Source of the DNA: Candidatus Poribacteria bacterium
GTDB lineage: Bacteria > Poribacteria > WGA-4E > JAJDTR01
NCBI GenBank assembly: GCA_965222225.1
Contig: CBDCTK010000002.1
Span: 5,280,001-5,344,000 of the forward strand
Length of the DNA: 64,000 bases
Direction: 5' to 3'
Shown: positions 1 to 64,000 of the stretch, in pieces
Numbering within the stretch: position 1 is the first letter of the stretch
Layout: each line of letters starts with the position of its first letter
Made by a program: the position numbers and the translations under genes
Notes under the pieces: model-generated
Databases searched by the model: none
What the model saw: only the letters and a program-made list of their open reading frames with translations
Told to the model about the DNA's origin: nothing

Positions 1-1062
1 ATAGCGTGGGTGGATTCGGGCGGAATACTGCGAGTGGGTCCTCAGAGCGCAGGGGCTGACCCCGGTCCCGTCTGTTACGGCAAAGGTGGGCAAGAGCCGA
101 CCATCACGGACGCCAATTTAGTGTTGGGACGTTTAAATCCGAGCTACTTCTTGGGCGGCGAAATCGAGTTGGAGGTTGAGGCGGCCAGAAAAGCAGTCTA
201 CGAGAAGTGCGCGCAGCCATTGGGCATGGGAATTGTCGAAACCGCGCACGGCATCGTGGAAATTGCCAATGCCGCTATGACCAACGCGCTGCGCCTTGTT
301 TCGGTGCAACGGGGATATGACCCCAGAGATTTCGTCTTGGTGGCGTTTGGCGGGGCGGGGCCCGTGCATGCCAACCGATTGGCGATTGAAGTCCAGATAC
401 CGAAAACCATCATTCCAATGAGCCCCGGCACCACGTCAGCCATGGGATTGCTAGTCACCGACCTCAAACACGACTACTCTAAGACGCTCATCCAGCGTGT
501 TGACCAAGCGGACGCGGAAATGGTCGCGAAAATCTACCGCGAGTTGGAGGTGGATGGGCGGGCGAACCTTGAGCGCGAGGGAATGAATTCGGAGGAAATT
601 ACCTTCATGCACCAAGTTGACATGCGATATGTCGGGCAAAGTTACGAGCTCACCATCCCTCTACCTGACGGAAAATTGAGTGCGGCTGAAATTGAAGGTG
701 TTCTTTCCCGGTTCCATCGTGAACATCACCGGGCTTACGGCTACAGCGCATCGAACGAGCCGGTCGAGTTTGTAAATCTCCGTCTCTCCGCCATCGGAAC
801 AATCAACAAACCCCAACTACGCGAGATTGGCGCAGGCGACAGTCCTTTATCAGCCGCGCAGAAGGCTATCCGATCCGTGTATTTTGCTGAGCGTGAGTGT
901 TTCGTTGAATGTCCAATCTATGACCGCTACCGCCTCTCTGCCGGATTTGTGTTGGAAGGACCCGCTATCGTTGAGGAGATAGACGCCACCACGGTCATTC
1001 ACCCGGGATATCAGGCTCTGGTTGATGGGTTTGGCAACTTGATTCTGACTAAAACTTCCTAA
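1..1062 (+). CDS. Hydantoinase A / 5-oxoprolinase family protein, C-terminal part (N-terminus outside window)
   Basis: Motifs VGPQSAGADPGPVCYG, PTITDANLVLG, FGGAGPVHA, DMRYVGQSYEL and GPAIVEE..TTVI are typical of Hydantoinase_A. Confidence 0.93.
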   Translation: MAWVDSGGILRVGPQSAGADPGPVCYGKGGQEPTITDANLVLGRLNPSYFLGGEIELEVEAARKAVYEKCAQPLGMGIVETAHGIVEIANAAMTNALRLVSVQRGYDPRDFVLVAFGGAGPVHANRLAIEVQIPKTIIPMSPGTTSAMGLLVTDLKHDYSKTLIQRVDQADAEMVAKIYRELEVDGRANLEREGMNSEEITFMHQVDMRYVGQSYELTIPLPDGKLSAAEIEGVLSRFHREHHRAYGYSASNEPVEFVNLRLSAIGTINKPQLREIGAGDSPLSAAQKAIRSVYFAERECFVECPIYDRYRLSAGFVLEGPAIVEEIDATTVIHPGYQALVDGFGNLILTKTS

Positions 1063-1064
1063 CT

Positions 1065-1101
1065 TGTAGGCTGGGTTGAACACAGTGAAACCCAACCTAC
1101 A
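1065..1101 (+). repeat. GTAG-type REP-like palindrome
   Basis: TGTAGGCTGGGTTGAACACAGTGAAACCCAACCTACA, an imperfect hairpin just after the stop codon. Confidence 0.7.
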
Positions 1102-1213
1102 AGCGCTAATCTAGACATCTTCAGTTTCGACTGACACCGTAGGCAATAACAATCTTTATTCCCTAAATTGGTGTTACTCCTTCGTCTTTGTCCCTTTCTA
1201 TGAAGCAGGCAGG

Positions 1214-1348
1214 CCTCTAAAAGCCCCAGAGGGGCGGAAGGTGTATAGAAACGTCCAAACCTCACGCACTCAAGCCCCAGCGGGGCGACAGGAAATAGCA
1301 ACTTGAATGCCCAAGAATGGCTTTGTCACCTAATATTCAAACAGGATC
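1214..1348 (+). repeat. REP doublet / MITE remnant; empty homolog of 52963-53196
   Basis: CCTCTAAAAGCCCCAGAGGGGCGGAAGGTGTATAGAAACG...AAGCCCCAGCGGGGCGACAGG...AATGGCTTT...TTCAAACAGG aligns by eye with 52963-53196 once the cassettes are removed. Confidence 0.8.
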
Positions 1349-1357
1349 TGAGAATTC

Positions 1358-2116
1358 TTAATTTCTTAAAAAATCGTAGCGTCGAAAATACCCATTCTCA
1401 ATCGTCTCGTTTTCGGATGTTGTCTCGGCGCTTGCCCAATGACTCGCGTACCCACGCCGCCAGCGGTCCGATTCGTTACGATGGGACGTATGCAGCATCT
1501 TGCTATGGTGGAAAACCACCCCACCCTTCTTTACCTCCGCCAACACCTCTTTCGACAAGTCAATCAGGTCGGGTGGGGGCACCAAGTTATGCCAATGCTC
1601 CGAATCCGGCACCTCATGGGGTATTACCGGCCCCTTATGCGAGCCCTCGATATAGCGCAAACAACCGTTAGCTGCATCGGAATCGTCCATTGCTACCCAC
1701 ACGGTAATGACATGATCTGCCGGATGGCATTTGAAATAAAAGTTATCCTGATGGTACGGTTTGGCGGTGCCGAAGTGCGGCGGCTTCATAAAAACCTGAT
1801 CGCTGAACACCAGTGGTTCGACACCGATAAGATCTCTGATGATTACACGAAGCCGGGAGTCTAGCACGAAAGTTTGGAATGCGGCTCCCTTCTCGAACGG
1901 GTGATTGAGTTTGCGGGGCGCGATTCTACCATCTCCCGCGTAGTCGACGATGTGATGCGATGATTCACCTTGTTTAATCTCTTCGTCCGTCACCTCAAGT
2001 ACAAGTCGAGCGATCCGCTCTACTTCCTCAGGCGCGAACACCCCTTCGACGGCGACCCATCCCTTCTCCCAGTAGTGGCCATAAGTTTCTTGACTGATAT
2101 TCATGTCCGCCCCCAT
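1358..2116 (-). CDS. Phytanoyl-CoA dioxygenase (PhyH) family 2OG-Fe(II) oxygenase
   Basis: KPYHQD (HxD), NGCLRYIEGSH, HSKMLHTSHRNES..R. Confidence 0.92.
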   Translation of the reverse strand: MGADMNISQETYGHYWEKGWVAVEGVFAPEEVERIARLVLEVTDEEIKQGESSHHIVDYAGDGRIAPRKLNHPFEKGAAFQTFVLDSRLRVIIRDLIGVEPLVFSDQVFMKPPHFGTAKPYHQDNFYFKCHPADHVITVWVAMDDSDAANGCLRYIEGSHKGPVIPHEVPDSEHWHNLVPPPDLIDLSKEVLAEVKKGGVVFHHSKMLHTSHRNESDRWRRGYASHWASAETTSENETIENGYFRRYDFLRN

Positions 2117-2121
2117 TTACG

Positions 2122-3264
2122 TTAAACGTGCTGCCGATACACCCGTCCGCCTTTGACTACGGTGACGGGCACGAAACCCTGTCTACCGGTGCGCACCTCA
2201 CCACGCGAGTCTGCGAGCTGAAGTTCGCCCTCACGCAACTCGGATACCACGGCGTCCCCCCAAGCGCCAATCGCCAACGTCCCAATCTTATCGGGCATCA
2301 AGATTACCTCTGCCGGCACGGACGTGACCTTTGCAATGGCGTCATCAAGCCTGATGCCGAGATGGAGGAACTTGGTGACGACATTTGCCAGGTCATAAAC
2401 GGGACCCTTAACGTTGTAGGCGTGCAAATCCGAGGAAATGGTTTGTGGCTCAACACCTTGCACCATTGCACGCTCGGCAATATCCCACGAAAACGAGCCG
2501 GCGCCGTGACCAACATCAAATATCACGCCCCGCTCCATTGCTTCATGCACGGATCTCCGTACCTTCCCATCGTCATCCAAGATGCCGCACGCCCTATCAT
2601 GAAAACAGTGTGTCAGGACATCTCGTTCCTTCATGACAGCGAGAATGTCGTCAAGTGAATCGCACCATGCGTTTTGCGGGTGTATCATGATGGGCACCCC
2701 TGCCGCATCAGCCGCTTCGCGTGCCCGATACAGCGGCGTCAACCCCGACCGCTCACTGGCAATCTTGTTCCGAGTCAGCCGCGCCTTGACACCCAAGATG
2801 AGGTCGCGATGCTTCTCGATCATCTGGCACGCCTTGCTGACATTGGCGTATTCCGGCATCTCGAACTCGCCAATCTCCTCCGTCATCATCCCCTGCGACG
2901 AGACGTTGAGATAGGCGAAGACGCTCGTCTCACTTACCTCAATCACATACTTCCGAAAACCGGTGAAGTTATCAGCGCCCGCCGACCCGGCGTCAACGAC
3001 TGTGGTGGCGCCTTTTGCGAGGCAGGTGGGATCCGGTTCTATGCCGTAATGACCCACACCGTAGAATACATGAACGTGTAAATCAATCAACCCCGGCGTG
3101 ACAATCCGCTCGCTCGCATCCAGAACCTCGCGCGCCTCGCCCTTCGGCAGATCGTCACCGACGGCTGCAACGACGCCGTTGGCAAACGCCACGTCCCTCT
3201 TCGCGTGGACGCTTTGCGCGGAATCAACTAGCGTCCCGCCTTTGATGAGTAGGTCATAAGCCAT
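2122..3264 (-). CDS. Amidohydrolase / dihydroorotase-like metallohydrolase
   Basis: PGLIDLHVH, TTVVDAGSAG, FDVGHGAGSF, TISSDLH; start placed at MAYDLLIKGG after a GAGG RBS. Confidence 0.9.
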   Translation of the reverse strand: MAYDLLIKGGTLVDSAQSVHAKRDVAFANGVVAAVGDDLPKGEAREVLDASERIVTPGLIDLHVHVFYGVGHYGIEPDPTCLAKGATTVVDAGSAGADNFTGFRKYVIEVSETSVFAYLNVSSQGMMTEEIGEFEMPEYANVSKACQMIEKHRDLILGVKARLTRNKIASERSGLTPLYRAREAADAAGVPIMIHPQNAWCDSLDDILAVMKERDVLTHCFHDRACGILDDDGKVRRSVHEAMERGVIFDVGHGAGSFSWDIAERAMVQGVEPQTISSDLHAYNVKGPVYDLANVVTKFLHLGIRLDDAIAKVTSVPAEVILMPDKIGTLAIGAWGDAVVSELREGELQLADSRGEVRTGRQGFVPVTVVKGGRVYRQHV

Positions 3265-3608
3265 TGTTTGCCTCTGGATTCCTCCGGCAGGATAAACCAA
3301 TCTCGCTCGGGAGGAAACTCAATTTGGTGCGACAGATGCTGTTCATTTTCCTTGCGATTACTCTGGCGTAGATAAACTACACCCTCGCCATTATATGTGA
3401 AACCGAACATTCCGTCAATGACATTCTCTTGACGTGGCTGCACGATTGCCCTCATAGCTCCCAATATTTCGGTTGACGAAGACACGAAACACAGGTAAAA
3501 TAAAACGCTAGTTTTCTCCACATGGGTTATCGCTGCCCATAAGAAATCATCACTAAACAAATCTCGCTCGGTGAACAATACAGTACCATCTCAAGGAGAG
3601 CATTAGAC

Positions 3609-4283
3609 ATGCCGGACAACGCTACATTAAGGGAACGAATTCGCAACGGAGAAACCCTACAAGTTGGTGGCGCGCCCATGGATGCGACCAAAGACGAGCT
3701 TGCGGAAATCCTCAAGCAAGGCTCCTACGATATGATTGGGGTGTGTAGTCAACACGGCCCATTCGACGAAGAGAAGCTTTGGTCGTTCTGCAAAAATGCG
3801 CATGAACTGGGAATACCCGTTCAGCTACGTATCAAGCATCCCAAACACGCTTATCTCATCGGAAATTTGTGCGACTTGGGCCCCGCCGCCATTGTCATCC
3901 CGCAGGTTGATGAGGAGGCTGATGTCGATGACGCCATCCGCGCGTTTTACTACCCGCCGGTGGGGATCCGAAGTTTCCCGCCGCCTAACGGTTACGGCAG
4001 GGATAAGTATACCGGACGTGAGGATTATATTGAGTGGTGGAACGAGAACGGAATTCTAACTTTCCAGTTAGAATCGGTTGACGGTGTGGTTAACGCACGC
4101 AAACTTGCCAAGCCCGGCATCGCCATGCTGTATTTCGGCGCACAGGATTTGAGCATCAGTATCGCGACACATCCCAATTCACCGTTTTCAACTGTCGAGG
4201 AATGCAAGGCGTATGTACGGAAACAGATGGAGGGAACAGGTATTAAGGTTTCCAAAGCCGACGCCCCCGGCGGAGAGGTCTAA
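3609..4283 (+). CDS. HpcH/HpaI aldolase family protein
   Basis: QHGP, DLGPAAIVIPQV, YYPPVGIRS, QLES, FGAQDLS; AAGGAG RBS. Confidence 0.85.
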   Translation: MPDNATLRERIRNGETLQVGGAPMDATKDELAEILKQGSYDMIGVCSQHGPFDEEKLWSFCKNAHELGIPVQLRIKHPKHAYLIGNLCDLGPAAIVIPQVDEEADVDDAIRAFYYPPVGIRSFPPPNGYGRDKYTGREDYIEWWNENGILTFQLESVDGVVNARKLAKPGIAMLYFGAQDLSISIATHPNSPFSTVEECKAYVRKQMEGTGIKVSKADAPGGEV

Positions 4284-4342
4284 CGACGCTCCGTGTGTGA
4301 AGTGATTCGTGCGGACTCGATCAGCGGAAAAGGTAAATTTCT

Positions 4343-5194
4343 ATGTATAATCTCGATGGTAAAGTTGCACTGGTGACAGGCGCCGGTGGTGAACGTGGAA
4401 TTGGCCGCGCCATCGCGGTACGACTTGCGAAAGAGGGCGCCGATGTCATCGTCAACGACATCGTCAGTAATCCGTACGCGGATTGGGGCACAGCTTGGGA
4501 GGGGGCGCCCTCCGTCGTCCGCGAAATTGAAGAGATGGGGAGGAAATCTATCTGTATCTTGGCGGACGTTTCCAACGCGGGGCAGGTGGATGACATGGTG
4601 TCCCAAGCGGTTGGAGAACTCGGACGCATCGACATTCTTGTAACCAACGCCGGTTCTCGTCCGGGCCCGGATCGGGTGCCGGTGGTTGACCTGGAGGAGG
4701 AAGCTTGGGACACGGTTCATAACGTCAACCTCAAAGGCACATTTCTCTGTTGTCGAGCGGTTGCCCGCCACATGCTGGCGCGAGAGCCGGGAGGAAAGAT
4801 AATCACCATGGCGTCTGCGTCTGGGAAGCGCGGACACGCGCGTTTTGCCGCTTACTGTGCTGCCAAATTTGGGGTTGTCGGCTTTACCCAGGCGCTGGCA
4901 ATGGAATTGGCTTCACATCAAGTCAATGTCAATGCAATCTGTCCCGCCATTGTGGACACCGAGCGGTGGAGCTACATCGGAGCCGTGCTGTCGGGCGAGG
5001 ACATTACCGGCGAGGAGTTTCAGAAAACCGGACGCCATGCCGAGCAGATGCGAAGGAGTGGTTCGGGGATTCCTTGGGGGCGGGTTGCGGATGTCGACGA
5101 TGTCGCGCAGACCGCGGCATTCCTCGCTTCCGCCGAATCGGACTACCTAACGGGGCTCTCCATCAGCGTCGCAGGGGGCGCGGAGATGGATTGA
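4343..5194 (+). CDS. SDR family NAD(P)-dependent oxidoreductase
   Basis: TGAGGERGIG, NAG, YCAAK. Confidence 0.93.
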   Translation: MYNLDGKVALVTGAGGERGIGRAIAVRLAKEGADVIVNDIVSNPYADWGTAWEGAPSVVREIEEMGRKSICILADVSNAGQVDDMVSQAVGELGRIDILVTNAGSRPGPDRVPVVDLEEEAWDTVHNVNLKGTFLCCRAVARHMLAREPGGKIITMASASGKRGHARFAAYCAAKFGVVGFTQALAMELASHQVNVNAICPAIVDTERWSYIGAVLSGEDITGEEFQKTGRHAEQMRRSGSGIPWGRVADVDDVAQTAAFLASAESDYLTGLSISVAGGAEMD

Positions 5195-5225
5195 AATATT
5201 TGTTTATGCCGTTATCCTGTTCCAA

Positions 5226-5305
5226 AAGCGAGCGGATAGATCAACTGAGTGAATAGCGAAGGCGATAGAAGATCCGGATAAAAATCCCAGTGCGATAGAA
5301 ATTCC
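5226..5305 (+). repeat. Hypervariable GATCAA...ATCC cassette cluster (nested)
   Basis: Full copy at 5239-5275 inside an interrupted outer copy, plus an extra 3' remnant. Confidence 0.85.
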
Positions 5306-5626
5306 CTTGTCCCGCCGACTTTGCGCGGCGATAAGGCTTCTTACTCCGATCTATACAAGTGTCTTTACTTGACTCAAGCAATCAATGCATTATCGTTTTG
5401 GAGAAGCGGTATAACATACCGGAATAGCACGTTATGTGCGTTGTTTTCGATGGCATGAATAAAGACTGAGACACAGGTAAGCATTATTTGAAACTAAGTT
5501 TTGCGACAATACCGCTGCAAGGTGTGTGAACCCGCATTGCAGCGGTATTTCATTATATCCCTCACCACCTCGTATGATAATTGAATTGTGATTCACCGCA
5601 TCCGATTGAGACACTTGGAGAAGAAG

Positions 5627-6562
5627 ATGGAAACACACCGTTTTGAGCCGACCGTTTACTACACTGCTCTTGGCACATACGAACCCGTTCTCCGCATCGA
5701 AAGTGGTGATACCGTCGTAACCACGACCGTCGACAATAGCGGCCGTGATGCGGAAGATCAGGCAGTCACGCGAGGGGGAAATCCTCAGACGGGCCCATTT
5801 TATATTGAAGGCGCCGCGTACGGTGACACACTCGTTGTTCACTTCGATCGAGTCGTCCCCAACCGAAGAATTGGACGCACCGCAACCGTTATTGCGCCTA
5901 ATGTCCTGGATCCCTACTACGTCGCTGCCAACCTGCCAAAGAGCGGTGGCGCCGAATGGGAAATTGACGTAGATAAGTGGACGGCGACACTCATCTCCCC
6001 AAAGACAAGATTGGGTGAGTTTTGCCTTCCCCTTGAACCCATGGTGGGGTGTTTCGGTGTGGCAGCCCAAGACTGCCAAGCCATTTCAACCGCAACATCC
6101 GCGGAGCATGGAGGAAATATGGATTATCGTGGATTCTGCCAAGGCGCGACCGTATACCTCCCCGTGTTCGCCGAAGGGGCGCTTTTCTTTCTCGGCGACG
6201 GCCACGCTGTTCAGGGGGATGGCGAGATTGTTGGCACTGGTATTGAAGTCTCATTCGATGTCCAATTCACGGTCAATCTAATCAAAGGCAAGCACATTCA
6301 CTGGCCTCGAGGGGAGAATGAAGACTATATCTTTACCGCCGGGAACGCTCGTCCGCTAGATCAAGCCGTTCAACACGCAACCACCGAGATGGTTCGTTGG
6401 CTGATTGAACTCGGTCTGGAAGCCAACGAGCCGCATATCTTGCTCGGTCAATGTGTGGAATACGACGTGGGAAATGTGTTCGACCCTGCCTACACAATGA
6501 TTTGCAAGGTCAAGAAAAGCATCTTGCAAGATATTGGCCTCAACATTCAACCAGTGTTGTGA
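5627..6562 (+). CDS. Acetamidase/formamidase family protein
   Basis: NPQTGPFYIEGA, HGGNMD, GDGHAVQGDGEIVGTGIE; GGAG RBS before ATG 5627. Confidence 0.92.
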   Translation: METHRFEPTVYYTALGTYEPVLRIESGDTVVTTTVDNSGRDAEDQAVTRGGNPQTGPFYIEGAAYGDTLVVHFDRVVPNRRIGRTATVIAPNVLDPYYVAANLPKSGGAEWEIDVDKWTATLISPKTRLGEFCLPLEPMVGCFGVAAQDCQAISTATSAEHGGNMDYRGFCQGATVYLPVFAEGALFFLGDGHAVQGDGEIVGTGIEVSFDVQFTVNLIKGKHIHWPRGENEDYIFTAGNARPLDQAVQHATTEMVRWLIELGLEANEPHILLGQCVEYDVGNVFDPAYTMICKVKKSILQDIGLNIQPVL

Positions 6563-6610
6563 GAACCATTCACCGCGAGATCGAGTTAGTCGTCAGCACT
6601 CTAGTAGGGC

Positions 6611-6938
6611 GCGATAGAGATCCCCTGCACACCAGCCTTTGCCAAAACGACAGGAATACACTTCGTGACCCTCAAGTTAACTCAAGTTGCTACCTATTCC
6701 GGTAGGTTGGCCTTCCAGCCCGACCCACGATCAAACGAGCGAGTAGCGAGTAGCGAGTAGCGAGTGCGATAGAGATCTTCACAGGTTGTATGGCATAAGA
6801 AACCGCTAGATTTTGTACATTTGTAGGGTGGGCGCCGCCCAGCATTTCTTGTAGCGTGCGCACGACGATTAAATGAGCGAATAGCGAACAGGATTTCCTA
6901 TCGCCCTCCCTATCCGGTCGGTTGATCGATAGAAATCC
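6611..6938 (+). repeat. Intergenic mosaic of GTAG-REPs and hypervariable cassettes, including one inverted nested copy
   Basis: 3' fragment 6611-6623; copy 6729-6778; REP 6815-6841; outer copy 6867-6938 interrupted by a minus-strand copy 6891-6927. Confidence 0.85.
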
Positions 6939-7041
6939 CACCTGCCTTTGCCTTTCATTGTCTTAGTGGTTGATTGAAGGGATTCGGCATGCATTCGCAG
7001 TGGATTCTTGGGCGCAATGTGCACCAGATTTGGAGGTGAAT

Positions 7042-8466
7042 ATGATCGAACGTTGGGAAACTTATGAACTCACACTGGATGGACCACAGGGGGGTAATCC
7101 GTTCGTTGATGTTGAATTGACGGCGGAATTTAGACTCAATAACCGAGTTTTCAAGCCACACGGGTTTTACGACGGCGATGGGCTTTACAAAGTTCGATTC
7201 ATGCCAGATGAAGTTGGCGAATGGACTTACGCCACCACAAGTAACCGAGCCGAACTCAATGGAAAGACGGGGAGATTTACGTGCATTGGGCCATCCGAGG
7301 GAAATCACGGGCCTGTGAACGTCCATAACGATTTCTACTTTCGGTATGCCGACGGGACGCCGTATCATCAGTTTGGGACGACGTGCTACGCATGGACTCA
7401 TCAAGGCGACGCGATGGAGGAGCAGACACTCCAAACCCTCGCCGATGCACCGTTCAACAAACTGCGGATGTGCATCTTTCCGAAGGATTACGCCTACAAC
7501 GATAATGAGCCGGTTTATTATCCGTACGAGGGACAGCCGCTCACGGATTGGGATTTCACGCAATTCAACCCCGAGTTCTGGCGGCATTTTGAAGAGCGCG
7601 TCCGTGACCTTTTGCGCCTCGGTATCGAAGCAGATCTTATCCTGTTTCACACCTATGACCGGTGGAATTTCGAGAACATGGCCGCAAATAGCGATGATCG
7701 CTATATTCGTTACGCCGTCGCTCGGTTAGCGGCGTTCCGAAATGTGTGGTGGTCGTTGGCGAATGAATATGACATCATGCCTGCGAAAAAGGAATCTGAC
7801 TGGGACCGGTTTTTCCAGATTATCCGCGACCATGACCCCTATCAACGACTGCGTGGGATTCACAACTGTCGCCGCTGGTATGACCACAGCAAGCCGTGGG
7901 TGACGCACACGAGTCTTCAAACCGCCAATATGGCGCACGGTATCCGCTATCGCCGCCAATACAGGAAGCCGGTTATCTACGATGAGTGCCGCTACGAAGG
8001 AGATATTCCGCAGGGGTGGGGAAATATCTCCGCAAAGCAGATGGTACAGCACTTCTGGGCAGGCACTGTTTCCGGTTGCTATGTCGGTCATGGCGAGACT
8101 TACAAACATCCCGAAGATTTCCTATGGTGGGCAAAAGGTGGCGTGCTGCGCGGCGAAAGTCCCAAGCGAATTGCGTTCCTCAAATCGTTCATGGCGGAAG
8201 CTCCGGCGTTTGACGCGCTCGAACCGATTGGCGACGACAGTGGGCGATATGTTCTCGCCAAGCCGGGCGAATACTACCTCGTCTACGTAACCCAACCACA
8301 AACCCTTACGCTCGATCTGTCGGGGACTCGCCCATACAGAATTGATGGCGTGGACACATGGAACATGAAAGTCGAGCCGATCGGGACGGCACAGCCGGGG
8401 GAGTATAATCTTACTGCCTCTCACAGTGATTTTGCGTACCGCTTTACACCCTATGCGCCGGGTTAG
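7042..8466 (+). CDS. DUF5060 + DUF4038 (apiosidase-like) putative glycoside hydrolase
   Basis: GNPFVDVEL, GFYDGDGLYKVRFMPD, FGTTCYAW, WSLANEYD, DECRYEG; GGAGG RBS. Confidence 0.88.
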   Translation: MIERWETYELTLDGPQGGNPFVDVELTAEFRLNNRVFKPHGFYDGDGLYKVRFMPDEVGEWTYATTSNRAELNGKTGRFTCIGPSEGNHGPVNVHNDFYFRYADGTPYHQFGTTCYAWTHQGDAMEEQTLQTLADAPFNKLRMCIFPKDYAYNDNEPVYYPYEGQPLTDWDFTQFNPEFWRHFEERVRDLLRLGIEADLILFHTYDRWNFENMAANSDDRYIRYAVARLAAFRNVWWSLANEYDIMPAKKESDWDRFFQIIRDHDPYQRLRGIHNCRRWYDHSKPWVTHTSLQTANMAHGIRYRRQYRKPVIYDECRYEGDIPQGWGNISAKQMVQHFWAGTVSGCYVGHGETYKHPEDFLWWAKGGVLRGESPKRIAFLKSFMAEAPAFDALEPIGDDSGRYVLAKPGEYYLVYVTQPQTLTLDLSGTRPYRIDGVDTWNMKVEPIGTAQPGEYNLTASHSDFAYRFTPYAPG

Positions 8467-8766
8467 AGAGCCTGACCAAGCGGGGTCGACCAGCGAGCGT
8501 GCGTTCGTTGCTGTTTCACGCAAGAGGGGAAAACTGCGATTTAATGATTCGCAGATTGGCGTGGATAGACAGATCCACGCCATAACCGTACATATGCAGC
8601 GGATTTGGCAATCCACTGCGAGCGGTGATTGATTTAACTCACATTCTCCCGGTTTGCAACGTTCCGTATAAGCGGCAACTTGGGTTAACATTCAATCCAT
8701 AATATGTGTAAATGACTATAGATGCAATCCCTCAACTGCGTAAGCCCTAAAGGAATAAGACACCAC

Positions 8767-9585
8767 ATGATCAACTTACCAATTAACCCTGACGCGCGCC
8801 GATTGACCGAGGAAGAAAAGGAACAATTTCGCGCCTGGGGCTACATCAAGAACCTACCCGTTTTCGACAAACCTGCTATACCCGTGCTACAGCAACGCTT
8901 TAAGGAACTAGCCGCGATGTTGCCCGAAGATGTCCACATGAGTCGCGTGAATAATTGGCACAAGGCAAATCGGTATGTGTACAATTTGTGCCGAACCCCG
9001 ACAATCCTCGATTACGTTGAGGACCTGCTGGGCCCGAATTTCTTTCAGTGGGGAGCGCACTGCTTCGCAAAGTTCCCGCACGATGAGACGGTCGTCCCTT
9101 GGCATCAGGATTCACGCTATTGGCCATTGGAGCCGAAGATGACCGTGAGCGTGTGGCTTGCTCTATTCGACACGGACGAAACCAATGGCGCCATGCGCAT
9201 TGTACGGGGCAGCCACCTCTGGGAGCCTGTGGAGCACAACAGAGTAGCGAATGAAAACTACGTGCTCCATTTGGAGGCCGACCAAAAGGCAATCGATCAG
9301 GGCGAAGTGGTGACGCTGGACTTGAAAGCCGGCGAAATATCGCTGCACGACAACCGTCTACTGCACGGATCGGGTCCAAATAATTCGGATAGAATCCGAG
9401 CAGGTCAGACGATGCGATTCGCTCCGACCAACGTCAAATGCGACCTGAGCGCAGAAGGCTGGTCAACGTTTGAAAGCTATCTTGTGCGCGGCGTGGACGA
9501 ATACAACCATAACCCGGTTGGCAAAGTGCCGAGTTGGAATGGACACCCGGTCCGGGGTGGACAGGGTTCATCGGACTTCGCATAG
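8767..9585 (+). CDS. Phytanoyl-CoA dioxygenase (PhyH) family protein
   Basis: PWHQD, NGAMRIVRGSH, LLHGSGPNNSDRIR. Confidence 0.92.
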   Translation: MINLPINPDARRLTEEEKEQFRAWGYIKNLPVFDKPAIPVLQQRFKELAAMLPEDVHMSRVNNWHKANRYVYNLCRTPTILDYVEDLLGPNFFQWGAHCFAKFPHDETVVPWHQDSRYWPLEPKMTVSVWLALFDTDETNGAMRIVRGSHLWEPVEHNRVANENYVLHLEADQKAIDQGEVVTLDLKAGEISLHDNRLLHGSGPNNSDRIRAGQTMRFAPTNVKCDLSAEGWSTFESYLVRGVDEYNHNPVGKVPSWNGHPVRGGQGSSDFA

Positions 9586-9676
9586 TTTCTGCTATCGGGC
9601 ACATCTTGAACAATTCTCCGCCTTCAGTTATCTGAGGAGTTTATCTACAAAATATTTAGCATAGGGAGACGAAATT

Positions 9677-10756
9677 TTGGCTGAAACTCACAATTTTCAA
9701 GCAAGTTACCTTCACGCTGTTTCACGGCAGATATTCATGGCAGTCGAAACGCCGCGCCATATTGCCGAGACTGTTGCGGGCATCCTCGTCAACGCGAACC
9801 TCTCTGGACACGATTCGCACGGCGTGTTACGCATAACCTCGTATTTGGACATGATGGATAAGGACAGATTGCGTCCGAAGGTTGAGCCCGAAGTGGTCAA
9901 AGAAACCGACAACACCTTTGTCGTGAATGCCGGATTCGGATTCGGACACTACACCGCTCAGAAATCGATTGAGCTAGCCATTGACAAGGCAAAGCGTTTT
10001 AATATTGCCTGCGCCAGCCTCTATGATACCAGTCATATTGGACGATTGGGAGAATACGTCGAAGTAGCCGCACGCGCCGGATGCATCAGTATCGTTACCC
10101 TCGGCACCGGGCAGCGGGGCGCCTGGTCCGTCGTTCCTTTTGGCGGTGCAGTGGGAGGTTTGAGTACGAATCCGGTTGCTATCGGCTGCCCAACCGGTGA
10201 TGATTCACCGTTCGTTGCCGACATCGCCACCAGCGTGATTGCCGAAGGAAAGCTCCGTGTCGCCCGAAGTAAGGGGGAGAACGTGCCCGAAGGATATATT
10301 CTGGATAAGCACGGCAACCCGACTGTCAAAACAATGGACTTCTACGACGGCGGTTTTTTGCTGCCGTTCGGCGGTCACAAGGGCTATGCGCTATCATTGG
10401 TAACCTGCCTGCTGGGAGGATTGTCCGAAGAGTTCGACATTGAAAAAGGCAGAATGGGCGGCGTATTCATGCAGGTGATTAATGTCGAGGCTTTCACGCC
10501 TTTGGAAAAATATCAACAAGCTGTGCGGGCATTTCTCGACAACATGAAAGCGACGCCGCCGGCACCGGGTTTCAATGAAGTGCTGGTTCCGGGGGACTTT
10601 GAACATCGTTGCCGTGCTGAACGGCTGGTCAATGGCATTGATATTCCGGACACCATTCATCAGAAACTTCAGGAGCATGCGGCTGAGTTGAACATCTCTT
10701 TGGGCGGGGACATCGTTGAGCCGGGTGACATCGCGCGGTATCAGGTGAAGTCATAA
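9677..10756 (+). CDS. Ldh_2 family (malate/L-lactate/ureidoglycolate DH-like) oxidoreductase
   Basis: GHDSHG, SHIGRLGEY, STNPVAIG, DIATS, GGHKGYAL; TTG start with GGGAG RBS. Confidence 0.92.
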   Translation: MAETHNFQASYLHAVSRQIFMAVETPRHIAETVAGILVNANLSGHDSHGVLRITSYLDMMDKDRLRPKVEPEVVKETDNTFVVNAGFGFGHYTAQKSIELAIDKAKRFNIACASLYDTSHIGRLGEYVEVAARAGCISIVTLGTGQRGAWSVVPFGGAVGGLSTNPVAIGCPTGDDSPFVADIATSVIAEGKLRVARSKGENVPEGYILDKHGNPTVKTMDFYDGGFLLPFGGHKGYALSLVTCLLGGLSEEFDIEKGRMGGVFMQVINVEAFTPLEKYQQAVRAFLDNMKATPPAPGFNEVLVPGDFEHRCRAERLVNGIDIPDTIHQKLQEHAAELNISLGGDIVEPGDIARYQVKS

Positions 10757-10831
10757 TGTGGGTACATCCCCGAACAATCCGGTGAAAGATGGCGCATCGG
10801 AGACAGAGTTACGTCAAATAGGAAACAGATC

Positions 10832-11917
10832 TTGGTTGAAACGCATAACTTCACCGCAAGCCACCTTCATGCAATCACCCGGCAGATTTTCATGGGGGCA
10901 GGGGCGCCCCGCCATATCGCCGACAGCGTGGCAGGAGTCTTGGTCAATGCGAATCTTTCGGGACACGACTCGCACGGCGTCCTCCGTATCCCGCAGTACT
11001 TCGGTTGGATAGCCGACGGTTCCTTGCAGCCCGCTGCCGAGCCAAGGGTGGTGAAAGAGACGCCAAATTCGCTGCTGGTAGATGGAGGTCAAGGGTTTGG
11101 ACACTATGCCTCCCTAAAGACTATCCACATGGCAATCGAGAAAGCGCAGACCGGTAATGTGGCATGTGCCAACCTCGTTCACATGAGCCACATCGGGCGG
11201 TTGGGGGAATACGCGGAGGCCGCGGCGCGCGCGGGCTGCATCGGCATCATTACGTGCGGTGTCGGCCTTGGTTGTACGACCCCCACTCGCGTTGTGCCTT
11301 TCGGCGGGGCGATTGGCAAGCTAGACACAAATGCGATTGCCATCGGTGTTCCGACGGGCGCCGAGGCGCCGTTTATCGCCGATTTTGCGACAAGTGTCGT
11401 AGCTGAGGGAAAAGTTCGAGTCGCCCTCAGCAAAAATCTCGATCTCGCGGAAGGCTGCATCCTTGATAAATACGGCAACGCGACCGTTAAGCCCGCCGAC
11501 TTTTTCGACGGTGGCTGGTTACTCCCGCTCGGGAGGCACAAAGGCTACGCGCTTTCGTTAATAACGTGTCTCTTGGGAGGATTGTCACCTGACATTGACC
11601 TCGGAGTAGACGGCATGAACGGCGCGTTTATGCAGGTGATAAACGTTCAAGCCTTTACGCCATTAGAGGTCTATCAGCGGGCAGTACGCGCGTTCCTTGG
11701 TGGCATGAGGGAGACGCCCCCGGCACCTGGGTTTGATGAGGTGTTGGTACCTGGCGATCTGTCGCATCGCCGCCGCGTAGAGCGGCTAACCAACGGCATT
11801 GAGTTGCCGGAGACAACGCATCGACATATTCAAGACGCCGCCGCGCAATTGGGCGTCTCCTTGTCCGAAGATATCGTTGAGACGAAGGACATTGAGCAGT
11901 ATCAAGCGGTTTCATAA
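10832..11917 (+). CDS. Ldh_2 family oxidoreductase, tandem paralog
   Basis: Same motifs; colinear with 9677-10756 along its full length. Confidence 0.92.
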   Translation: MVETHNFTASHLHAITRQIFMGAGAPRHIADSVAGVLVNANLSGHDSHGVLRIPQYFGWIADGSLQPAAEPRVVKETPNSLLVDGGQGFGHYASLKTIHMAIEKAQTGNVACANLVHMSHIGRLGEYAEAAARAGCIGIITCGVGLGCTTPTRVVPFGGAIGKLDTNAIAIGVPTGAEAPFIADFATSVVAEGKVRVALSKNLDLAEGCILDKYGNATVKPADFFDGGWLLPLGRHKGYALSLITCLLGGLSPDIDLGVDGMNGAFMQVINVQAFTPLEVYQRAVRAFLGGMRETPPAPGFDEVLVPGDLSHRRRVERLTNGIELPETTHRHIQDAAAQLGVSLSEDIVETKDIEQYQAVS

Positions 11918-12169
11918 GAGAAAACTAACTTAGCTAAAGGGATTCACTAACATCGTCTAGTAGTGAATGCTTCGTTGTAAATGCATTTCTTAGGCGCCAA
12001 TCCATCTTAATCACATCACCGAAACGTACCTGCCAACAGGATGCTGATTCGACAAAGCGTTCTTGTTCCAACTCAATCCGGTCTGCGGTTTCCCTAGAGA
12101 TTGAGTTCTTTCCTCCGCAGACAGGTCAGTACGCGGCGCGCGATAGGAGATCGCACATGAGAGCCGGAG

Positions 12170-12487
12170 TTGCCGTTGGAGATTAGCGCCGTCATGCTGG
12201 TAACGGAATGGTGCCTCGCAACGCTGCAATACGAGATGTTCTGCGAGTACGAGCTGTGGGTTGATGAAAATGCGCCGTTTGACTACACGATGACCTTTGC
12301 CTACACAAATAGCGAAAAGACGTATGTCGGAATGGACGAGGAGTTGGCGCGAGACGAAAAAGGCGGTTGCGAGGTGGGTTCTTTCCCCTCACTGTGGGCG
12401 CACAATGTGCGTTCGCTGCATACCTCGCTTGCCGTTGGAATTGAGGGAATGATTAAAGACGGAATCGCATCACTTTTGGAGGATTGA
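12170..12487 (+). pseudogene. C-terminal fragment of a neutral/alkaline ceramidase-like hypothetical protein
   Basis: EMFCEYEL...FAYTN...YV...GGCE resembles the C-terminus of this family; no N-terminal part present. Confidence 0.45.
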
Positions 12488-12518
12488 GAGACAGTCCGAT
12501 AAAGAGGAGTTAGAAACC

Positions 12519-12764
12519 ATGGTACAGACAATGGCTGAGCATCTCATTGAACAAGGTGAAAAACGCGGTGAGACACGAGGTGAAACACGAGCGAAACAAG
12601 CAGCAGTCGTCAAACTGCTGCAGTTGAGATTTAATGAGGTTCCCGAATCCGTTACCAACCAGATTACCTTGATACAGGATTTCTCCCGTCTTGATGCGCC
12701 GTTTGAGAAAGCACTGGCTGCACGGACGCTGGATGAAATTGATTTGCAAAACCACGATGGCTAA
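12519..12764 (+). pseudogene. Rpn/YhgA-like (DUF4351-type) C-terminal fragment
   Basis: MVQTMAEHLIEQGEKRGETRGETR...LLQLRFNEVP...ARTLDEI. Confidence 0.7.
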
Positions 12765-12879
12765 GAACTTACGGAACAGGCTCTCAGCGTTAGCAGTTCC
12801 GGCAGTCAAGCATGGCGTTGTAATGGAACTCACGGTTGTCTTCACGGCAGAAGTCGATTAATCTTGATAAATTTCGAAA

Positions 12880-15800
12880 ATGGACATCATCCAGGAACTC
12901 AATGAGAAACAGGGACAGGCGGTAACCGATAAAGACGGCGCAATTTTGGTTGTGGCAGGTCCGGGCACGGGCAAAACAATGGTTATCACCCACAGAATCG
13001 CCCACCTCATCCACCACCACGGCGTGCCGCCGGAGCAAATCCTCGCTGTCACCTTTACCAATAAAGCCGCGCAAGAAATGCTCGACCGAATCAAGGATTT
13101 ACTCGGCACAACCCAGGGATTAGACGTTAAGATTCATACCTTCCACGCCTTCTGCGTTGGCTTGCTGCGAGAACACGCGCAGGAAATCGGGTTAAACAAG
13201 AACTTTACGATTTTCGATCAGGAGACACAGAATGAAGTCCTGATTGAATGCCTGCGAGAGTTGAAACTGAACCGACTCGACTACCCGCCCTGGCAGTTGC
13301 GCGACATCATCGGGGGGTATAAGGTGAAGTTGGAAAATCCGCTCGCTGCAGACGGTGAAATGCCCGAGATTCGTACAAGAGATGGCGACGTGATTGACGA
13401 CCCGTCCGCCATCCAAAATATCGTCGACCTAATCAAAGCATATCGGAGCAAACTCGCCGCCCATTCCGCCCTCGACTTTGATGATCTGCTCTCCAAGACT
13501 GTCGAAGTGCTTCAGAAAACACCCACCGTCCGTGCAAAATACCATCGCGACATCCGCTATATCCTAGTCGATGAATATCAGGACATCAATGCCGTCCAGT
13601 ATGAACTTCTGAAATTATTGTGCCGCGTACCCGAGCGTAATTTGATGGTAGTCGCCGATGAAAATCAGTCGATTTATAGTTGGCGTGGCTCCATGCCGGA
13701 ATACATAGAGAAATTCAAGACCGATTTCCAACCAACCGTCGTGGCATTGGAAGAGCACTATCGTTGTACCGAGAAAATTCTGCGGGCGGCACAGACGGTG
13801 ATTTCCAAGAATACCCGCCAGGAAAGGAGTACCCTGAAGACACATCGGGGCGCGGGGCACTCCCTTTTCCACTATACATTGGGTGATCCAAACGAAGAGG
13901 CGTCGCACATTGCCAGGCTCATCCGCCAACTCGTAAATGAACGGCACTACTCTTATGGAGATATCGCCATCTTTTACCGGACGCATCAGCTCGCGGAGGC
14001 GCTGGCGGATCGGTTATATTACGAGGGGATTCAGTTTCAGCGTGTCGGACGAGAAAACTCGTTCCAAGAGACACACGCACAAGATATTTCGTCCTATCTA
14101 AGTTTTATCCAGTGGCGCCTCCCGCGCGATCTTGAACGGGCGCTCAATTTTCCGCAACAGTTGATTGACGATCTTACGCTCGCGCGGCTCAAATGGTTGG
14201 CGCAGCGTGATAAACTGACGCTGGTTGAACTGCTCGAAAAGATTGAAAACTATCCGGAAGATGTTGGCCCCTTGACACGCCGGAACATCCGCCAGTTCCT
14301 CGGAGAAATTGATGCCTTTGCCGAAGAAATCAGAGGCGAAAAAATTGCCAAAGTTGTGTCGAAACTGTTTAATCTGCTTGAAAGCCGTCGCTCGTCCTAT
14401 CGCGATGAAGAGATTCGACAAATTGAAGAGTGGGACGAAATCCCATATCTCAGGGTGGCTGCGGACGCTTTGTACAGCGCGATACAGCGCGGTGAGTCGG
14501 TGCGAATCACGGCTACCAATGAGATTGATTCCTGCTGTGCCGCACACATCGTTCATCAGACAATGGAGCACTATCTTGACTGCGACGTTTGTATAGAATT
14601 TTTGCCCTTGGAGGACGAAATACCCGAAATCGACAACGATAGCATAAATGTAATGATTGGTCGGTTTTCGGCTTTGCCCGAGGCAACTGGAACAGTAATT
14701 CTCATCGCATCCGAGCCAGAGTACAGCGCGAATGTGATTCAGTTAGGACGAAACGAAGAGCCGGATAAAAATCCGGAAATTGCCAAGAGTGTCATCGCGC
14801 TGAAACTATGTCAGCGAGTGGTTGGCTACTTTGAAACCCCGAATTTCGCCGACATGATTGTCTACGACCTCGAAACCACCGACTACAATCACAGGCGGGC
14901 GGAGATTGTCGAAATCGCCGCCAAGCGGCTCAGCATTATCGGGAGTGAACTCGAACGATACCATCAATTGGTCAAACCCTCGCGCGCTATTCCCGCGTCG
15001 AGCACCCGCGTTCACGGTATCGACAACGAAACGGTCAAAAATGAACCGAGTATCGAAGCGGTGCTTCCAAGCTTTCTCAGTTTTATCCAAGACCGCATTC
15101 TCATCGGTCATAATGTAATTGAGTTTGACAATATGGTCTTGGAACGCGAACTCAGGCGATTGGATATCGGCTTATCAAACCCTTGCTACGATACCCTCGT
15201 CACCGCTCAACGGCTTTATCCGCGCGAGTCCTGTAAACTTGAGGCGCTTTCTGAAAAATTCGGTATTGAACACGATACCATGCACCGAGCGATTGAGGAC
15301 GTACAGGTGAACCACCGTGTGTTTGAGGAGCTAATCAAGGTTAATCTCCGCCATCGCGAGGTGCGCTCATTGACAGAGTTTTTGCCGTTTGTGGGAGTCG
15401 GGATCCTCGCAAGTCGGGCGGGGCGCTGGGAAACTGAAGGCTCTGAGAATGCCCTGAACGATGAACAACCGTCGGATGCCATAGGAGCCTTTCTTCAAGC
15501 ATCTGCACGATACGTGCAACACCATCGTCCTGAGGCGGGTAAGTTGTTGTCATCCATGGGATCTACGGAGATAGAGAAAATTGGAGAATTTTTTCAAACA
15601 CTCCGAAAAACCACGCTCCCGAATTTTCCGGAAGATGGAGATTGGGAAAATAGGCGGGCAAAATTCATGAACGGCGTTATACAATTCGAGAGGAATAGCC
15701 GTGAAAAGGAAATTTCTGGTTTCCTTGATTATCAAAAGTTAATCAATAGCGCCGACGAAACAGAGAGCGAAACCGACAAGATTACGTTGATGACCCTTCA

Positions 15801-16068
15801 TGCGGCAAAGGGAACAGAGTTTCGAGTGGTCATCGTGACAGGAATGGAAGAGGGAACGTTCCCCATTAGGCGCAAAGACCAGTCGTTGGCGGAAATTGAA
15901 GAAGAACGCCGATTGTTCTATGTCGGCATGACGCGAGCCAAGGATCGACTCTATCTCACCTCTGTTGTCCGTCGTCACGGCGATTTAGAACGCGTGCCCT
16001 CCATGTTCACTCGCGAAATTCCATCGAACCTTATCAATCGATGGTCGCCGCGCGGTTTGAGGCATTGA
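12880..16068 (+). CDS. UvrD/PcrA-family helicase with inserted degenerate RecJ-like segment and DEDDh exonuclease
   Basis: AGPGTGKT, DEYQD, LMTLHAAKGTEF, EERRLFYVGMTRA; internal VYDLETT / IGHNVIEFD / HRAIEDV. Confidence 0.92.
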   Translation: MDIIQELNEKQGQAVTDKDGAILVVAGPGTGKTMVITHRIAHLIHHHGVPPEQILAVTFTNKAAQEMLDRIKDLLGTTQGLDVKIHTFHAFCVGLLREHAQEIGLNKNFTIFDQETQNEVLIECLRELKLNRLDYPPWQLRDIIGGYKVKLENPLAADGEMPEIRTRDGDVIDDPSAIQNIVDLIKAYRSKLAAHSALDFDDLLSKTVEVLQKTPTVRAKYHRDIRYILVDEYQDINAVQYELLKLLCRVPERNLMVVADENQSIYSWRGSMPEYIEKFKTDFQPTVVALEEHYRCTEKILRAAQTVISKNTRQERSTLKTHRGAGHSLFHYTLGDPNEEASHIARLIRQLVNERHYSYGDIAIFYRTHQLAEALADRLYYEGIQFQRVGRENSFQETHAQDISSYLSFIQWRLPRDLERALNFPQQLIDDLTLARLKWLAQRDKLTLVELLEKIENYPEDVGPLTRRNIRQFLGEIDAFAEEIRGEKIAKVVSKLFNLLESRRSSYRDEEIRQIEEWDEIPYLRVAADALYSAIQRGESVRITATNEIDSCCAAHIVHQTMEHYLDCDVCIEFLPLEDEIPEIDNDSINVMIGRFSALPEATGTVILIASEPEYSANVIQLGRNEEPDKNPEIAKSVIALKLCQRVVGYFETPNFADMIVYDLETTDYNHRRAEIVEIAAKRLSIIGSELERYHQLVKPSRAIPASSTRVHGIDNETVKNEPSIEAVLPSFLSFIQDRILIGHNVIEFDNMVLERELRRLDIGLSNPCYDTLVTAQRLYPRESCKLEALSEKFGIEHDTMHRAIEDVQVNHRVFEELIKVNLRHREVRSLTEFLPFVGVGILASRAGRWETEGSENALNDEQPSDAIGAFLQASARYVQHHRPEAGKLLSSMGSTEIEKIGEFFQTLRKTTLPNFPEDGDWENRRAKFMNGVIQFERNSREKEISGFLDYQKLINSADETESETDKITLMTLHAAKGTEFRVVIVTGMEEGTFPIRRKDQSLAEIEEERRLFYVGMTRAKDRLYLTSVVRRHGDLERVPSMFTREIPSNLINRWSPRGLRH

Positions 16069-16127
16069 TTTACATCCAAACTGTCCTTGAGAGTATTCGC
16101 ACATAGGTATGTTATATTTCGCCACCT

Positions 16128-16200
16128 GTAGGAGCGATCTCCCGATCGCGACCTCCTGTTACGACAAAATTCAGGAATCGCGAGCAAAACTCGCTCCTAC
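16128..16200 (+). repeat. Inverted REP pair, GTAGGAGCGATCTCCCGATCGCGAC family
   Basis: GTAGGAGCGA...TCGCTCCTAC; related copies at 23663, 29464, 29650, 31044 and 59340. Confidence 0.85.
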
Positions 16201-16302
16201 TGAAAACGCACAGTGAACTGCAGTATTACAAACCGAAGTTTGTAAGTTTTATCTTCGGTTAGATTTACCAAACGTCTCAGCGTTTCACGCGGAAGAATCA
16301 GC

Positions 16303-17073
16303 ATGTTCGACTTACAGAACAGAGTTGCGTTCATCACCGGCGGAGCGCGTGGGATTGGACGCGGGTGCGCGCTTGAGATGGCAAAATGCGGCGCCGACAT
16401 CGTCATCTACGACAAGGGGAATCGGGAGGCGGCAGCGGAAACCGTCGAAATGATTCGCCAAGTTGGCGGAGAGGCGATTATTGTGGTTGGTGATGTTACT
16501 GATCGGAATGCTGTGGAGGCGGGCGTTCAACAAAGCATTGACCGTTTCGGCAAGATTGACATCCTCGTAAGCAACGCCGGAAGCAGTATCCGAAACCCAT
16601 TTCTGGAACTCTCCGCTGAGGACGCCGCTCAAACGATTAATGTTTGCATGTGGGGAGTGTTCCATTGCACTCAGATTGTTGCAAGGCACATGGTCGCGCG
16701 TGATGGAGGCGGAAAGATCCTAATCATCAGTTCCGTCCACGCCTTCATTCCGTTTGGGAATTCCGTTCCGTACAACACGGCGAAAGCGGGCATCATCAAC
16801 ATGGGAAACACAATAGCAACCGAGCTCGCACAACATCGCATCAACGTGAACGTCATTGAGCCCGGTTGGACGGACACACCCGGAGAACGGAACTATTCGA
16901 CCCGGGAGGAGCAGCGGGAAGGCGCGAAGAAATTACCTTGGGGACGGCTGGGAACGATTGAGGATATTGGGAAGTCGGCTGCGTTTCTGTGTTCGGACGC
17001 AGCCGACTACATCACCGGCGCCACGCTCCGCGTTGACGGCGGATACTGGTTGCCACGGTATCCGTCAGAGTAG
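16303..17073 (+). CDS. SDR family oxidoreductase
   Basis: TGGARGIG, NAG, YNTAK, VDGG. Confidence 0.93.
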   Translation: MFDLQNRVAFITGGARGIGRGCALEMAKCGADIVIYDKGNREAAAETVEMIRQVGGEAIIVVGDVTDRNAVEAGVQQSIDRFGKIDILVSNAGSSIRNPFLELSAEDAAQTINVCMWGVFHCTQIVARHMVARDGGGKILIISSVHAFIPFGNSVPYNTAKAGIINMGNTIATELAQHRINVNVIEPGWTDTPGERNYSTREEQREGAKKLPWGRLGTIEDIGKSAAFLCSDAADYITGATLRVDGGYWLPRYPSE

Positions 17074-17106
17074 AAGACCATAGGATAGGTTGTCGAGATA
17101 CTGCAC

Positions 17107-17182
17107 GATCAAGCGAGCGAATAGCGAGTGCGATAGAGATCCTAAGGCGATAGTAAATCCCTTAGTGAGGGCGATAGAAATC
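17107..17182 (+). repeat. Hypervariable cassette (consensus-like copy 17107-17142) plus two 3' remnants
   Basis: GATCAAGCGAGCGAATAGCGAGTGCGATAGAGATCC, then AAGGCGATAGTAAATCC and TAGTGAGGGCGATAGAAATC. Confidence 0.88.
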
Positions 17183-17234
17183 ACCTCATTGCGCGTCTCG
17201 AATCGGCTGTAACATTTGGATTTTTGAAATCGTA

Positions 17235-18281
17235 TTAAACCTCCGGTACCGGGACACGATAGGATTCGGCAATTTCTACCAAACGCTTCCAGGTTTTCTC
17301 TTCGATTGGAATCCCTTCCTTCATGCGTTGGGCGCGGCTATGCGCCTCAAATTCGCCGGGAACGTAGATTTCATCCACGCCGGGAAGCCTGTTCGAGGAT
17401 TTGACCCACTCAACCATATACTCTATCTCCTCGGTGTAGGTGTCGAGATCGATGAAATCCTGTATTTTCATGACAATCATCACAATTCCGCTCCCGCCGC
17501 GAGTTGGTTCGTCGCGGCTGCACCCCGCCCATGAGAGTCCACCGGCAATTGCATCAATCATGAATCCCAAACCAAAACCTTTATGCCCGAATTGGAAGCC
17601 CCCCAGCGGCATCACCGCCGTATCCTCTACCCTGTCATTAAACGCGCTCGGATCCGTAACCGGGTTACCCTCCGAATCAATCATCCAGCCCTCCGGCATC
17701 TCCTGGTCGCGTGCCGATTTGATGGCGATTTTGCCGCCAGCCACGACGCTAAGCGTCATATCAAGCATTAGCGGTTCACCGTGCTTGCGAGGGACGGCAA
17801 TCGCTATTGGATTGGGGGGCAACCGTCGTGAAGTTCCCCCGAACGGGTGCATGAAGCGGTTGCCGCCGTTGAGCAGGACGATACCAATCATCCCTTCCTC
17901 CGCAGCCTGAGGTGGGTAGGTTCCCATACGTCCGGCATGACCGCAGTTGTATAGCGCTACTGCTCCCAGCGTTCTCGATTTCGCCTTTTCGATGGCGAGA
18001 TCCATGGCTTTCTTCGCCGCCACCATGCCAAGCGCATCGTTGACATTGATAACGGCGCTGGCGGGGGTTTCACGGACAATTTCCATCCGCTCCTCCGACG
18101 GTCCCGCTTTCATCGTGTCTATGTAAAAATCGGTGCGCATCACGCCGTGCGAGTCGTGACCCATAAGATTGGAATCGCAGAGGTGATCGCTGACAATTCG
18201 CGCATCCTCCTCCACCGCGCCGACGTTGATATAGATGTTGTACACCATCTCCTTAAGTGCTGCGTATGGAACATGAACCAT
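17235..18281 (-). CDS. Ldh_2 family oxidoreductase (third paralog)
   Basis: GHDSHGV, GHAGRMG, PNPIAIA, GHKGFGL. Confidence 0.9.
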   Translation of the reverse strand: MVHVPYAALKEMVYNIYINVGAVEEDARIVSDHLCDSNLMGHDSHGVMRTDFYIDTMKAGPSEERMEIVRETPASAVINVNDALGMVAAKKAMDLAIEKAKSRTLGAVALYNCGHAGRMGTYPPQAAEEGMIGIVLLNGGNRFMHPFGGTSRRLPPNPIAIAVPRKHGEPLMLDMTLSVVAGGKIAIKSARDQEMPEGWMIDSEGNPVTDPSAFNDRVEDTAVMPLGGFQFGHKGFGLGFMIDAIAGGLSWAGCSRDEPTRGGSGIVMIVMKIQDFIDLDTYTEEIEYMVEWVKSSNRLPGVDEIYVPGEFEAHSRAQRMKEGIPIEEKTWKRLVEIAESYRVPVPEV

Positions 18282-18398
18282 AAAAATTTCTCCCTTCACA
18301 GTAGTAGGCATACTCCGTATGCCGTACTCCGCCTTCCTTGTAAAGTCCTAAAATAGGTTTACAGATTTTATTACGCATTACTCTTCACGTATTACCCC

Positions 18399-18584
18399 TT
18401 AAATTACCGGCACGATTTCTACGTCCGAACGTTTGGCGAACTGATCAACCGCACCGTTGAAAACACCTCTGCTGCCACGAACCAAATCCTCGCCGCGAGT
18501 CACGCTAAAGTTCTCATACGTCGTAGGATTGGGGTGAGACGAATTGGTTTCCTGAAAGTAGTGGGCAACAATGATTTTAGGCGT
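18399..18584 (-). pseudogene. N-terminal remnant of an M81 (MlrC) metallopeptidase
   Basis: Own translation PKIIVAHYFQETNSSHPNPTTYENF...VEIVPVI*; start codon reads ACG after AAGGAG. Confidence 0.6.
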
Positions 18585-18639
18585 GACGTTCTCCTTGATT
18601 CAGGTTCGGGTTCCTGATACCAATTTCATTCATCAACTG

Positions 18640-18853
18640 TGTTAACTCCAAGTTGATTTAGGGCTTCCTTCAAAAGAAGATTTTTCAGTCCATCGGACCC
18701 GTACGTTCTATCGAAAAACTACACCGCGTCCTTGTTTTCGTCCAATCCTCTGCCACTCAACACTTCCCACAGATCCGCCGCAAAGACCTCTTGGGTGAGT
18801 CTTCCTTCTAAAATATCACTGTGCGGCACAGCAATTGTGTGGAAGGGATTCAT
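18640..18853 (-). pseudogene. N-terminal remnant of a DUF499 ATP-binding protein
   Basis: Own translation MNPFHTIAVPHSDILEGRLTQEVFAADLWEVLSGRG, followed by stop codons. Confidence 0.7.
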
Positions 18854-19196
18854 TTGCGTAGCCCCTTAATCATCTGTTCAATCTTCAGCTTCAGAGCCGG
18901 CATATCTGATTGCACGATTTCCCAAACAATCTCAATATTGTGACATCGAAATATCCGTGAATGAGAATGTCTCTTAAGCCGGCAATTTTTCGCCACTCAA
19001 CACTTGGATACTCCTCTCGAAGGGACTCAGGCACCTGTTTGACAGCTTCACCAATGACTTCAATGTTTTGGATAATCGCGTCAAATCGCATCCGATCAGA
19101 TTCAAACTCCGTGCGAGTGATTCCCTGCATGTACGCTTGAATTCGATTGATTGCTTCTAAAACATCTTCAAGGTAAATCTCATAGTTTCGCGACAT
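18850..19196 (-). pseudogene. HepT/DUF86 HEPN ribonuclease toxin with C-terminal frameshift
   Basis: [25 protein letters not shown] (RX4HXY); the typical tail [17 protein letters not shown] continues in another frame after ~18940. Confidence 0.8.
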
Positions 19197-19503
19197 ATTC
19201 GACTTCTTTTTCGATGTGCGGTCTCAAACCCGGTTTGACAGAATTGGAAATCACCAGGTCAATCTTTTTTTCAAACAAATCTTCAAGGAATATACGTAGC
19301 CCCATGTAATTATCGAATGACAGTTTCTTAAATTCTACGAGCAGGTCAATGTCACTGTCCTCGCGGGCCGCACCATTGACATAAGAACCGAAGAGTCCAA
19401 GCCATTTCACACTGTATTCTTTCAGTGTACCTTGGTGCTTAAGAAGCGTCTGTTCAATTTCGTTTTTGGATAAGATGCTTGGCTTTATCTTTTCCGTTTC
19501 CAT
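19180..19503 (-). CDS. MNT nucleotidyltransferase antitoxin
   Basis: [22 protein letters not shown]; overlaps the HEPN gene. Confidence 0.9.
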
Positions 19504-19589
19504 CTCTGCTTTTCCGCGATTCTACCAGCCTAGCCTTCTTGCGCGTTGAGATAGTCAAATCTCCTCCACGGCGCGAGTCTGCGTCTACC

Positions 19590-21875
19590 CTAAGACGATT
19601 CGGTTTCTCCTTCCTCGAAAGCGCTGCGAATCTCTTTGAAAAGTGTAATGGCTTTACGTCGCCTATCGTTGGGTAAATCACTCGCATCCGTCATTTTGCT
19701 AAGCGCTCCGTGCACTCGGATAGCCAACGATTCCTTGGTGATTTCTATACCCTTGTCTTCCATAAATCGCTCGATTCCTTCCCAGATTACGCCTTCACCG
19801 CGTAAAGAAATCTCATTCACATTCGCAAGTGCTAGTTGCTTGCTGTAAGCATCCATAAGATCCTCTGCAAAAAAATCCTCCGAAAAGAGGTCTTCAATAG
19901 CGAAATTACCATTGGTTCCCACGGCGTCACCCAGTAACAGAGATTTGGTTTGATGAGTTTTATAAGGTGCGAGCCATGTTTTAACCAGTTTCACCTGAGC
20001 GCTTCGTCCTTCATCATCAGAATCGAACAAGGCGACCACCTTTAACCCCTGTCCGGTCATAAATGTGGCAATATTAACAGCCGCGAAGGAGCTTCCCCCG
20101 GGCGTGGTGAGTACATCCTCCGGCAAGCCCCCTTTCCCATCTTGTTGCAGCAAGTTAGATAATTTCGTCAGGATTCGATACTCATTGACCCCCTCTACGA
20201 CAAGATTGCGTTGGGCGACCACAAAACACTGTGAAGCGTTTATTCCTAAAGCTGCCTGAAATACGCGTTTTGCTTCTGGAGGGCTCTCGGTAAAGTCAGT
20301 CGTGACAACGGTGCCATTCTTCGTTTCCATCAACACTCGGATTCGGTCCGAATAGTTCAGATCAATCATAAAAGGAAGATGAGTCGTATAGAGAAGCGTA
20401 TTCCCCTCTGCATAGTGGTCAAGCCGGAGAAGTAGGTCTTTTTGGGCATCGGGATGAAGATGAAGTCCGGGTTCGTCAAGGAGAACGACACATCCTTCAA
20501 ACGATCCTTGACTTTCGTGCATCAACATGAGATCGAAGGGAAAAAACCACTGAAATCCTTTCGATCGCTCCTCCAGTCGAATGAGTGCCGGATCGTGATT
20601 GTCTTTTACAAAGGTGAAGAAATGCTGGCCGTCGGCGCGGTACTCAACTTCATATTGACGCTGACGAAGTCGATTCGAAATTTTACTCGTTAGCGTGGCG
20701 GTGCCATCGTCAAGATCGAATTGGCGTTGCTCGACATGGTCCGGATTGCCCTCTTCAAGATTAACCACCTCGTCTAAGCTCGACTTTGTACAAAAGTACA
20801 ATGGTTGGGTTGTACGGAAAGCCATACAACACCAAACCCGTAGGCGGGGCATCTTGCCCCGCCATGCAACACCGAAATTCGAGTGACACCCAACACATTA
20901 TCTGCATGATACTGGAAACCGCTACCGACTTTTTCAATGGTCTGCCAAAAAGCCGAGAGAATCAAAATCTCCTTCGCTTTTCGACAACACTTGATTATCG
21001 CTGCTTGTTATGTCTCTAAAATGTACAAAGTCGAGCTAAGTCGAGACCGGATAACGTAAGGAGAGCCAGAAATGTGTTATCTTCGTCTGTCAAACGATTT
21101 TGGTCGTGGCGAACTTTAATCTCATCCAGTTGAGCCGTGCCGCTAAATGCCCTGTAATCAGACATATAGACAAATGTGGGCAAATGATCTCTAACGTACT
21201 TGTGCGCTTTTGATCGAATGGTAGGCAATTGTTCAAGTGTCTGAACAAACTGCTTAAGGCTTTTACCGTAGCAATTGACGAACTTGCTCTCAATCTGCTT
21301 CAAAGGGGCCTCCGGCGATCGCACTTCGCGCAACAACGACTTGTGCTTCTGTACCAGTTTTGTCAACTCTGTCAATTGTCCCTCATGCGCCAGGCGTCTC
21401 GCGTCTTCAAGGCATTCACCGGCGCGATGTTTAATCGGTCACCGAGCCCTTCTGGAATCTCCGGCAGGGAATAGCAGGCTTTATCGACATCGCCCGGATG
21501 ATGTTCATCCGAGAGAAAATCTTCCTCAAATTCTACAGTTAATTCACCGGCATAATTTCGTGACACCTCCACACAATCCGGAATATCTTCGCACTCCGCC
21601 ATTCGACCGAGATCCGACTTCTCCCGATCTGAGAGTCTAAGCCTTACTCGACAAACCTCCTGTTTTTCGCTTCGCCCTTTTCGATGGGCACGCGGCCACT
21701 CCCGTTCCATCTGGTATGGGTCCGGATTGTACGGGTTGAGCTTATGGAGCGCCTTCAGAAGGGTAGTCTTGCCTGATTCGTTTTTGCCAACAAACACTGT
21801 TAGAGGATTCACCTCAATCCACCCGGAGTCAAGTATTCCTTTGTACATCTTTACACGAAAGGCAATCAAGTCCAT
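19590..21875 (-). pseudogene. OLD-like ABC-ATPase + TOPRIM nuclease, broken by a frameshift (~21430) and a MITE
   Basis: Walker A GKNESGKT, Walker B LLDEPGLHLHP, TOPRIM LVVEG and ALFDSD; three ORF pieces. Confidence 0.85.
20778..21036. mobile_element. 259-bp MITE with perfect 15-bp TIR and TAA target duplication
   Basis: TAA|GCTCGACTTTGTACA...TGTACAAAGTCGAGC|TAA; removing it restores the frame (GLDL-DEVVNL); internal REP GTAGGCGGGGCATCTTGCCCCGCC. Confidence 0.92.
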
Positions 21876-21942
21876 AAAAAAGTTCGAAATCTCCTATCTC
21901 GTTTCTTTAATAACCCATGTTGCTACCTATCCTGTAAATCGG

Positions 21943-22025
21943 GGTCAAGCGACTGAATAAGGAGTGCGATAGTAGATCCTGATAGAGATCCCAGTGCGAT
22001 AGCTAATCCAGCGCGATGAGTTCCC
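21943..22025 (+). repeat. Hypervariable cassette plus stacked 3' remnants
   Basis: GGTCAAGCGACTGAATAAGGAGTGCGATAGTAGATCC t GATAGAGATCC c AGTGCGATAGCTAATCC. Confidence 0.85.
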
Positions 22026-22294
22026 TTCTAACCCGATCCCTGAACGAAATCATGATATAAAAATTGCAATACAACCCTCGAAGGAACGTTTCCCACGATT
22101 TCCGATAGGTGACGACCTGAGCTCGGTACGAGTCATTTTATCATGGCGCCGTAGCGTAAACCAACTCCATCTTGGCTATAAGGTAATCATCTAACGATCG
22201 CAATGGATCTATTCACCATCCGGCCCGGACGCGCGACGAATAGCGCTTCTACGAACCGGCGGCGATGATCGCGCATGAATATCAACCGTGCCCG

Positions 22295-23320
22295 CTACGC
22301 ATTCCCTTTCCGATAAAAATCCTTAAACGCTTTAATGAGCGTGTAAATATCGTCTCTGCTGACATCCAAGTGAATTGTCAGGCGGATTGATGTGCCTCCT
22401 GATATCAGAATGCCTCTATTCTTCATAAATTCTGACAGTGCCGCTGAATCGGAATCGGTAACCCCAATATATACCATGTTCGTCTGCGTAGGCGGGTAAT
22501 TAACGATAACCTCGTCAATTTCATTGAGCCCGTCTGCCAAAAGGGCGGCGTTCACATGATCTTCCTCAAGCCTGTCAACCTGCTTCGTTAGTGCAAAAAT
22601 ACCCGCTGCCGCCAGTATCCCAGCTTGCCTCATACCGCCGCCGAGAACTTTACGCCAGCGGCGTGCCTCCTTTATTACATCGGTCGTCGCGCAGAGCACC
22701 GATCCGACAGGAGCGCCCAACCCCTTTGAAAGACAGAATGAGACGGAATCGAAATTGCACGCGATTTCATTGACGGGAACCCTCTGCTTCACGGCAGCGT
22801 TGAACACGCGAGCGCCGTCAAGATGGAGTTTCAGATTCCGCTCTTGTGTAAACTTTCGCGCCTTGCGAAGATAGTCGAGAGGTAGAGCAATCCCGGCCCG
22901 CGTGTTCTCCAGACACAATAACTTAGTTCGAGCGTAGTGGAAATTGTCGGGTTTGATGGCGTTATCAACCGCGTCCAAATCCAGCGTGCCGTCGGAATCG
23001 AAATCTAGAGGTTGCGGCTGGATGCTGCCCAACACCGCCGCGCCGCCTCCTTCTGCCTTGTAGGTGTGGGCATCCTGTCCGACGACGTATTCATCACCCC
23101 GCTGACAATGTGACATTATCCCCAATAAGTTACTCTGCGTGCCGCTGGTGGCGAATACGGCTGCTTCCATCCCCATGGTTTCCGCCGCGAGTTCCTCCAG
23201 ACGGTTGACCGTTGGATCTTCGCCAAGAACATCATCACCGAGTTCTGCGGCCGCTATCGCCGCGGTCATACCCTCTGTAGGTCTAGTGGCTGTATCACTC
23301 CTCAGATCAATGACTTTCAT
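22295..23320 (-). CDS. ltaE: Low-specificity L-threonine aldolase
   Basis: IDLRSDT, GDDVLGEDPT, SGTQSN, HLDGAR, CLSKGLGAPVGS, GGGMRQAG. Confidence 0.95.
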   Translation of the reverse strand: MKVIDLRSDTATRPTEGMTAAIAAAELGDDVLGEDPTVNRLEELAAETMGMEAAVFATSGTQSNLLGIMSHCQRGDEYVVGQDAHTYKAEGGGAAVLGSIQPQPLDFDSDGTLDLDAVDNAIKPDNFHYARTKLLCLENTRAGIALPLDYLRKARKFTQERNLKLHLDGARVFNAAVKQRVPVNEIACNFDSVSFCLSKGLGAPVGSVLCATTDVIKEARRWRKVLGGGMRQAGILAAAGIFALTKQVDRLEEDHVNAALLADGLNEIDEVIVNYPPTQTNMVYIGVTDSDSAALSEFMKNRGILISGGTSIRLTIHLDVSRDDIYTLIKAFKDFYRKGNA

Positions 23321-23490
23321 GATTTTCCTCAATGGTGTAGAACTTTGGCAATTGACGGTGCAAAGCCTGGTCGTTTGGAAATTCAACGCGAAGAACACAT
23401 CAATCGCTGCAGATCTTAATTATACCATTTCGCTTGAATAACAGTGCATATGATGCCTAAATTATATCATTCACTTTCTCCGTAAGCGGG

Positions 23491-23635
23491 GATCAAGCGA
23501 GCGATTAAGTGAGTGGACAATGAACGATCAAACGACTGAAAAAGGAGTGCGATAGTAGACCCTGATAGAGATCCTTTATGGAGTACGATAGTAAATCCCA
23601 CAAAGGACATGAATAGTGACTGCGATGGAGATTCC
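23491..23635 (+). repeat. Four-level nested cassette cluster
   Basis: Three GAT(C/T)AA starts and four ATCC-type ends that parse as nested insertions. Confidence 0.85.
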
Positions 23636-23929
23636 ATAGAAACACCGTTAGGCATGTCTTCTGTAGGGGCGATCTCGCAATCGCGACCTTCCCCGCTCCA
23701 GCGGAAATCAGGGGATTGTCAATCGCACCTTGAGATACTAGCGCGACGGCCTCATCACAGTGTTCTGAGAATCACGATGAGGTCTTCGTGTCTTGCACTC
23801 CCGGAGGAGTGCTATGTTAGTAGAAAGTAGGCCTTCCCTTCTCGCGCTCCAGCGGAGCGGCATGTATATCCTTCGATTGGCGAGCACGCAGGTTCGGTGT
23901 AATTGCTCCAACGATTCTCGGCTATGGGG

Positions 23930-23993
23930 GATCAATCGAGCGGTAAGTGACCGATCAACTGAGCGAACAGCGAAGGCGATAGAGATCCTATTC
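23930..23993 (+). repeat. Nested cassette pair
   Basis: Outer GATCAATCGAGCGGTAAGTGACC followed by a full copy at 23953-23988. Confidence 0.85.
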
Positions 23994-24133
23994 AGACAAT
24001 TACCGAAATACCCCTGCCTTATACCTCATTCTTTTAGGGAATAGACCACCAAGTTAAGAATTTTGCGACGGAAATCCCACCAATACTTGACGAACTCTCT
24101 TAAATTAATCCCTATGCCAACAATATTACCCCT

Positions 24134-25087
24134 CTATCTCTTTTTAATCAGCTTCTGGAACGACCGAAGTTCACGAGGTGGATCCATTTGACTTCCGTAG
24201 TCGCTCCAAGAAACCTCCGCAACGTAAATATCACCCTTCGAGTCAACTGCGATTCCGTGCGGCGAATAAAACCGTCCGGGTTCATCACCGTAAGATTGGT
24301 CGCTCAATTGTGACAAAATATTGCCCTTGAGATCCATGATGGTTACGCGAGGACCTAGGTTGGTGCCGATACGATTACTGCCAATTCCGCAGAAGTATTC
24401 TCCAACGTAAATCAGCGGTTCATCCTTCATGTCAATACAGATGCACGCCGCGCGCGACAAATTTACCCACTGCGTTTCGTATTTGCCGTTTGGGTCGAAC
24501 ACCTGTATTCGGTGATTCTCGCGATCCGCGATGTAGACCCAGCCGTCCTTGTCTACGACGATGTTGTGAACGATATTGAATTGTCCCGGCCCCGTGCCAG
24601 ATTCTCCCCAAGAAAACAGGTGTTTTCCATCCGGCGAAAATTTGTGCACCCGCGCATTCGCGTAACCGTCCGCGACATACAAACCCCCGTCGCGTGGATC
24701 AACTGCACTGTGCGTCGGCAAGTTAAACGGAATACCGCCCATTGCCGGTGAAGGCTTGTTCGCTTCTCCCAAGGTTAACAGCAGTTTTCCGTCGGGAGTA
24801 AACTTGCGAACCGTATGATCGCCATTGTCAACACAGTAGACCATGGCATCAGGTCCAATGGTTACCCCATGCGGATTTCCGAATATACCGTCGCCCCACG
24901 TCCGGAGGACATTCCCGTCAGGGTCTAGTACGACCATTGGGTGAGTGCCGCGATTGAAGACGTAAACGTTGTCTTTTTCGTCCACGGCGACAGCGGTAGC
25001 TTCTTTGTAGGTCCAGTTCTCTGGAAGATTGCCCCAATCCTCCCCGGACGTTTCATAGCCATAATCTTCGTTGCCTAGAGTAACCAT
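24134..25087 (-). CDS. NHL-repeat protein (peptidyl-alpha-hydroxyglycine alpha-amidating lyase family)
   Basis: Repeated PHG..VD..G..YVAD..N.R.. blades. Confidence 0.9.
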   Translation of the reverse strand: MVTLGNEDYGYETSGEDWGNLPENWTYKEATAVAVDEKDNVYVFNRGTHPMVVLDPDGNVLRTWGDGIFGNPHGVTIGPDAMVYCVDNGDHTVRKFTPDGKLLLTLGEANKPSPAMGGIPFNLPTHSAVDPRDGGLYVADGYANARVHKFSPDGKHLFSWGESGTGPGQFNIVHNIVVDKDGWVYIADRENHRIQVFDPNGKYETQWVNLSRAACICIDMKDEPLIYVGEYFCGIGSNRIGTNLGPRVTIMDLKGNILSQLSDQSYGDEPGRFYSPHGIAVDSKGDIYVAEVSWSDYGSQMDPPRELRSFQKLIKKR

Positions 25088-25159
25088 ATCTTTCCTCAAC
25101 TTTAAGATGTTCTATTGATCCCCATCTCGTATTGTGGACGGGGCTCAAGATGCGTTCAA

Positions 25160-25999
25160 TCAACCCGTTGCCGGGTGAGTGAGACCGAGAGTCTGACGCG
25201 CCTCGTCGGGCGTTGCGACTTCACGCTGCAACTGCTCCACCAAATTGGCGGCGACTTCAACCATCTCAGCATTGCTTTTGAGCAGTACCCCGCGACGCAG
25301 ATAGATGTTGTCCTCAAACCCGACGCGGATGTGACCGCCCAATAGGATACCCATCGTAATCATCGGCAACTGCGTTCGGCCAACCCCCAAAACGGACCAT
25401 TGTGCTTTTGGTGGCAACTGTTTTACCATAGCCAGTAGATGCTCCGGCGTGGCTTCAATCCCCCACCCGGCGCCCATGCACAGTTGGATAAATAACGGTT
25501 CATCAAACAATCCCTCATCAATCAACTGCTGCGCTTGCGCCATGTGACCCATATCAAACACTTCGATTTCGGGTTTGACGCCGTATTCCCGCATCCGCTT
25601 TGCCGCGGCGCGTCCCCACTCCGGCGGATTGAGAAACACGCCATCCCCAAAGTTCATTGACCCCACATCAAGTGAACACAACTCGGGTTTTAAGGTCACC
25701 GGCTCAAGGCGTTCTTCGATGATGTTTTTGCCCGGTATATTTCCGCCGCTCGTCGTGAGGTTGATTGCAATATCGCACCCCTCCCGAATTCGGTCGACCA
25801 CCTCTTTGAAGAGTTCAATCCTTGAGCACACGATGCCGGTCTCGGGATCACGAACATGGATGTGAGTAATCGCCGCCCCCGCTTTGCAACATTCGATGGC
25901 TGCCTCTGCGATCTCCTTTGGGGTGTACGGCACAGCCGGATTCTTGTCCTTCATGGGGCCTGAGCCGCACACTGCCACCGAGATAATAGTCTTCTCCAT
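25160..25999 (-). CDS. 3-keto-5-aminohexanoate cleavage enzyme (BKACE/DUF849)
   Basis: [32 protein letters not shown]. Confidence 0.93.
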
Positions 26000-26229
26000 A
26001 ATCTCTCACTTCCAATCAGATTGCAAAGATGGCCGAAGTCTACCCAAGCATCCACCGCACCGCCGGTGCTAAAGGCATAGGTTGCTTCCGATACTATACA
26101 CCTGACGCACCGCTAGAACCAAAGAGAGGGTATCCCCCAATCTTCCATCTTCCCAGTCTTCCACCCTTGCCCCGCCTTGGAAAGATTTGATTGACGCTAT
26201 TTATACACTGCAAATATAGAGAAATGGTA

Positions 26230-27081
26230 TTAATTCTTGACCATTCCGCCGTCAACATTCAAAGTTTGGCCCGTGATGTTCATCGCATCTTCGGAGACCA
26301 GAAACGTCACAGCGCGTCCGAGATCTTCTGCCATCTGCTCCCGTCGCATAGGAGTCGCACGGAACATGTCGGGGTATTTACCGTGGGCAATACCGACGAA
26401 CCATTCTCTGGAGTCTTGCCCCTGAAATTCTGGAATGTTCTCCACCATCCGTTTTGAGATGCCTTTCCACGCATCCGTATATACGATGCCGGGGCAAACG
26501 CAATTCACGTTGATGTTATGTGGTCCTAGTCGTTCCGCGAGCGTCTGGGTGTAGCTAATCAAACCCGCCTTCACCGCACAGTAGGCTGGCGGGACGAAAC
26601 GCTCCATGTTCTTGGCTGATGGCGTAAACCGACCAGCTATCGACGAGACGTTCACAATCTTCCCGCTGTTTTGTTCTATAAAATGTGGTGCGACAGCTTC
26701 ACACATCAGAACCGATGCCCTGAGGTTCTGTTCGTAGGTGCCATCCCACAGCGCTTCAACATTTGCGAGCGGTCCCGAGCCGACCACTTTTGGCGTTGCG
26801 CGTCCGCCGCCCACATTGTTAACAACGATGTCAATCTTGCCGCACGCGTCAAGCGTTTTCTGAACCACACGCAAGATTGTATCCGCTGTCGTAATGTCGC
26901 CCGGCATGGCAACGGCTTTGCGGCCGATTGCCCGCACCGCATCGGCAGTGCTGTTTGTTGTTTCTTCGCGGAAGGAACTCACGACGACATCAGCGCCTTC
27001 CTCGGCGAGACAAAGCGCAATGGCGCGGCCAATCCCCCGTCCCGCAGCGGTTACGATAGCTACTTTTCCTTCCAATTTCAT
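26230..27081 (-). CDS. SDR family oxidoreductase
   Basis: TAAGRGIG, NNVG, YCAVK. Confidence 0.92.
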   Translation of the reverse strand: MKLEGKVAIVTAAGRGIGRAIALCLAEEGADVVVSSFREETTNSTADAVRAIGRKAVAMPGDITTADTILRVVQKTLDACGKIDIVVNNVGGGRATPKVVGSGPLANVEALWDGTYEQNLRASVLMCEAVAPHFIEQNSGKIVNVSSIAGRFTPSAKNMERFVPPAYCAVKAGLISYTQTLAERLGPHNINVNCVCPGIVYTDAWKGISKRMVENIPEFQGQDSREWFVGIAHGKYPDMFRATPMRREQMAEDLGRAVTFLVSEDAMNITGQTLNVDGGMVKN

Positions 27082-27115
27082 GGCATACCTCTCTCGTTAC
27101 CAATCTTTGCTCGCC

Positions 27116-28234
27116 CTAAGCTGTCCCGGAAGATTCGAACACGACAAGCGATCTTGCCACATTTCCCTTTTCCAACGCGTCGAAACCCGTGTTAATCTCG
27201 GACAGTGGCAAACGCATGCTAATCATTTCGTCAAGTAGCAATCGCCCATCCATATACAGATTTGCCAATCGCGGAAAGTCCACTCGTGGACGGCTCATAC
27301 CGTAAGACGTGCGCACGATTTCACGTTCACCCATCAGGATATGGAACGGCAACGTGACCTCTTCCCCGAAAGGCGTCTTGCCGAGTAGGACAATCCTCGC
27401 GCCGGGGCGTGAGGCTTCGAGTGTCTGTCGAATCGAGATATTCTGACCAGCGGCTTCAATCGCATAATCGGCACCGCGCCCATCGGTTAGCTCGCGTACA
27501 AACGCGACGGGGTCATCTTGTGTAGCATCCACAACATGTGTCGCGCCGAATTTTCGAGCCCATTCCAATTTCAGGGGATTGACATCTACCCCCACGATAA
27601 TTGAGGCGCCGGAGATACGAGCTCCTTGCACGGCACTAAGTCCCACGGCGCCGCAACCACTCACCACGACGCTAGTCTCCGGTTTAATGCGGGCGGCATG
27701 AACGGCGCCCCCATATCCTGTCATAACCGCGCATCCAAGCAATGCCGCCCGGTCCAATGGAAAGTCCTTCCGCAACGGCACCGCTGCCTGCTCCGGGATG
27801 ACGTTATACTCCGCGTGTGACGACACAAGGCTGTAGTAATAGACCGGCTCCCCGTCAAGTGACATGCGCGTTGTCCCGTCGAATAGAACCCCCTTGCCAC
27901 CGGCGGACTTCGCCACCTCGCACAGAATAGGTTGACCGTGATCGCAGTAAAAACAGTGACCACAATTGGGGCTCCATGAACACGCCACGTGGTCGCCGAC
28001 TTTCACCCGCGTAACTCCCGGACCAACGGATTCAACCACACCTGCGCCTTCGTGACCAATTACGGCAGGTAGGTTCACCGGCTGGTAGCCGTGCATGGTC
28101 TCCCAGTCCGTGTGGCAAAGTCCGCTGGCGGCGATTTTCACGCGAACCTCGCCTGGACCCGGATCTGCAATTTCAAGCTCTTCAACTGAGAGCGTGCTAG
28201 GCGTTGAGTGCAGCACGGCGGCTTTCATTTTCAT
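27116..28234 (-). CDS. Zn-dependent alcohol dehydrogenase
   Basis: CHTD, GHEGAG, CGHCFYC......C, GCGAVG. Confidence 0.93.
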   Translation of the reverse strand: MKMKAAVLHSTPSTLSVEELEIADPGPGEVRVKIAASGLCHTDWETMHGYQPVNLPAVIGHEGAGVVESVGPGVTRVKVGDHVACSWSPNCGHCFYCDHGQPILCEVAKSAGGKGVLFDGTTRMSLDGEPVYYYSLVSSHAEYNVIPEQAAVPLRKDFPLDRAALLGCAVMTGYGGAVHAARIKPETSVVVSGCGAVGLSAVQGARISGASIIVGVDVNPLKLEWARKFGATHVVDATQDDPVAFVRELTDGRGADYAIEAAGQNISIRQTLEASRPGARIVLLGKTPFGEEVTLPFHILMGEREIVRTSYGMSRPRVDFPRLANLYMDGRLLLDEMISMRLPLSEINTGFDALEKGNVARSLVVFESSGTA

Positions 28235-28346
28235 GGTGGTCGTTCTCCTTATGTCGAAACGGGTAGCGTTTTGAGGTATTGGAGTTCGCTCACACCTTCA
28301 AATATCCTAATATGCTTCATCTTTCGGTAGCTATGTACCAGACGTA

Positions 28347-29237
28347 TTATTCAGCCGCGGACGGTGTCCACGATTTCAACTGCTTCCGCCAGACCCGATC
28401 TACCTCACCCCGAATCGCCTGTACATCCTCCCAGCGGTCTCCGAACACAGACAGGAAATAGCCTCCCGACCCCTGCTCCGGACAAACAAACATCTCCCTG
28501 CCCGGTTCAGCCGCTTGCATCCAACACTCAATGACCTGCTCGGCGAATTCTAGCCAATCCAGAAACTCCGGCGTGAACTTCCCACCTCGTCCAAGTGCGG
28601 GCACTTGGCAATGATGACCATTAAACGGTCGAAAATGGAACTGCTGCGCATACTGGATAAGGTCTGTCCGCTCCGCCAAGCGATCCCAGTAAGGCGGTGA
28701 AAGGTGTTTGATGACTGCCGGATGCGAGAAATCCCACGTCATTTTCAGTAGGCGGTTCTCCGCCTTTTCAAATCCCTCCGCCAGTGCATAAGCCTTCTCT
28801 GGGGTCTCGGTGCACGTGTCGCGGTGAACCTCAATGGCGACATCCATCTCCAACTCGTCTGCTGTCTCCATCACCCGTCGCGCTACAAACAGCGCACGTT
28901 CGGTTGGAGTGTCATGGTCGAGCAACTGCACATTCACGCATCGCGCGTTAGCATCTTTAATCGCCCTGAGCTTCGGACAAATCTCCTTTGCGTTTCCTAT
29001 ATCCACGGTGGCTGCGAAGAGAAGTCCGTGTTTTTCGACATGCTCGGCGGTGATATCAGGCACCCGTCCGCAAAATCCATCAAAGCCCGCCTTCTTGATC
29101 CGCTTAATTTTCTGGTCGATCGACCATTCTCCCTTCTTCCCGCCGTAGTCGGTCAACGTCCAAAGGGTAGCCATGTGCTGAATCTTCGGCCGATTGATTT
29201 TCTTTAAATCATCGTTTTTCCCGTTATCCTTAGCCAT
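28347..29237 (-). CDS. Xylose isomerase-like TIM-barrel protein
   Basis: EVHRDT, WDFSH, HFRPF and CPE metal-ligand pattern; AAGGAG RBS. Confidence 0.75.
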   Translation of the reverse strand: MAKDNGKNDDLKKINRPKIQHMATLWTLTDYGGKKGEWSIDQKIKRIKKAGFDGFCGRVPDITAEHVEKHGLLFAATVDIGNAKEICPKLRAIKDANARCVNVQLLDHDTPTERALFVARRVMETADELEMDVAIEVHRDTCTETPEKAYALAEGFEKAENRLLKMTWDFSHPAVIKHLSPPYWDRLAERTDLIQYAQQFHFRPFNGHHCQVPALGRGGKFTPEFLDWLEFAEQVIECWMQAAEPGREMFVCPEQGSGGYFLSVFGDRWEDVQAIRGEVDRVWRKQLKSWTPSAAE

Positions 29238-29574
29238 CAATCTCTCCTTAAGTGTATGGAACCTTTCAATGCCTCGTAACTGCGACTGAGCTATTCGTAT
29301 CTATCGTTGCCCACGTTGGAAAATTCGACTTCAAAAATTATAACATCTTTCCGAAAAGTTAAGAATAAAAATCGACAGATGCCATAAAGCCATCCACCTG
29401 CTAGAGGTTTGGGAATCTTCAATCATCAAATCGACAATGGAATCTTCACAGATGCAGGTCCCTGTAGGAACGATCTCGCGGTCACGACAATTTAATTGCA
29501 GGTGTACAAGCAGAATGGGCACCTGCAACTTCGGCCACGTTAATAAACCGCCGAAAATATCCGCTGTTAATAGC

Positions 29575-29720
29575 TATACCATTTCGTTCGAATAACAGTG
29601 GATAGAGCGAAATAACTATTTCGTTAGGACTTATGCGATGGAGCATCCGGTAGGAGCGATCTCCGAATCGCGACTTTAATTCACGCCATTGATGCACTGT
29701 CATTTAGAGAATTGGTGTTA
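29575..29720. mobile_element. MITE-like element with imperfect TIRs and an internal REP
   Basis: Left TATACCATTTCGTTCGAATAACAGTGGAT (near copy at 23421-23449); right ATGCACTGTCATTTAGAGAATTGGTGTTA; REP at 29650-29674. Confidence 0.6.
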
Positions 29721-29916
29721 TCACTGTTTTTTCCTATTCCTATCTGGTATAATTTTCATAACTTGGGCACACTCCTTGATGCCCGATGAATCGGGCTACT
29801 ATAGGCTGGAGCGCGTAAGTCCTAGACCGCTCAAGATATAGTAGAAATAGCATTTGCCACTATAACTGAAATAGAGATTTACAATTCGTAGCTAGACCCA
29901 CAGGAAAACGAAAAGC

Positions 29917-31008
29917 ATGAAAGCGACAATTGCAGTATTGGAAGGCGACGGAATCGGTCCCGAAATCATGGCAGAAGGTCTCAAGGTCCTTGATGCCATA
30001 GCAGCGCGATACAACCACGATTTTGAATATAAACGATGCGCGTTCGGTGCCGCTGCGTATTTCACCACGGGATCGGCATTTCCGGACCAAACCCGTGAAG
30101 TATGTGATGAGGCAGATACCATCATCAAGGGGCCCGTTGGGATTGCCGTTCGAGAAATGAACCGAATTCCTACCGAGGAACGACCTGAGTTGGCGGTATT
30201 GGAATTGCGAGAACGATACACGACCTTCGCCAATTATCGCCCCGTAAAACTACCGTCATCTTTGGCTAGCTTCTCGCCACTGCGTGAGGATCGTTTGGGA
30301 GCAGGCATCGACATTCTCATGATCCGAGAACTCACGGGGGATATATACTTCGGTAAAAAGCGGGAGGGAAAGGACACCGGAATGCAATTTGCCCAAGACG
30401 ATTGTGTCTACACGGAGGAGCAGATTCGGCGTGTTGCAACGACTGCCTTTGAAGAGGCGCGGGCTCGGAACGTGCAGCTCACCAACGTTGATAAAGCGAA
30501 TATACTTGCCACCTCAAGGTTCTGGCGCGCAATTGTGGAGGAAACCGCCCGCTCATTTCGGGAGGTGCCGCTTCAGCACGTGTTGGTGGACAATGCAGCC
30601 TACCAACTCGTCATCGATCCGACACAGTTCAACGGCGTGATGTTACTTGGCAATATGAACGGTGACATTTTGAGCGATGAAGCGGGAGGAATCATCGGAT
30701 CCCTCGGACTTATGCCATCAGCCTGCGTGGGCCCTGAGAAAGTTTTCGTGGAACCCGTGCACGGTGCGGCACCGGACATTGCGGGTACGGGACAAGCTAA
30801 TCCTTATTCGATGATTGGCAGCGCCGCCCTGATGCTTGAAAAAGGACTTGGGCTAAACGAGGAATCTAATCTGATCTGGGACTGCCTATTTGGTGTTTTT
30901 GAACAAGGCTATGTTACGGCCGAGCTTGCCGCGGCGGTGAAACGGGGAACGGTACTTTCTACGTCGGAGTTTGGGGATCGCGTAGCAAGCGCGATACAAA
31001 CGGCTTAA
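29917..31008 (+). CDS. leuB: 3-isopropylmalate dehydrogenase
   Basis: GDGIGPEI, FANYRP, RELTGDIYFG, VDKANIL, GDILSDEA, EPVHGAAPDIAG. Confidence 0.9.
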   Translation: MKATIAVLEGDGIGPEIMAEGLKVLDAIAARYNHDFEYKRCAFGAAAYFTTGSAFPDQTREVCDEADTIIKGPVGIAVREMNRIPTEERPELAVLELRERYTTFANYRPVKLPSSLASFSPLREDRLGAGIDILMIRELTGDIYFGKKREGKDTGMQFAQDDCVYTEEQIRRVATTAFEEARARNVQLTNVDKANILATSRFWRAIVEETARSFREVPLQHVLVDNAAYQLVIDPTQFNGVMLLGNMNGDILSDEAGGIIGSLGLMPSACVGPEKVFVEPVHGAAPDIAGTGQANPYSMIGSAALMLEKGLGLNEESNLIWDCLFGVFEQGYVTAELAAAVKRGTVLSTSEFGDRVASAIQTA

Positions 31009-31131
31009 GTTCTGCGGTTTGACAAATCACTTGGCGTTCTTCGGTGGAGCGATCTCCGAATCGCGACTTCAATTCCTCCCAGTGATTCAGAGCAACTGCC
31101 ACTTGAATCTCCACGGTTCAACCGACAAATG

Positions 31132-31977
31132 TTATCGCTTAGTCGCTAATTCACGTTTTAGCCGTTTGGCGTTCTCAATCTTAACCTCGAATTGTCGTAA
31201 ATCACTAGCCTTTTCAAGAAAGAGATTCAGATACAATTGGGTCATGGACGCATTGCCCTCCTCCTTGTACAACTGACTGAGCCGGTAATAGACCTCCGGA
31301 TCCGTCGAGTCGAGCGACAACGCCTTTTCATACGTGCGAATCGCTTGATTCAATCGTCCCGAATCTTGAAACGCTTCGCCCAAGCTAACATGCGCATCCG
31401 CGTCGCTTTGATCTAGGCTGATTGTCCTCTCGTAATTCTCGATAGCAACCTCAAACTCTCCCCGCGCGTGCTGAGCCACCGCCAAATTATAATAGGCATC
31501 TTGGAATTCCGGGTCAATTTCGATTGCCCCACGATAGGCTTTGACCGCTTCTTCAAATTCGCCCTCACTGTCGTAAGCGTATCCCAAATTGTTATAGAAC
31601 ACTGGATTGTCCGGCTCCACCCGAATCGCCTCCCGGAACGCTTTAGTCGCCTCATCATTTAGCCGCAAACTTAGGTATACCAATCCAAGGTGGTTATGAG
31701 TTTTCGCGTTCTCGTCATCAAGGCTCACCGCCGTCCGGAATGCCTCAATCGCTTTATCGTGCTCGCCCAGATCATGGTAGGTTTTCCCGAGTTGAAAGTG
31801 TCCCTCCGCGTCCTCCGGCGTTAAACCCATTCCCATTCTAAGTTTGAACGCTTCGCGTTTAAGTTGCTCTTGCCGTTGCGTGGCTTCATCGGGAGGCTGG
31901 CAACCTGAGAATATGAGCCAGGCGCTGAGCATAATACGAATCGAGGTGTGTAGTCGACTGAACGATGGCGAACGCAT
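31132..31977 (-). CDS. TPR-repeat putative lipoprotein
   Basis: Lipobox-like FSGC; about six TPR repeats. Confidence 0.85.
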   Translation of the reverse strand: MRSPSFSRLHTSIRIMLSAWLIFSGCQPPDEATQRQEQLKREAFKLRMGMGLTPEDAEGHFQLGKTYHDLGEHDKAIEAFRTAVSLDDENAKTHNHLGLVYLSLRLNDEATKAFREAIRVEPDNPVFYNNLGYAYDSEGEFEEAVKAYRGAIEIDPEFQDAYYNLAVAQHARGEFEVAIENYERTISLDQSDADAHVSLGEAFQDSGRLNQAIRTYEKALSLDSTDPEVYYRLSQLYKEEGNASMTQLYLNLFLEKASDLRQFEVKIENAKRLKRELATKR

Positions 31978-32143
31978 GGTGGCTATCTCATTGGTGACAA
32001 CGGAGTGGATGGACTGTGGTAAAATTTTAGTAGGAACAGATAAGTTGGCGAGAACTCGAACTTCTCAATCCGTGGATTTGAGGATTGGCAGAGCCTTGAT
32101 AAATTCGCAAAAAGCAGAGACGTCACCCGCTATTGGCGGGGTA

Positions 32144-32713
32144 TTACGGCAACCGGCGGAACACATCGCTCAACGGTTTTCGAGGCGAATTTCCAATCAC
32201 CGCTGGATAACCCGTATAGAAAAAGCCAATGATGTATTCGCGTGCACTATCAATACCGAGCAAACGATACGTGTTCGGCTCCATCGTAATCTTTCCCGTA
32301 CTCCACTGCATACCGATGCCCATCTCCCAGGCGACGAGCTGGACGCTCATCATCGCACAGCACGCAGCCGCATAATCCTCTCGACGCTGTTGTTCGTCAC
32401 CGTCCTGAATGCAGGAAACCGCGATGATAGTGGGCTTTGACATCAGTTTTTGAAAACCGGCTTCACCAATCTTCTCCTTGTTCTCTGCACTCACGTGATC
32501 TGCCGCTTTCTCTATTTGAATCTCTCGATACCGTTCTGCGAGGGTCAGTTTTGTTTCTTCGCCGACGACCGTGAATCGCCAAGGTTCGGTAAGTTTGTGA
32601 TTGGGTGCGAAGATCCCGAAACCCAAGATTTTCTCGATAACATCATTGGGTATTGGATCCGGCTTGAACTTAAAAATCGTGCGACGCGACATAACTGTCT
32701 CTGAAACTGTCAT
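32144..32713 (-). CDS. Nitroreductase family protein
   Basis: SRRTIFKF, APNHKLTEPWRF, GIGMQWST. Confidence 0.9.
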   Translation of the reverse strand: MTVSETVMSRRTIFKFKPDPIPNDVIEKILGFGIFAPNHKLTEPWRFTVVGEETKLTLAERYREIQIEKAADHVSAENKEKIGEAGFQKLMSKPTIIAVSCIQDGDEQQRREDYAAACCAMMSVQLVAWEMGIGMQWSTGKITMEPNTYRLLGIDSAREYIIGFFYTGYPAVIGNSPRKPLSDVFRRLP

Positions 32714-32797
32714 GGTCAGATAGCCTCCAACTAAAATGTGCACTATTGCGGATGTTCAATCCTGAAACGTCTGCTAAATTCTAATTCTTAATCTTTA

Positions 32798-33595
32798 TCA
32801 AACCCAACCAATTAACCTCAAATATCCTTTCCACATCCCCTCTCCCCAAAAGAGGTCCAACACCGCCGCAATCGCCAAAAATGGTCCATAAGGAATCGGA
32901 TGCTGTCGATTGCGCTCGGTAAATAGGATTAGCAGTACCCCTACGATTGAGCCAATAAGTGCGGATAAAACGACCACAATCAACAGGTGCGGCCACGCGC
33001 CCAGAAACAGCCCAATCAGTGCCATCAACTTGATGTCTCCGCCGCCCATGGCTTCCTTGCGCAAGATCGCCTTTCCTAGGGTTCCTATTAACAACAGAAT
33101 CCCACCACCTGCAACCGTCCCGATTAGATGTTCAAGAAGGTAATACCAATCCTGTTGTTGCACGGATATGGCGACGGTTATCCCTAGGCCTAGCAAGAGT
33201 CCGATGGCGACAATGGCATCGGGGATGATGTACCATCGCGCGTCAATCCATGAAACCGCTATGAGCAGCGCAACGAAAAGACACCCATGAACGAAGTCTA
33301 GCGTTAAGCCGAACCGATAATACATAAACAGAAACAACCCGCCCGTAATCAATTCGACGAACGGGTATGCAATCGAAATTCGGGTTCCGCAATCCCGGCA
33401 TCGCCCGTGCAGGAGGATATAACTTAGGACGGGAATGTTATCGTAGAATCTTATCGTAGCCTGACATTTTGGACAAATCGACCATCGGGGAGAGTTTATG
33501 GTAAGCCCGTCGCGTGGGATACGGTAGATGCAGACATTCAGGAAACTGCCGATCAGCAAACCAAGCACGAAGATTAAGAACGGTGCTACTTCCAC
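32798..33595 (-). CDS. pilD: Prepilin peptidase
   Basis: GSFLNVCIYRIP, two CxxC motifs, MGGGDIKL, IPYGPFL. Confidence 0.95.
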   Translation of the reverse strand: MEVAPFLIFVLGLLIGSFLNVCIYRIPRDGLTINSPRWSICPKCQATIRFYDNIPVLSYILLHGRCRDCGTRISIAYPFVELITGGLFLFMYYRFGLTLDFVHGCLFVALLIAVSWIDARWYIIPDAIVAIGLLLGLGITVAISVQQQDWYYLLEHLIGTVAGGGILLLIGTLGKAILRKEAMGGGDIKLMALIGLFLGAWPHLLIVVVLSALIGSIVGVLLILFTERNRQHPIPYGPFLAIAAVLDLFWGEGMWKGYLRLIGWV

Positions 33596-34047
33596 CAGTA
33601 CTTGGCTCCTTCCTCTGGGTCCTTATGATACACACGGCTAATCTCCGCAACGCCTCCGTGTTTGTATTTTTCCGGTACGCGGGGATGGTCTGCAAAAACA
33701 CACACCTTGTATATATCCGGCAAGAGTTGATAGCTCCCTCCCCACGGTGTTTGGGGAAGGTCTTCAAGGTAACTTCCCTTCCAGCCTTCAAGTCCGGGGT
33801 TGGTAACCAGATCTTCCAGCCTCATGGGATATGTGTTGGTATGCCTGTGAAATTTCTTAATGACTCCGGCAATCATGTCCACGTCGTTGTCGGCAGACAA
33901 AACTTTTCGGTCATATTCTAGATACGGTGGCAACGAAAGGGCGGCGATAAGAATGACTAGCGCGACCAAAATGAGTAGCTGTACTAGTGTCATGCCGGCT
34001 GCACAAGATCCGAATCTGCTTTTTGCGTTATTCAGAGTATGGTTCAT
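33586..34047 (-). CDS. Type IV pilin / GspG-like pseudopilin
   Basis: G|MTLVQLL hydrophobic N-terminus; YP..LEDLV..PG...WKGSYL...PWG..Y. Confidence 0.8.
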   Translation of the reverse strand: MNHTLNNAKSRFGSCAAGMTLVQLLILVALVILIAALSLPPYLEYDRKVLSADNDVDMIAGVIKKFHRHTNTYPMRLEDLVTNPGLEGWKGSYLEDLPQTPWGGSYQLLPDIYKVCVFADHPRVPEKYKHGGVAEISRVYHKDPEEGAKYWWK

Positions 34048-35453
34048 CAGTATGGTTCATCATCTGGACGTTTGATGTTGTATTTGGCGAGTTTTTTGTA
34101 GAAATTACTTCTCTCTATTTTCAATTGTTCCGCAGTTTGTTTCACATTCCAGCGGTTAGCCTCGAGCGCTTGGAGAACGAAACTCTTCTCGGCTTCATCG
34201 ACCAACTTTTGTAGTGAGCCGTTTGATTGCGGTTGAAGACTGATGGACGTTGCGTCAATCTCTATTACAGCCTCATGTGCAACTGGGAGGACAGCGGCGA
34301 CATCGTCGGCGATGATGGTTTCACGAGGTACCATGATGAGCAAGCGTTCGACGATGTTCTTCAACTCCCGAATATTGCCCGGCCAGTCGTACGATTGCAT
34401 GACGCGAATTGCCGAAGGGTCGATTGTCTTGATCGAACGCGCATTATCCCGATGAAATCGCTCGACGAAGTGTTGTACCAATAGCGGTAAATCATCCTGC
34501 CGATTCTGTAATGGCGGTACGGAGATAGGCACCACATTTAAGCGATAGTAAAGGTCCTGCCGAAAGCTTCCATTCTCAATCTCTTTATCCAAGGCTTTGT
34601 TGGTCGCTGCGATAACTCTTACGTCAACATGCAGCGTTTGGCTGCCGCCGAGACGCTGAATTTCACCATACTCAAGCACTCGCAATACTTTCGCCTGCGC
34701 CTTCAGGCTCATATCCCCGATTTCGTCGAGAAACAGCGTGCCGCCATCTGCCAGTTCAAATTTGCCGCGGCGCTGGTGCGCTGCCCCGGTGAATGCGCCC
34801 CGTTCGTGTCCGAATAACTCACTTTCAATGAGTTCGTCTGGGAGAGCGGCGCAATTCAGTGGAATGAATGGCTTTCGGTTTCGTTGACTCTGCTGATGGA
34901 TAGCATCGGCGACGAGTTGTTTGCCCGTGCCGTTTTCTCCTGTGATGAGTACGCTCAAGTCACTTGACGCCACCTGCCTAATTTGTGTTCGGAGTTGCTG
35001 TATAGCGCCCCCTGTCCCAATCATCTCATCCTTGACGCCAATCTGAGATTTAAGAACTTCGTTCTCCCGAGATAGGCGTAATAGTTCTAGAAAAGGATTA
35101 ACAGTGTGAAGGATCTCGGATACAGTTTTGGGCTTGACGAGGTAATTCCTTGCGCCAAGTTCCATTGCTTTAACCGCGGTTTCAATGTCCTGTTGCGCGG
35201 ACATCATTACCACATTCAAATCCGGCTGGGTTTTTCTCAGATTCGTTAATGTCTCTATGCCATTCATTCCGCCCGGCATGATTATGTCAAGCAGCACAAG
35301 GTCTACGGCTTTTGAGGCGCAGATTTCCACTGCTTTCTCTCCGCTTGAAGCCGTTAGCGCTGTATAGCCTTCGAGTTTTAGACCTTGCGAGACCGATGCC
35401 AAGGCGTTTTTTTCGTCGTCTACAATTAGAATCGTACCCTTCGTTGATGCCAT
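34047..35453 (-). CDS. Sigma-54-dependent response regulator (NtrC/NtrX family)
   Basis: Receiver IVDDE / LLDI; GENGTGK; GAFTGA; Fis-type HTH. Confidence 0.95.
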   Translation of the reverse strand: MASTKGTILIVDDEKNALASVSQGLKLEGYTALTASSGEKAVEICASKAVDLVLLDIIMPGGMNGIETLTNLRKTQPDLNVVMMSAQQDIETAVKAMELGARNYLVKPKTVSEILHTVNPFLELLRLSRENEVLKSQIGVKDEMIGTGGAIQQLRTQIRQVASSDLSVLITGENGTGKQLVADAIHQQSQRNRKPFIPLNCAALPDELIESELFGHERGAFTGAAHQRRGKFELADGGTLFLDEIGDMSLKAQAKVLRVLEYGEIQRLGGSQTLHVDVRVIAATNKALDKEIENGSFRQDLYYRLNVVPISVPPLQNRQDDLPLLVQHFVERFHRDNARSIKTIDPSAIRVMQSYDWPGNIRELKNIVERLLIMVPRETIIADDVAAVLPVAHEAVIEIDATSISLQPQSNGSLQKLVDEAEKSFVLQALEANRWNVKQTAEQLKIERSNFYKKLAKYNIKRPDDEPY

Positions 35454-35634
35454 GTGCGAATACCTCAGAAAAACTCCTTACTGACTACGCAATTCAGATT
35501 GTAGGGAATAAAGATCGTTTCAGCAAATCATCATTTTTGCTTTTTGCGTAAATCCTGTTCATGTGTTTTTGCAGAATCGCACCAAAAATCATCTTGGATA
35601 TAACCTCACACTTGGAACCTTATTCGCTATAAGG

Positions 35635-35808
35635 GTACATTTGTAGGGTGGGCACTGCCCACCCTTTCTCGTAGAGACCCCGTAGTGACCGATCAGCTGA
35701 GATCAACCGAACGATCAACTGAGTGGATAACGAAGGCGATAGTAAATCCTACAGTGGGGGATCAAGTGAGTGGACAACGAACGCGATAGCTAATCCCGAT
35801 AGAGATCC
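35635..35808 (+). repeat. GTAG-REP followed by a doubly nested cassette cluster
   Basis: REP GTACATTTGTAGGGTGGGCACTGCCCAC; cassettes at 35691, 35701, 35713-35749 and 35760-35796. Confidence 0.87.
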
Positions 35809-36001
35809 TTCTCCTGATTGCGAATTTTTGTGGTATCGGCAATCATCAAATCGCCGATTTACTCTTTTAGCAGGGAATCTTCAAGGAGTGGCAACACAAA
35901 AAAACATGGGGCAGACTTCCCTTACACGCACCGAAATTGCTATGCCATATATTTTCAAGCATACCCCTTTTTTCATTAACGGCAAAAATCGCCATCGCCA
36001 C

Positions 36002-37987
36002 CTATCCCTCCTTAAGTTCCCGCTTCAGTTCGGAAATCTGATCTCGCAGCGCCGCTGCCTGCTCAAACTCTAGCCCGGCGGCAGCCTTTTGCATCTGAGA
36101 AGTCAATTGAGTAAGCAACGCTTGGATTTCTTCGGCGCCAACATCCGCCAATGTTGGGACAGCATCAGTTGTTTCTGATTCATCAGGTTTGTCCGTTAAC
36201 TTGGTAATGAGGTCATGGATAGTTTTGTCAATCGTGGTTGGCGTGATGCCGTGTTCCTCGTTATACGCCATCTGAATCTCGCGCCGTCGGTTGGTTTCAT
36301 CAATCGCGTTCCGGATGGCATCCGTGGCTTCATCGGCATACAGCAGCACCTCTCCATCCACGTTCCGAGCGGCGCGCCCCGCAGTTTGAATGAGCGATGT
36401 TTCCGATCGAAGGAAACCCGCGCGATCCGCGTCAAGAATCGCGACAAGCGACACCTCGGGGAGATCCAAACCTTCCCGCAAGAGATTAATTCCCACGATT
36501 ACATTGAAAATACCTTCTCGAAGTTCGCGTAAAATCTGCACGCGTTCAAACGTTTCGACCTCCGAGTGAAGGTAATTTGCCTTAATCCCAGCCTCCGCAA
36601 GATAATCCGTAAGGTCTTCCGCCATGCGTTTGGTGAGTGTTGTCACAATTACGCGCTGATTCTGGGCAACACGTGCGTTGATTACACCAATCAAATGATC
36701 AATCTGCCCTTCTACCGGGTGGACGACAATCTGCGGATCTATTAAGCCCGTTGGACGAATAATCTGTTCAACCACCTGATTGCTGCTGTGCAATTCGTGT
36801 TTTCCGGGTGTGGCTGAAACGAAAATAGCTTGATTGATATAAGAGTCCAACTCTTCAAAGCGCAGCGGACGATTGTCCAGTGCAGAAGGGAGGCGAAAGC
36901 CGTAATCTACGAGGGTTTCCTTACGTGAACGGTCGCCGCGATACATTCCACGTAACTGTGGCACCGTCACATGAGATTCGTCAATGAACATTAGGTAATC
37001 ATCAGCGAAGTAGTCAATCAGACAGTACGGTGGTTGACCCGGTTCTAGACCGGAGAGGTGACGCGAGTAATTTTCGATGCCGGAACAGTAGCCGACTTCA
37101 CGCAGCATCTCAAGATCAAAGCGTGCGCGTTGCTCAATTCGCTGTGCTTCCAGCAGCTTGTTGTTTGCGACAAAGTAGTCAATTCGTTCCTGAAGTTCTG
37201 TTTCGATGTTCACCAATGCTTCGTCAAAGAGTTCCGCGTCCGTCATAAAGTGTTTGGCGGGAAAGATTTCAACGGCGTCATGTGCCGATAATATCTCCCC
37301 TGTCAGTGTATCAATCTCAGTCAGTCGATCCACCTCATCCCCGAAAAGTTCGATTCGGTAAGCAGTGTTCGCATAAGCCGGGAACACCTCAATAACGTCG
37401 CCACGGGCACGGAAATTACCCTGCAAAAATTCGACATCGTTACGCTCATACTGAATAGTGACCAGTGCCCGCAAGAGTTTCTGACGCTTAATCACCTCTC
37501 CCACTTTAACCTCAACCTTATGAAGATCGTACTCCTTCGGCGATCCGATTCCGTAGATACAGGACACGCTGGCGACAATAATGACGTCACGGCGGGAGAG
37601 CAACGACGCCGTCGAGGCGAGCCTCAGGCGGTTAATTTCTTCGTTAATCTGGATATCTTTTTCGATATAGGTATCAGTGGAAGGGATATAGGCTTCCGGC
37701 TGGTAGTAGTTGTAGTAGCTGACGAAGTAATGCACCGCGTTATTGGGAAAGAAATCTCGAAACTCGCTGTACAACTGCGCCGCAAGAGTTTTGTTCGGGG
37801 AGATGACTATCGTTGGACGCTGCATCTCGGCAATTACGTGCGCCATAGTAAAGGTCTTTCCTGAACCTGTGACCCCAAGCAGTGTCTGTAATCGGTCCCC
37901 GTTTTTCAAACCTTTGGTAAGTTGACGAATTCCCTCTGGTTGATCGCCTTGAGGCTCGTAGTCTGAAATTAACTTGAACTCTTGCAT
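36002..37987 (-). CDS. uvrB: Excinuclease ABC subunit B
   Basis: [34 protein letters not shown]-terminal UVR domain. Confidence 0.98.
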
Positions 37988-38030
37988 GGTGTTTCTTGCC
38001 GGGACGTATGATAGCTCCTATGGACATTGT

Positions 38031-39068
38031 TTACGGTATATCGGATGGACTTAGACAAATCTTGCCGAAATTTTCACGCGCTTCCATTATTCGGTGTGCT
38101 TCGGCGGCTTGGTGCAGAGGCAACACGCGGTCGATTATTGGATGCAACTTTCCCTGCTCCGCGAGACGAATAATCGTGCGTAATTCCGAGGTCGTACCCA
38201 ACGCCGATCCCATAAGTGTCAACTGCTTCTGATACATCTTGCGAATGTCGATTTCACCAATGTTGCCGGTCGTTACACCGCACGAAACGAGTCGCCCCTT
38301 TTTGGCAAGACACGCGATGCTCTTGTCCCACGTCGCCGCTCCAACATGCTCAAATACGACATCAACGCCGCGGTTGCCCGTTTCTTCACGGATAGTCTCG
38401 CTGAAATCTGCCTCCGCGTAATTGATTGTAAAATCGGCGCCCAGTTGTTGCGCGCGTTGCAGTTTCTCGTCGGTGCTTGCGGTCGCAAAAACACGCGCGC
38501 CGCACAACTTGGCAATTTGTAGCCCGGCGCTGCCGACGCCGCTGCCTGCTGATAAAATCAGCACGTCCTCTCCGGGACGAACCCCGGCACGGGCCACTAG
38601 CATGTGCCACGCCGTGAGGTACGCCATCGGCATCGCAGCCGCTTCATAGTAGGAAAGATGGGGGGAGAGTAACGTTGCATTCTCGGCGGGAGCTTTGACG
38701 TATTCGGCGTACCCGCCGTTGGTTTGGAACCCAAGGAGAATCTGCGAGTCACATAAATTCTCATCGCCGTTGAGGCAGTCAACGCACTGACCGCACGGAA
38801 TGCAAGGCGATAAAACAACGCTATCCCCGACAGCTACATTATGCACCTCGGCGCCGACCTCAACCACCTCACCGGCGATATCGGAACCCAGAATATGCGG
38901 GAAAGGTTGCACCTCCGGGCGATCGCGACGTGCACGAATATCAAGGTGGTTGACGGCGCAAGCGCAGACTTTTACCACGATTTCCGACGCAGCGATAGTC
39001 GGATCCGGCACTTCCTCATAACGCAACTTACCGATTCCGCCCTGCTCGTGGAAAACGACTGCTTTCAT
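38031..39068 (-). CDS. Zn-binding dehydrogenase (quinone oxidoreductase-like MDR)
   Basis: NHLD, CGQCVDC, SAGSGVG, FGKI. Confidence 0.92.
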   Translation of the reverse strand: MKAVVFHEQGGIGKLRYEEVPDPTIAASEIVVKVCACAVNHLDIRARRDRPEVQPFPHILGSDIAGEVVEVGAEVHNVAVGDSVVLSPCIPCGQCVDCLNGDENLCDSQILLGFQTNGGYAEYVKAPAENATLLSPHLSYYEAAAMPMAYLTAWHMLVARAGVRPGEDVLILSAGSGVGSAGLQIAKLCGARVFATASTDEKLQRAQQLGADFTINYAEADFSETIREETGNRGVDVVFEHVGAATWDKSIACLAKKGRLVSCGVTTGNIGEIDIRKMYQKQLTLMGSALGTTSELRTIIRLAEQGKLHPIIDRVLPLHQAAEAHRIMEARENFGKICLSPSDIP

Positions 39069-39087
39069 GAAGGCCCTTCGCTATGCA

Positions 39088-39426
39088 TCACCCGCTAATC
39101 GCCGCCGCGACAATTAACCCGAGTGCAATCAATAACCCGGCGACTGCCACTCCAGCCGCAGTGTTATTGTCTTCGGCAATCTCGTGATTCAGGTGATAGG
39201 GCGTAACGGCGTCGAATATCTTGTATCCAACTAACAAGACGACTAGACCGACGACGCTGAATACGATGCTTTCGATAACTAAGCCTACGAGAACCTTTAT
39301 GTCAAGCATAGCTGTGCTTCCGGCAGCGGCGACATCGTCGGCACGAGCATGTGTCGCAAGTATTGCCGCAGAAACAATCCAAATAATCGTTAGACAGAAA
39401 GTGATGCGGACGATTTTCTTAGCCAT
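39088..39426 (-). CDS. DUF350 membrane protein
   Basis: KIFDAVTPYHLNHEIAEDNNTAAG. Confidence 0.85.
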   Translation of the reverse strand: MAKKIVRITFCLTIIWIVSAAILATHARADDVAAAGSTAMLDIKVLVGLVIESIVFSVVGLVVLLVGYKIFDAVTPYHLNHEIAEDNNTAAGVAVAGLLIALGLIVAAAISG

Positions 39427-39485
39427 TGGTATCTCCTTATTTGTGGTATGTGAAGTTAGCGCCTAATGAACCATTAAAGAACGAA

Positions 39486-42400
39486 TCACGCTTCCGACTC
39501 CGGGGTTTCGGCTGCTGCTTCATCGTGAGGGCTGCTAGACGAAGTCGCGTCTTCGGCAACTTGTTCTTGCGCCTCCGTGTCTACCTTGGAAGTCTCTTCT
39601 TCTGGAGATGGTACAACCTCAAAGGTTATCTCGTTTTCCACATGTTTGCATTTAACGAAAACGATATCTTTCTCCTGCCGATAAAGCCAGCCGGATTCAG
39701 CCGCTTCCAAATCTTCTACGCAGGGCAGATCCTGACCGAGGGCTCTCACCGCGCTTGGAATACTACCATACCCCGTGATGATAGTGTGGCTTGTTTCATT
39801 GTGTACATAACACAGTTTGAAATCCAACTTTCCGTTGCTGCCCTTGTCGCTGGTTTCTATCTGGGCTCCGCTGCTTAAGTGGATACGCCCGTTCTCATGA
39901 CGTATGATTGACGTGGAGATGTCCGGATCCTGCCCACGCAAAGTGTATAGGTTTGCCATAATGCTACCAGGGTTGATATGCGGTGGGCGTCCCTCTGTAC
40001 AGAATTCATGAAGACTGTCTGGGTATGTTCCTCTGAATTCGCCCTCCGTCCATTGCTGGTGCATACCGCTATGCGTAATGCCTTCGGCAATACCCGTCCA
40101 ATCACATCGCTGGCTATGGCGTGCAAGATGCTGCAAATGGTACGCGAAAACAAGACCACTCCGTTGTGATGCAACCCCAAACCACGCGCGAGTATCGAAG
40201 GTTGTTCCGAATATGGGAACGGAGGCGAAACGCATGGCGGGACGATCCGGCAGATTCCAGTGATAAATGAAAGCCAGCCCGGCTTTTGCCCAATATTCTG
40301 CACATGCAATATGGCGCTTATCATCGGTTATCGTGTAGGCTTCAACATACGCGCCGACAGCATTGGCTGCGGCAAGGAGATTCGGAGTCTTCGGCGGACA
40401 ATCCGACGCTTGAGCGCCGCGCGGAATTTTAAACCGGTCCATGCCCTTTAGCGCCTTTAATCCGGCGTTCAATGAGTTCTCATTCCCCGAGATTCTGGCG
40501 TGCTTTAATAGGATGAAGGCGCAATGCGCACAAATTCCTAGAACTGTGTCGTTGTCTCCTCCGAGTTCTTTCGCGCTTTCAGTTATGGGGCGGTAACGCC
40601 AACGTCCATCATCCTCCTGCGTCTCAATTAAATTCTGGGTTGTTTCTTTAAGGCGTTCTAAGCCCGCTTCGATGTTGCCGAAGTAAAACGGTAGTTCCCA
40701 GTTTAAGCTTTGGCGCTTCACTGCAGCGATCGGCCCTCCTGCCCTCGATTCGCGAACCGTGTTTCCCGCGATGGCAAGGGCGTGTTGCTTCACATCATCG
40801 TTTCGCGTTGCAAGATAGTCGTACCATAGCAGCGTTGCAATCCCTGGGAGGTTCGCTGCCGCCGAATCAACAGTTTGCTGAGGTTCACCGGTATTTTCAT
40901 TCCTCGCCTCCCGCATAATCCCGTCTCGTGAGAGCGCAAGCTGCTCCTCGTGATTCCGCAGAGATTCAAGTGGTTCAGGCGCGCCGTACGTATCGGTCCA
41001 ATGCGAGACAGCATCGGAAATAGAGGCGTTGCCGTCAATAATAATGTGTGCACTAATCGTAAGTTGTCGGTTTGCCTCCAACGTGTACGGCGTAGATGCC
41101 TCTAAGCAATTTTCCTCAACCCAGTCACCCGGTGCCGGAAGAAACAACCCCATCAGATGATTCTGATGCTTTTCATGCCAATTCGGCGAGGCAAAAACAG
41201 CGGATAGCATCGTGTGTTCGCCATCCCAAGTTTCCAATGGGTCCCATGCCAAACCAACCAGCGTTTTCTTGTACTCAACCGCCATCAGAGGAACGGTAAT
41301 CTTATAGGGATGTGGAACGAGACGGTTATTATATGGCGGTGCCGCATCTCGCGTATTTGAGGAAGGTTCATCTGTTCCTAAGAACTCCAGTCCGGGAAAA
41401 AGGGCTGCACTTTTGCCCTCCCCGTAACTACGATCGCCTGCGTGAAGCATCGGGCCATTAAAAGCGAGAATCTCCCGCCGAGCGCTGGTTGAAAGGCAGT
41501 ATTCCGTGCGCACGCGTTTGTCATCCTCGGTCAACGAAAAACGGGCCTCAAAACACCAATTCACACCGTCGGCATCCTGTTGTTCGCCAGCGAGGATAAC
41601 AGTTGACTCCCCAAAGCTATTTCCCGCGAGACGATAGATTGTGGGTATAATACGGAGTTGTTCGGTTTCGTTCTTTGAATTTCGATACCGAATCGTTGTC
41701 ATCGCATGACTTGTGGCAACTTGACGATAGCTCCCGTGTTTGGCGGCAAAAAGCGTGAAATACTCAAACCCGCGTGTACCTTGAACGAAAAGAAGTCGCA
41801 CGTGCTTGTTCCCAATCACTACATGTTCTTGGAGGTTGTATGTGTGTAATTCCGGAACTATCTGAGAAGGGACCTTCGGTGACGCCGGCTGAATTTCAAT
41901 AAAGGTTTCAAGCGTTTGCCGTACCTCGCCCATTGGCGTTTTGTACTTCAGCAAGATGGAAATCTGAGTTGCGGACTCGCGTGAAAATCTGCGGAGATTC
42001 CATACTAATTTGGTTTCGTCGCCGGCATCTAGCGTCTTAATCGGATAGACATGCCGCCCGCGGCGTAGCTTCACCTGGTTAATTGCCACACTCGTTTGAT
42101 TTGCGGGGGAGAGAGCAACCGTTCCCGTGTTACGGAGTGTGCACTGCACCTCAAAATCTTCACTCACGGTAACAATTGCCGTGTTGAGTCCTAAACTTGA
42201 TACCTCTAATTTGGGCAATTCTGTATACAGTGCCACACTGAACTCTTGGGAAGAGAGTTCGGTTGAAAACCCTCTCCTTTGAGTCTCGACAACCATGCGT
42301 TGACCGATTTCGTCGGCAATCTTGGATACAGGTGTTGGTGATTCGTAAGCAAACTCCATGGCGGATATTTTGCCGTTTGGTCCATCGGTTGATTCGTGGA

Positions 42401-43808
42401 CATGAATGCCATCCTCTCCAATCTGCTTCATATCATTGAAACTTCCGATGATGATTCCCTTTATGGCAGTTGGCTCTGTCTTGCTCTTTTCAACGGCGGA
42501 CGATGTACGGGTAAGCTTGAGGATCCGCGGATTGCCCCACAGTGCCGAATTGTTCCCGTCATCTCGACTTTCATCACACGCGGCTAGGAAGGTAACCTGA
42601 ATCTCTCTGCCGGCATGTTTCGAGACATCCATTGCGTGTTCGTTCCATTTGGGTTCGGTGGCAATTCCCTCAAAATGCCGCTCACCCGAGATTTCAATCG
42701 CGAATCGAACACCGCGTGATTTTGTCGATGGGTCGTCAGAATCAATTCCGTCCCGTAGTCCGGTACTAAAATGCAAAATTAGCGTATCTCCGGACTCTAC
42801 TTGAGGCAACGAAAGCTGATATTCGATTCGCGCAACATCCTCCTCTCGCGGCTGCTGAACTATTGCGGGCTTTGCCACGCCGCCTGCGCTATGTTGGCTA
42901 TGCGCTAAAGCCTGATCAGCGCCTTGGGCTGGACTGCTACTAGAAGCATCCGCAAAGTTGTAGATTTCGTCAATGATGCCGAATCCAAGCGGAGTTTCAA
43001 TACTGTCGGAAAAGGTCTTCTGTTCCATAGCTACGGGCTCCGACTGATCGGTTGCTGTCACCCCTGTTTCCACAGGCGATTCCGCCGCCATTGGAATGTT
43101 CGTTTCTGAAGTTTGGCTATCTATCTCTGGAACCTGGTCCGGTTGCGCGTCGGTGACATGTGAAGATGCCGCCTCATCGGCCTCAAATGACTCCGGTGCA
43201 ACGGGATTGGTCGTTTCTGACGCTTGACTGGGTATTTCGGGGGCGTCACTATCTGTTGCTACATCAGCCGGCGGCGTCTCATCGTGGTCCACCACTGCTT
43301 CATCGGTGTTTGTTGCAATATCGTCCGGAGCGTCGGCTGCCTCGTTTGCCAACTCACCGGTGATATCCGTCTCGAATTCGCTTGAAGGTAGAACGTCTTC
43401 GGCCGCCGCGTCAAGACTGTCATCTGATACATCGCGCGTCTCTAATTCAACTGAGGCTATATCTGTTGCGAAGATGCCTGCCTGTCCAACCTCAGCCGTT
43501 GCGTCTGATGCTTCTAGTTCTGTCTCGCTAGTTTCGTCGGCTACAATAGGCAATGGATTAGCGACATCAAAACGTTCCGACTGTTCATTTGCTACCTCCA
43601 AAAATCCCTCCGGTGCTTCAGCAGTCTCATTACCTAAATCTACTCTACCGTAATCGCCTGAAGTAGGATTGATTTCTTCCGCGTTTTCTGATTGGACCTG
43701 CGGTTGTTCCAATTGATTATCTTGTGCCGGTTCGTTAGTTGTGTTGTGTTGATCGTCCTCTGTTGGCTGCGTAACTAGCGATAACAACAGTTGAAAAACA
43801 GTAAGCAT
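39486..43808 (-). CDS. Large hypothetical protein: acidic disordered N-terminus, CBM/CARDB-like domains, putative (alpha/alpha)-barrel C-terminus
   Basis: 1440-aa ORF; E/D/T/A-rich first ~270 aa; ALWGNPRI; LRNTGT; TQEDDGRW; GTYPDS. Confidence 0.75.
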   Translation of the reverse strand: MLTVFQLLLSLVTQPTEDDQHNTTNEPAQDNQLEQPQVQSENAEEINPTSGDYGRVDLGNETAEAPEGFLEVANEQSERFDVANPLPIVADETSETELEASDATAEVGQAGIFATDIASVELETRDVSDDSLDAAAEDVLPSSEFETDITGELANEAADAPDDIATNTDEAVVDHDETPPADVATDSDAPEIPSQASETTNPVAPESFEADEAASSHVTDAQPDQVPEIDSQTSETNIPMAAESPVETGVTATDQSEPVAMEQKTFSDSIETPLGFGIIDEIYNFADASSSSPAQGADQALAHSQHSAGGVAKPAIVQQPREEDVARIEYQLSLPQVESGDTLILHFSTGLRDGIDSDDPSTKSRGVRFAIEISGERHFEGIATEPKWNEHAMDVSKHAGREIQVTFLAACDESRDDGNNSALWGNPRILKLTRTSSAVEKSKTEPTAIKGIIIGSFNDMKQIGEDGIHVHESTDGPNGKISAMEFAYESPTPVSKIADEIGQRMVVETQRRGFSTELSSQEFSVALYTELPKLEVSSLGLNTAIVTVSEDFEVQCTLRNTGTVALSPANQTSVAINQVKLRRGRHVYPIKTLDAGDETKLVWNLRRFSRESATQISILLKYKTPMGEVRQTLETFIEIQPASPKVPSQIVPELHTYNLQEHVVIGNKHVRLLFVQGTRGFEYFTLFAAKHGSYRQVATSHAMTTIRYRNSKNETEQLRIIPTIYRLAGNSFGESTVILAGEQQDADGVNWCFEARFSLTEDDKRVRTEYCLSTSARREILAFNGPMLHAGDRSYGEGKSAALFPGLEFLGTDEPSSNTRDAAPPYNNRLVPHPYKITVPLMAVEYKKTLVGLAWDPLETWDGEHTMLSAVFASPNWHEKHQNHLMGLFLPAPGDWVEENCLEASTPYTLEANRQLTISAHIIIDGNASISDAVSHWTDTYGAPEPLESLRNHEEQLALSRDGIMREARNENTGEPQQTVDSAAANLPGIATLLWYDYLATRNDDVKQHALAIAGNTVRESRAGGPIAAVKRQSLNWELPFYFGNIEAGLERLKETTQNLIETQEDDGRWRYRPITESAKELGGDNDTVLGICAHCAFILLKHARISGNENSLNAGLKALKGMDRFKIPRGAQASDCPPKTPNLLAAANAVGAYVEAYTITDDKRHIACAEYWAKAGLAFIYHWNLPDRPAMRFASVPIFGTTFDTRAWFGVASQRSGLVFAYHLQHLARHSQRCDWTGIAEGITHSGMHQQWTEGEFRGTYPDSLHEFCTEGRPPHINPGSIMANLYTLRGQDPDISTSIIRHENGRIHLSSGAQIETSDKGSNGKLDFKLCYVHNETSHTIITGYGSIPSAVRALGQDLPCVEDLEAAESGWLYRQEKDIVFVKCKHVENEITFEVVPSPEEETSKVDTEAQEQVAEDATSSSSPHDEAAAETPESEA

Positions 43809-44044
43809 TCAAATTCTCCATTACTCACAGCCTAATCGGCATGTTACTTGACAAAGTACCTTCTCGTCCCCTGTAGCCCGATCTGGTGCAGATTGGCGTG
43901 GAGCATTATGGCTGCAATTAAGAATATCGTCAGGCATTATTATATCATAGATTGTACGGAGATTAAAAGGAAAGAAATCGAAATCTCTAGCCTTTGACCT
44001 GAAGTGGAATGCAAAAGATACATTGCTAGAAGGGTTATTGACAT

Positions 44045-44083
44045 AAAAAAGCCCCAAGACTATTCGTGTCATTGCCTTGGGGC
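44045..44083 (-). terminator. Rho-independent terminator of moeB
   Basis: GCCCCAAG...CTTGGGGC stem followed by a T6 run on the minus strand. Confidence 0.65.
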
Positions 44084-44118
44084 ATTTGTGATATCGCCGT
44101 TCCGTACTAAAGAAAATT

Positions 44119-44925
44119 CTACCAATGCACCTGGCAAAACTCCTCGTAGTCAATCAGCTCATGGATTGTTGGGTTTTCACCACAGACCGGACACTGAGAA
44201 TCTGCGCGCAGTTTCATTTTCTTGAAGTCCATTCCCAACGCGCTGAACAACAGCAGATGACCAATAAGTGGTTCCCCAATATCAAGTATAACCTTGATAG
44301 TTTCGATGGCTTGCGCAGTTCCCACAATTCCCGGCAAAGCGCCGAACACCCCTGTCTCCTGGCAACTCGGCGCCATCCCCGGAGGTGGCGGTGACGGATA
44401 GAGGCAGCGATAACACGGCCCCTTGCCCGGGTAGAAAATAGTGACCTGACCCTCAAATTGGAAAATACTGCCGTGGACATTCGGTTTGCCCAGCATCACA
44501 CAAGAATCGTTGATCAGATAGCGGGTTGGAAAGTTGTCACATCCGTCAACCACCACATCATATTGACCGATAATACCAAGCGCGTTCTTCGATGAGAGAC
44601 GCTCCCTGTGTTCAACCACGTTCACATCCGGATTCATCTCGACTATGGTTTCCTTGGCAGACTCGGTCTTCGGCCGACCAATGTCACTCATTCCATGGAG
44701 AATTTGACGTTGGAGGTTGCTTAAGTCGACAACATCGTGGTCCATGATGCCCAACGTTCCGATGCCGGCAGCCGCCAGATAAAGCCCCGCGGGTGAGCCA
44801 AGCCCGCCCGCGCCGATGAGAAGCACCCTCGACTCAAGCAACTTGGTTTGTCCCATCCCGCCGACTTCTTTGAGAATGATGTGCCGGCTATAGCGTTCAA
44901 TCTGTTCGTTATTGAAATTATACAT
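44119..44925 (-). CDS. moeB: MoeB/ThiF family sulfur-carrier adenylyltransferase
   Basis: RYSRH, GAGGLG, SNLQRQ, DNFPTRY, CYRC, CPVC. Confidence 0.9.
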   Translation of the reverse strand: MYNFNNEQIERYSRHIILKEVGGMGQTKLLESRVLLIGAGGLGSPAGLYLAAAGIGTLGIMDHDVVDLSNLQRQILHGMSDIGRPKTESAKETIVEMNPDVNVVEHRERLSSKNALGIIGQYDVVVDGCDNFPTRYLINDSCVMLGKPNVHGSIFQFEGQVTIFYPGKGPCYRCLYPSPPPPGMAPSCQETGVFGALPGIVGTAQAIETIKVILDIGEPLIGHLLLFSALGMDFKKMKLRADSQCPVCGENPTIHELIDYEEFCQVHW

Positions 44926-44956
44926 CTGACGCTCTCCCCGTTCGATTGAATTGACT

Positions 44957-45538
44957 CTAATGATTTTCCAAGTTTGTCAGCAACTCCGAAATCTCACTGT
45001 TTGAACTCGCGGAAATGTGAATTGCAAATCGTTTACGCACATCTTCAGATGGGCAATCAAGCGTAAAATTGGCATCTCCGTACATCTGTTCAAGTACAGG
45101 AGCCAATTCTAACTTGATTGCTTCAAACATCTCTGGCGTGTTGGGGGCGATATGCCGGCTGTTAATCATGAACAGGATTTCTCCGCTGGTAAAACGTACT
45201 TCGTTCTCCAGTTCTTCGGCGTTCTCCAATCGTTGACACCTGGTAAGCGTTTCGACGAACGCTCGGCGAATCTTCTCGCGATTCTCACCTTCAATCTTGT
45301 GCTTCCGGTTGTAGAGAAAGCCGTGCCGATTCATCGCGTTATCAATGCTATAGTTGGCACTTTTAGAAATCAGCAACACGCCGGGACCGGAAGAAGTGTG
45401 AGAATAGTCGGCGTAGTTCAGGTAGTCACCCTGATCCGCTTCCTCCATCCATCGGTTGAAGACCTTAATGAAATTCTGATAATTGATATGACTGTCCGCC
45501 GTGGCGAAAACCTTGATGTTGATCTGTTGTAAGTCCAT
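44957..45538 (-). CDS. Hypothetical protein (ADYSH..GPGVLL motif)
   Basis: ORF directly upstream of and codirectional with moeB; start placed at MDLQQINIK. Confidence 0.7.
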   Translation of the reverse strand: MDLQQINIKVFATADSHINYQNFIKVFNRWMEEADQGDYLNYADYSHTSSGPGVLLISKSANYSIDNAMNRHGFLYNRKHKIEGENREKIRRAFVETLTRCQRLENAEELENEVRFTSGEILFMINSRHIAPNTPEMFEAIKLELAPVLEQMYGDANFTLDCPSEDVRKRFAIHISASSNSEISELLTNLENH

Positions 45539-45776
45539 ACGAATTATAACCGTAAATTCCCTTTTCTGTAAATAATTCTGACCCGCGTTTGGCATGTGAT
45601 GAGACAAACAAACCCACCGAGTCAAGATTGCGGTCAAAGATATGGCCAGTGAAGCCAAGTAGTGCTTGCTTTCATCCTCGTGACCAATTGACAGCCTCTG
45701 GCACTTTCTGGATCGTCCTTCCCCACAATTCCGTTCGCCGATAAACCGAAGGTTCTTAAATTGCAAAGTTGGCGGG

Positions 45777-46013
45777 TTAGACAGTGCTCAACAATTCATC
45801 GACATTCCTGCCGATAGTCGAGGGAGGGAGCGCTTTGTTTTCGTGATGAGCTATTGCCAGCCACTCATCAACAATTTCGCATAGCTCCCGATAAACTTCC
45901 ACTTCATCATTGCCGTGACAATACGGCCCGATAATCCCAGGACAGCATCCGATAAAACACTGGTCTTCTTCAGACCATTCAACAATCTTGATGTACCTCG
46001 CGCTGCTAGTCAT
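45777..46013 (-). CDS. HicB-like antitoxin
   Basis: YIKIVEWSEEDQCFIG..PG.....HG...EV. Confidence 0.75.
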   Translation of the reverse strand: MTSSARYIKIVEWSEEDQCFIGCCPGIIGPYCHGNDEVEVYRELCEIVDEWLAIAHHENKALPPSTIGRNVDELLSTV

Positions 46014-46111
46014 CTTGATGTCTTTTGAAGGCCCCAAATGTAGATGTCCGGGTTTGTCGAAAGGCACAACTCCGTTGCCACCCTGATATAATTCAGACTC
46101 AGAGTGCCGCG

Positions 46112-46366
46112 TCACCTGTTCTTGTCTTCGCTAAAGCCGTCTATTATCCAGTATATAATCTTCGCTATCGCTCTTGGAATAAGAAAGAAGACGATGCTGC
46201 TTGTTACTCCAATGAGAATGCAGAATACAGTCTCCATATCTGACAAATCACCTAGGTTGCCGATTAACGCACCAGACATCCAGAAAACCGGAAACACGGC
46301 TAAGGCGACTGAGCAAGTTAACACGATTCTTCTAACACCGTCAGATCGAGGTTGCTTGGTATTCAT
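46112..46366 (-). CDS. Small membrane protein
   Basis: Two TM segments; AGGAGG RBS; resembles the N-terminus of the upstream ORF. Confidence 0.6.
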   Translation of the reverse strand: MNTKQPRSDGVRRIVLTCSVALAVFPVFWMSGALIGNLGDLSDMETVFCILIGVTSSIVFFLIPRAIAKIIYWIIDGFSEDKNR

Positions 46367-46505
46367 AGTAAACCTCCTAAGCGTCAGCAAAAAACTGCCT
46401 CTTGCGAGAGCAAGAGAGAACAGATCTGGAGTGCCCAAAAAGTCCATGTTGGGTTAAGACAAGGTGACACAAATATTGACCTTCTCCCAATCTCAAGTTT
46501 TCAGT

Positions 46506-47348
46506 TCAATCTTTTACAGGGGTTTCAACTTTCAGCTTGACGCCAAGTTCGGATGCAATCGTCTCAAGAAGTCGTTTCTTTTCCGCTGTGGTAGTGTTAT
46601 GGATCATTATGTAATACCGACCAGACTTGCGTTGCTTCTCGTGCGACTGAGAAGTTGATATGAGAGAAAAACGCCCCACATTATTTCCAAGGTTCCTCAC
46701 TCGCTCGATCCCCAGCTTCTCTATTGTTTCAACGAAGGTATCTGATGCGGCTCGACGGTCAATCCGTTCTCCATCTTCCATAGTGACGACAAGGCGAGTC
46801 GGTAGTTTTCTACCCGTAGACGTTGCTGTCGGCTCGCTCACTGGCTGGCTTGTCGGAGCGGACGCTTCCTTCGGTTGATTCGGTTGAAACTCAGATCTCT
46901 GCAAGCTTTTCAGGAATTCCAATACTTGTGCCCGAGTTGGTTTGTGACCCTGCAAACTCTTTGCCTTCTCCGCTACTAGGTTGAGCAGTAGGTCATCCGC
47001 ATCCTGCACCAATTTACTCCATGCCTCTGGTAATCCTGTTTCAATCTGGCTCTGACTGGGCACGGATTGAAAATCGTCTTTGGCTACCCGCATTGCCTGC
47101 ATTTCTCGAATCGCTTCACTCGTCGGCGAACCGCCTTTCATCCAAAATACAACTTTGGCTAAAACTCTCGGCATAAGATAAGGAATAACCGCGAGGACGA
47201 CGACACAACCTACCGAGAAGGCGTCAAGTGCCTCGGGTCTTTTACTCAAGTTCCACCCGGCGATGGCTAACCAACAGAGGACTAGCAACACTGAGCAGGT
47301 AGAAACAAACCGACTAACACCTTGAGATTGACGTTGGCTGGTTCTCAA
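46506..47348 (-). CDS. Hypothetical membrane-anchored protein; C-terminal part resembles tails of type I restriction-associated proteins
   Basis: Two N-terminal TM segments, then DDLLLNLVAEKA and LVVTMEDGERI...TFVETIEKLG. Confidence 0.6.
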   Translation of the reverse strand: MRTSQRQSQGVSRFVSTCSVLLVLCWLAIAGWNLSKRPEALDAFSVGCVVVLAVIPYLMPRVLAKVVFWMKGGSPTSEAIREMQAMRVAKDDFQSVPSQSQIETGLPEAWSKLVQDADDLLLNLVAEKAKSLQGHKPTRAQVLEFLKSLQRSEFQPNQPKEASAPTSQPVSEPTATSTGRKLPTRLVVTMEDGERIDRRAASDTFVETIEKLGIERVRNLGNNVGRFSLISTSQSHEKQRKSGRYYIMIHNTTTAEKKRLLETIASELGVKLKVETPVKD

Positions 47349-47477
47349 TGTGACATCTCCTGATCATGAGAAATTCTGCCATGAAAGACAGCGCCGAAAT
47401 GAGCTGGATATATGAATTGTCACAAACGATTAATCAGACCTCGCTCAATCAATACGTACTCCCGCACAGTCTCGGGA

Positions 47478-47717
47478 TCAGTCACTCTCTTTTTCTGTCG
47501 TTGGCAACGAAGTGATAATAGCCCGCAGCACATGATTGACGGCTTCGGTGGTTTTGAATACAGCGGCGACATCCGCATCAAGGCAGACCATCAACTGGTC
47601 TTGTCTAAGCTTACCCGCGAAGCGGTTAGGTTTTGCTTTATTATAGTCGAACGAATACTCATCCTGCATCTCATCTGAGGTGCTATTGACCCGATTAACC
47701 GATTTGATGTTCTTCAT
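47478..47717 (-). CDS. BrnA-like antitoxin
   Basis: DEMQDEYSFDYNKAKPNRFA, LDADVAAVF, VNHVLR. Confidence 0.8.
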   Translation of the reverse strand: MKNIKSVNRVNSTSDEMQDEYSFDYNKAKPNRFAGKLRQDQLMVCLDADVAAVFKTTEAVNHVLRAIITSLPTTEKESD

Positions 47718-47982
47718 AATCTTGACGTTCTCTCCTTGTTGCTTTTCGTGCACTAATAATTCGGATAACATTATCACGCTCGGTGAAGCATACCAAGAGT
47801 AAACGGTTCATGTCAGAGTGACCAATAATAATTTCCCTAGATTCCTCATCCGAGTGCTTTGCATCACCAAAAATCGCGGCAATTGGGCCACAGAATACGG
47901 TGGCAGCTTCTTCAAAACTCACACCGTGCTTTGCTGTGTTACCATTAGCTTTATCAACATTCCATTCAAAGCACCAAGTCAT
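47695..47982 (-). CDS. BrnT family toxin
   Basis: FEWNVDK...KHGVSFEEA, RIISARKAT. Confidence 0.92.
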   Translation of the reverse strand: MTWCFEWNVDKANGNTAKHGVSFEEAATVFCGPIAAIFGDAKHSDEESREIIIGHSDMNRLLLVCFTERDNVIRIISARKATRRERQDYEEHQIG

Positions 47983-48172
47983 AAGATTAGTATCTAGTCG
48001 TCAATTAGTCGGAACTGATTTCTCAATCAATAAATACTCGCAATCCACTGATGATGTTACATGGAGGCTAACGTTCGACTCAACCGGAACCTATATTCAA
48101 GGTTGAAAACGTAATCTTGAGCCCATGTTGCTCTTGGGATTTACGCCTTCGTGATAGTTAGACATCCAGAAA

Positions 48173-49381
48173 TCAATCAGTTGGAAATTCTTCGATTTTA
48201 TCAATGGTGTAACTTGAGGGCGGAGACCAGATTCGACGTGCATCCTCAAGGTCTGTTTCTGTATAGTTTTCTTTAATCTCGTCTGCTCCAATTACGATTG
48301 CGCTCGACAATCCCAGTAAGCGCGACGGAAAAGTAATTGACACTTGGAATCCGAAGCCGTAAACTCCAAAGTCAAACAAGTTCCAATGAACTTCACTAAT
48401 CAGTTTTAGCCTGACGAACCTTTCTAAATTATCCTGTATTTGTCTTGGGCTCAACTTTGCAAAATAAAAAACCAACCAATTGCTCGTAGACGGATTACAA
48501 ATTGCGAACCGCCGGAATGGTTTGCCACGTATAAAGGACTCCTGGACCTTTTCAATTTTTTCACCCAAATAAGCTCTTTCTCTCCGCGTCATTGAACCAA
48601 GTTCCCACGCGAAATACAACCCCAAAGGGCATTCATCGTGTGGCTTCCTTTGGTCAGTGAAGACATTCTCAAGTTTATCTAGCCACTGAGAATATTGATT
48701 GTGAGCATTGCGTGCTGCAATTTGTTCAACCATGGAGACTCTGTATGTTTCCAGAAAGGATTGGGAATCAAAATCGATCGGCGAGTTTGAGAATCGATTA
48801 GATTGGCTTTTGTAATATCCTAAGGTCTCAAGTTCCTTATTAAGCGGAATGTCAGAGACCTTTAGGTATTCAAACCGATCCTTCAAGTAGTAGCAAAAAT
48901 CAGGAACGGTGTCTATCTCTTCTGTCATTTCAAATAGGGCATTGCCGGAGAAAACATGTATGGGTATTTCCTGATTGTAGATTTCCTTAGTCGTTTGTGA
49001 CGGTAGAAGGGCAATATCCCCATCATGAATCAAAACTATTATTCCAACCACCTCCGAAACGCCTTCGCAGTCAAGTTGGGTATGATAGTATGAATTGTGC
49101 AGGAATATTTGTTCCCTTGCTTTGATTCGCCCGTAATTTTTCTTGATTTGTACTAAGGCTTCTCGAATCCGTGATTCTGCCCAAGATTCAACCGGAACTT
49201 TGCTTCGATCTCGAGTTTTGACTTCAATTAGGAACACCGTCCTATTCATCCAGACGAGCACATCTGCAACTTCAGCGTTTGACTTTGTCTTGGGATTGGG
49301 AAAGGAAAAAACCTTTGAGAAATGCTTATCAAAGAATTTTGCGACAAGCTTTTCGCCAACTGTTCCGTTATTATCGTCCAT
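48173..49381 (-). CDS. NERD-like PD-(D/E)XK nuclease-domain protein, low GC
   Basis: GE...EVADVLV....FLIEVK....Q. Confidence 0.7.
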   Translation of the reverse strand: MDDNNGTVGEKLVAKFFDKHFSKVFSFPNPKTKSNAEVADVLVWMNRTVFLIEVKTRDRSKVPVESWAESRIREALVQIKKNYGRIKAREQIFLHNSYYHTQLDCEGVSEVVGIIVLIHDGDIALLPSQTTKEIYNQEIPIHVFSGNALFEMTEEIDTVPDFCYYLKDRFEYLKVSDIPLNKELETLGYYKSQSNRFSNSPIDFDSQSFLETYRVSMVEQIAARNAHNQYSQWLDKLENVFTDQRKPHDECPLGLYFAWELGSMTRRERAYLGEKIEKVQESFIRGKPFRRFAICNPSTSNWLVFYFAKLSPRQIQDNLERFVRLKLISEVHWNLFDFGVYGFGFQVSITFPSRLLGLSSAIVIGADEIKENYTETDLEDARRIWSPPSSYTIDKIEEFPTD

Positions 49382-49429
49382 AGTATGAATCTTCGAGAAA
49401 CCGGATTCTCAGGGATAAATCATTCTATT

Positions 49430-49558
49430 TTAATTTTTTCTAACAATAAACGCCGACGACTGGTTAGGATCCCTGTACCCATCTAGTTGAGTCGGAGCAA
49501 ATTTATCACGGAGACGCTTGAGGTCCCTTGCGAAACTGCTTCTGAACTCAACTTTCAA
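49430..49558 (-). pseudogene. Truncated RelE/ParE toxin
   Basis: Own translation MKVEFRSSFARDLKRLRDK, then similarity is lost; the TTG start overlaps the stop of the upstream ORF. Confidence 0.7.
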
Positions 49559-49785
49559 GATTTACTTTCTAAGATTTGGAAGACTTGATTTATGTCTACA
49601 ATCTCAGTGTTTTCCTCTTCTTTGATTGAGTTCACCAGAGCGATGTCTTCAAGAACCTCGGAAAAAACATCATACAGCAAGGCTCTTTGCTCCTGTAATA
49701 ATTCAGCGAATGCTTGTTTAATCACTTCCTTGAGTTGATTCTCGTCATCAATTACTTGTTGCATCGCACACTCATGATTTTCCAA
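49555..49785 (-). CDS. Small acidic protein, probable antitoxin
   Basis: LKEVIKQAFAELL...EVLEDIALVNSIKE; coupled to the RelE remnant. Confidence 0.7.
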   Translation of the reverse strand: MENHECAMQQVIDDENQLKEVIKQAFAELLQEQRALLYDVFSEVLEDIALVNSIKEEENTEIVDINQVFQILESKS

Positions 49786-49829
49786 AAAATAAAGCGTGAC
49801 GAACCCAGCTTCAGTCCACCACGCTTTAT
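49784..49829 (-). terminator. Rho-independent terminator
   Basis: ATAAAGCGTG...CACGCTTTAT stem followed by a T run on the minus strand. Confidence 0.6.
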
Positions 49830-49849
49830 CTTGACGACACCTGACTCTA

Positions 49850-52303
49850 TTATTCGACCTTGCGAATCACGAGACGGTAGTGTTGCCCAATCTTCTTCGT
49901 GTCTGTAATCTCGTGACCATCATTCGTTAGGCTTTTGGGCACGTTTTCAATCGGTTCGCCATCATCAATGGTGATTTCCAGAAGTTGACCGACATCCATC
50001 GTTTCCAAACGGATTTTCGCTCGCACGTAGTTGAATGGACACGCCACACCTTTCAGGTCAAGGCTGTCCACAATTTCCTCAACTGCTTCAACTTTCGACG
50101 GAGCGTCCGGGATACGTGCGGGGCTTGCCTCGCGCCGTTTCCGCTCGCCTCGACTTTGTTGCTGCTCCTCTTCCTGACGAATCTGCATACGATTATAGAC
50201 GTTGTGCGCTTCCTCGATAAAGAGCGTCGCCTCCTCAACCCGCTGATGTGTCAATTCGGCGTTGAGATTATCCGTTCCCTCCTCAACGGCTTTGAAGATG
50301 TGTGCGCCAAAACCGGCAAAGACAATTCGCGGCTCGAAAAACCGGTTCCGAAATTCCGAAACCGTTGTTTCATCGTCAACGTATTGCAAACCTTCTGTCG
50401 TCAGCAAACCATCGGCAGCCCGAATCATTCCTTCAAAGGCGCGTGTAGCAGATTCGACGAACTCCTCTCGTTCGAGCAGCAGCCCGGCTTCATAAAGCAG
50501 ACGATCGGCTTCCTCAAGTTTGAACGAAACTAGCCCAACTAACTTCCCTGCACATTCACCAACACCGGTCTTCAGCTGGAACTCCTTCGTATCACCGGTG
50601 TCAACGTAGTAACTCGGGTCCTCCTCGTAGGTCGGAATCTTGTCGTACTTCAAGAGGACTTTCTTGATTTCAGCTTTCCCCAACCGCCCAATGAAAGCGG
50701 TGAAGGTTTCGTCCTCACCTCGCTCGTCAAGATACCTATCCGTCATTTCCTTGATAAACTCGGGGATATACTTTCCGTGAATCTTGCCGTTGGGAAGTCC
50801 ATAAGAGCCTGCATTATCAACGGCATGACCACCCAAGAGCACCTGATAATACGGCGCGATGTGGTCCCCAAATCGCCGAGATGAGCCAAAGAAACCGATG
50901 TTGGCGATGTGGTGTTGGCCGCACGAGTTTGGGCAACCGCTAATCTTGATTCGCAGGTCGTCGAGTTCAGATTTCACGCCGGTCTGGATGAAATGGTCTC
51001 TCAGGTGTGCTGCCAAACCGCGAGAAGACGACACTCCTAATTTGCAAGAATCGGTGCCCGGGCAAGCCGTAATATCAACCGTAGATTCCGCACCCGGATC
51101 GCCCAAACCGACGGCTTTCAATTCACGATAGAGTGCGGGAAGGTCGGTCATCGTGACCCAACGCAGCACAAGATTCTGCTCTACAGTCGTGCGAACCGTC
51201 TCCTTCACATATCGACGGGCAATGTCCGCCAGCGCCCGCGTTTGGTCGGCGGTGATGTCTCCCAGCGGAAGTGTGACAGTGACGAATGCATAACCAAGCT
51301 GACGCTGTGAACGAACGTTTGAGGCGTACCACTCCTCGAATCCTTCCGGCTTTGTGACTCCGTTCAGTTGCGTCGGCGGCTTCAGCGGCTCTTCGTCATA
51401 CGCATTGAGATTTTCAAGATAACTTGTCCATGCGGGGTCATGTCGCAGTTTCTCACGTTCTTCAAGCACCAAGTGTCGGAACTCGTCAATCCCAAGTTTC
51501 CCGACAACGAACTTCATCCGTGCTTTGTTGCGGTTTTTCCGCTCGCCAAGCCGAGTAAATACTTTGGCAATCGCCTGTGAAATCGGGAGCAACTCCTCCT
51601 CCGGTAAAAACTCATCGAAAACCTTTGCCTGATGGGGTACCGCACCAAGACCGCCGCCAACGAGAAGTTTGAACCCTCGTTTTGGTTTGCCATCGACCTC
51701 TTTCATAACCGCAACTGCCCCGATGTCGTGCATGTATCCCAAACCACAGGCATGTTCATGGCAACCGGAGAACGCAATCTTAAATTTCCGTCCGAAATCT
51801 TGGGCATCGGGGTGACCCAACATAAACGCGGAGAGTGCCTGCGAATGCGGAGTCACGTCAAACGCCTCATCATGGCATACACCGGAAAGCGGACAAGCTG
51901 TTACATTTCGAACCGCATTCCCGCACGCTTCCTTTGTGGTAATGCCGACAGACGCGAGCCGTCGCATCAACTCCGGCGCGTGATTGATGTCAACGTAGTG
52001 ATATTGCACATCTTGGCGCGTAGTAATGTGGATAATATTGTCCGACATCTCCTCGGCGATATCAGCGAGCATCTCAAGTTGCGCCGCATTCAATCCGCCG
52101 AACGGAATCTTCACACGAATCATTTGTGATTGATTGTCGCGTTGTCCGTATACTCCGTGACGCAATCTGAACTCGGTGAAAAGTTCCTCCGGCACGTCGC
52201 CATCTTGGAAGCGATTAAGCTGTGTTTCAAAAATCTCAATCGCGCGGCCAACGTCCTCGGGAATCGTGTCTATGTTATAAGGTATTGCCGCTCCCGTCGC
52301 CAT
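49850..52303 (-). CDS. Siroheme/4Fe-4S sulfite (nitrite) reductase with C-terminal HEPN-like and TusA domains
   Basis: GVYGQR, TTRQDVQ, RKFKIAFSGC, ACPGTDSC, SGCPNSC; C-terminal LDLKGVACPFN. Confidence 0.92.
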   Translation of the reverse strand: MATGAAIPYNIDTIPEDVGRAIEIFETQLNRFQDGDVPEELFTEFRLRHGVYGQRDNQSQMIRVKIPFGGLNAAQLEMLADIAEEMSDNIIHITTRQDVQYHYVDINHAPELMRRLASVGITTKEACGNAVRNVTACPLSGVCHDEAFDVTPHSQALSAFMLGHPDAQDFGRKFKIAFSGCHEHACGLGYMHDIGAVAVMKEVDGKPKRGFKLLVGGGLGAVPHQAKVFDEFLPEEELLPISQAIAKVFTRLGERKNRNKARMKFVVGKLGIDEFRHLVLEEREKLRHDPAWTSYLENLNAYDEEPLKPPTQLNGVTKPEGFEEWYASNVRSQRQLGYAFVTVTLPLGDITADQTRALADIARRYVKETVRTTVEQNLVLRWVTMTDLPALYRELKAVGLGDPGAESTVDITACPGTDSCKLGVSSSRGLAAHLRDHFIQTGVKSELDDLRIKISGCPNSCGQHHIANIGFFGSSRRFGDHIAPYYQVLLGGHAVDNAGSYGLPNGKIHGKYIPEFIKEMTDRYLDERGEDETFTAFIGRLGKAEIKKVLLKYDKIPTYEEDPSYYVDTGDTKEFQLKTGVGECAGKLVGLVSFKLEEADRLLYEAGLLLEREEFVESATRAFEGMIRAADGLLTTEGLQYVDDETTVSEFRNRFFEPRIVFAGFGAHIFKAVEEGTDNLNAELTHQRVEEATLFIEEAHNVYNRMQIRQEEEQQQSRGERKRREASPARIPDAPSKVEAVEEIVDSLDLKGVACPFNYVRAKIRLETMDVGQLLEITIDDGEPIENVPKSLTNDGHEITDTKKIGQHYRLVIRKVE

Positions 52304-52539
52304 TTCTTTCTCCTTAGTTTTTTGCGGTAATGATGGAAAGAGAAACTGTCCTCTGCAAATCTCAAAATTGGATTGTGCAAGCCTGCCGATAAAAGATTGA
52401 AGGTGACCAATGTAGTCGGATTTACGTATAAAATTTTAGACCAATTTGATTATATTTAGATCGGCTATAGTATAATACAATTTAGAGTAGCAAATCAAAC
52501 TTTATTTGGTCTGCAGGACAATCGCCCCAGACCCTAGAA

Positions 52540-52604
52540 GATTAACCGACCGGATAGCGAATGCGACAATACTTCCATAGAGATCTCAGTGCGATAGCAA
52601 CCCC
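52540..52604 (+). repeat. Hypervariable cassette plus 3' remnants
   Basis: GATTAACCGACCGGATAGCGAATGCGACAATACTTCC ATAGAGATCT cAGTGCGATAGCAACCC. Confidence 0.8.
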
Positions 52605-52916
52605 GATGACCAAGCCGTCGATTGTCCCTAATTATCTTGTCATTCAATCGTTGCTCCTTTCTTCAACTAAGTCAGTGGAAATCAAGAAAGGTAATCCTAC
52701 AAAATTTACGCACCGACCTACGTCAAGAAAAGATGAACTTCGCATGGGGGAGGCAGATGTATTGAAAACACGAAAGTCACAGCAATGGGCAGGACAAGGT
52801 TTAAGGTTTGATGGCGTGCAAACCATCAGCAACTGTTCAGAATTGGTTCGCGCACATTGTTTTATTCTTGAATAACCGCTGACATCCTATCGACAAATAA
52901 ATCGTCGTAACCCTAA

Positions 52917-53196
52917 GAGCCTGTTTGAAAAGTACATTTGTAGGGTGCGCACTGCGCACCAACCTCTAAAAGCCCCAGAGTGGGATCAAGGGAGCGAATA
53001 GCGACTGCGATAGAGATCCATGAAGGTGTATAGAAACGCCAAAACCCCGTGCACCTAAGCCCCAGCGGGGATCAAACGAACGGATAGTGAGTGCGATAGC
53101 AATCCCATAGGTACGTAGCAGGCAACAATTAAGACATGGAAGAACTTCCCACAAATGACCAAAAATGGCTTTCCTATCGATTATTCAAACAGGTTC
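52917..53196. mobile_element. 280-bp MITE (13-bp TIR, TAA duplication) carrying REPs and two cassettes
   Basis: TAA|GAGCCTGTTTGAA...TTCAAACAGGTTC|TAA; cassettes at 52984-53019 and 53070-53105. Confidence 0.85.
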
Positions 53197-53248
53197 TAAA
53201 CGAAGACCGGGGGAATGGATGCAGAGAATTGCAACTCGCCTCAATTCC

Positions 53249-54010
53249 CTACCATGTTGCGAAGTCCCTGAGAAATAAGACTACCTCTGCTGTAATGGCG
53301 TTCAGTAAAGATTCGCCCTTTTCCGCAGTCGCGTGTTGAGGTCCTCCCATTGCGCCGGTTGGTGTCCAAGTATTCATCCGTTTGGCGACATTGACTCGCC
53401 CGCCCTGTTCGCTATGGAAGAACGGCGAGTCCACTAGAGGGGGGCTTGACGTGACTCTGTCCATCCGCATAATCTCGCCGTGCAACGATAACATCATGGA
53501 GGTCTCGTATTCGCAGGCGTGTGATAACTGTTTCGTCTGCATGCCGTGGTTTTCCGCCGCCATGACGGGCGATGCGACTGACCAATAGGACGCCAGTGCC
53601 ATCCAGAGATTGTTGTACACTTCGGATTCGGTAGACAACTCCGTAATCGCCTGTGTGCCTGGAATGACATTGCCGCCGTGACCGTTCAGGAAGAAAATCC
53701 GTTGAAATCCCGCTTTGCTAATAGAACGTACGATGTTCTTAATGATTAATGTATAAACATGATTGGGAACGCTCGTCGTTCCGGGCAAATCAAGATGATG
53801 ATCTGATGCGCCAAGCCACAGCGTCGGTAGAAAGTACGTCTGCTCACGAAGCTCTTGTTCGACACGTTCGGCGACCACGGTGACCAAATACGTGTCCGTT
53901 AGGAGCGGGGAATGGTGGCCGTGCTGCTCCATTGAACCAAGCGGAACCACAACAACTTTATTCTTGTCCGCTTGCTCAATATCCACCCAACAACCATCAC
54001 CATATTTCAC
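53249..54010 (-). CDS. Creatininase family protein
   Basis: GSMEQHGHH.PL.TD, NGHGGN, HACEYETS. Confidence 0.93.
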   Translation of the reverse strand: MKYGDGCWVDIEQADKNKVVVVPLGSMEQHGHHSPLLTDTYLVTVVAERVEQELREQTYFLPTLWLGASDHHLDLPGTTSVPNHVYTLIIKNIVRSISKAGFQRIFFLNGHGGNVIPGTQAITELSTESEVYNNLWMALASYWSVASPVMAAENHGMQTKQLSHACEYETSMMLSLHGEIMRMDRVTSSPPLVDSPFFHSEQGGRVNVAKRMNTWTPTGAMGGPQHATAEKGESLLNAITAEVVLFLRDFATW

Positions 54011-54077
54011 AGTATCTTTCCTCCTCGCCCACGTTCGAGGGCGCGATTAAATTTCATCGTGTGTCGCAACACGCATT

Positions 54078-55883
54078 TCATTCTGTATCATCTTCACCGT
54101 AAATGGCGTTAATTTCACCGCTGAAGTGATCGAGAATAACTTGACGCTTCAGTTTAAGAGTGGGCGTCATCTCATCCTCTTCTTGTGTAAATTCTCGACT
54201 TAGCACGGCGAACATTCTAGGGCGTTCAAAGTCTGCAAAGTCTACCACGAGCCGATTGATTTCTCCTCGGATGAGTTGTCGAACTTCCTTGGTTTCAACC
54301 AGCGTCGCATTATTCCCCGTATCCAAGCCTTGCTCTTTCCCGTATTCTCCGAGTGCGTCGAAATTCGGGACAACCAGCGCGGCAACGCTTTTCTGTCCAT
54401 CCCCGATTAACATAACCTGACTGATATAATCGCTTTGTACAAGTTGGCTTTCAATCGGTTGCGGTGCGACATTTTTCCCGTTGGACAACACGAGAATGTT
54501 CTTCTTTCGGTCTGTAATCTTCAGAAATCCGCCTTCATCAAACAGACCAATGTCTCCGGTGCGGAACCAGCCATCGGGGCCAATTGCCTCTGACGTATCC
54601 TCGGGTCGATTGTAATATCCTTTCATGATATGTGGTCCCCTAGATAGGATTTCGCCATCTTCGGCAATTTTGACTTCAACACCGGGAATGGGTTTGCCAA
54701 CGGTGCCAAATTTCCAAGCGTTTGGGCAATTTACGGAAATCACCGGCGAGGTTTCAGTCAAGCCATATCCTTCAAGAATCAGAATACCAGCCGCATGGAA
54801 GAATTCTGCAATGGATTGGGGCAAGGCGGCGCCACCCGACACAAAAAATCGCAATCGTCCGCCTACTCTGGCTAGAATTTTCCCGAAAACCAATTTGTTT
54901 GCAAGTCCCATTTTCAGCTTCAATAGGAAAGACGGTTCCTTGTGCGCCTGTATAGCCTGACTCACCTTTTTGCCGGTTTCTACCCCCCAGCCGAATATCT
55001 TCTGTTTAACGGGCGAGCCCTCTTTCACTGCACGAAGAATCCGCTCATGCATCGTCTCATAGAGACGAGGAACACTCGCCATAACAGTAGGACGTACCTC
55101 CCCCAAGTTTTTAGCGACCGTAAACGGGCTTTCCGCATAGGCAATGGTCGAGCCACAAGTAAGTGGCAAATAATGTCCTGCCATTCGCTCAAACACGTGT
55201 GATAGAGGTAAAAATGACAGAAGTACATCCTCTTGGCTAATGCCTATAAGCTCAACACAGGCGCTGGCATTGAACATGAAGTTGTGATGGGTAAGCATTG
55301 CCCCTTTTGGATCGCCGGTTGTCCCTGAAGTATAAATGATTGTGACAAGATCGTCGGCGTTTGCCGCTTCGCTTGCTTCTTGGTAAATTTGAGTTCCATT
55401 CTCGACCTTCTTGCCGAGGTCGCACACTTCCTCAAAGCTCAAATCTTGACCATCTGTGTCCGACTTTGTGGCGTCAAAAACAATGACTCGCTCAAGATGT
55501 GATACGTTCTCTCGGAATGCCTCAATCTTTTTCAACTGGTTTTCATTTGATACACATACGATTTTGGCTCCTGAATCTTTCACTATATACTCTACTTGGG
55601 CGGGTGTCAGCGTTGGAAACATGGGTACATTCACGCCGCCCGCAGCAATAATCGCCAAGTCTGTAATTGCCCATTCTGGACGGTTCTCGGACAATAATAC
55701 AACGCGGTCACCTCGTTCCATACCAAGCTCGACGAGTCCTAAAGCGAAGTTTTCCACACGCTCTCCGAGTTCGGCGTAGGAGATAGCTTGATAACTACCG
55801 TCAATCTTGCTAGAGAGTGCCGCTTTCGATCCGTAATGACGAATCGAATTCGCAAGCATTTCATTAATGGTCATTTTATCCAT
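54078..55883 (-). CDS. Long-chain fatty acid--CoA ligase
   Basis: YTSGTTGDPKG, EGYGLTET, FRTGD, TPTLKLKR. Confidence 0.95.
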   Translation of the reverse strand: MDKMTINEMLANSIRHYGSKAALSSKIDGSYQAISYAELGERVENFALGLVELGMERGDRVVLLSENRPEWAITDLAIIAAGGVNVPMFPTLTPAQVEYIVKDSGAKIVCVSNENQLKKIEAFRENVSHLERVIVFDATKSDTDGQDLSFEEVCDLGKKVENGTQIYQEASEAANADDLVTIIYTSGTTGDPKGAMLTHHNFMFNASACVELIGISQEDVLLSFLPLSHVFERMAGHYLPLTCGSTIAYAESPFTVAKNLGEVRPTVMASVPRLYETMHERILRAVKEGSPVKQKIFGWGVETGKKVSQAIQAHKEPSFLLKLKMGLANKLVFGKILARVGGRLRFFVSGGAALPQSIAEFFHAAGILILEGYGLTETSPVISVNCPNAWKFGTVGKPIPGVEVKIAEDGEILSRGPHIMKGYYNRPEDTSEAIGPDGWFRTGDIGLFDEGGFLKITDRKKNILVLSNGKNVAPQPIESQLVQSDYISQVMLIGDGQKSVAALVVPNFDALGEYGKEQGLDTGNNATLVETKEVRQLIRGEINRLVVDFADFERPRMFAVLSREFTQEEDEMTPTLKLKRQVILDHFSGEINAIYGEDDTE

Positions 55884-56059
55884 AATTTTATCCTTGCATT
55901 CTAGACTGGACGTTAGGAATCTGGAGCTTATTAGTGGTTTTCGTTACTCAAGAAAATGAGATGGATTTATGTGAAAATGCGTTCAATTGCGTTCAATACA
56001 GATAGCTTATTCTAAAAAAATGGGACCGTAAATGCCGTTTGAATTCCAAAGCGCGATTG

Positions 56060-56890
56060 TTAGCGGCTAACCCGCTTACGTCTTCCCGCAACATGCGATG
56101 CTGGGACGCCTACCTCCTCCACAGGACTGGAAGACCTCCGTGCAGTTCCATAAATAATCCAACTACCAACGATTGCCAATGCAATACTAATTAGTTGTGC
56201 TGTCGTCAACCCGGCGATGACACGCTCACTCGCCCGCCAGAACTCGGCAATGAAACGTTCAACTCCCGCCGCTACAAGTCCCGCGCCCACCAGCCACCCG
56301 GCTATCCCCTCTTTCTTTTTACGGATTGACCATAGTAGTGCAAAACCGACGAGCGACAATCCAAATTCATACAGGGGCGTTGGGTGAACGGGCACGTTTA
56401 TGGGAACCGTGCCTCTTGGAAATGGCATTGCCCAAGGCAAATCCGATGGCGGACCATAGTCACCATCCCCAGAGAGGAAACATCCGATTCGTCCAATGCC
56501 ATATCCGAGTAAAAGTAGAGGAGCAAGAGCGTCAAGCGTTGGCAAGAGAGGGTCGGAAGATCGATGTATGACCCAGATCGCGGCTGCAAACCCTCCAATT
56601 AGACCACCATACCACACAAGCCCGCTGTTTGAGAACAATTCTCTTAATGAAAGGCTGCCATCTTGCAGGGATGAATAAAGTTTTGCGCCAATGATACCGC
56701 CTAAAGCGCCCCATAAAATAATAGATGAGGCAAGCCTAGGCTCAAGTCCTTTTCGTTTGAACTCGCGTTGCCCCATATACATACAAGTAAGGAAGGCAAG
56801 CGCCATCATCAACCCATAACTGTGTACCGCTATAGGTAGGTGGATCGGGCCAAGGTGTAGGGTTGGTAACTCAAATATGGTTGGATACAT
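56060..56890 (-). CDS. lgt: Prolipoprotein diacylglyceryl transferase
   Basis: MYP, SYG, YGGLIGG, GRIGC, HPTPLYE, RFIAEFWR. Confidence 0.93.
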   Translation of the reverse strand: MYPTIFELPTLHLGPIHLPIAVHSYGLMMALAFLTCMYMGQREFKRKGLEPRLASSIILWGALGGIIGAKLYSSLQDGSLSLRELFSNSGLVWYGGLIGGFAAAIWVIHRSSDPLLPTLDALAPLLLLGYGIGRIGCFLSGDGDYGPPSDLPWAMPFPRGTVPINVPVHPTPLYEFGLSLVGFALLWSIRKKKEGIAGWLVGAGLVAAGVERFIAEFWRASERVIAGLTTAQLISIALAIVGSWIIYGTARRSSSPVEEVGVPASHVAGRRKRVSR

Positions 56891-57240
56891 GATTCATCAC
56901 GAAAAAGAGAGATGGTTGTCTCATTCACCCGCAGCAACATCTTTTAAAGGTAGGCAAAACATCCAAAGCACAACCGAAACTGTGTGCTAAAATCCTAATA
57001 TCCACCCAAACCGCTACTGCGCCATTAGAATATTCGACCCCCTAAAAAATGTCAAGCAGAATCTCGCTCCTAATTCGTCTGTTTTTTTTGAAAAAGGCTT
57101 TGCAAACTTTTCTGAAATGTGCTATACTTGGCGCATCCAACTTCCGAGAGACGCTAGGAGCGTTATACCGCAAGGGTTTTCCTCTGTTTTGTAGTATTCT
57201 CTGCAACGTGCCTCAGGTATTGGAAAGGGTAGCAGCATTT

Positions 57241-58113
57241 ATGACTCGACGGGAACTCTGGTTGGCGCTTGCATCGGTTGAAGGCATCGGCCCGATTCGA
57301 ATTAATCGGCTCTTGGCTCGCTTTGGAAGCGTGGAAAAAGTTTTTGATGCCGAATGCTCGGAAATCGCTTGTCTTCCGCTTTTCAATCCGGTTTTAGCGT
57401 CGCGTGTTTTGGAAACTCGAGAGCGCCTCGGTAAATTTCGACGCCAAATGGAGTGGCTCAAGAGTCAAGGCGTTGAGGTTTTGTGCTTGGAAGATGCAAA
57501 TTACCCTGATAAGTTGAGGGTCATTTCCAACGCTCCGCCAATTCTTTATAAAAAAGGTAAATTGACGGGAGTCAGTCGGAAGGCTATAGCAATCGTTGGT
57601 TCGACTCAGCCGACACAGATGGGCATTCTGACAACCTTGGAGTTGTCGAAGTCTCTCGCTCAGGCAGGTTTCACGGTTGTTAGTGGCTTTGCCAAGGGGA
57701 TTGACACTTCTGCCCATTTTGGCGCGCTTTCGGTGGGTGGAAAGACCGTGGGGGTGTTTGGTGGGGATCTTTTTTCGATATACCCCACAGAAAATCGACC
57801 GCTTGCAGCGCAAGTTTGTAAAAGTGGCATGCTCCTGTCTGAACATCCGTTTGATAAGCGGCCCACACCCGCAAATCTAATTCTACGTAACCGAATTATC
57901 AGTGGGCTGTCAATTGCGACAATTGTAGTTGAAGCCAGAGAAAACGGCGGCGCGGTGCGCACGGCAGGCTATGCCCTCGAACAAGGACGTGCGGTTTTCG
58001 CTTACGACTGGCAAAAAAGTCATCGCTTGAGCGAGGGCCCTCGCCATCTTCTTCAACGAGGGGCAATACCAATCACTCTTGGACGGCTGAGGATATTCAG
58101 AATCGTCTATTAA
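57241..58113 (+). CDS. dprA: DNA-processing protein DprA (possible frameshift near the 3' end)
   Basis: GIGP, YP..L......PP.LY.KG, VVSGFAKGID, RNRIISGLS, VVEA. Confidence 0.9.
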   Translation: MTRRELWLALASVEGIGPIRINRLLARFGSVEKVFDAECSEIACLPLFNPVLASRVLETRERLGKFRRQMEWLKSQGVEVLCLEDANYPDKLRVISNAPPILYKKGKLTGVSRKAIAIVGSTQPTQMGILTTLELSKSLAQAGFTVVSGFAKGIDTSAHFGALSVGGKTVGVFGGDLFSIYPTENRPLAAQVCKSGMLLSEHPFDKRPTPANLILRNRIISGLSIATIVVEARENGGAVRTAGYALEQGRAVFAYDWQKSHRLSEGPRHLLQRGAIPITLGRLRIFRIVY

Positions 58114-58508
58114 ATCCGGAACTGTTCACGGAGCAACCGAGGAATAGTTCTCTAGTTGAGCAAATGGAACTGTTTTAGGAGGTGTTTTTGAAGACTTAAG
58201 AACTTCGGTAGGCAAAAAATTTGGAAAAATGTGCAGGTTTTTCTTTACAACAATCGGAAATTCTGGTAGACTATAATCTACCTTGCACGAATTAAGTCAA
58301 AAACATGCGGATGCTTGGTTGATTGAAAGCATTACAACACTTGGCATGTTCTTGAGGTTTGACATTGGCGCTGCTGCTAACGGGATTGAAAATCTATTGA
58401 ATACTTCACCCTTCGGGCACATATGCCGATTTTGATTGCGAGGACTGATTTAGGCTGTCTAGCTAAACCTAGATGTTTTTATACGCAAATTAAAAAGGAG
58501 TAGAAATA

Positions 58509-59147
58509 ATGCACAAGCTCTTTCGAACCTTAGCTTTGGTAATGACTGCGATGTTGGTTTCCTACGTAGTTGGATGCGGTGGTGGTGAGACGGAACCGGA
58601 TGGTCCTGCGTCGGCTACGACCGTTACGGCTGATCCACCGAGTGGATCTACGGTTCCGTCAAATGCCGTAATCAAGCTTACCCTCGATCAGGCGGTTGAT
58701 GCTGTTGCAGGCGCAACGGGCTCAGGGAAAAACTGGGAGGTTGCGGCGGCCGGTAACTTGAGCGTGACTTGGACCAACAAGGATGGATCTGCTGGAGGAC
58801 CTGAGACCTTCACCTACACGCTTCAAGCTCCGGATAATGATGCGCCGAAGATTACCGGCGGCACGGTAACCAATGGAGCTAAAGATGTTGATCCCGGACC
58901 TATAAATGCGGATAAGATTCAAATCACGTTCGATGAGGATGTTACCGGTACAGCCGAATTGAACTTTGAGGACAATACATCTGCTGGTTGGCAAGGGGCG
59001 GTTACGGGCATGAATGCCGAACTTACCCCTGTTGCAGGGAAGGAACTCGCCAACTCGGTGACCTATGTAGTCGTGCTCAACGTTAGCGATAAGGCAGGGA
59101 ATAAGGCTGCGTTCATGGTCGAGTTTACTACCAAGGCAAAAGAATAG
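58509..59147 (+). CDS. Lipoprotein with Ig-like (Big_5-type) domains
   Basis: Lipobox VVGC; D..APK, ITFDEDV, VSDKAGN....FTT; AAGGAG RBS. Confidence 0.85.
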   Translation: MHKLFRTLALVMTAMLVSYVVGCGGGETEPDGPASATTVTADPPSGSTVPSNAVIKLTLDQAVDAVAGATGSGKNWEVAAAGNLSVTWTNKDGSAGGPETFTYTLQAPDNDAPKITGGTVTNGAKDVDPGPINADKIQITFDEDVTGTAELNFEDNTSAGWQGAVTGMNAELTPVAGKELANSVTYVVVLNVSDKAGNKAAFMVEFTTKAKE

Positions 59148-59184
59148 GTGTTTTAGCCACCCGGTTCGTTGAAATGCTGTTTTC

Positions 59185-59219
59185 AAGGCAACACGTTATA
59201 GAACGTGTTGCCTTTTTTT
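59185..59219 (+). terminator. Rho-independent terminator
   Basis: AAGGCAACACGTT-ATAG-AACGTGTTGCCTT followed by a T run. Confidence 0.9.
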
Positions 59220-59255
59220 GTTCCATTTTCAAGAGAAAGCTGCACATTCTGAGGC

Positions 59256-59474
59256 TATAGTCATGTCCATTCATGTGTACCCATATTAATGAGAGAAATT
59301 AGCGACTTGATTGTTGAAGATTGTTACGACAAACTTACTGTAGGAGCGATCTCCCGATCGCGACCGCCTGTCGCTAGGAAAGCTCGCTCCTACAGAAGAC
59401 GCGCAATAAATTGCACTACGATGAATCAAACTGCATAAATCCTATATGTGTAATTCTCAGTTGTAATGACTATA
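59256..59474. mobile_element. MITE-like element with an internal inverted REP pair
   Basis: TATAGTCAT...ATGACTATA ends; REP pair at 59340-59393; a similar right end occurs at ~8703-8720. Confidence 0.55.
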
Positions 59475-59679
59475 ATTGTAGGGGACGGCCCCCCCCATGG
59501 TTGTAAAGGACAACCATGACTGTGCCGAGGCGGCGGCGTGCAATCTTCTCGGAGACCGATTGGGAGGTATCTGTTGCGAGAGGATGAACTCAGGGAAGGA
59601 TTCCGGCTAAGGGAGGAAATCGGCGATTTGATGATCGCGCAGATTCCACACAGAAACAGGGGTGATTTTATCCGCTAGT

Positions 59680-59759
59680 GATTAACTGAGCGAATAGATC
59701 AAACGACTGAACAAGGAGTGTGATAGAGATTCCGAGGCGATAGCAATCCCATAGATATC
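59680..59759 (+). repeat. Nested cassette pair
   Basis: Outer GATTAACTGAGCGAATA | inner copy 59697-59733 | GAGGCGATAGCAATCC. Confidence 0.87.
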
Positions 59760-59813
59760 GGTAAAACCCAACTATCTACCATCGATAACGTAGGGACATG
59801 TGCTCAATCGAAT

Positions 59814-60461
59814 TTAAATCAGATGTAGCCAATCATGCAATAGAAAATCAACGCGCTGAATCAAGAGCGAAACACGCCCCATTACGGTATTGCCAAAAGC
59901 TGAGCCGAATCCGACCATGAGGAAGATAATCCCCACCTTTGAGATTCCACCAACAGCGCCCCGATGTTCAATTGAGAAGAAGAAGTATGTCAGCGTACAG
60001 ATTACGCCGACAAGCATCAAGATTACGCCGAAAATCTCAAAAGGCCCCAGAGCTCCGGCATGAATCTGCCCGAACGGCGTTAATGTGCCGTGCACCTGGC
60101 GGAAGATGCTAGTTTCCATAACATTGGGGATGGCTTGTCCTGAACTGATTCCGATAAGAATGGCGATCGGATATCGGATTAACCAACTGTACTTCGGAAC
60201 AAGACGAGCAAAGAACAGTAGGCCAATGGCAATCGGAATGAGTTTGAGAAGTCCCATGAATTCACGTTTCGTGACAGCTTCCCAGAACGGATCCCATGCA
60301 AACGGGATTAATCCTTGATGGATTGAGAACACAATTCCGTAGCCGACCGAGAGTCCTACAAAGAGATGTTCGGCGAAACGGTAAAATGGATTGTCACGAT
60401 AAAGAAAACTATAAATGCACAGCGTAAAAAATGCAGCGACCCAAATTCCAAGGACTTCCAC
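59814..60461 (-). CDS. Integral membrane protein of the DUF6754 operon
   Basis: YSFLYRDNPFYRFAEH, FGNTVMGR; about six TM segments; GGAGG RBS. Confidence 0.85.
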   Translation of the reverse strand: MEVLGIWVAAFFTLCIYSFLYRDNPFYRFAEHLFVGLSVGYGIVFSIHQGLIPFAWDPFWEAVTKREFMGLLKLIPIAIGLLFFARLVPKYSWLIRYPIAILIGISSGQAIPNVMETSIFRQVHGTLTPFGQIHAGALGPFEIFGVILMLVGVICTLTYFFFSIEHRGAVGGISKVGIIFLMVGFGSAFGNTVMGRVSLLIQRVDFLLHDWLHLI

Positions 60462-60473
60462 CTCGTAAACCTC

Positions 60474-61289
60474 CTATTGCGTCCTGCGTCGTTGGATAAA
60501 GAAGGCAACATTTCCTATAATGACCAAGGCGAAAACCAGCAGATGAACAAACGATTGGACACTCATTCCCGCCGTTGCTTTTTCAGGCGTGTCAATTAAC
60601 GTTTCATATTCGGCTGCACCCAAAAGCCCGGGCATCAACCCGACCAACTGCCCTGTTTGTATGTAGGGGTATAGCTCGGACACCATAACTCCTGTTACTC
60701 CAGCCGCTACTTGTTGTTTGTACTTGGCGTTCGTATAAGTAATCCATGCAACCGGCGTCGCCGACGAAGCCAAATCGAGGACCAGTGCAATTTGGTCATA
60801 ATTCTTTACTTCCTGCATCATCGGAATCTCCGACAACGGCTTTCCTTGATAATCAGCGCCAAAAACGCTGTCAATCGCTGACCCCATTCCGAGGATGACT
60901 TGTGTGCCGCCGGGCCGAAAACCGAGAAATACATAATCCTCTCCATCCACCGCTTCCATCTCCGCCGCGGTATTGCCCATGACCTTGTCCCCCAACCTGG
61001 CCCCAACGTTAAATAGTGTCATACCAATGATTCTAACATTTTTCCTGAAACAGTGCCGCAAAACCGCAGTCGCCATTGGTTCCAGCTCCGCGAGCGATGA
61101 AGGCCCATAATTGAACGCCATGAGAATTGTGGATTCGGCCGGCAGTTCATCTATATAGTCATATATGCTACGAGTAGGCTGCGAGACAGTAATGGGAAAA
61201 CTGACTCTCAAGAATGAAGGAATGATCACTGCTAACGCCACAAAGATAAAAATAATGCGCCGGTCAATCCCCATCAATATTTCTAGCAC
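60474..61289 (-). CDS. Membrane-anchored hypothetical protein of the DUF6754 operon
   Basis: DRRIIF, ELEPM, GLLGAAEYE; N- and C-terminal TM segments. Confidence 0.85.
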   Translation of the reverse strand: MLEILMGIDRRIIFIFVALAVIIPSFLRVSFPITVSQPTRSIYDYIDELPAESTILMAFNYGPSSLAELEPMATAVLRHCFRKNVRIIGMTLFNVGARLGDKVMGNTAAEMEAVDGEDYVFLGFRPGGTQVILGMGSAIDSVFGADYQGKPLSEIPMMQEVKNYDQIALVLDLASSATPVAWITYTNAKYKQQVAAGVTGVMVSELYPYIQTGQLVGLMPGLLGAAEYETLIDTPEKATAGMSVQSFVHLLVFALVIIGNVAFFIQRRRTQ

Positions 61290-61293
61290 GGCT

Positions 61294-61977
61294 TCAATCC
61301 CCTCCTCCTAGATAGGAGCGCTCGATTCCAAAGATAATCCGTATAGACTGAGAAATCACGCCAAGGCTTACGCCAAGAATTATTCCCCGTCGAGATGAGA
61401 GATTTGGATTATCCAAGATCCACTGTCTCGCCGTTGATGGGAAATAATCTCCTATAGGTATTGTCTTGATTACAGGTATCTTCTCGATCCAGACAGGAAT
61501 TGTCTTGTTCCAGATAAGATCGCCGATGGGAGCGTTGCCAATCATCACAATAAGCGCGGCGACAAGGAGAAGCGTAGCTTCAAGCGTGCGGGCGCGGAAA
61601 GCGCGGTACGAAGCTGATGCGATGAAAAATGCAAGCAGGGAAAACATCGTTGCTTCCATCGGCACTTGAACATTGTCGAAAAGCCATTCGAATACTTTGT
61701 CCTTGGGGCCATTGGGAAGTCCGAAAGCAACCATCACGATTATTCCGATGAAAACCAAGTAGCTATACTGCCAATGCTCAACACGCCGTTTTATTCGTAT
61801 CAAATGGTTATGTACAAGTGTAACTACGCCAATGACAAGTGCGAATGGACCGATAATCAGTGACCAGTTAATGATTTCTGCTCGCAGTCCTTCGGAAAAA
61901 GGGTGCGGACTAAACTCGACGAGCATCATCACAATGCCGAATAGGAAACACAGGATTAGCGGAACTTGTCGTCTCAT
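61294..61977 (-). CDS. Integral membrane protein of the DUF6754 operon
   Basis: TMFSLLAFFIASASYRAFRAR, GIERSYLG. Confidence 0.85.
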   Translation of the reverse strand: MRRQVPLILCFLFGIVMMLVEFSPHPFSEGLRAEIINWSLIIGPFALVIGVVTLVHNHLIRIKRRVEHWQYSYLVFIGIIVMVAFGLPNGPKDKVFEWLFDNVQVPMEATMFSLLAFFIASASYRAFRARTLEATLLLVAALIVMIGNAPIGDLIWNKTIPVWIEKIPVIKTIPIGDYFPSTARQWILDNPNLSSRRGIILGVSLGVISQSIRIIFGIERSYLGGGD

Positions 61978-62004
61978 AATACCTCAACGTGGTCAAATGT
62001 CCAA

Positions 62005-62934
62005 CTACTGAACTCCTCGAAAGAACGTAGACATCCAGGTGATTCCTGCCAGTTCCAAAATTACACCAAGGATAATGCCAGCGAACAGTATAATCTTCCC
62101 ATAATCTTGCCCTTTCAAACTGCCGAGCAACATGGGTTCGCGAGACAAATAGGCGCTCGCTGCGTAAAGCTCTTCGCCAATTAACGTATAGTCGCATGCT
62201 GTGATGAAAAATGGCAACTGTGAATCCGAGTCGCTTCCTGCTATCTGAATTGCGCCCACAGAATTTCCCGTCTCGGCAAGAATCAGTGATTCAGCATAGA
62301 AAGTGCCCTGCATAAACACGGCTGCTGGCTTCTCTCGCACCATCATTCCGTCTACCGCTGCCGCATAAGCGAATTGGCTCTCTGTGACAAAGAAAATGTT
62401 GTCTTCACTGTACGCATCAGGGCGCCCTTCACCAAGATAAGCGGCCTTCACCATCTCGCGAACAACATTCATTACAATCGGATCATTACACGGCACGCGA
62501 AGCGGCGTTTCGTAATCAGCCGTTTTTCTTGCAACTTGACTGAGAATGTTCATGCTCGCAATAGTTGCAACGTCACCGATGCCGCCTAATCCTAGGATGT
62601 ACAGTATTGGACGCCCCATTTCTGTTGATCTGCCAATGGCCTCGTCCACGGCCTCCAAACCGGCGATACGGCGAATAAAAATGTCGCCGCCGCCTCGCGC
62701 GTGATAGATAGAGTAGATGACAGCGACCGAGAAAAGGACAACCGATACAAAAATCCCGGTTTTTTCCACATCAAACCATTTCTGGAAGAACTGGAGTACC
62801 CATTTTAGAAAAAGCCATTGAAACCATTGGGTTCCTGTTGCTGCGGCTGTTTCTTGGGCGAACGCAAGATTGCCGCTGCAGCCAAGAATAACCACCAGAA
62901 GAACCAAAAGCGGTATCATTTTTTTTAAAATCAT
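62005..62934 (-). CDS. DUF6754 domain protein
   Basis: IRRIAGLEAVDEAIGRSTEMGRP, FYAESLILAETG, DYTLIGEELYAASAYL. Confidence 0.85.
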   Translation of the reverse strand: MILKKMIPLLVLLVVILGCSGNLAFAQETAAATGTQWFQWLFLKWVLQFFQKWFDVEKTGIFVSVVLFSVAVIYSIYHARGGGDIFIRRIAGLEAVDEAIGRSTEMGRPILYILGLGGIGDVATIASMNILSQVARKTADYETPLRVPCNDPIVMNVVREMVKAAYLGEGRPDAYSEDNIFFVTESQFAYAAAVDGMMVREKPAAVFMQGTFYAESLILAETGNSVGAIQIAGSDSDSQLPFFITACDYTLIGEELYAASAYLSREPMLLGSLKGQDYGKIILFAGIILGVILELAGITWMSTFFRGVQ

Positions 62935-63063
62935 TAAGAAGTTGTATCCTTTCACCTGCTCCAAACCGGGGGACAACCTATCACACCCTACATGATAATA
63001 CAAGGGAAAATAACCTGATAACTTTTATTTCTACGGGCGTTCTATTGCGTCAGAATGCGTGTC

Positions 63064-63621
63064 TCACCAGCGCATTGCCGCCTCGCGGTAGAGAAGGATT
63101 TGCTGCATATTTCGCGGAATGGTTAGCTGGATCGATTTACGCTTTCGATTGGCATCCTTTAGGATAATCGGTGTGCGAATCATATTGGTCATGGTTACCA
63201 GCTTTGATTGATAGAAAACCCAGAAGCGTTGTTCGGTGTAAGGATTGATGATATATTCCGAACCTGAAAACCGTTCGTGCTTTGGGTATTCTAGGGGAAT
63301 TGTCTTATCGTGTCCTTCTAAGAACAACTCGGACGGGGGCTCTTTCGGAGAGTAGCCACTCAATTTACAATTTCTTAAGCGAATCGGCATTCCGGATTTG
63401 TTAGTCAGATGGAGGGATACGACAATCGCCAACCTGTGGTTATCGTCGCGGTTGATAAACCATGTATCATCTTCGATGTTCTCGACAGTAAGTCCCGGAA
63501 TCTGCCGCTGACGATGATAAACTATGGCTAACACAACAAAACCCGCAAGCCCGGTCAGTGTCCACACCCCTGCCGATGTCGACAGGAATTGCTGCAACTC
63601 CTTCAATAGTTCCTGTAGCAC
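63064..63621 (-). CDS. Hypothetical single-TM protein
   Basis: AAGGAG RBS before GTG; N-terminal TM segment and beta-rich domain. Confidence 0.7.
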   Translation of the reverse strand: MLQELLKELQQFLSTSAGVWTLTGLAGFVVLAIVYHRQRQIPGLTVENIEDDTWFINRDDNHRLAIVVSLHLTNKSGMPIRLRNCKLSGYSPKEPPSELFLEGHDKTIPLEYPKHERFSGSEYIINPYTEQRFWVFYQSKLVTMTNMIRTPIILKDANRKRKSIQLTIPRNMQQILLYREAAMRW

Positions 63622-64000
63622 ATGCTCTCCTTTGTGCGAAAATCTGGGCACAATTATGTCATAGAAACCATGAAGGCGCAAGGAAATTCATCTTGCGCAC
63701 TGCCATCGTATATGATATTATCTTGCGTTCGTGCATTCGCTGTAGCCGTCAACAAAACCAAACGCAAAGATGTTTTGAACTGTAGCAGAATTGCAACCGA
63801 GCGGTTTCAAAAAGACTGCACAAACTCCTTCCATTTGCACTGTTGCCCGAGTTTTGAGTGCGCCATAGTTTAGCTGGCACAGTGTTTGCGCTCCGGTGAT
63901 TGGTTTTGATTGAAGTTAAATTCACAAAAACCTGAACCGTACATGTTCTGGAAGGAGACGAATTCATGTTTGTGCAAACACATCATACTTTCCCGGTAGT

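What the first reader, a model, noticed from the sequence alone, without database searches (positions are those of the whole stretch)
52963..53120. Empty vs filled site pair shows the cassette is an insertion into REP hairpins
Seen: 1214-1300 reads CCTCTAAAAGCCCCAGAGGGGCGGAAGGTGTATAGAAACG...AAGCCCCAGCGGGGCGACAGG..TAGCA. The homologous 52963-53120 has the same backbone, but each of the two GCCCC-agn-GGGGC hairpins carries a different 36-nt cassette (52984-53019 and 53070-53105). Both sit at the equivalent point in the 3' arm, replace about 2-4 nt (GCG/GCGA) and leave no duplication. Copies at 21943, 23491 and 23930 also directly follow a GGG run. Inference: these are two independent, site-directed insertions at a nick in the REP stem.
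Basis: seen in the sequence. Interest (0 to 1): 0.9.

Follow-up and report, generated by a model that had tools for sequence, protein, structure and literature searches.

The report
Tiny mobile hairpin cassette in Poribacteria
A 36-base structured DNA cassette, present about a thousand times in this sponge-symbiont genome, has inserted itself into the tips of other small DNA hairpins (and into copies of itself), so it behaves like one of the smallest mobile elements known, with no identified enzyme that moves it.

Summary
Window 1214-1300 and 52963-53120 share one backbone. In the second, each GCCCC-AGN-GGGG hairpin carries a different ~36-nt cassette in its 3' arm (52984-53019, 53070-53105), with no duplication and 2-4 host bases lost.

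The "REP doublet" is the interior of a ~205-nt MITE (52920-53193) that is missing at the orthologous site of the closest relative compared (L009).

The cassette is (G)GGATCAA-xyGApq-GRATA-q'p'GAy'x'-GCGATAG-ARATCC. It has 1134 copies in this 5.7-Mb Candidatus Poribacteria genome. It has hundreds of copies in every genome of two genera, and none or a handful of hits in the other 134 of 151 genomes of the phylum searched.

- Its four stem pairs covary strongly around an invariant tandem G.A/A.G.
- G.T pairs are tolerated and A.C pairs are not, so one strand folds.
- Copies sit at fixed offsets in GTAG-tagged REPs, in GCCCC hairpins and inside other cassettes. They are 5.5:1 co-oriented when nested.
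- They avoid genes.
- Their orientation follows GC skew (about 70:30), not transcription.

A 100%-identical MITE paralog lacks the hairpin-2 cassette. One nested copy (35713) is absent in contigs from two other studies.

Best reading: a non-autonomous, single-strand-DNA, hairpin-targeting micro-element. The mobilising enzyme is unidentified. It resembles the cyanobacterial SDRs and is a new family.

The parts
52984..53019 (+). Cassette 1 (stem GGGAGC/GCGACT), in the 3' arm of MITE hairpin 1. It replaces CG of GGGGCG.
53070..53108 (+). Cassette 2 (stem ACGAAC/GTGAGT, tail GCAATCCCAT), in the 3' arm of MITE hairpin 2. Bases 53071-53108 stand where a 100%-identical paralog has CGAC.
52920..53193 (+). 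Host MITE-like repeat, 274 nt with the two cassettes. Ends are CCTGTTTGAAAAGT / TTCAAACAGG. It is absent at the orthologous site of the closest relative compared (L009).
52940..52960 (+). GTAG-tagged REP hairpin GTAGGGTGCGCACTGCGCACC of the MITE. It is empty here and filled by a cassette in many other MITE copies.
52971..52983 (+). Hairpin 1, 5' arm, loop and remnant of the 3' arm (AGCCCCAGAGTGG).
53058..53070 (+). Hairpin 2, 5' arm, loop and 3' arm up to the junction (AGCCCCAGCGGGG).
1214..1300 (+). Empty reference. A 5'-truncated MITE copy with both GCCCC-AGN-GGGGC hairpins intact (1223-1235, 1274-1286).
35713..35750 (+). Nested cassette in the loop of a host cassette. It is absent (37 nt skipped) in contigs of runs X13 and X9, which restores a host loop GGACA.
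17107..17142 (+). Cassette followed by two further cassette tails. The orthologous intergenic spacer is 36-54 bp and cassette-free in four relatives.
5239..5274 (+). Further nested cassette copy in the window. Others are at 6892-6927(-), 21943-21978, 23526-23561, 23953-23988, 35760-35795 and 59697-59732.

Best explanation
The cassette is a member of a large family of non-autonomous micro-elements of 35-38 nt. They spread within the genome by inserting into the apex or 3' side of small hairpins that are already there: GTAG-tagged REPs, the GCCCC REPs of a Y1-transposase element, and other cassettes.

Shown:
- It is copied as a unit into unrelated sites.
- It always starts precisely at GATC.
- It replaces 1-5 host bases and makes no target duplication.
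- It has a fixed orientation and offset relative to the host hairpin.
- It nests.
- It is polymorphic between identical paralogs, and in one case between natural populations.

Inferred:
- The active form is single-stranded DNA of the GATCAA...GCGATAG strand. It is folded into a short stem of two pairs, a tandem G.A/A.G, and two more pairs, closed by a GRATA loop. A protein recognises this by shape, which is why pairing is conserved while the sequence drifts through nearly every allowed combination.
- Insertion, or survival after insertion, is tied to replication, which gives the 70:30 strand bias.

Not identified: the enzyme. A trans-acting HUH (Y1) nuclease is the leading candidate only by analogy.

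The two cassettes in the finding are two separate events in the history of the MITE that carries them. The hairpin-1 cassette is old and was amplified with the MITE. The hairpin-2 cassette is very recent, or was acquired by short-tract conversion.
For: Copy number and spread:
- 1134 copies in the genome, 617 on + and 514 on - of contig C2.
- 9/9 other genomes of the genus plus the window's own, and 4/4 of a second genus, have 185-1223 hits each. The other 134 of 151 genomes of the phylum have none or 1-19 hits, and those few sit on small contigs. The reversed-pattern control gives 0.

Structure:
- Pair counts over 1134 copies show 3-4 Watson-Crick types per pair. G.A is kept in 1048/1134 and A.G in 1081/1134.
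- G.T occurs 269 times and T.G 152 times, against A.C 16 and C.A 24.
- On 31 copies from 6 genomes the inner helix is 98.4% paired, 4 of 4 pairs change on both sides, the covariation score is 0.561 against 0.253 shuffled (0/500 reach it), and slid controls are <=0.121.

Mobility:
- 99 of 120 multi-copy 30-nt cores lie in >=2 unrelated contexts.
- 327 of 805 isolated copies have an empty paralogous site.
- 22 filled/empty pairs have flanks >=94% identical, including one at 100%.
- The 35713 copy is skipped in contigs of two other studies, and its left flank is unique in the genome.
- The empty REP exists in a cassette-free genus.

Targeting:
- GTAGG lies exactly 8-9 nt upstream of the cassette in 147 copies; the mirror arrangement is rare.
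- Nested copies are 232 on the same strand as the host against 42 on the opposite strand.
- Hot spots inside host cassettes are at the loop borders and the 3' foot.

DNA level, not RNA level:
- The orientation bias is 68.5% for all copies and 70.5% with one vote per cluster (chi-square 94.5). It is the same in all four flanking-gene arrangements.
- Only 3.4% of copies lie in open frames of >=300 aa, against 60.5% of random sites.
Against: - No enzyme was tied to the cassettes. Pfam Y1_Tnp genes occur in 25 of 31 relatives, including cassette-free genera. The only reverse-transcriptase-like gene is an AbiA-type defence gene.
- No larger element shares the cassette's ends.
- The folding strand lies mostly on the C-rich strand. 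By the usual rule that is the leading-strand template, the opposite of what I recall for IS200/IS605 elements.
- The strand bias could come from loss of copies, or be inherited from the host hairpins, rather than from insertion.
- The stem is too short to fold by nearest-neighbour energies (z = -0.19 and 0.14).
- Tails after GATAG are unlinked to the stems, and one site carries different stems with one and the same tail. This fits conversion of only part of the unit better than simple copy-and-paste.
- Much of the copy number is hitch-hiking on MITEs and REPs.
- The population polymorphism rests on one locus and on short contigs with sides of 58 and 69 nt.
Confidence: 0.6

Rival explanations
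1. There is no dedicated transposition. Cassettes spread only by hitch-hiking on REPs and MITEs and by short-tract gene conversion or template switching between hairpins that share the conserved GATCAA and GCGATAG blocks.
For: - The commonest variants ride MITE copies: 45 copies of one core, 36 of them in one context. 14 of 36 hairpin-1 fillings are the same variant.
- The same site holds different stems with the same odd tail, and tails are unlinked to stems.
- There are recombinant MITEs, and one tandem unit whose two arms come from its neighbours.
- A REP+cassette block entered a gene as one 66-nt piece.
Against: - The left junction falls at GATC whatever the host base before it, so there is no microhomology there.
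- Identical cores occur in up to 11 unrelated contexts.
- Insertions occur into hairpins with no prior cassette, such as CGAC, GCAT and GCA sites.
- Conversion needs a cassette to be at the site already.
Confidence: 0.17
2. A small structured RNA or msDNA-like single-stranded DNA is copied by a reverse transcriptase and captured at breaks in hairpin tips. This would be retro-insertion, or repair patching.
For: - Folding is strand-specific, with G.T (G.U) pairs tolerated.
- The left end is precise, the right end is ragged, and a few host bases are lost.
- Hairpin tips are where I recall cleavage by structure-specific nucleases to occur.
Against: - RVT_1 hits occur in only 11 of 31 relatives. 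They are missing from 3 of 9 genomes of the genus and 2 of 4 of the second genus.
- The window genome's only hit is AbiA-like.
- Orientation is independent of transcription.
- There is no poly-A or other priming signature.
Confidence: 0.08
3. The cassette is a host-selected functional motif (a protein-binding site, terminator or RNA element), and its spread is secondary.
For: - Structure is strongly conserved with base-specific limits: position 3 is never T and position 8 is always a pyrimidine.
- It is intergenic.
- It is kept in two genera.
Against: - There is no orientation bias relative to neighbouring genes.
- Nesting up to three or more deep destroys the host copies.
- Copy number varies 6-fold between genera, and orthologous spacers differ completely.
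- There is no Rfam match even at E<=10.
Confidence: 0.07
4. Cassettes are an ancestral part of the hairpins, and the 'empty' sites are deletion products.
For: Deletions between cassettes do occur, as in the 154-nt MITE forms.
Against: - Empty hairpins are perfect palindromes.
- The empty REP GTAGGCGGGGCATCTTGCCCCGCC is present in 3/3 genomes of a genus without cassettes.
- Many different variants occupy one site.
Confidence: 0.03

Closest known systems
Small dispersed repeats (SDR1-8, notably SDR5) of heterocyst-forming cyanobacteria (Elhai et al. 2008, Genome Res 18:1484)
   Same: Both are very small dispersed repeat modules restricted to one lineage, inserted precisely inside another repeat, with no known function or mobilising enzyme. 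[quoted passage not shown]
   Different: The cassette is 35-38 nt against 21-27 nt (the range is recalled). The phylum is different. The target is a hairpin tip, not a HIP palindrome; no 8-mer palindrome is over-represented here, and GGGATCCC occurs 71 times against 86 expected. The primary paper could not be opened, so its structural details are compared from memory only.
REP / BIME / REPIN elements with RAYT (Y1 HUH) genes; GTAG-tagged REPs
   Same: Both are ~35-nt structured, extragenic, high-copy repeats. The host hairpins here carry the GTAG tag, and Y1 genes are flanked by such hairpins. The REP papers (PMC2817692, PMC3116915, PMC3733652) were seen as search listings and abstracts, plus two passages of PMC3116915.
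   Different: The cassette itself has no GTAG or CGTC tag. Its stem is 2+2 pairs around a tandem G.A rather than a GC-rich palindrome. It lies inside REPs and nests in itself. REPs occur without it in another genus.
IS200/IS605 elements and their miniature derivatives (single-strand 'peel and paste')
   Same: There is no target duplication, a hairpin is recognised on one strand, and orientation is linked to replication.
   Different: There is no conserved target tetranucleotide 5' of the element. Host bases are lost. There is one hairpin, not two. The strand bias is opposite to what I recall for that family.
Insertion sequences that target REP loops (IS1397 type; cited in the reference list of PMC3116915)
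   Same: The tip of a REP hairpin is the insertion site.
   Different: Those are full-length IS elements with a transposase and target duplications (recalled). This is a 36-nt non-coding unit.
Integron attC sites
   Same: Structure is conserved while sequence varies freely, and only one strand folds into the active form (recalled).
   Different: There are no R/L core boxes and no cassette genes, and no integrase link was tested. The size is 36 nt against 57-141 nt (recalled).

Membership tests
REP (GTAG/CGTC-tagged palindromic repeats) | GTAG or CGTC tetranucleotide at one end of the palindrome | tested here: not met
   The cassette head is (G)GGATCAA in 88-98% of 1134 copies. GTAGG belongs to the host hairpin 8-9 nt upstream.
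REP (GTAG/CGTC-tagged palindromic repeats) | Short extragenic palindrome in high copy number | tested here: met
   1134 copies. 3.4% lie in long open frames against 60.5% of random sites. The palindrome is weak.
REP / REPIN | A cognate RAYT gene flanked by the repeats, whose presence tracks the repeats | tested here: inconclusive
   Y1 genes occur in 25 of 31 relatives, including cassette-free genera. Some Y1 genes have cassettes within ~150 bp, but there is no consistent ortholog.
MITE | Terminal inverted repeats plus target-site duplication | tested here: not met
   There is a 4-6 bp GGGATC/GATCCC pairing with no covariation, 69% paired. None of the 22 high-identity filled/empty pairs shows a duplication; 1-5 nt are lost instead.
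IS200/IS605-derived miniature element | Insertion 3' of a fixed tetra- or pentanucleotide, no duplication, active strand on the lagging-strand template | tested here: not met
   No duplication: met. Fixed 5' target: not met, since bases -4 to -10 vary. Strand: 68.5% of copies are on the C-rich strand, opposite to my recollection of that family.
Cyanobacterial SDR | 21-27-nt module inserted in HIP1 or heptamer repeats of Nostocaceae | tested here: not met
   Length is 35-38 nt. There is no HIP-like palindrome excess. The organism is Candidatus Poribacteria. The family definition is taken from passages in later papers and from memory.
Known RNA families (Rfam 15) | Match to a curated covariance model | tested here: not met
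   0 matches at gathering score on the whole window, and 0 at E<=10 on 52900-53220.
CRISPR repeat | Regular arrays of identical repeats separated by unique spacers | tested here: not met
   478 of 735 clusters are single copies. The one tandem array has constant linkers and variable hairpins.

The most novel reading that the evidence does not exclude
The cassettes are a shape-coded single-strand DNA micro-transposon: one short hairpin with a tandem G.A platform that an as yet unknown enzyme both excises or copies at its GATC ends and pastes into the tips of other folded hairpins at the replication fork. Because only the shape is read, the family has spread through almost the whole neutral network of stem sequences (377 stem variants, pairs unlinked to each other). 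This would be comparable to integron attC sites but at one third of the size, and it would be a minimal self-nesting mobile unit in bacteria, with a new targeting rule (hairpin apex, 5' of G).
Probability: 0.3. Interest if true: 0.85.

Novelty: new variant of a known kind. Interest (0 to 1): 0.66.

Why it matters
Mobile DNA below about 100 nt is barely documented. I know of one precedent family, the cyanobacterial SDRs, and by the later papers seen here its function and mode of insertion were still unknown.

Here the same kind of behaviour appears in an unrelated, uncultivated phylum of sponge symbionts, with much richer internal evidence:
- a covarying structure that folds on one strand;
- fixed targeting of hairpin tips;
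- self-nesting;
- a replication-linked strand bias;
- a clean 100%-identical filled/empty pair.

That makes the mechanism testable with synthetic oligonucleotides and a handful of candidate nucleases.

Practical points:
- The ~1100 copies, plus the REPs and MITEs, explain why short-read assemblies of these genomes break in intergenic regions.
- They are a ready marker for strain typing.
- They occasionally add 12-22 codons in frame to proteins.

Tried and rejected
1. Reads at the finding's own locus. In all four runs laid (X3, X6, X13, X9; Logan contigs), contigs stop at 52943 and restart at 53170-53173. The joints 52980>53023 and 53070>53109 have sides of only 27-30 nt under depth above 1000, so they come from paralogous MITE copies. 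No verdict on polymorphism at 52963-53120.

2. Orthologous filled/empty pairs between species. Flank searches in 32 orthologous loci gave one pair between two different MITE copies. Flank searches in five syntenic genomes gave none, because the intergenic spacers are too diverged. Only spacer-level comparison was possible.

3. Variable stem as a guide for the target. Mutual information between stem and flanks is <=0.07 bit, against 0.40-1.08 within pairs. Rejected.

4. A HIP1-like palindrome (GGGATCCC) as the original target. It is not over-represented. Rejected.

5. An autonomous parent with the same ends. Only 14 orphan heads and 8 orphan tails were found, and all were degenerate nested forms or cassettes interrupted by a MITE.

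6. Reverse transcriptase. The RVT_1 profile is patchy, and the window genome's hit is AbiA-like.

7. RAYT adjacency. Some Y1 genes have cassettes within ~150 bp in G000 and in the second genus. One is a truncated pseudogene, and no ortholog is consistently flanked. Left open.

8. Phage or plasmid vector. There were 0 matches in viral contigs. The 4 metagenome contigs that matched are one unrelated locus whose 'stem' does not pair.

9. Thermodynamic folding gives no signal.

10. Hits in genome G132 and three others lie on a few small contigs. I read them as binning carry-over, not as transfer.

Supplementary files were not requested. Searches for Poribacteria together with REP, MITE or dispersed-repeat terms listed no Poribacteria paper among the 15 shown of 96. 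'SDR5' with 'Nostoc punctiforme' found 0 papers. So the statement that this cassette is undescribed rests on those searches only.

I did not do whole-proteome phyletic profiling or origin/terminus mapping.

Full report
**What is at the coordinates.**

Window 1214-1300 reads CCTCTAAAAGCCCCAGAGGGGCGGAAGGTG...AAGCCCCAGCGGGGCGACAGG. Window 52963-53120 has the same backbone, but each GCCCC-AGN-GGGG hairpin is followed by a 36-nt block: 52984-53019 is GATCAAGGGAGCGAATAGCGACTGCGATAGAGATCC, and 53070-53105 is GATCAAACGAACGGATAGTGAGTGCGATAGCAATCC. A degenerate pattern for the block hits the window three times where shuffles give none.

The backbone is not a free-standing REP doublet. It is the inside of a MITE-like repeat with inverted ends CCTGTTTGAAAAGT...TTCAAACAGG. 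This repeat has 59 copies with both ends in the genome. Its base form is 204-206 nt with three empty hairpins. Forms of 240 nt carry one cassette, and forms of 274-282 nt carry two. The window copy runs 52920-53193.

In the closest relative compared (locus L009, neighbouring protein 94% identical), about 18 nt stand where the window has 52911-53210. Of the other loci that align on both sides, L003 also lacks the block. No cassette lies in that spacer in 31 of 32 Poribacteria loci, and L001 has one elsewhere. So the MITE arrived here with its cassettes already inside it.

**The organism.**

The orthologous loci are titled Candidatus Poribacteria, that is, sponge-symbiont MAGs and closed genomes. 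The window's genome is 5.70 Mb in two contigs, with G+C 0.50.

**The cassette family.**

A core pattern allowing three substitutions finds 1134 copies. The consensus is (G)GGATCAA-xyGApq-GRATA-q'p'GAy'x'-GCGATAG-ARATCC(C).

- The four variable pairs covary. Each shows three or four Watson-Crick types.
- The two central positions are G.A in 1048 and A.G in 1081 of 1134 copies.
- G.T (269) and T.G (152) are common, while A.C (16) and C.A (24) are rare. Pairing is therefore kept on the GATCAA strand only.

On 31 distinct copies from six genomes:
- the inner helix is 98.4% paired;
- four of four pairs change on both sides;
- the covariation score is 0.561 against 0.253 in shuffles (0 of 500 reach it), and at most 0.121 when the partners are slid;
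- the outer GGATC/GATCC pairing does not covary.

Energy models see no stable fold (z = -0.19 and 0.14). Rfam has no match.

The pairs are almost unlinked to each other (at most 0.19 bit) and to the tail after GATAG (at most 0.07 bit). There are 377 stem variants and 715 distinct 30-nt cores.

**Distribution.**

- Exact pattern matches number 280-770 in each of the ten genomes of the genus and 110-130 in each of four genomes of a second genus in another family. There are 2 hits in one further genome and 0 in the remaining 16 relatives. The reversed control gives 0.
- Across 151 genomes of the phylum, with one mismatch allowed, 17 have matches. One hundred genomes of the largest family have none.
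- The few hits in four other genomes lie on a handful of small contigs.
- There are none in viral contigs. Only one unrelated chance locus matches in the metagenome collection.

**Are they insertions?**

Yes.

- Identical 30-nt cores occur in up to 11 unrelated contexts. Ninety-nine of 120 multi-copy cores have at least two contexts.
- Of 805 isolated copies, 327 have at least one empty paralogous site.
- With stricter flanks (at least 94% identity over at least 122 nt), 22 pairs remain.

The best pair is the finding's own hairpin 2, against a MITE paralog that is 100% identical over 140 nt of flank: AGCGGGG-CGAC-AGGT versus AGCGGGG-ATCAA...ATCCCAT-AGGT. Other pairs show GCG, GCAT or CG replaced. 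No pair shows a duplication.

The empty REP GTAGGCGGGGCATCTTGCCCCGCC also occurs 12-83 times in three of three genomes of a genus that has no cassettes. So the empty form is not a deletion product.

One orthologous polymorphism was seen. Contigs of runs X13 and X9 (different studies) skip 37 nt at 35713>35751, with sides of 58 and 69 nt. In X9 this restores the host loop GGACA. The left flank of that joint is unique in the genome.

**Where they go.**

- The left end is always GATC, whatever base precedes it.
- GTAGG lies exactly 8-9 nt upstream in 147 copies and 16 nt upstream in 43. The mirror arrangement is rare.
- By context, of 1131 copies on the main contig: 240 are in GTAG-tagged hairpins, 74 in GCCCC hairpins, 232 nested in a cassette on the same strand, 42 nested in one on the opposite strand, and 543 were not classified by my patterns.
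- Inside host cassettes the hot spots are the two loop borders, the middle of the 3' arm and the 3' foot. Each is just 5' of a G, and the host loses 2-4 nt.
Twenty-two and 18 sites are empty.

**DNA level or RNA level.**

- Copies avoid coding sequence: 3.4% lie in open frames of 300 aa or more, against 60.5% of random sites.
- Orientation follows local GC skew. In skew-positive regions there are 151 plus and 311 minus copies. In skew-negative regions there are 381 plus and 167 minus.
- The split is the same in all four arrangements of the neighbouring genes.
- With one vote per cluster, 70.5% lie on the C-rich strand (chi-square 94.5). Singletons give 67%.

This points to replication, not transcription. 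By the usual rule (recalled) that the leading strand is G-rich, the polarity puts the folding strand on the leading-strand template. That is opposite to what I recall for IS200/IS605. Selective loss of copies, or inheritance of the bias from the host hairpins, could also produce it.

**Who moves them.**

Not found.

- Y1 (HUH) genes are in 25 of 31 relatives, including cassette-free genera.
- The GCCCC hairpins plus ACAGGT flank an IS200-like gene in inverted orientation. A RAYT-like pseudogene is flanked by GTAGGAGC REPs. So the host hairpins are true REPs.
- Some Y1 genes have cassettes close by in both genera, but not consistently.
- Reverse transcriptase is patchy, and the one in this genome is AbiA-like.
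- No larger element shares the cassette's ends.
- The stem is not a target guide.

**Reading.**

The best-supported account is a non-autonomous micro-element that is recognised by the shape of one DNA strand and is inserted into hairpin tips. Insertion or survival is tied to replication.

Shown: unit copying, precise left end, loss of a few host bases, fixed orientation and offset, nesting, recent polymorphism.

Inferred: the single-strand intermediate and a trans-acting nuclease.

Conversion between cassettes clearly also happens. It may account for the hairpin-2 difference in the finding.

**Comparison.**

The nearest known things are the cyanobacterial SDRs. The primary paper was not readable. 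Passages in PMC4390886, PMC5861425 and PMC13756078 were seen. SDR5 is 21 nt and inserts between bases 3 and 4 of HIP1. [quoted passage not shown]

The cassette shares the behaviour, but not the size, target or lineage. It fails the defining tests for REP (no tag), MITE (no duplication) and IS200/IS605 derivatives (no fixed 5' target).

My literature searches listed nothing on such repeats in Poribacteria.

**Verdict.**

This is a new family of a rare and poorly understood kind. Interest 0.66.

Noticed in passing
G000 C2:699468-702026 (-), cassette core at C2:701604-701631; loci L078, L079, L080, L082: A 66-nt block made of a GTAGGAGC-type REP plus a cassette sits in frame inside an 853-aa open frame. 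The cassette part reads GAINRADNEGDRD. The orthologs in G001 and G002 lack the block. G005 has it plus 15 more nt.
   Followed up: yes
G000 C2:2917916-2925208 (-) and about 45 other open frames of 250 aa or more: About 47 cassettes lie inside long open frames without a stop. One is at residue 1300 of a 2431-aa frame, read antisense as GITIALPIRSLDP. I did not check whether these are real genes with in-frame inserts, except for the case above.
   Followed up: partly
G000 C2:1578335-1578637: Five tandem 38-nt units of the form GATCAA-[hairpin]-GCGATAG-TCTTGTAG, each with a different hairpin. One unit has its 5' arm from one neighbour and its 3' arm from another.
   Followed up: partly
G000 C2:3080258-3080752 (-): An IS200-like Y1 transposase gene (165-aa frame) is flanked in inverted orientation by the same GCCCC-AGN-GGGGC plus ACAGGT hairpins that make up the MITE interior. 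Both flanks carry cassettes.
   Followed up: partly
G000 C2:3088937-3089347 (+): A RAYT-like gene interrupted by an in-frame TAG, flanked on both sides by GTAGGAGCGATCTCCAGGTCGCGA REPs.
   Followed up: no
G000 C2:4499563-4501599 (-): A 670-aa AbiA-type defence reverse transcriptase (PADLOC AbiA/DRT, E = 4e-76).
   Followed up: partly
G000 contig C2, whole: Cumulative GC skew has several sign changes (minimum near 2.54 Mb, maximum near 0.83 Mb, irregular 280-kb bins). This suggests rearrangements or assembly joins.
   Followed up: no
window 17074-17234 and loci L055, L057, L058, L061, L063: One orthologous spacer has three states in the genus. It is 36-54 bp without repeats in four genomes. In G001 it holds a MITE with a cassette. 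In the window it holds one cassette head followed by three cassette tails.
   Followed up: partly
window 5195-5587 and loci L055, L059: G005 and G003 carry ~1.1 kb between the same two anchor genes where the window has 393 bp. I read the G005 and G003 stretch as largely coding. Its 3' end survives as a remnant in the window, G001, G002 and G009.
   Followed up: no
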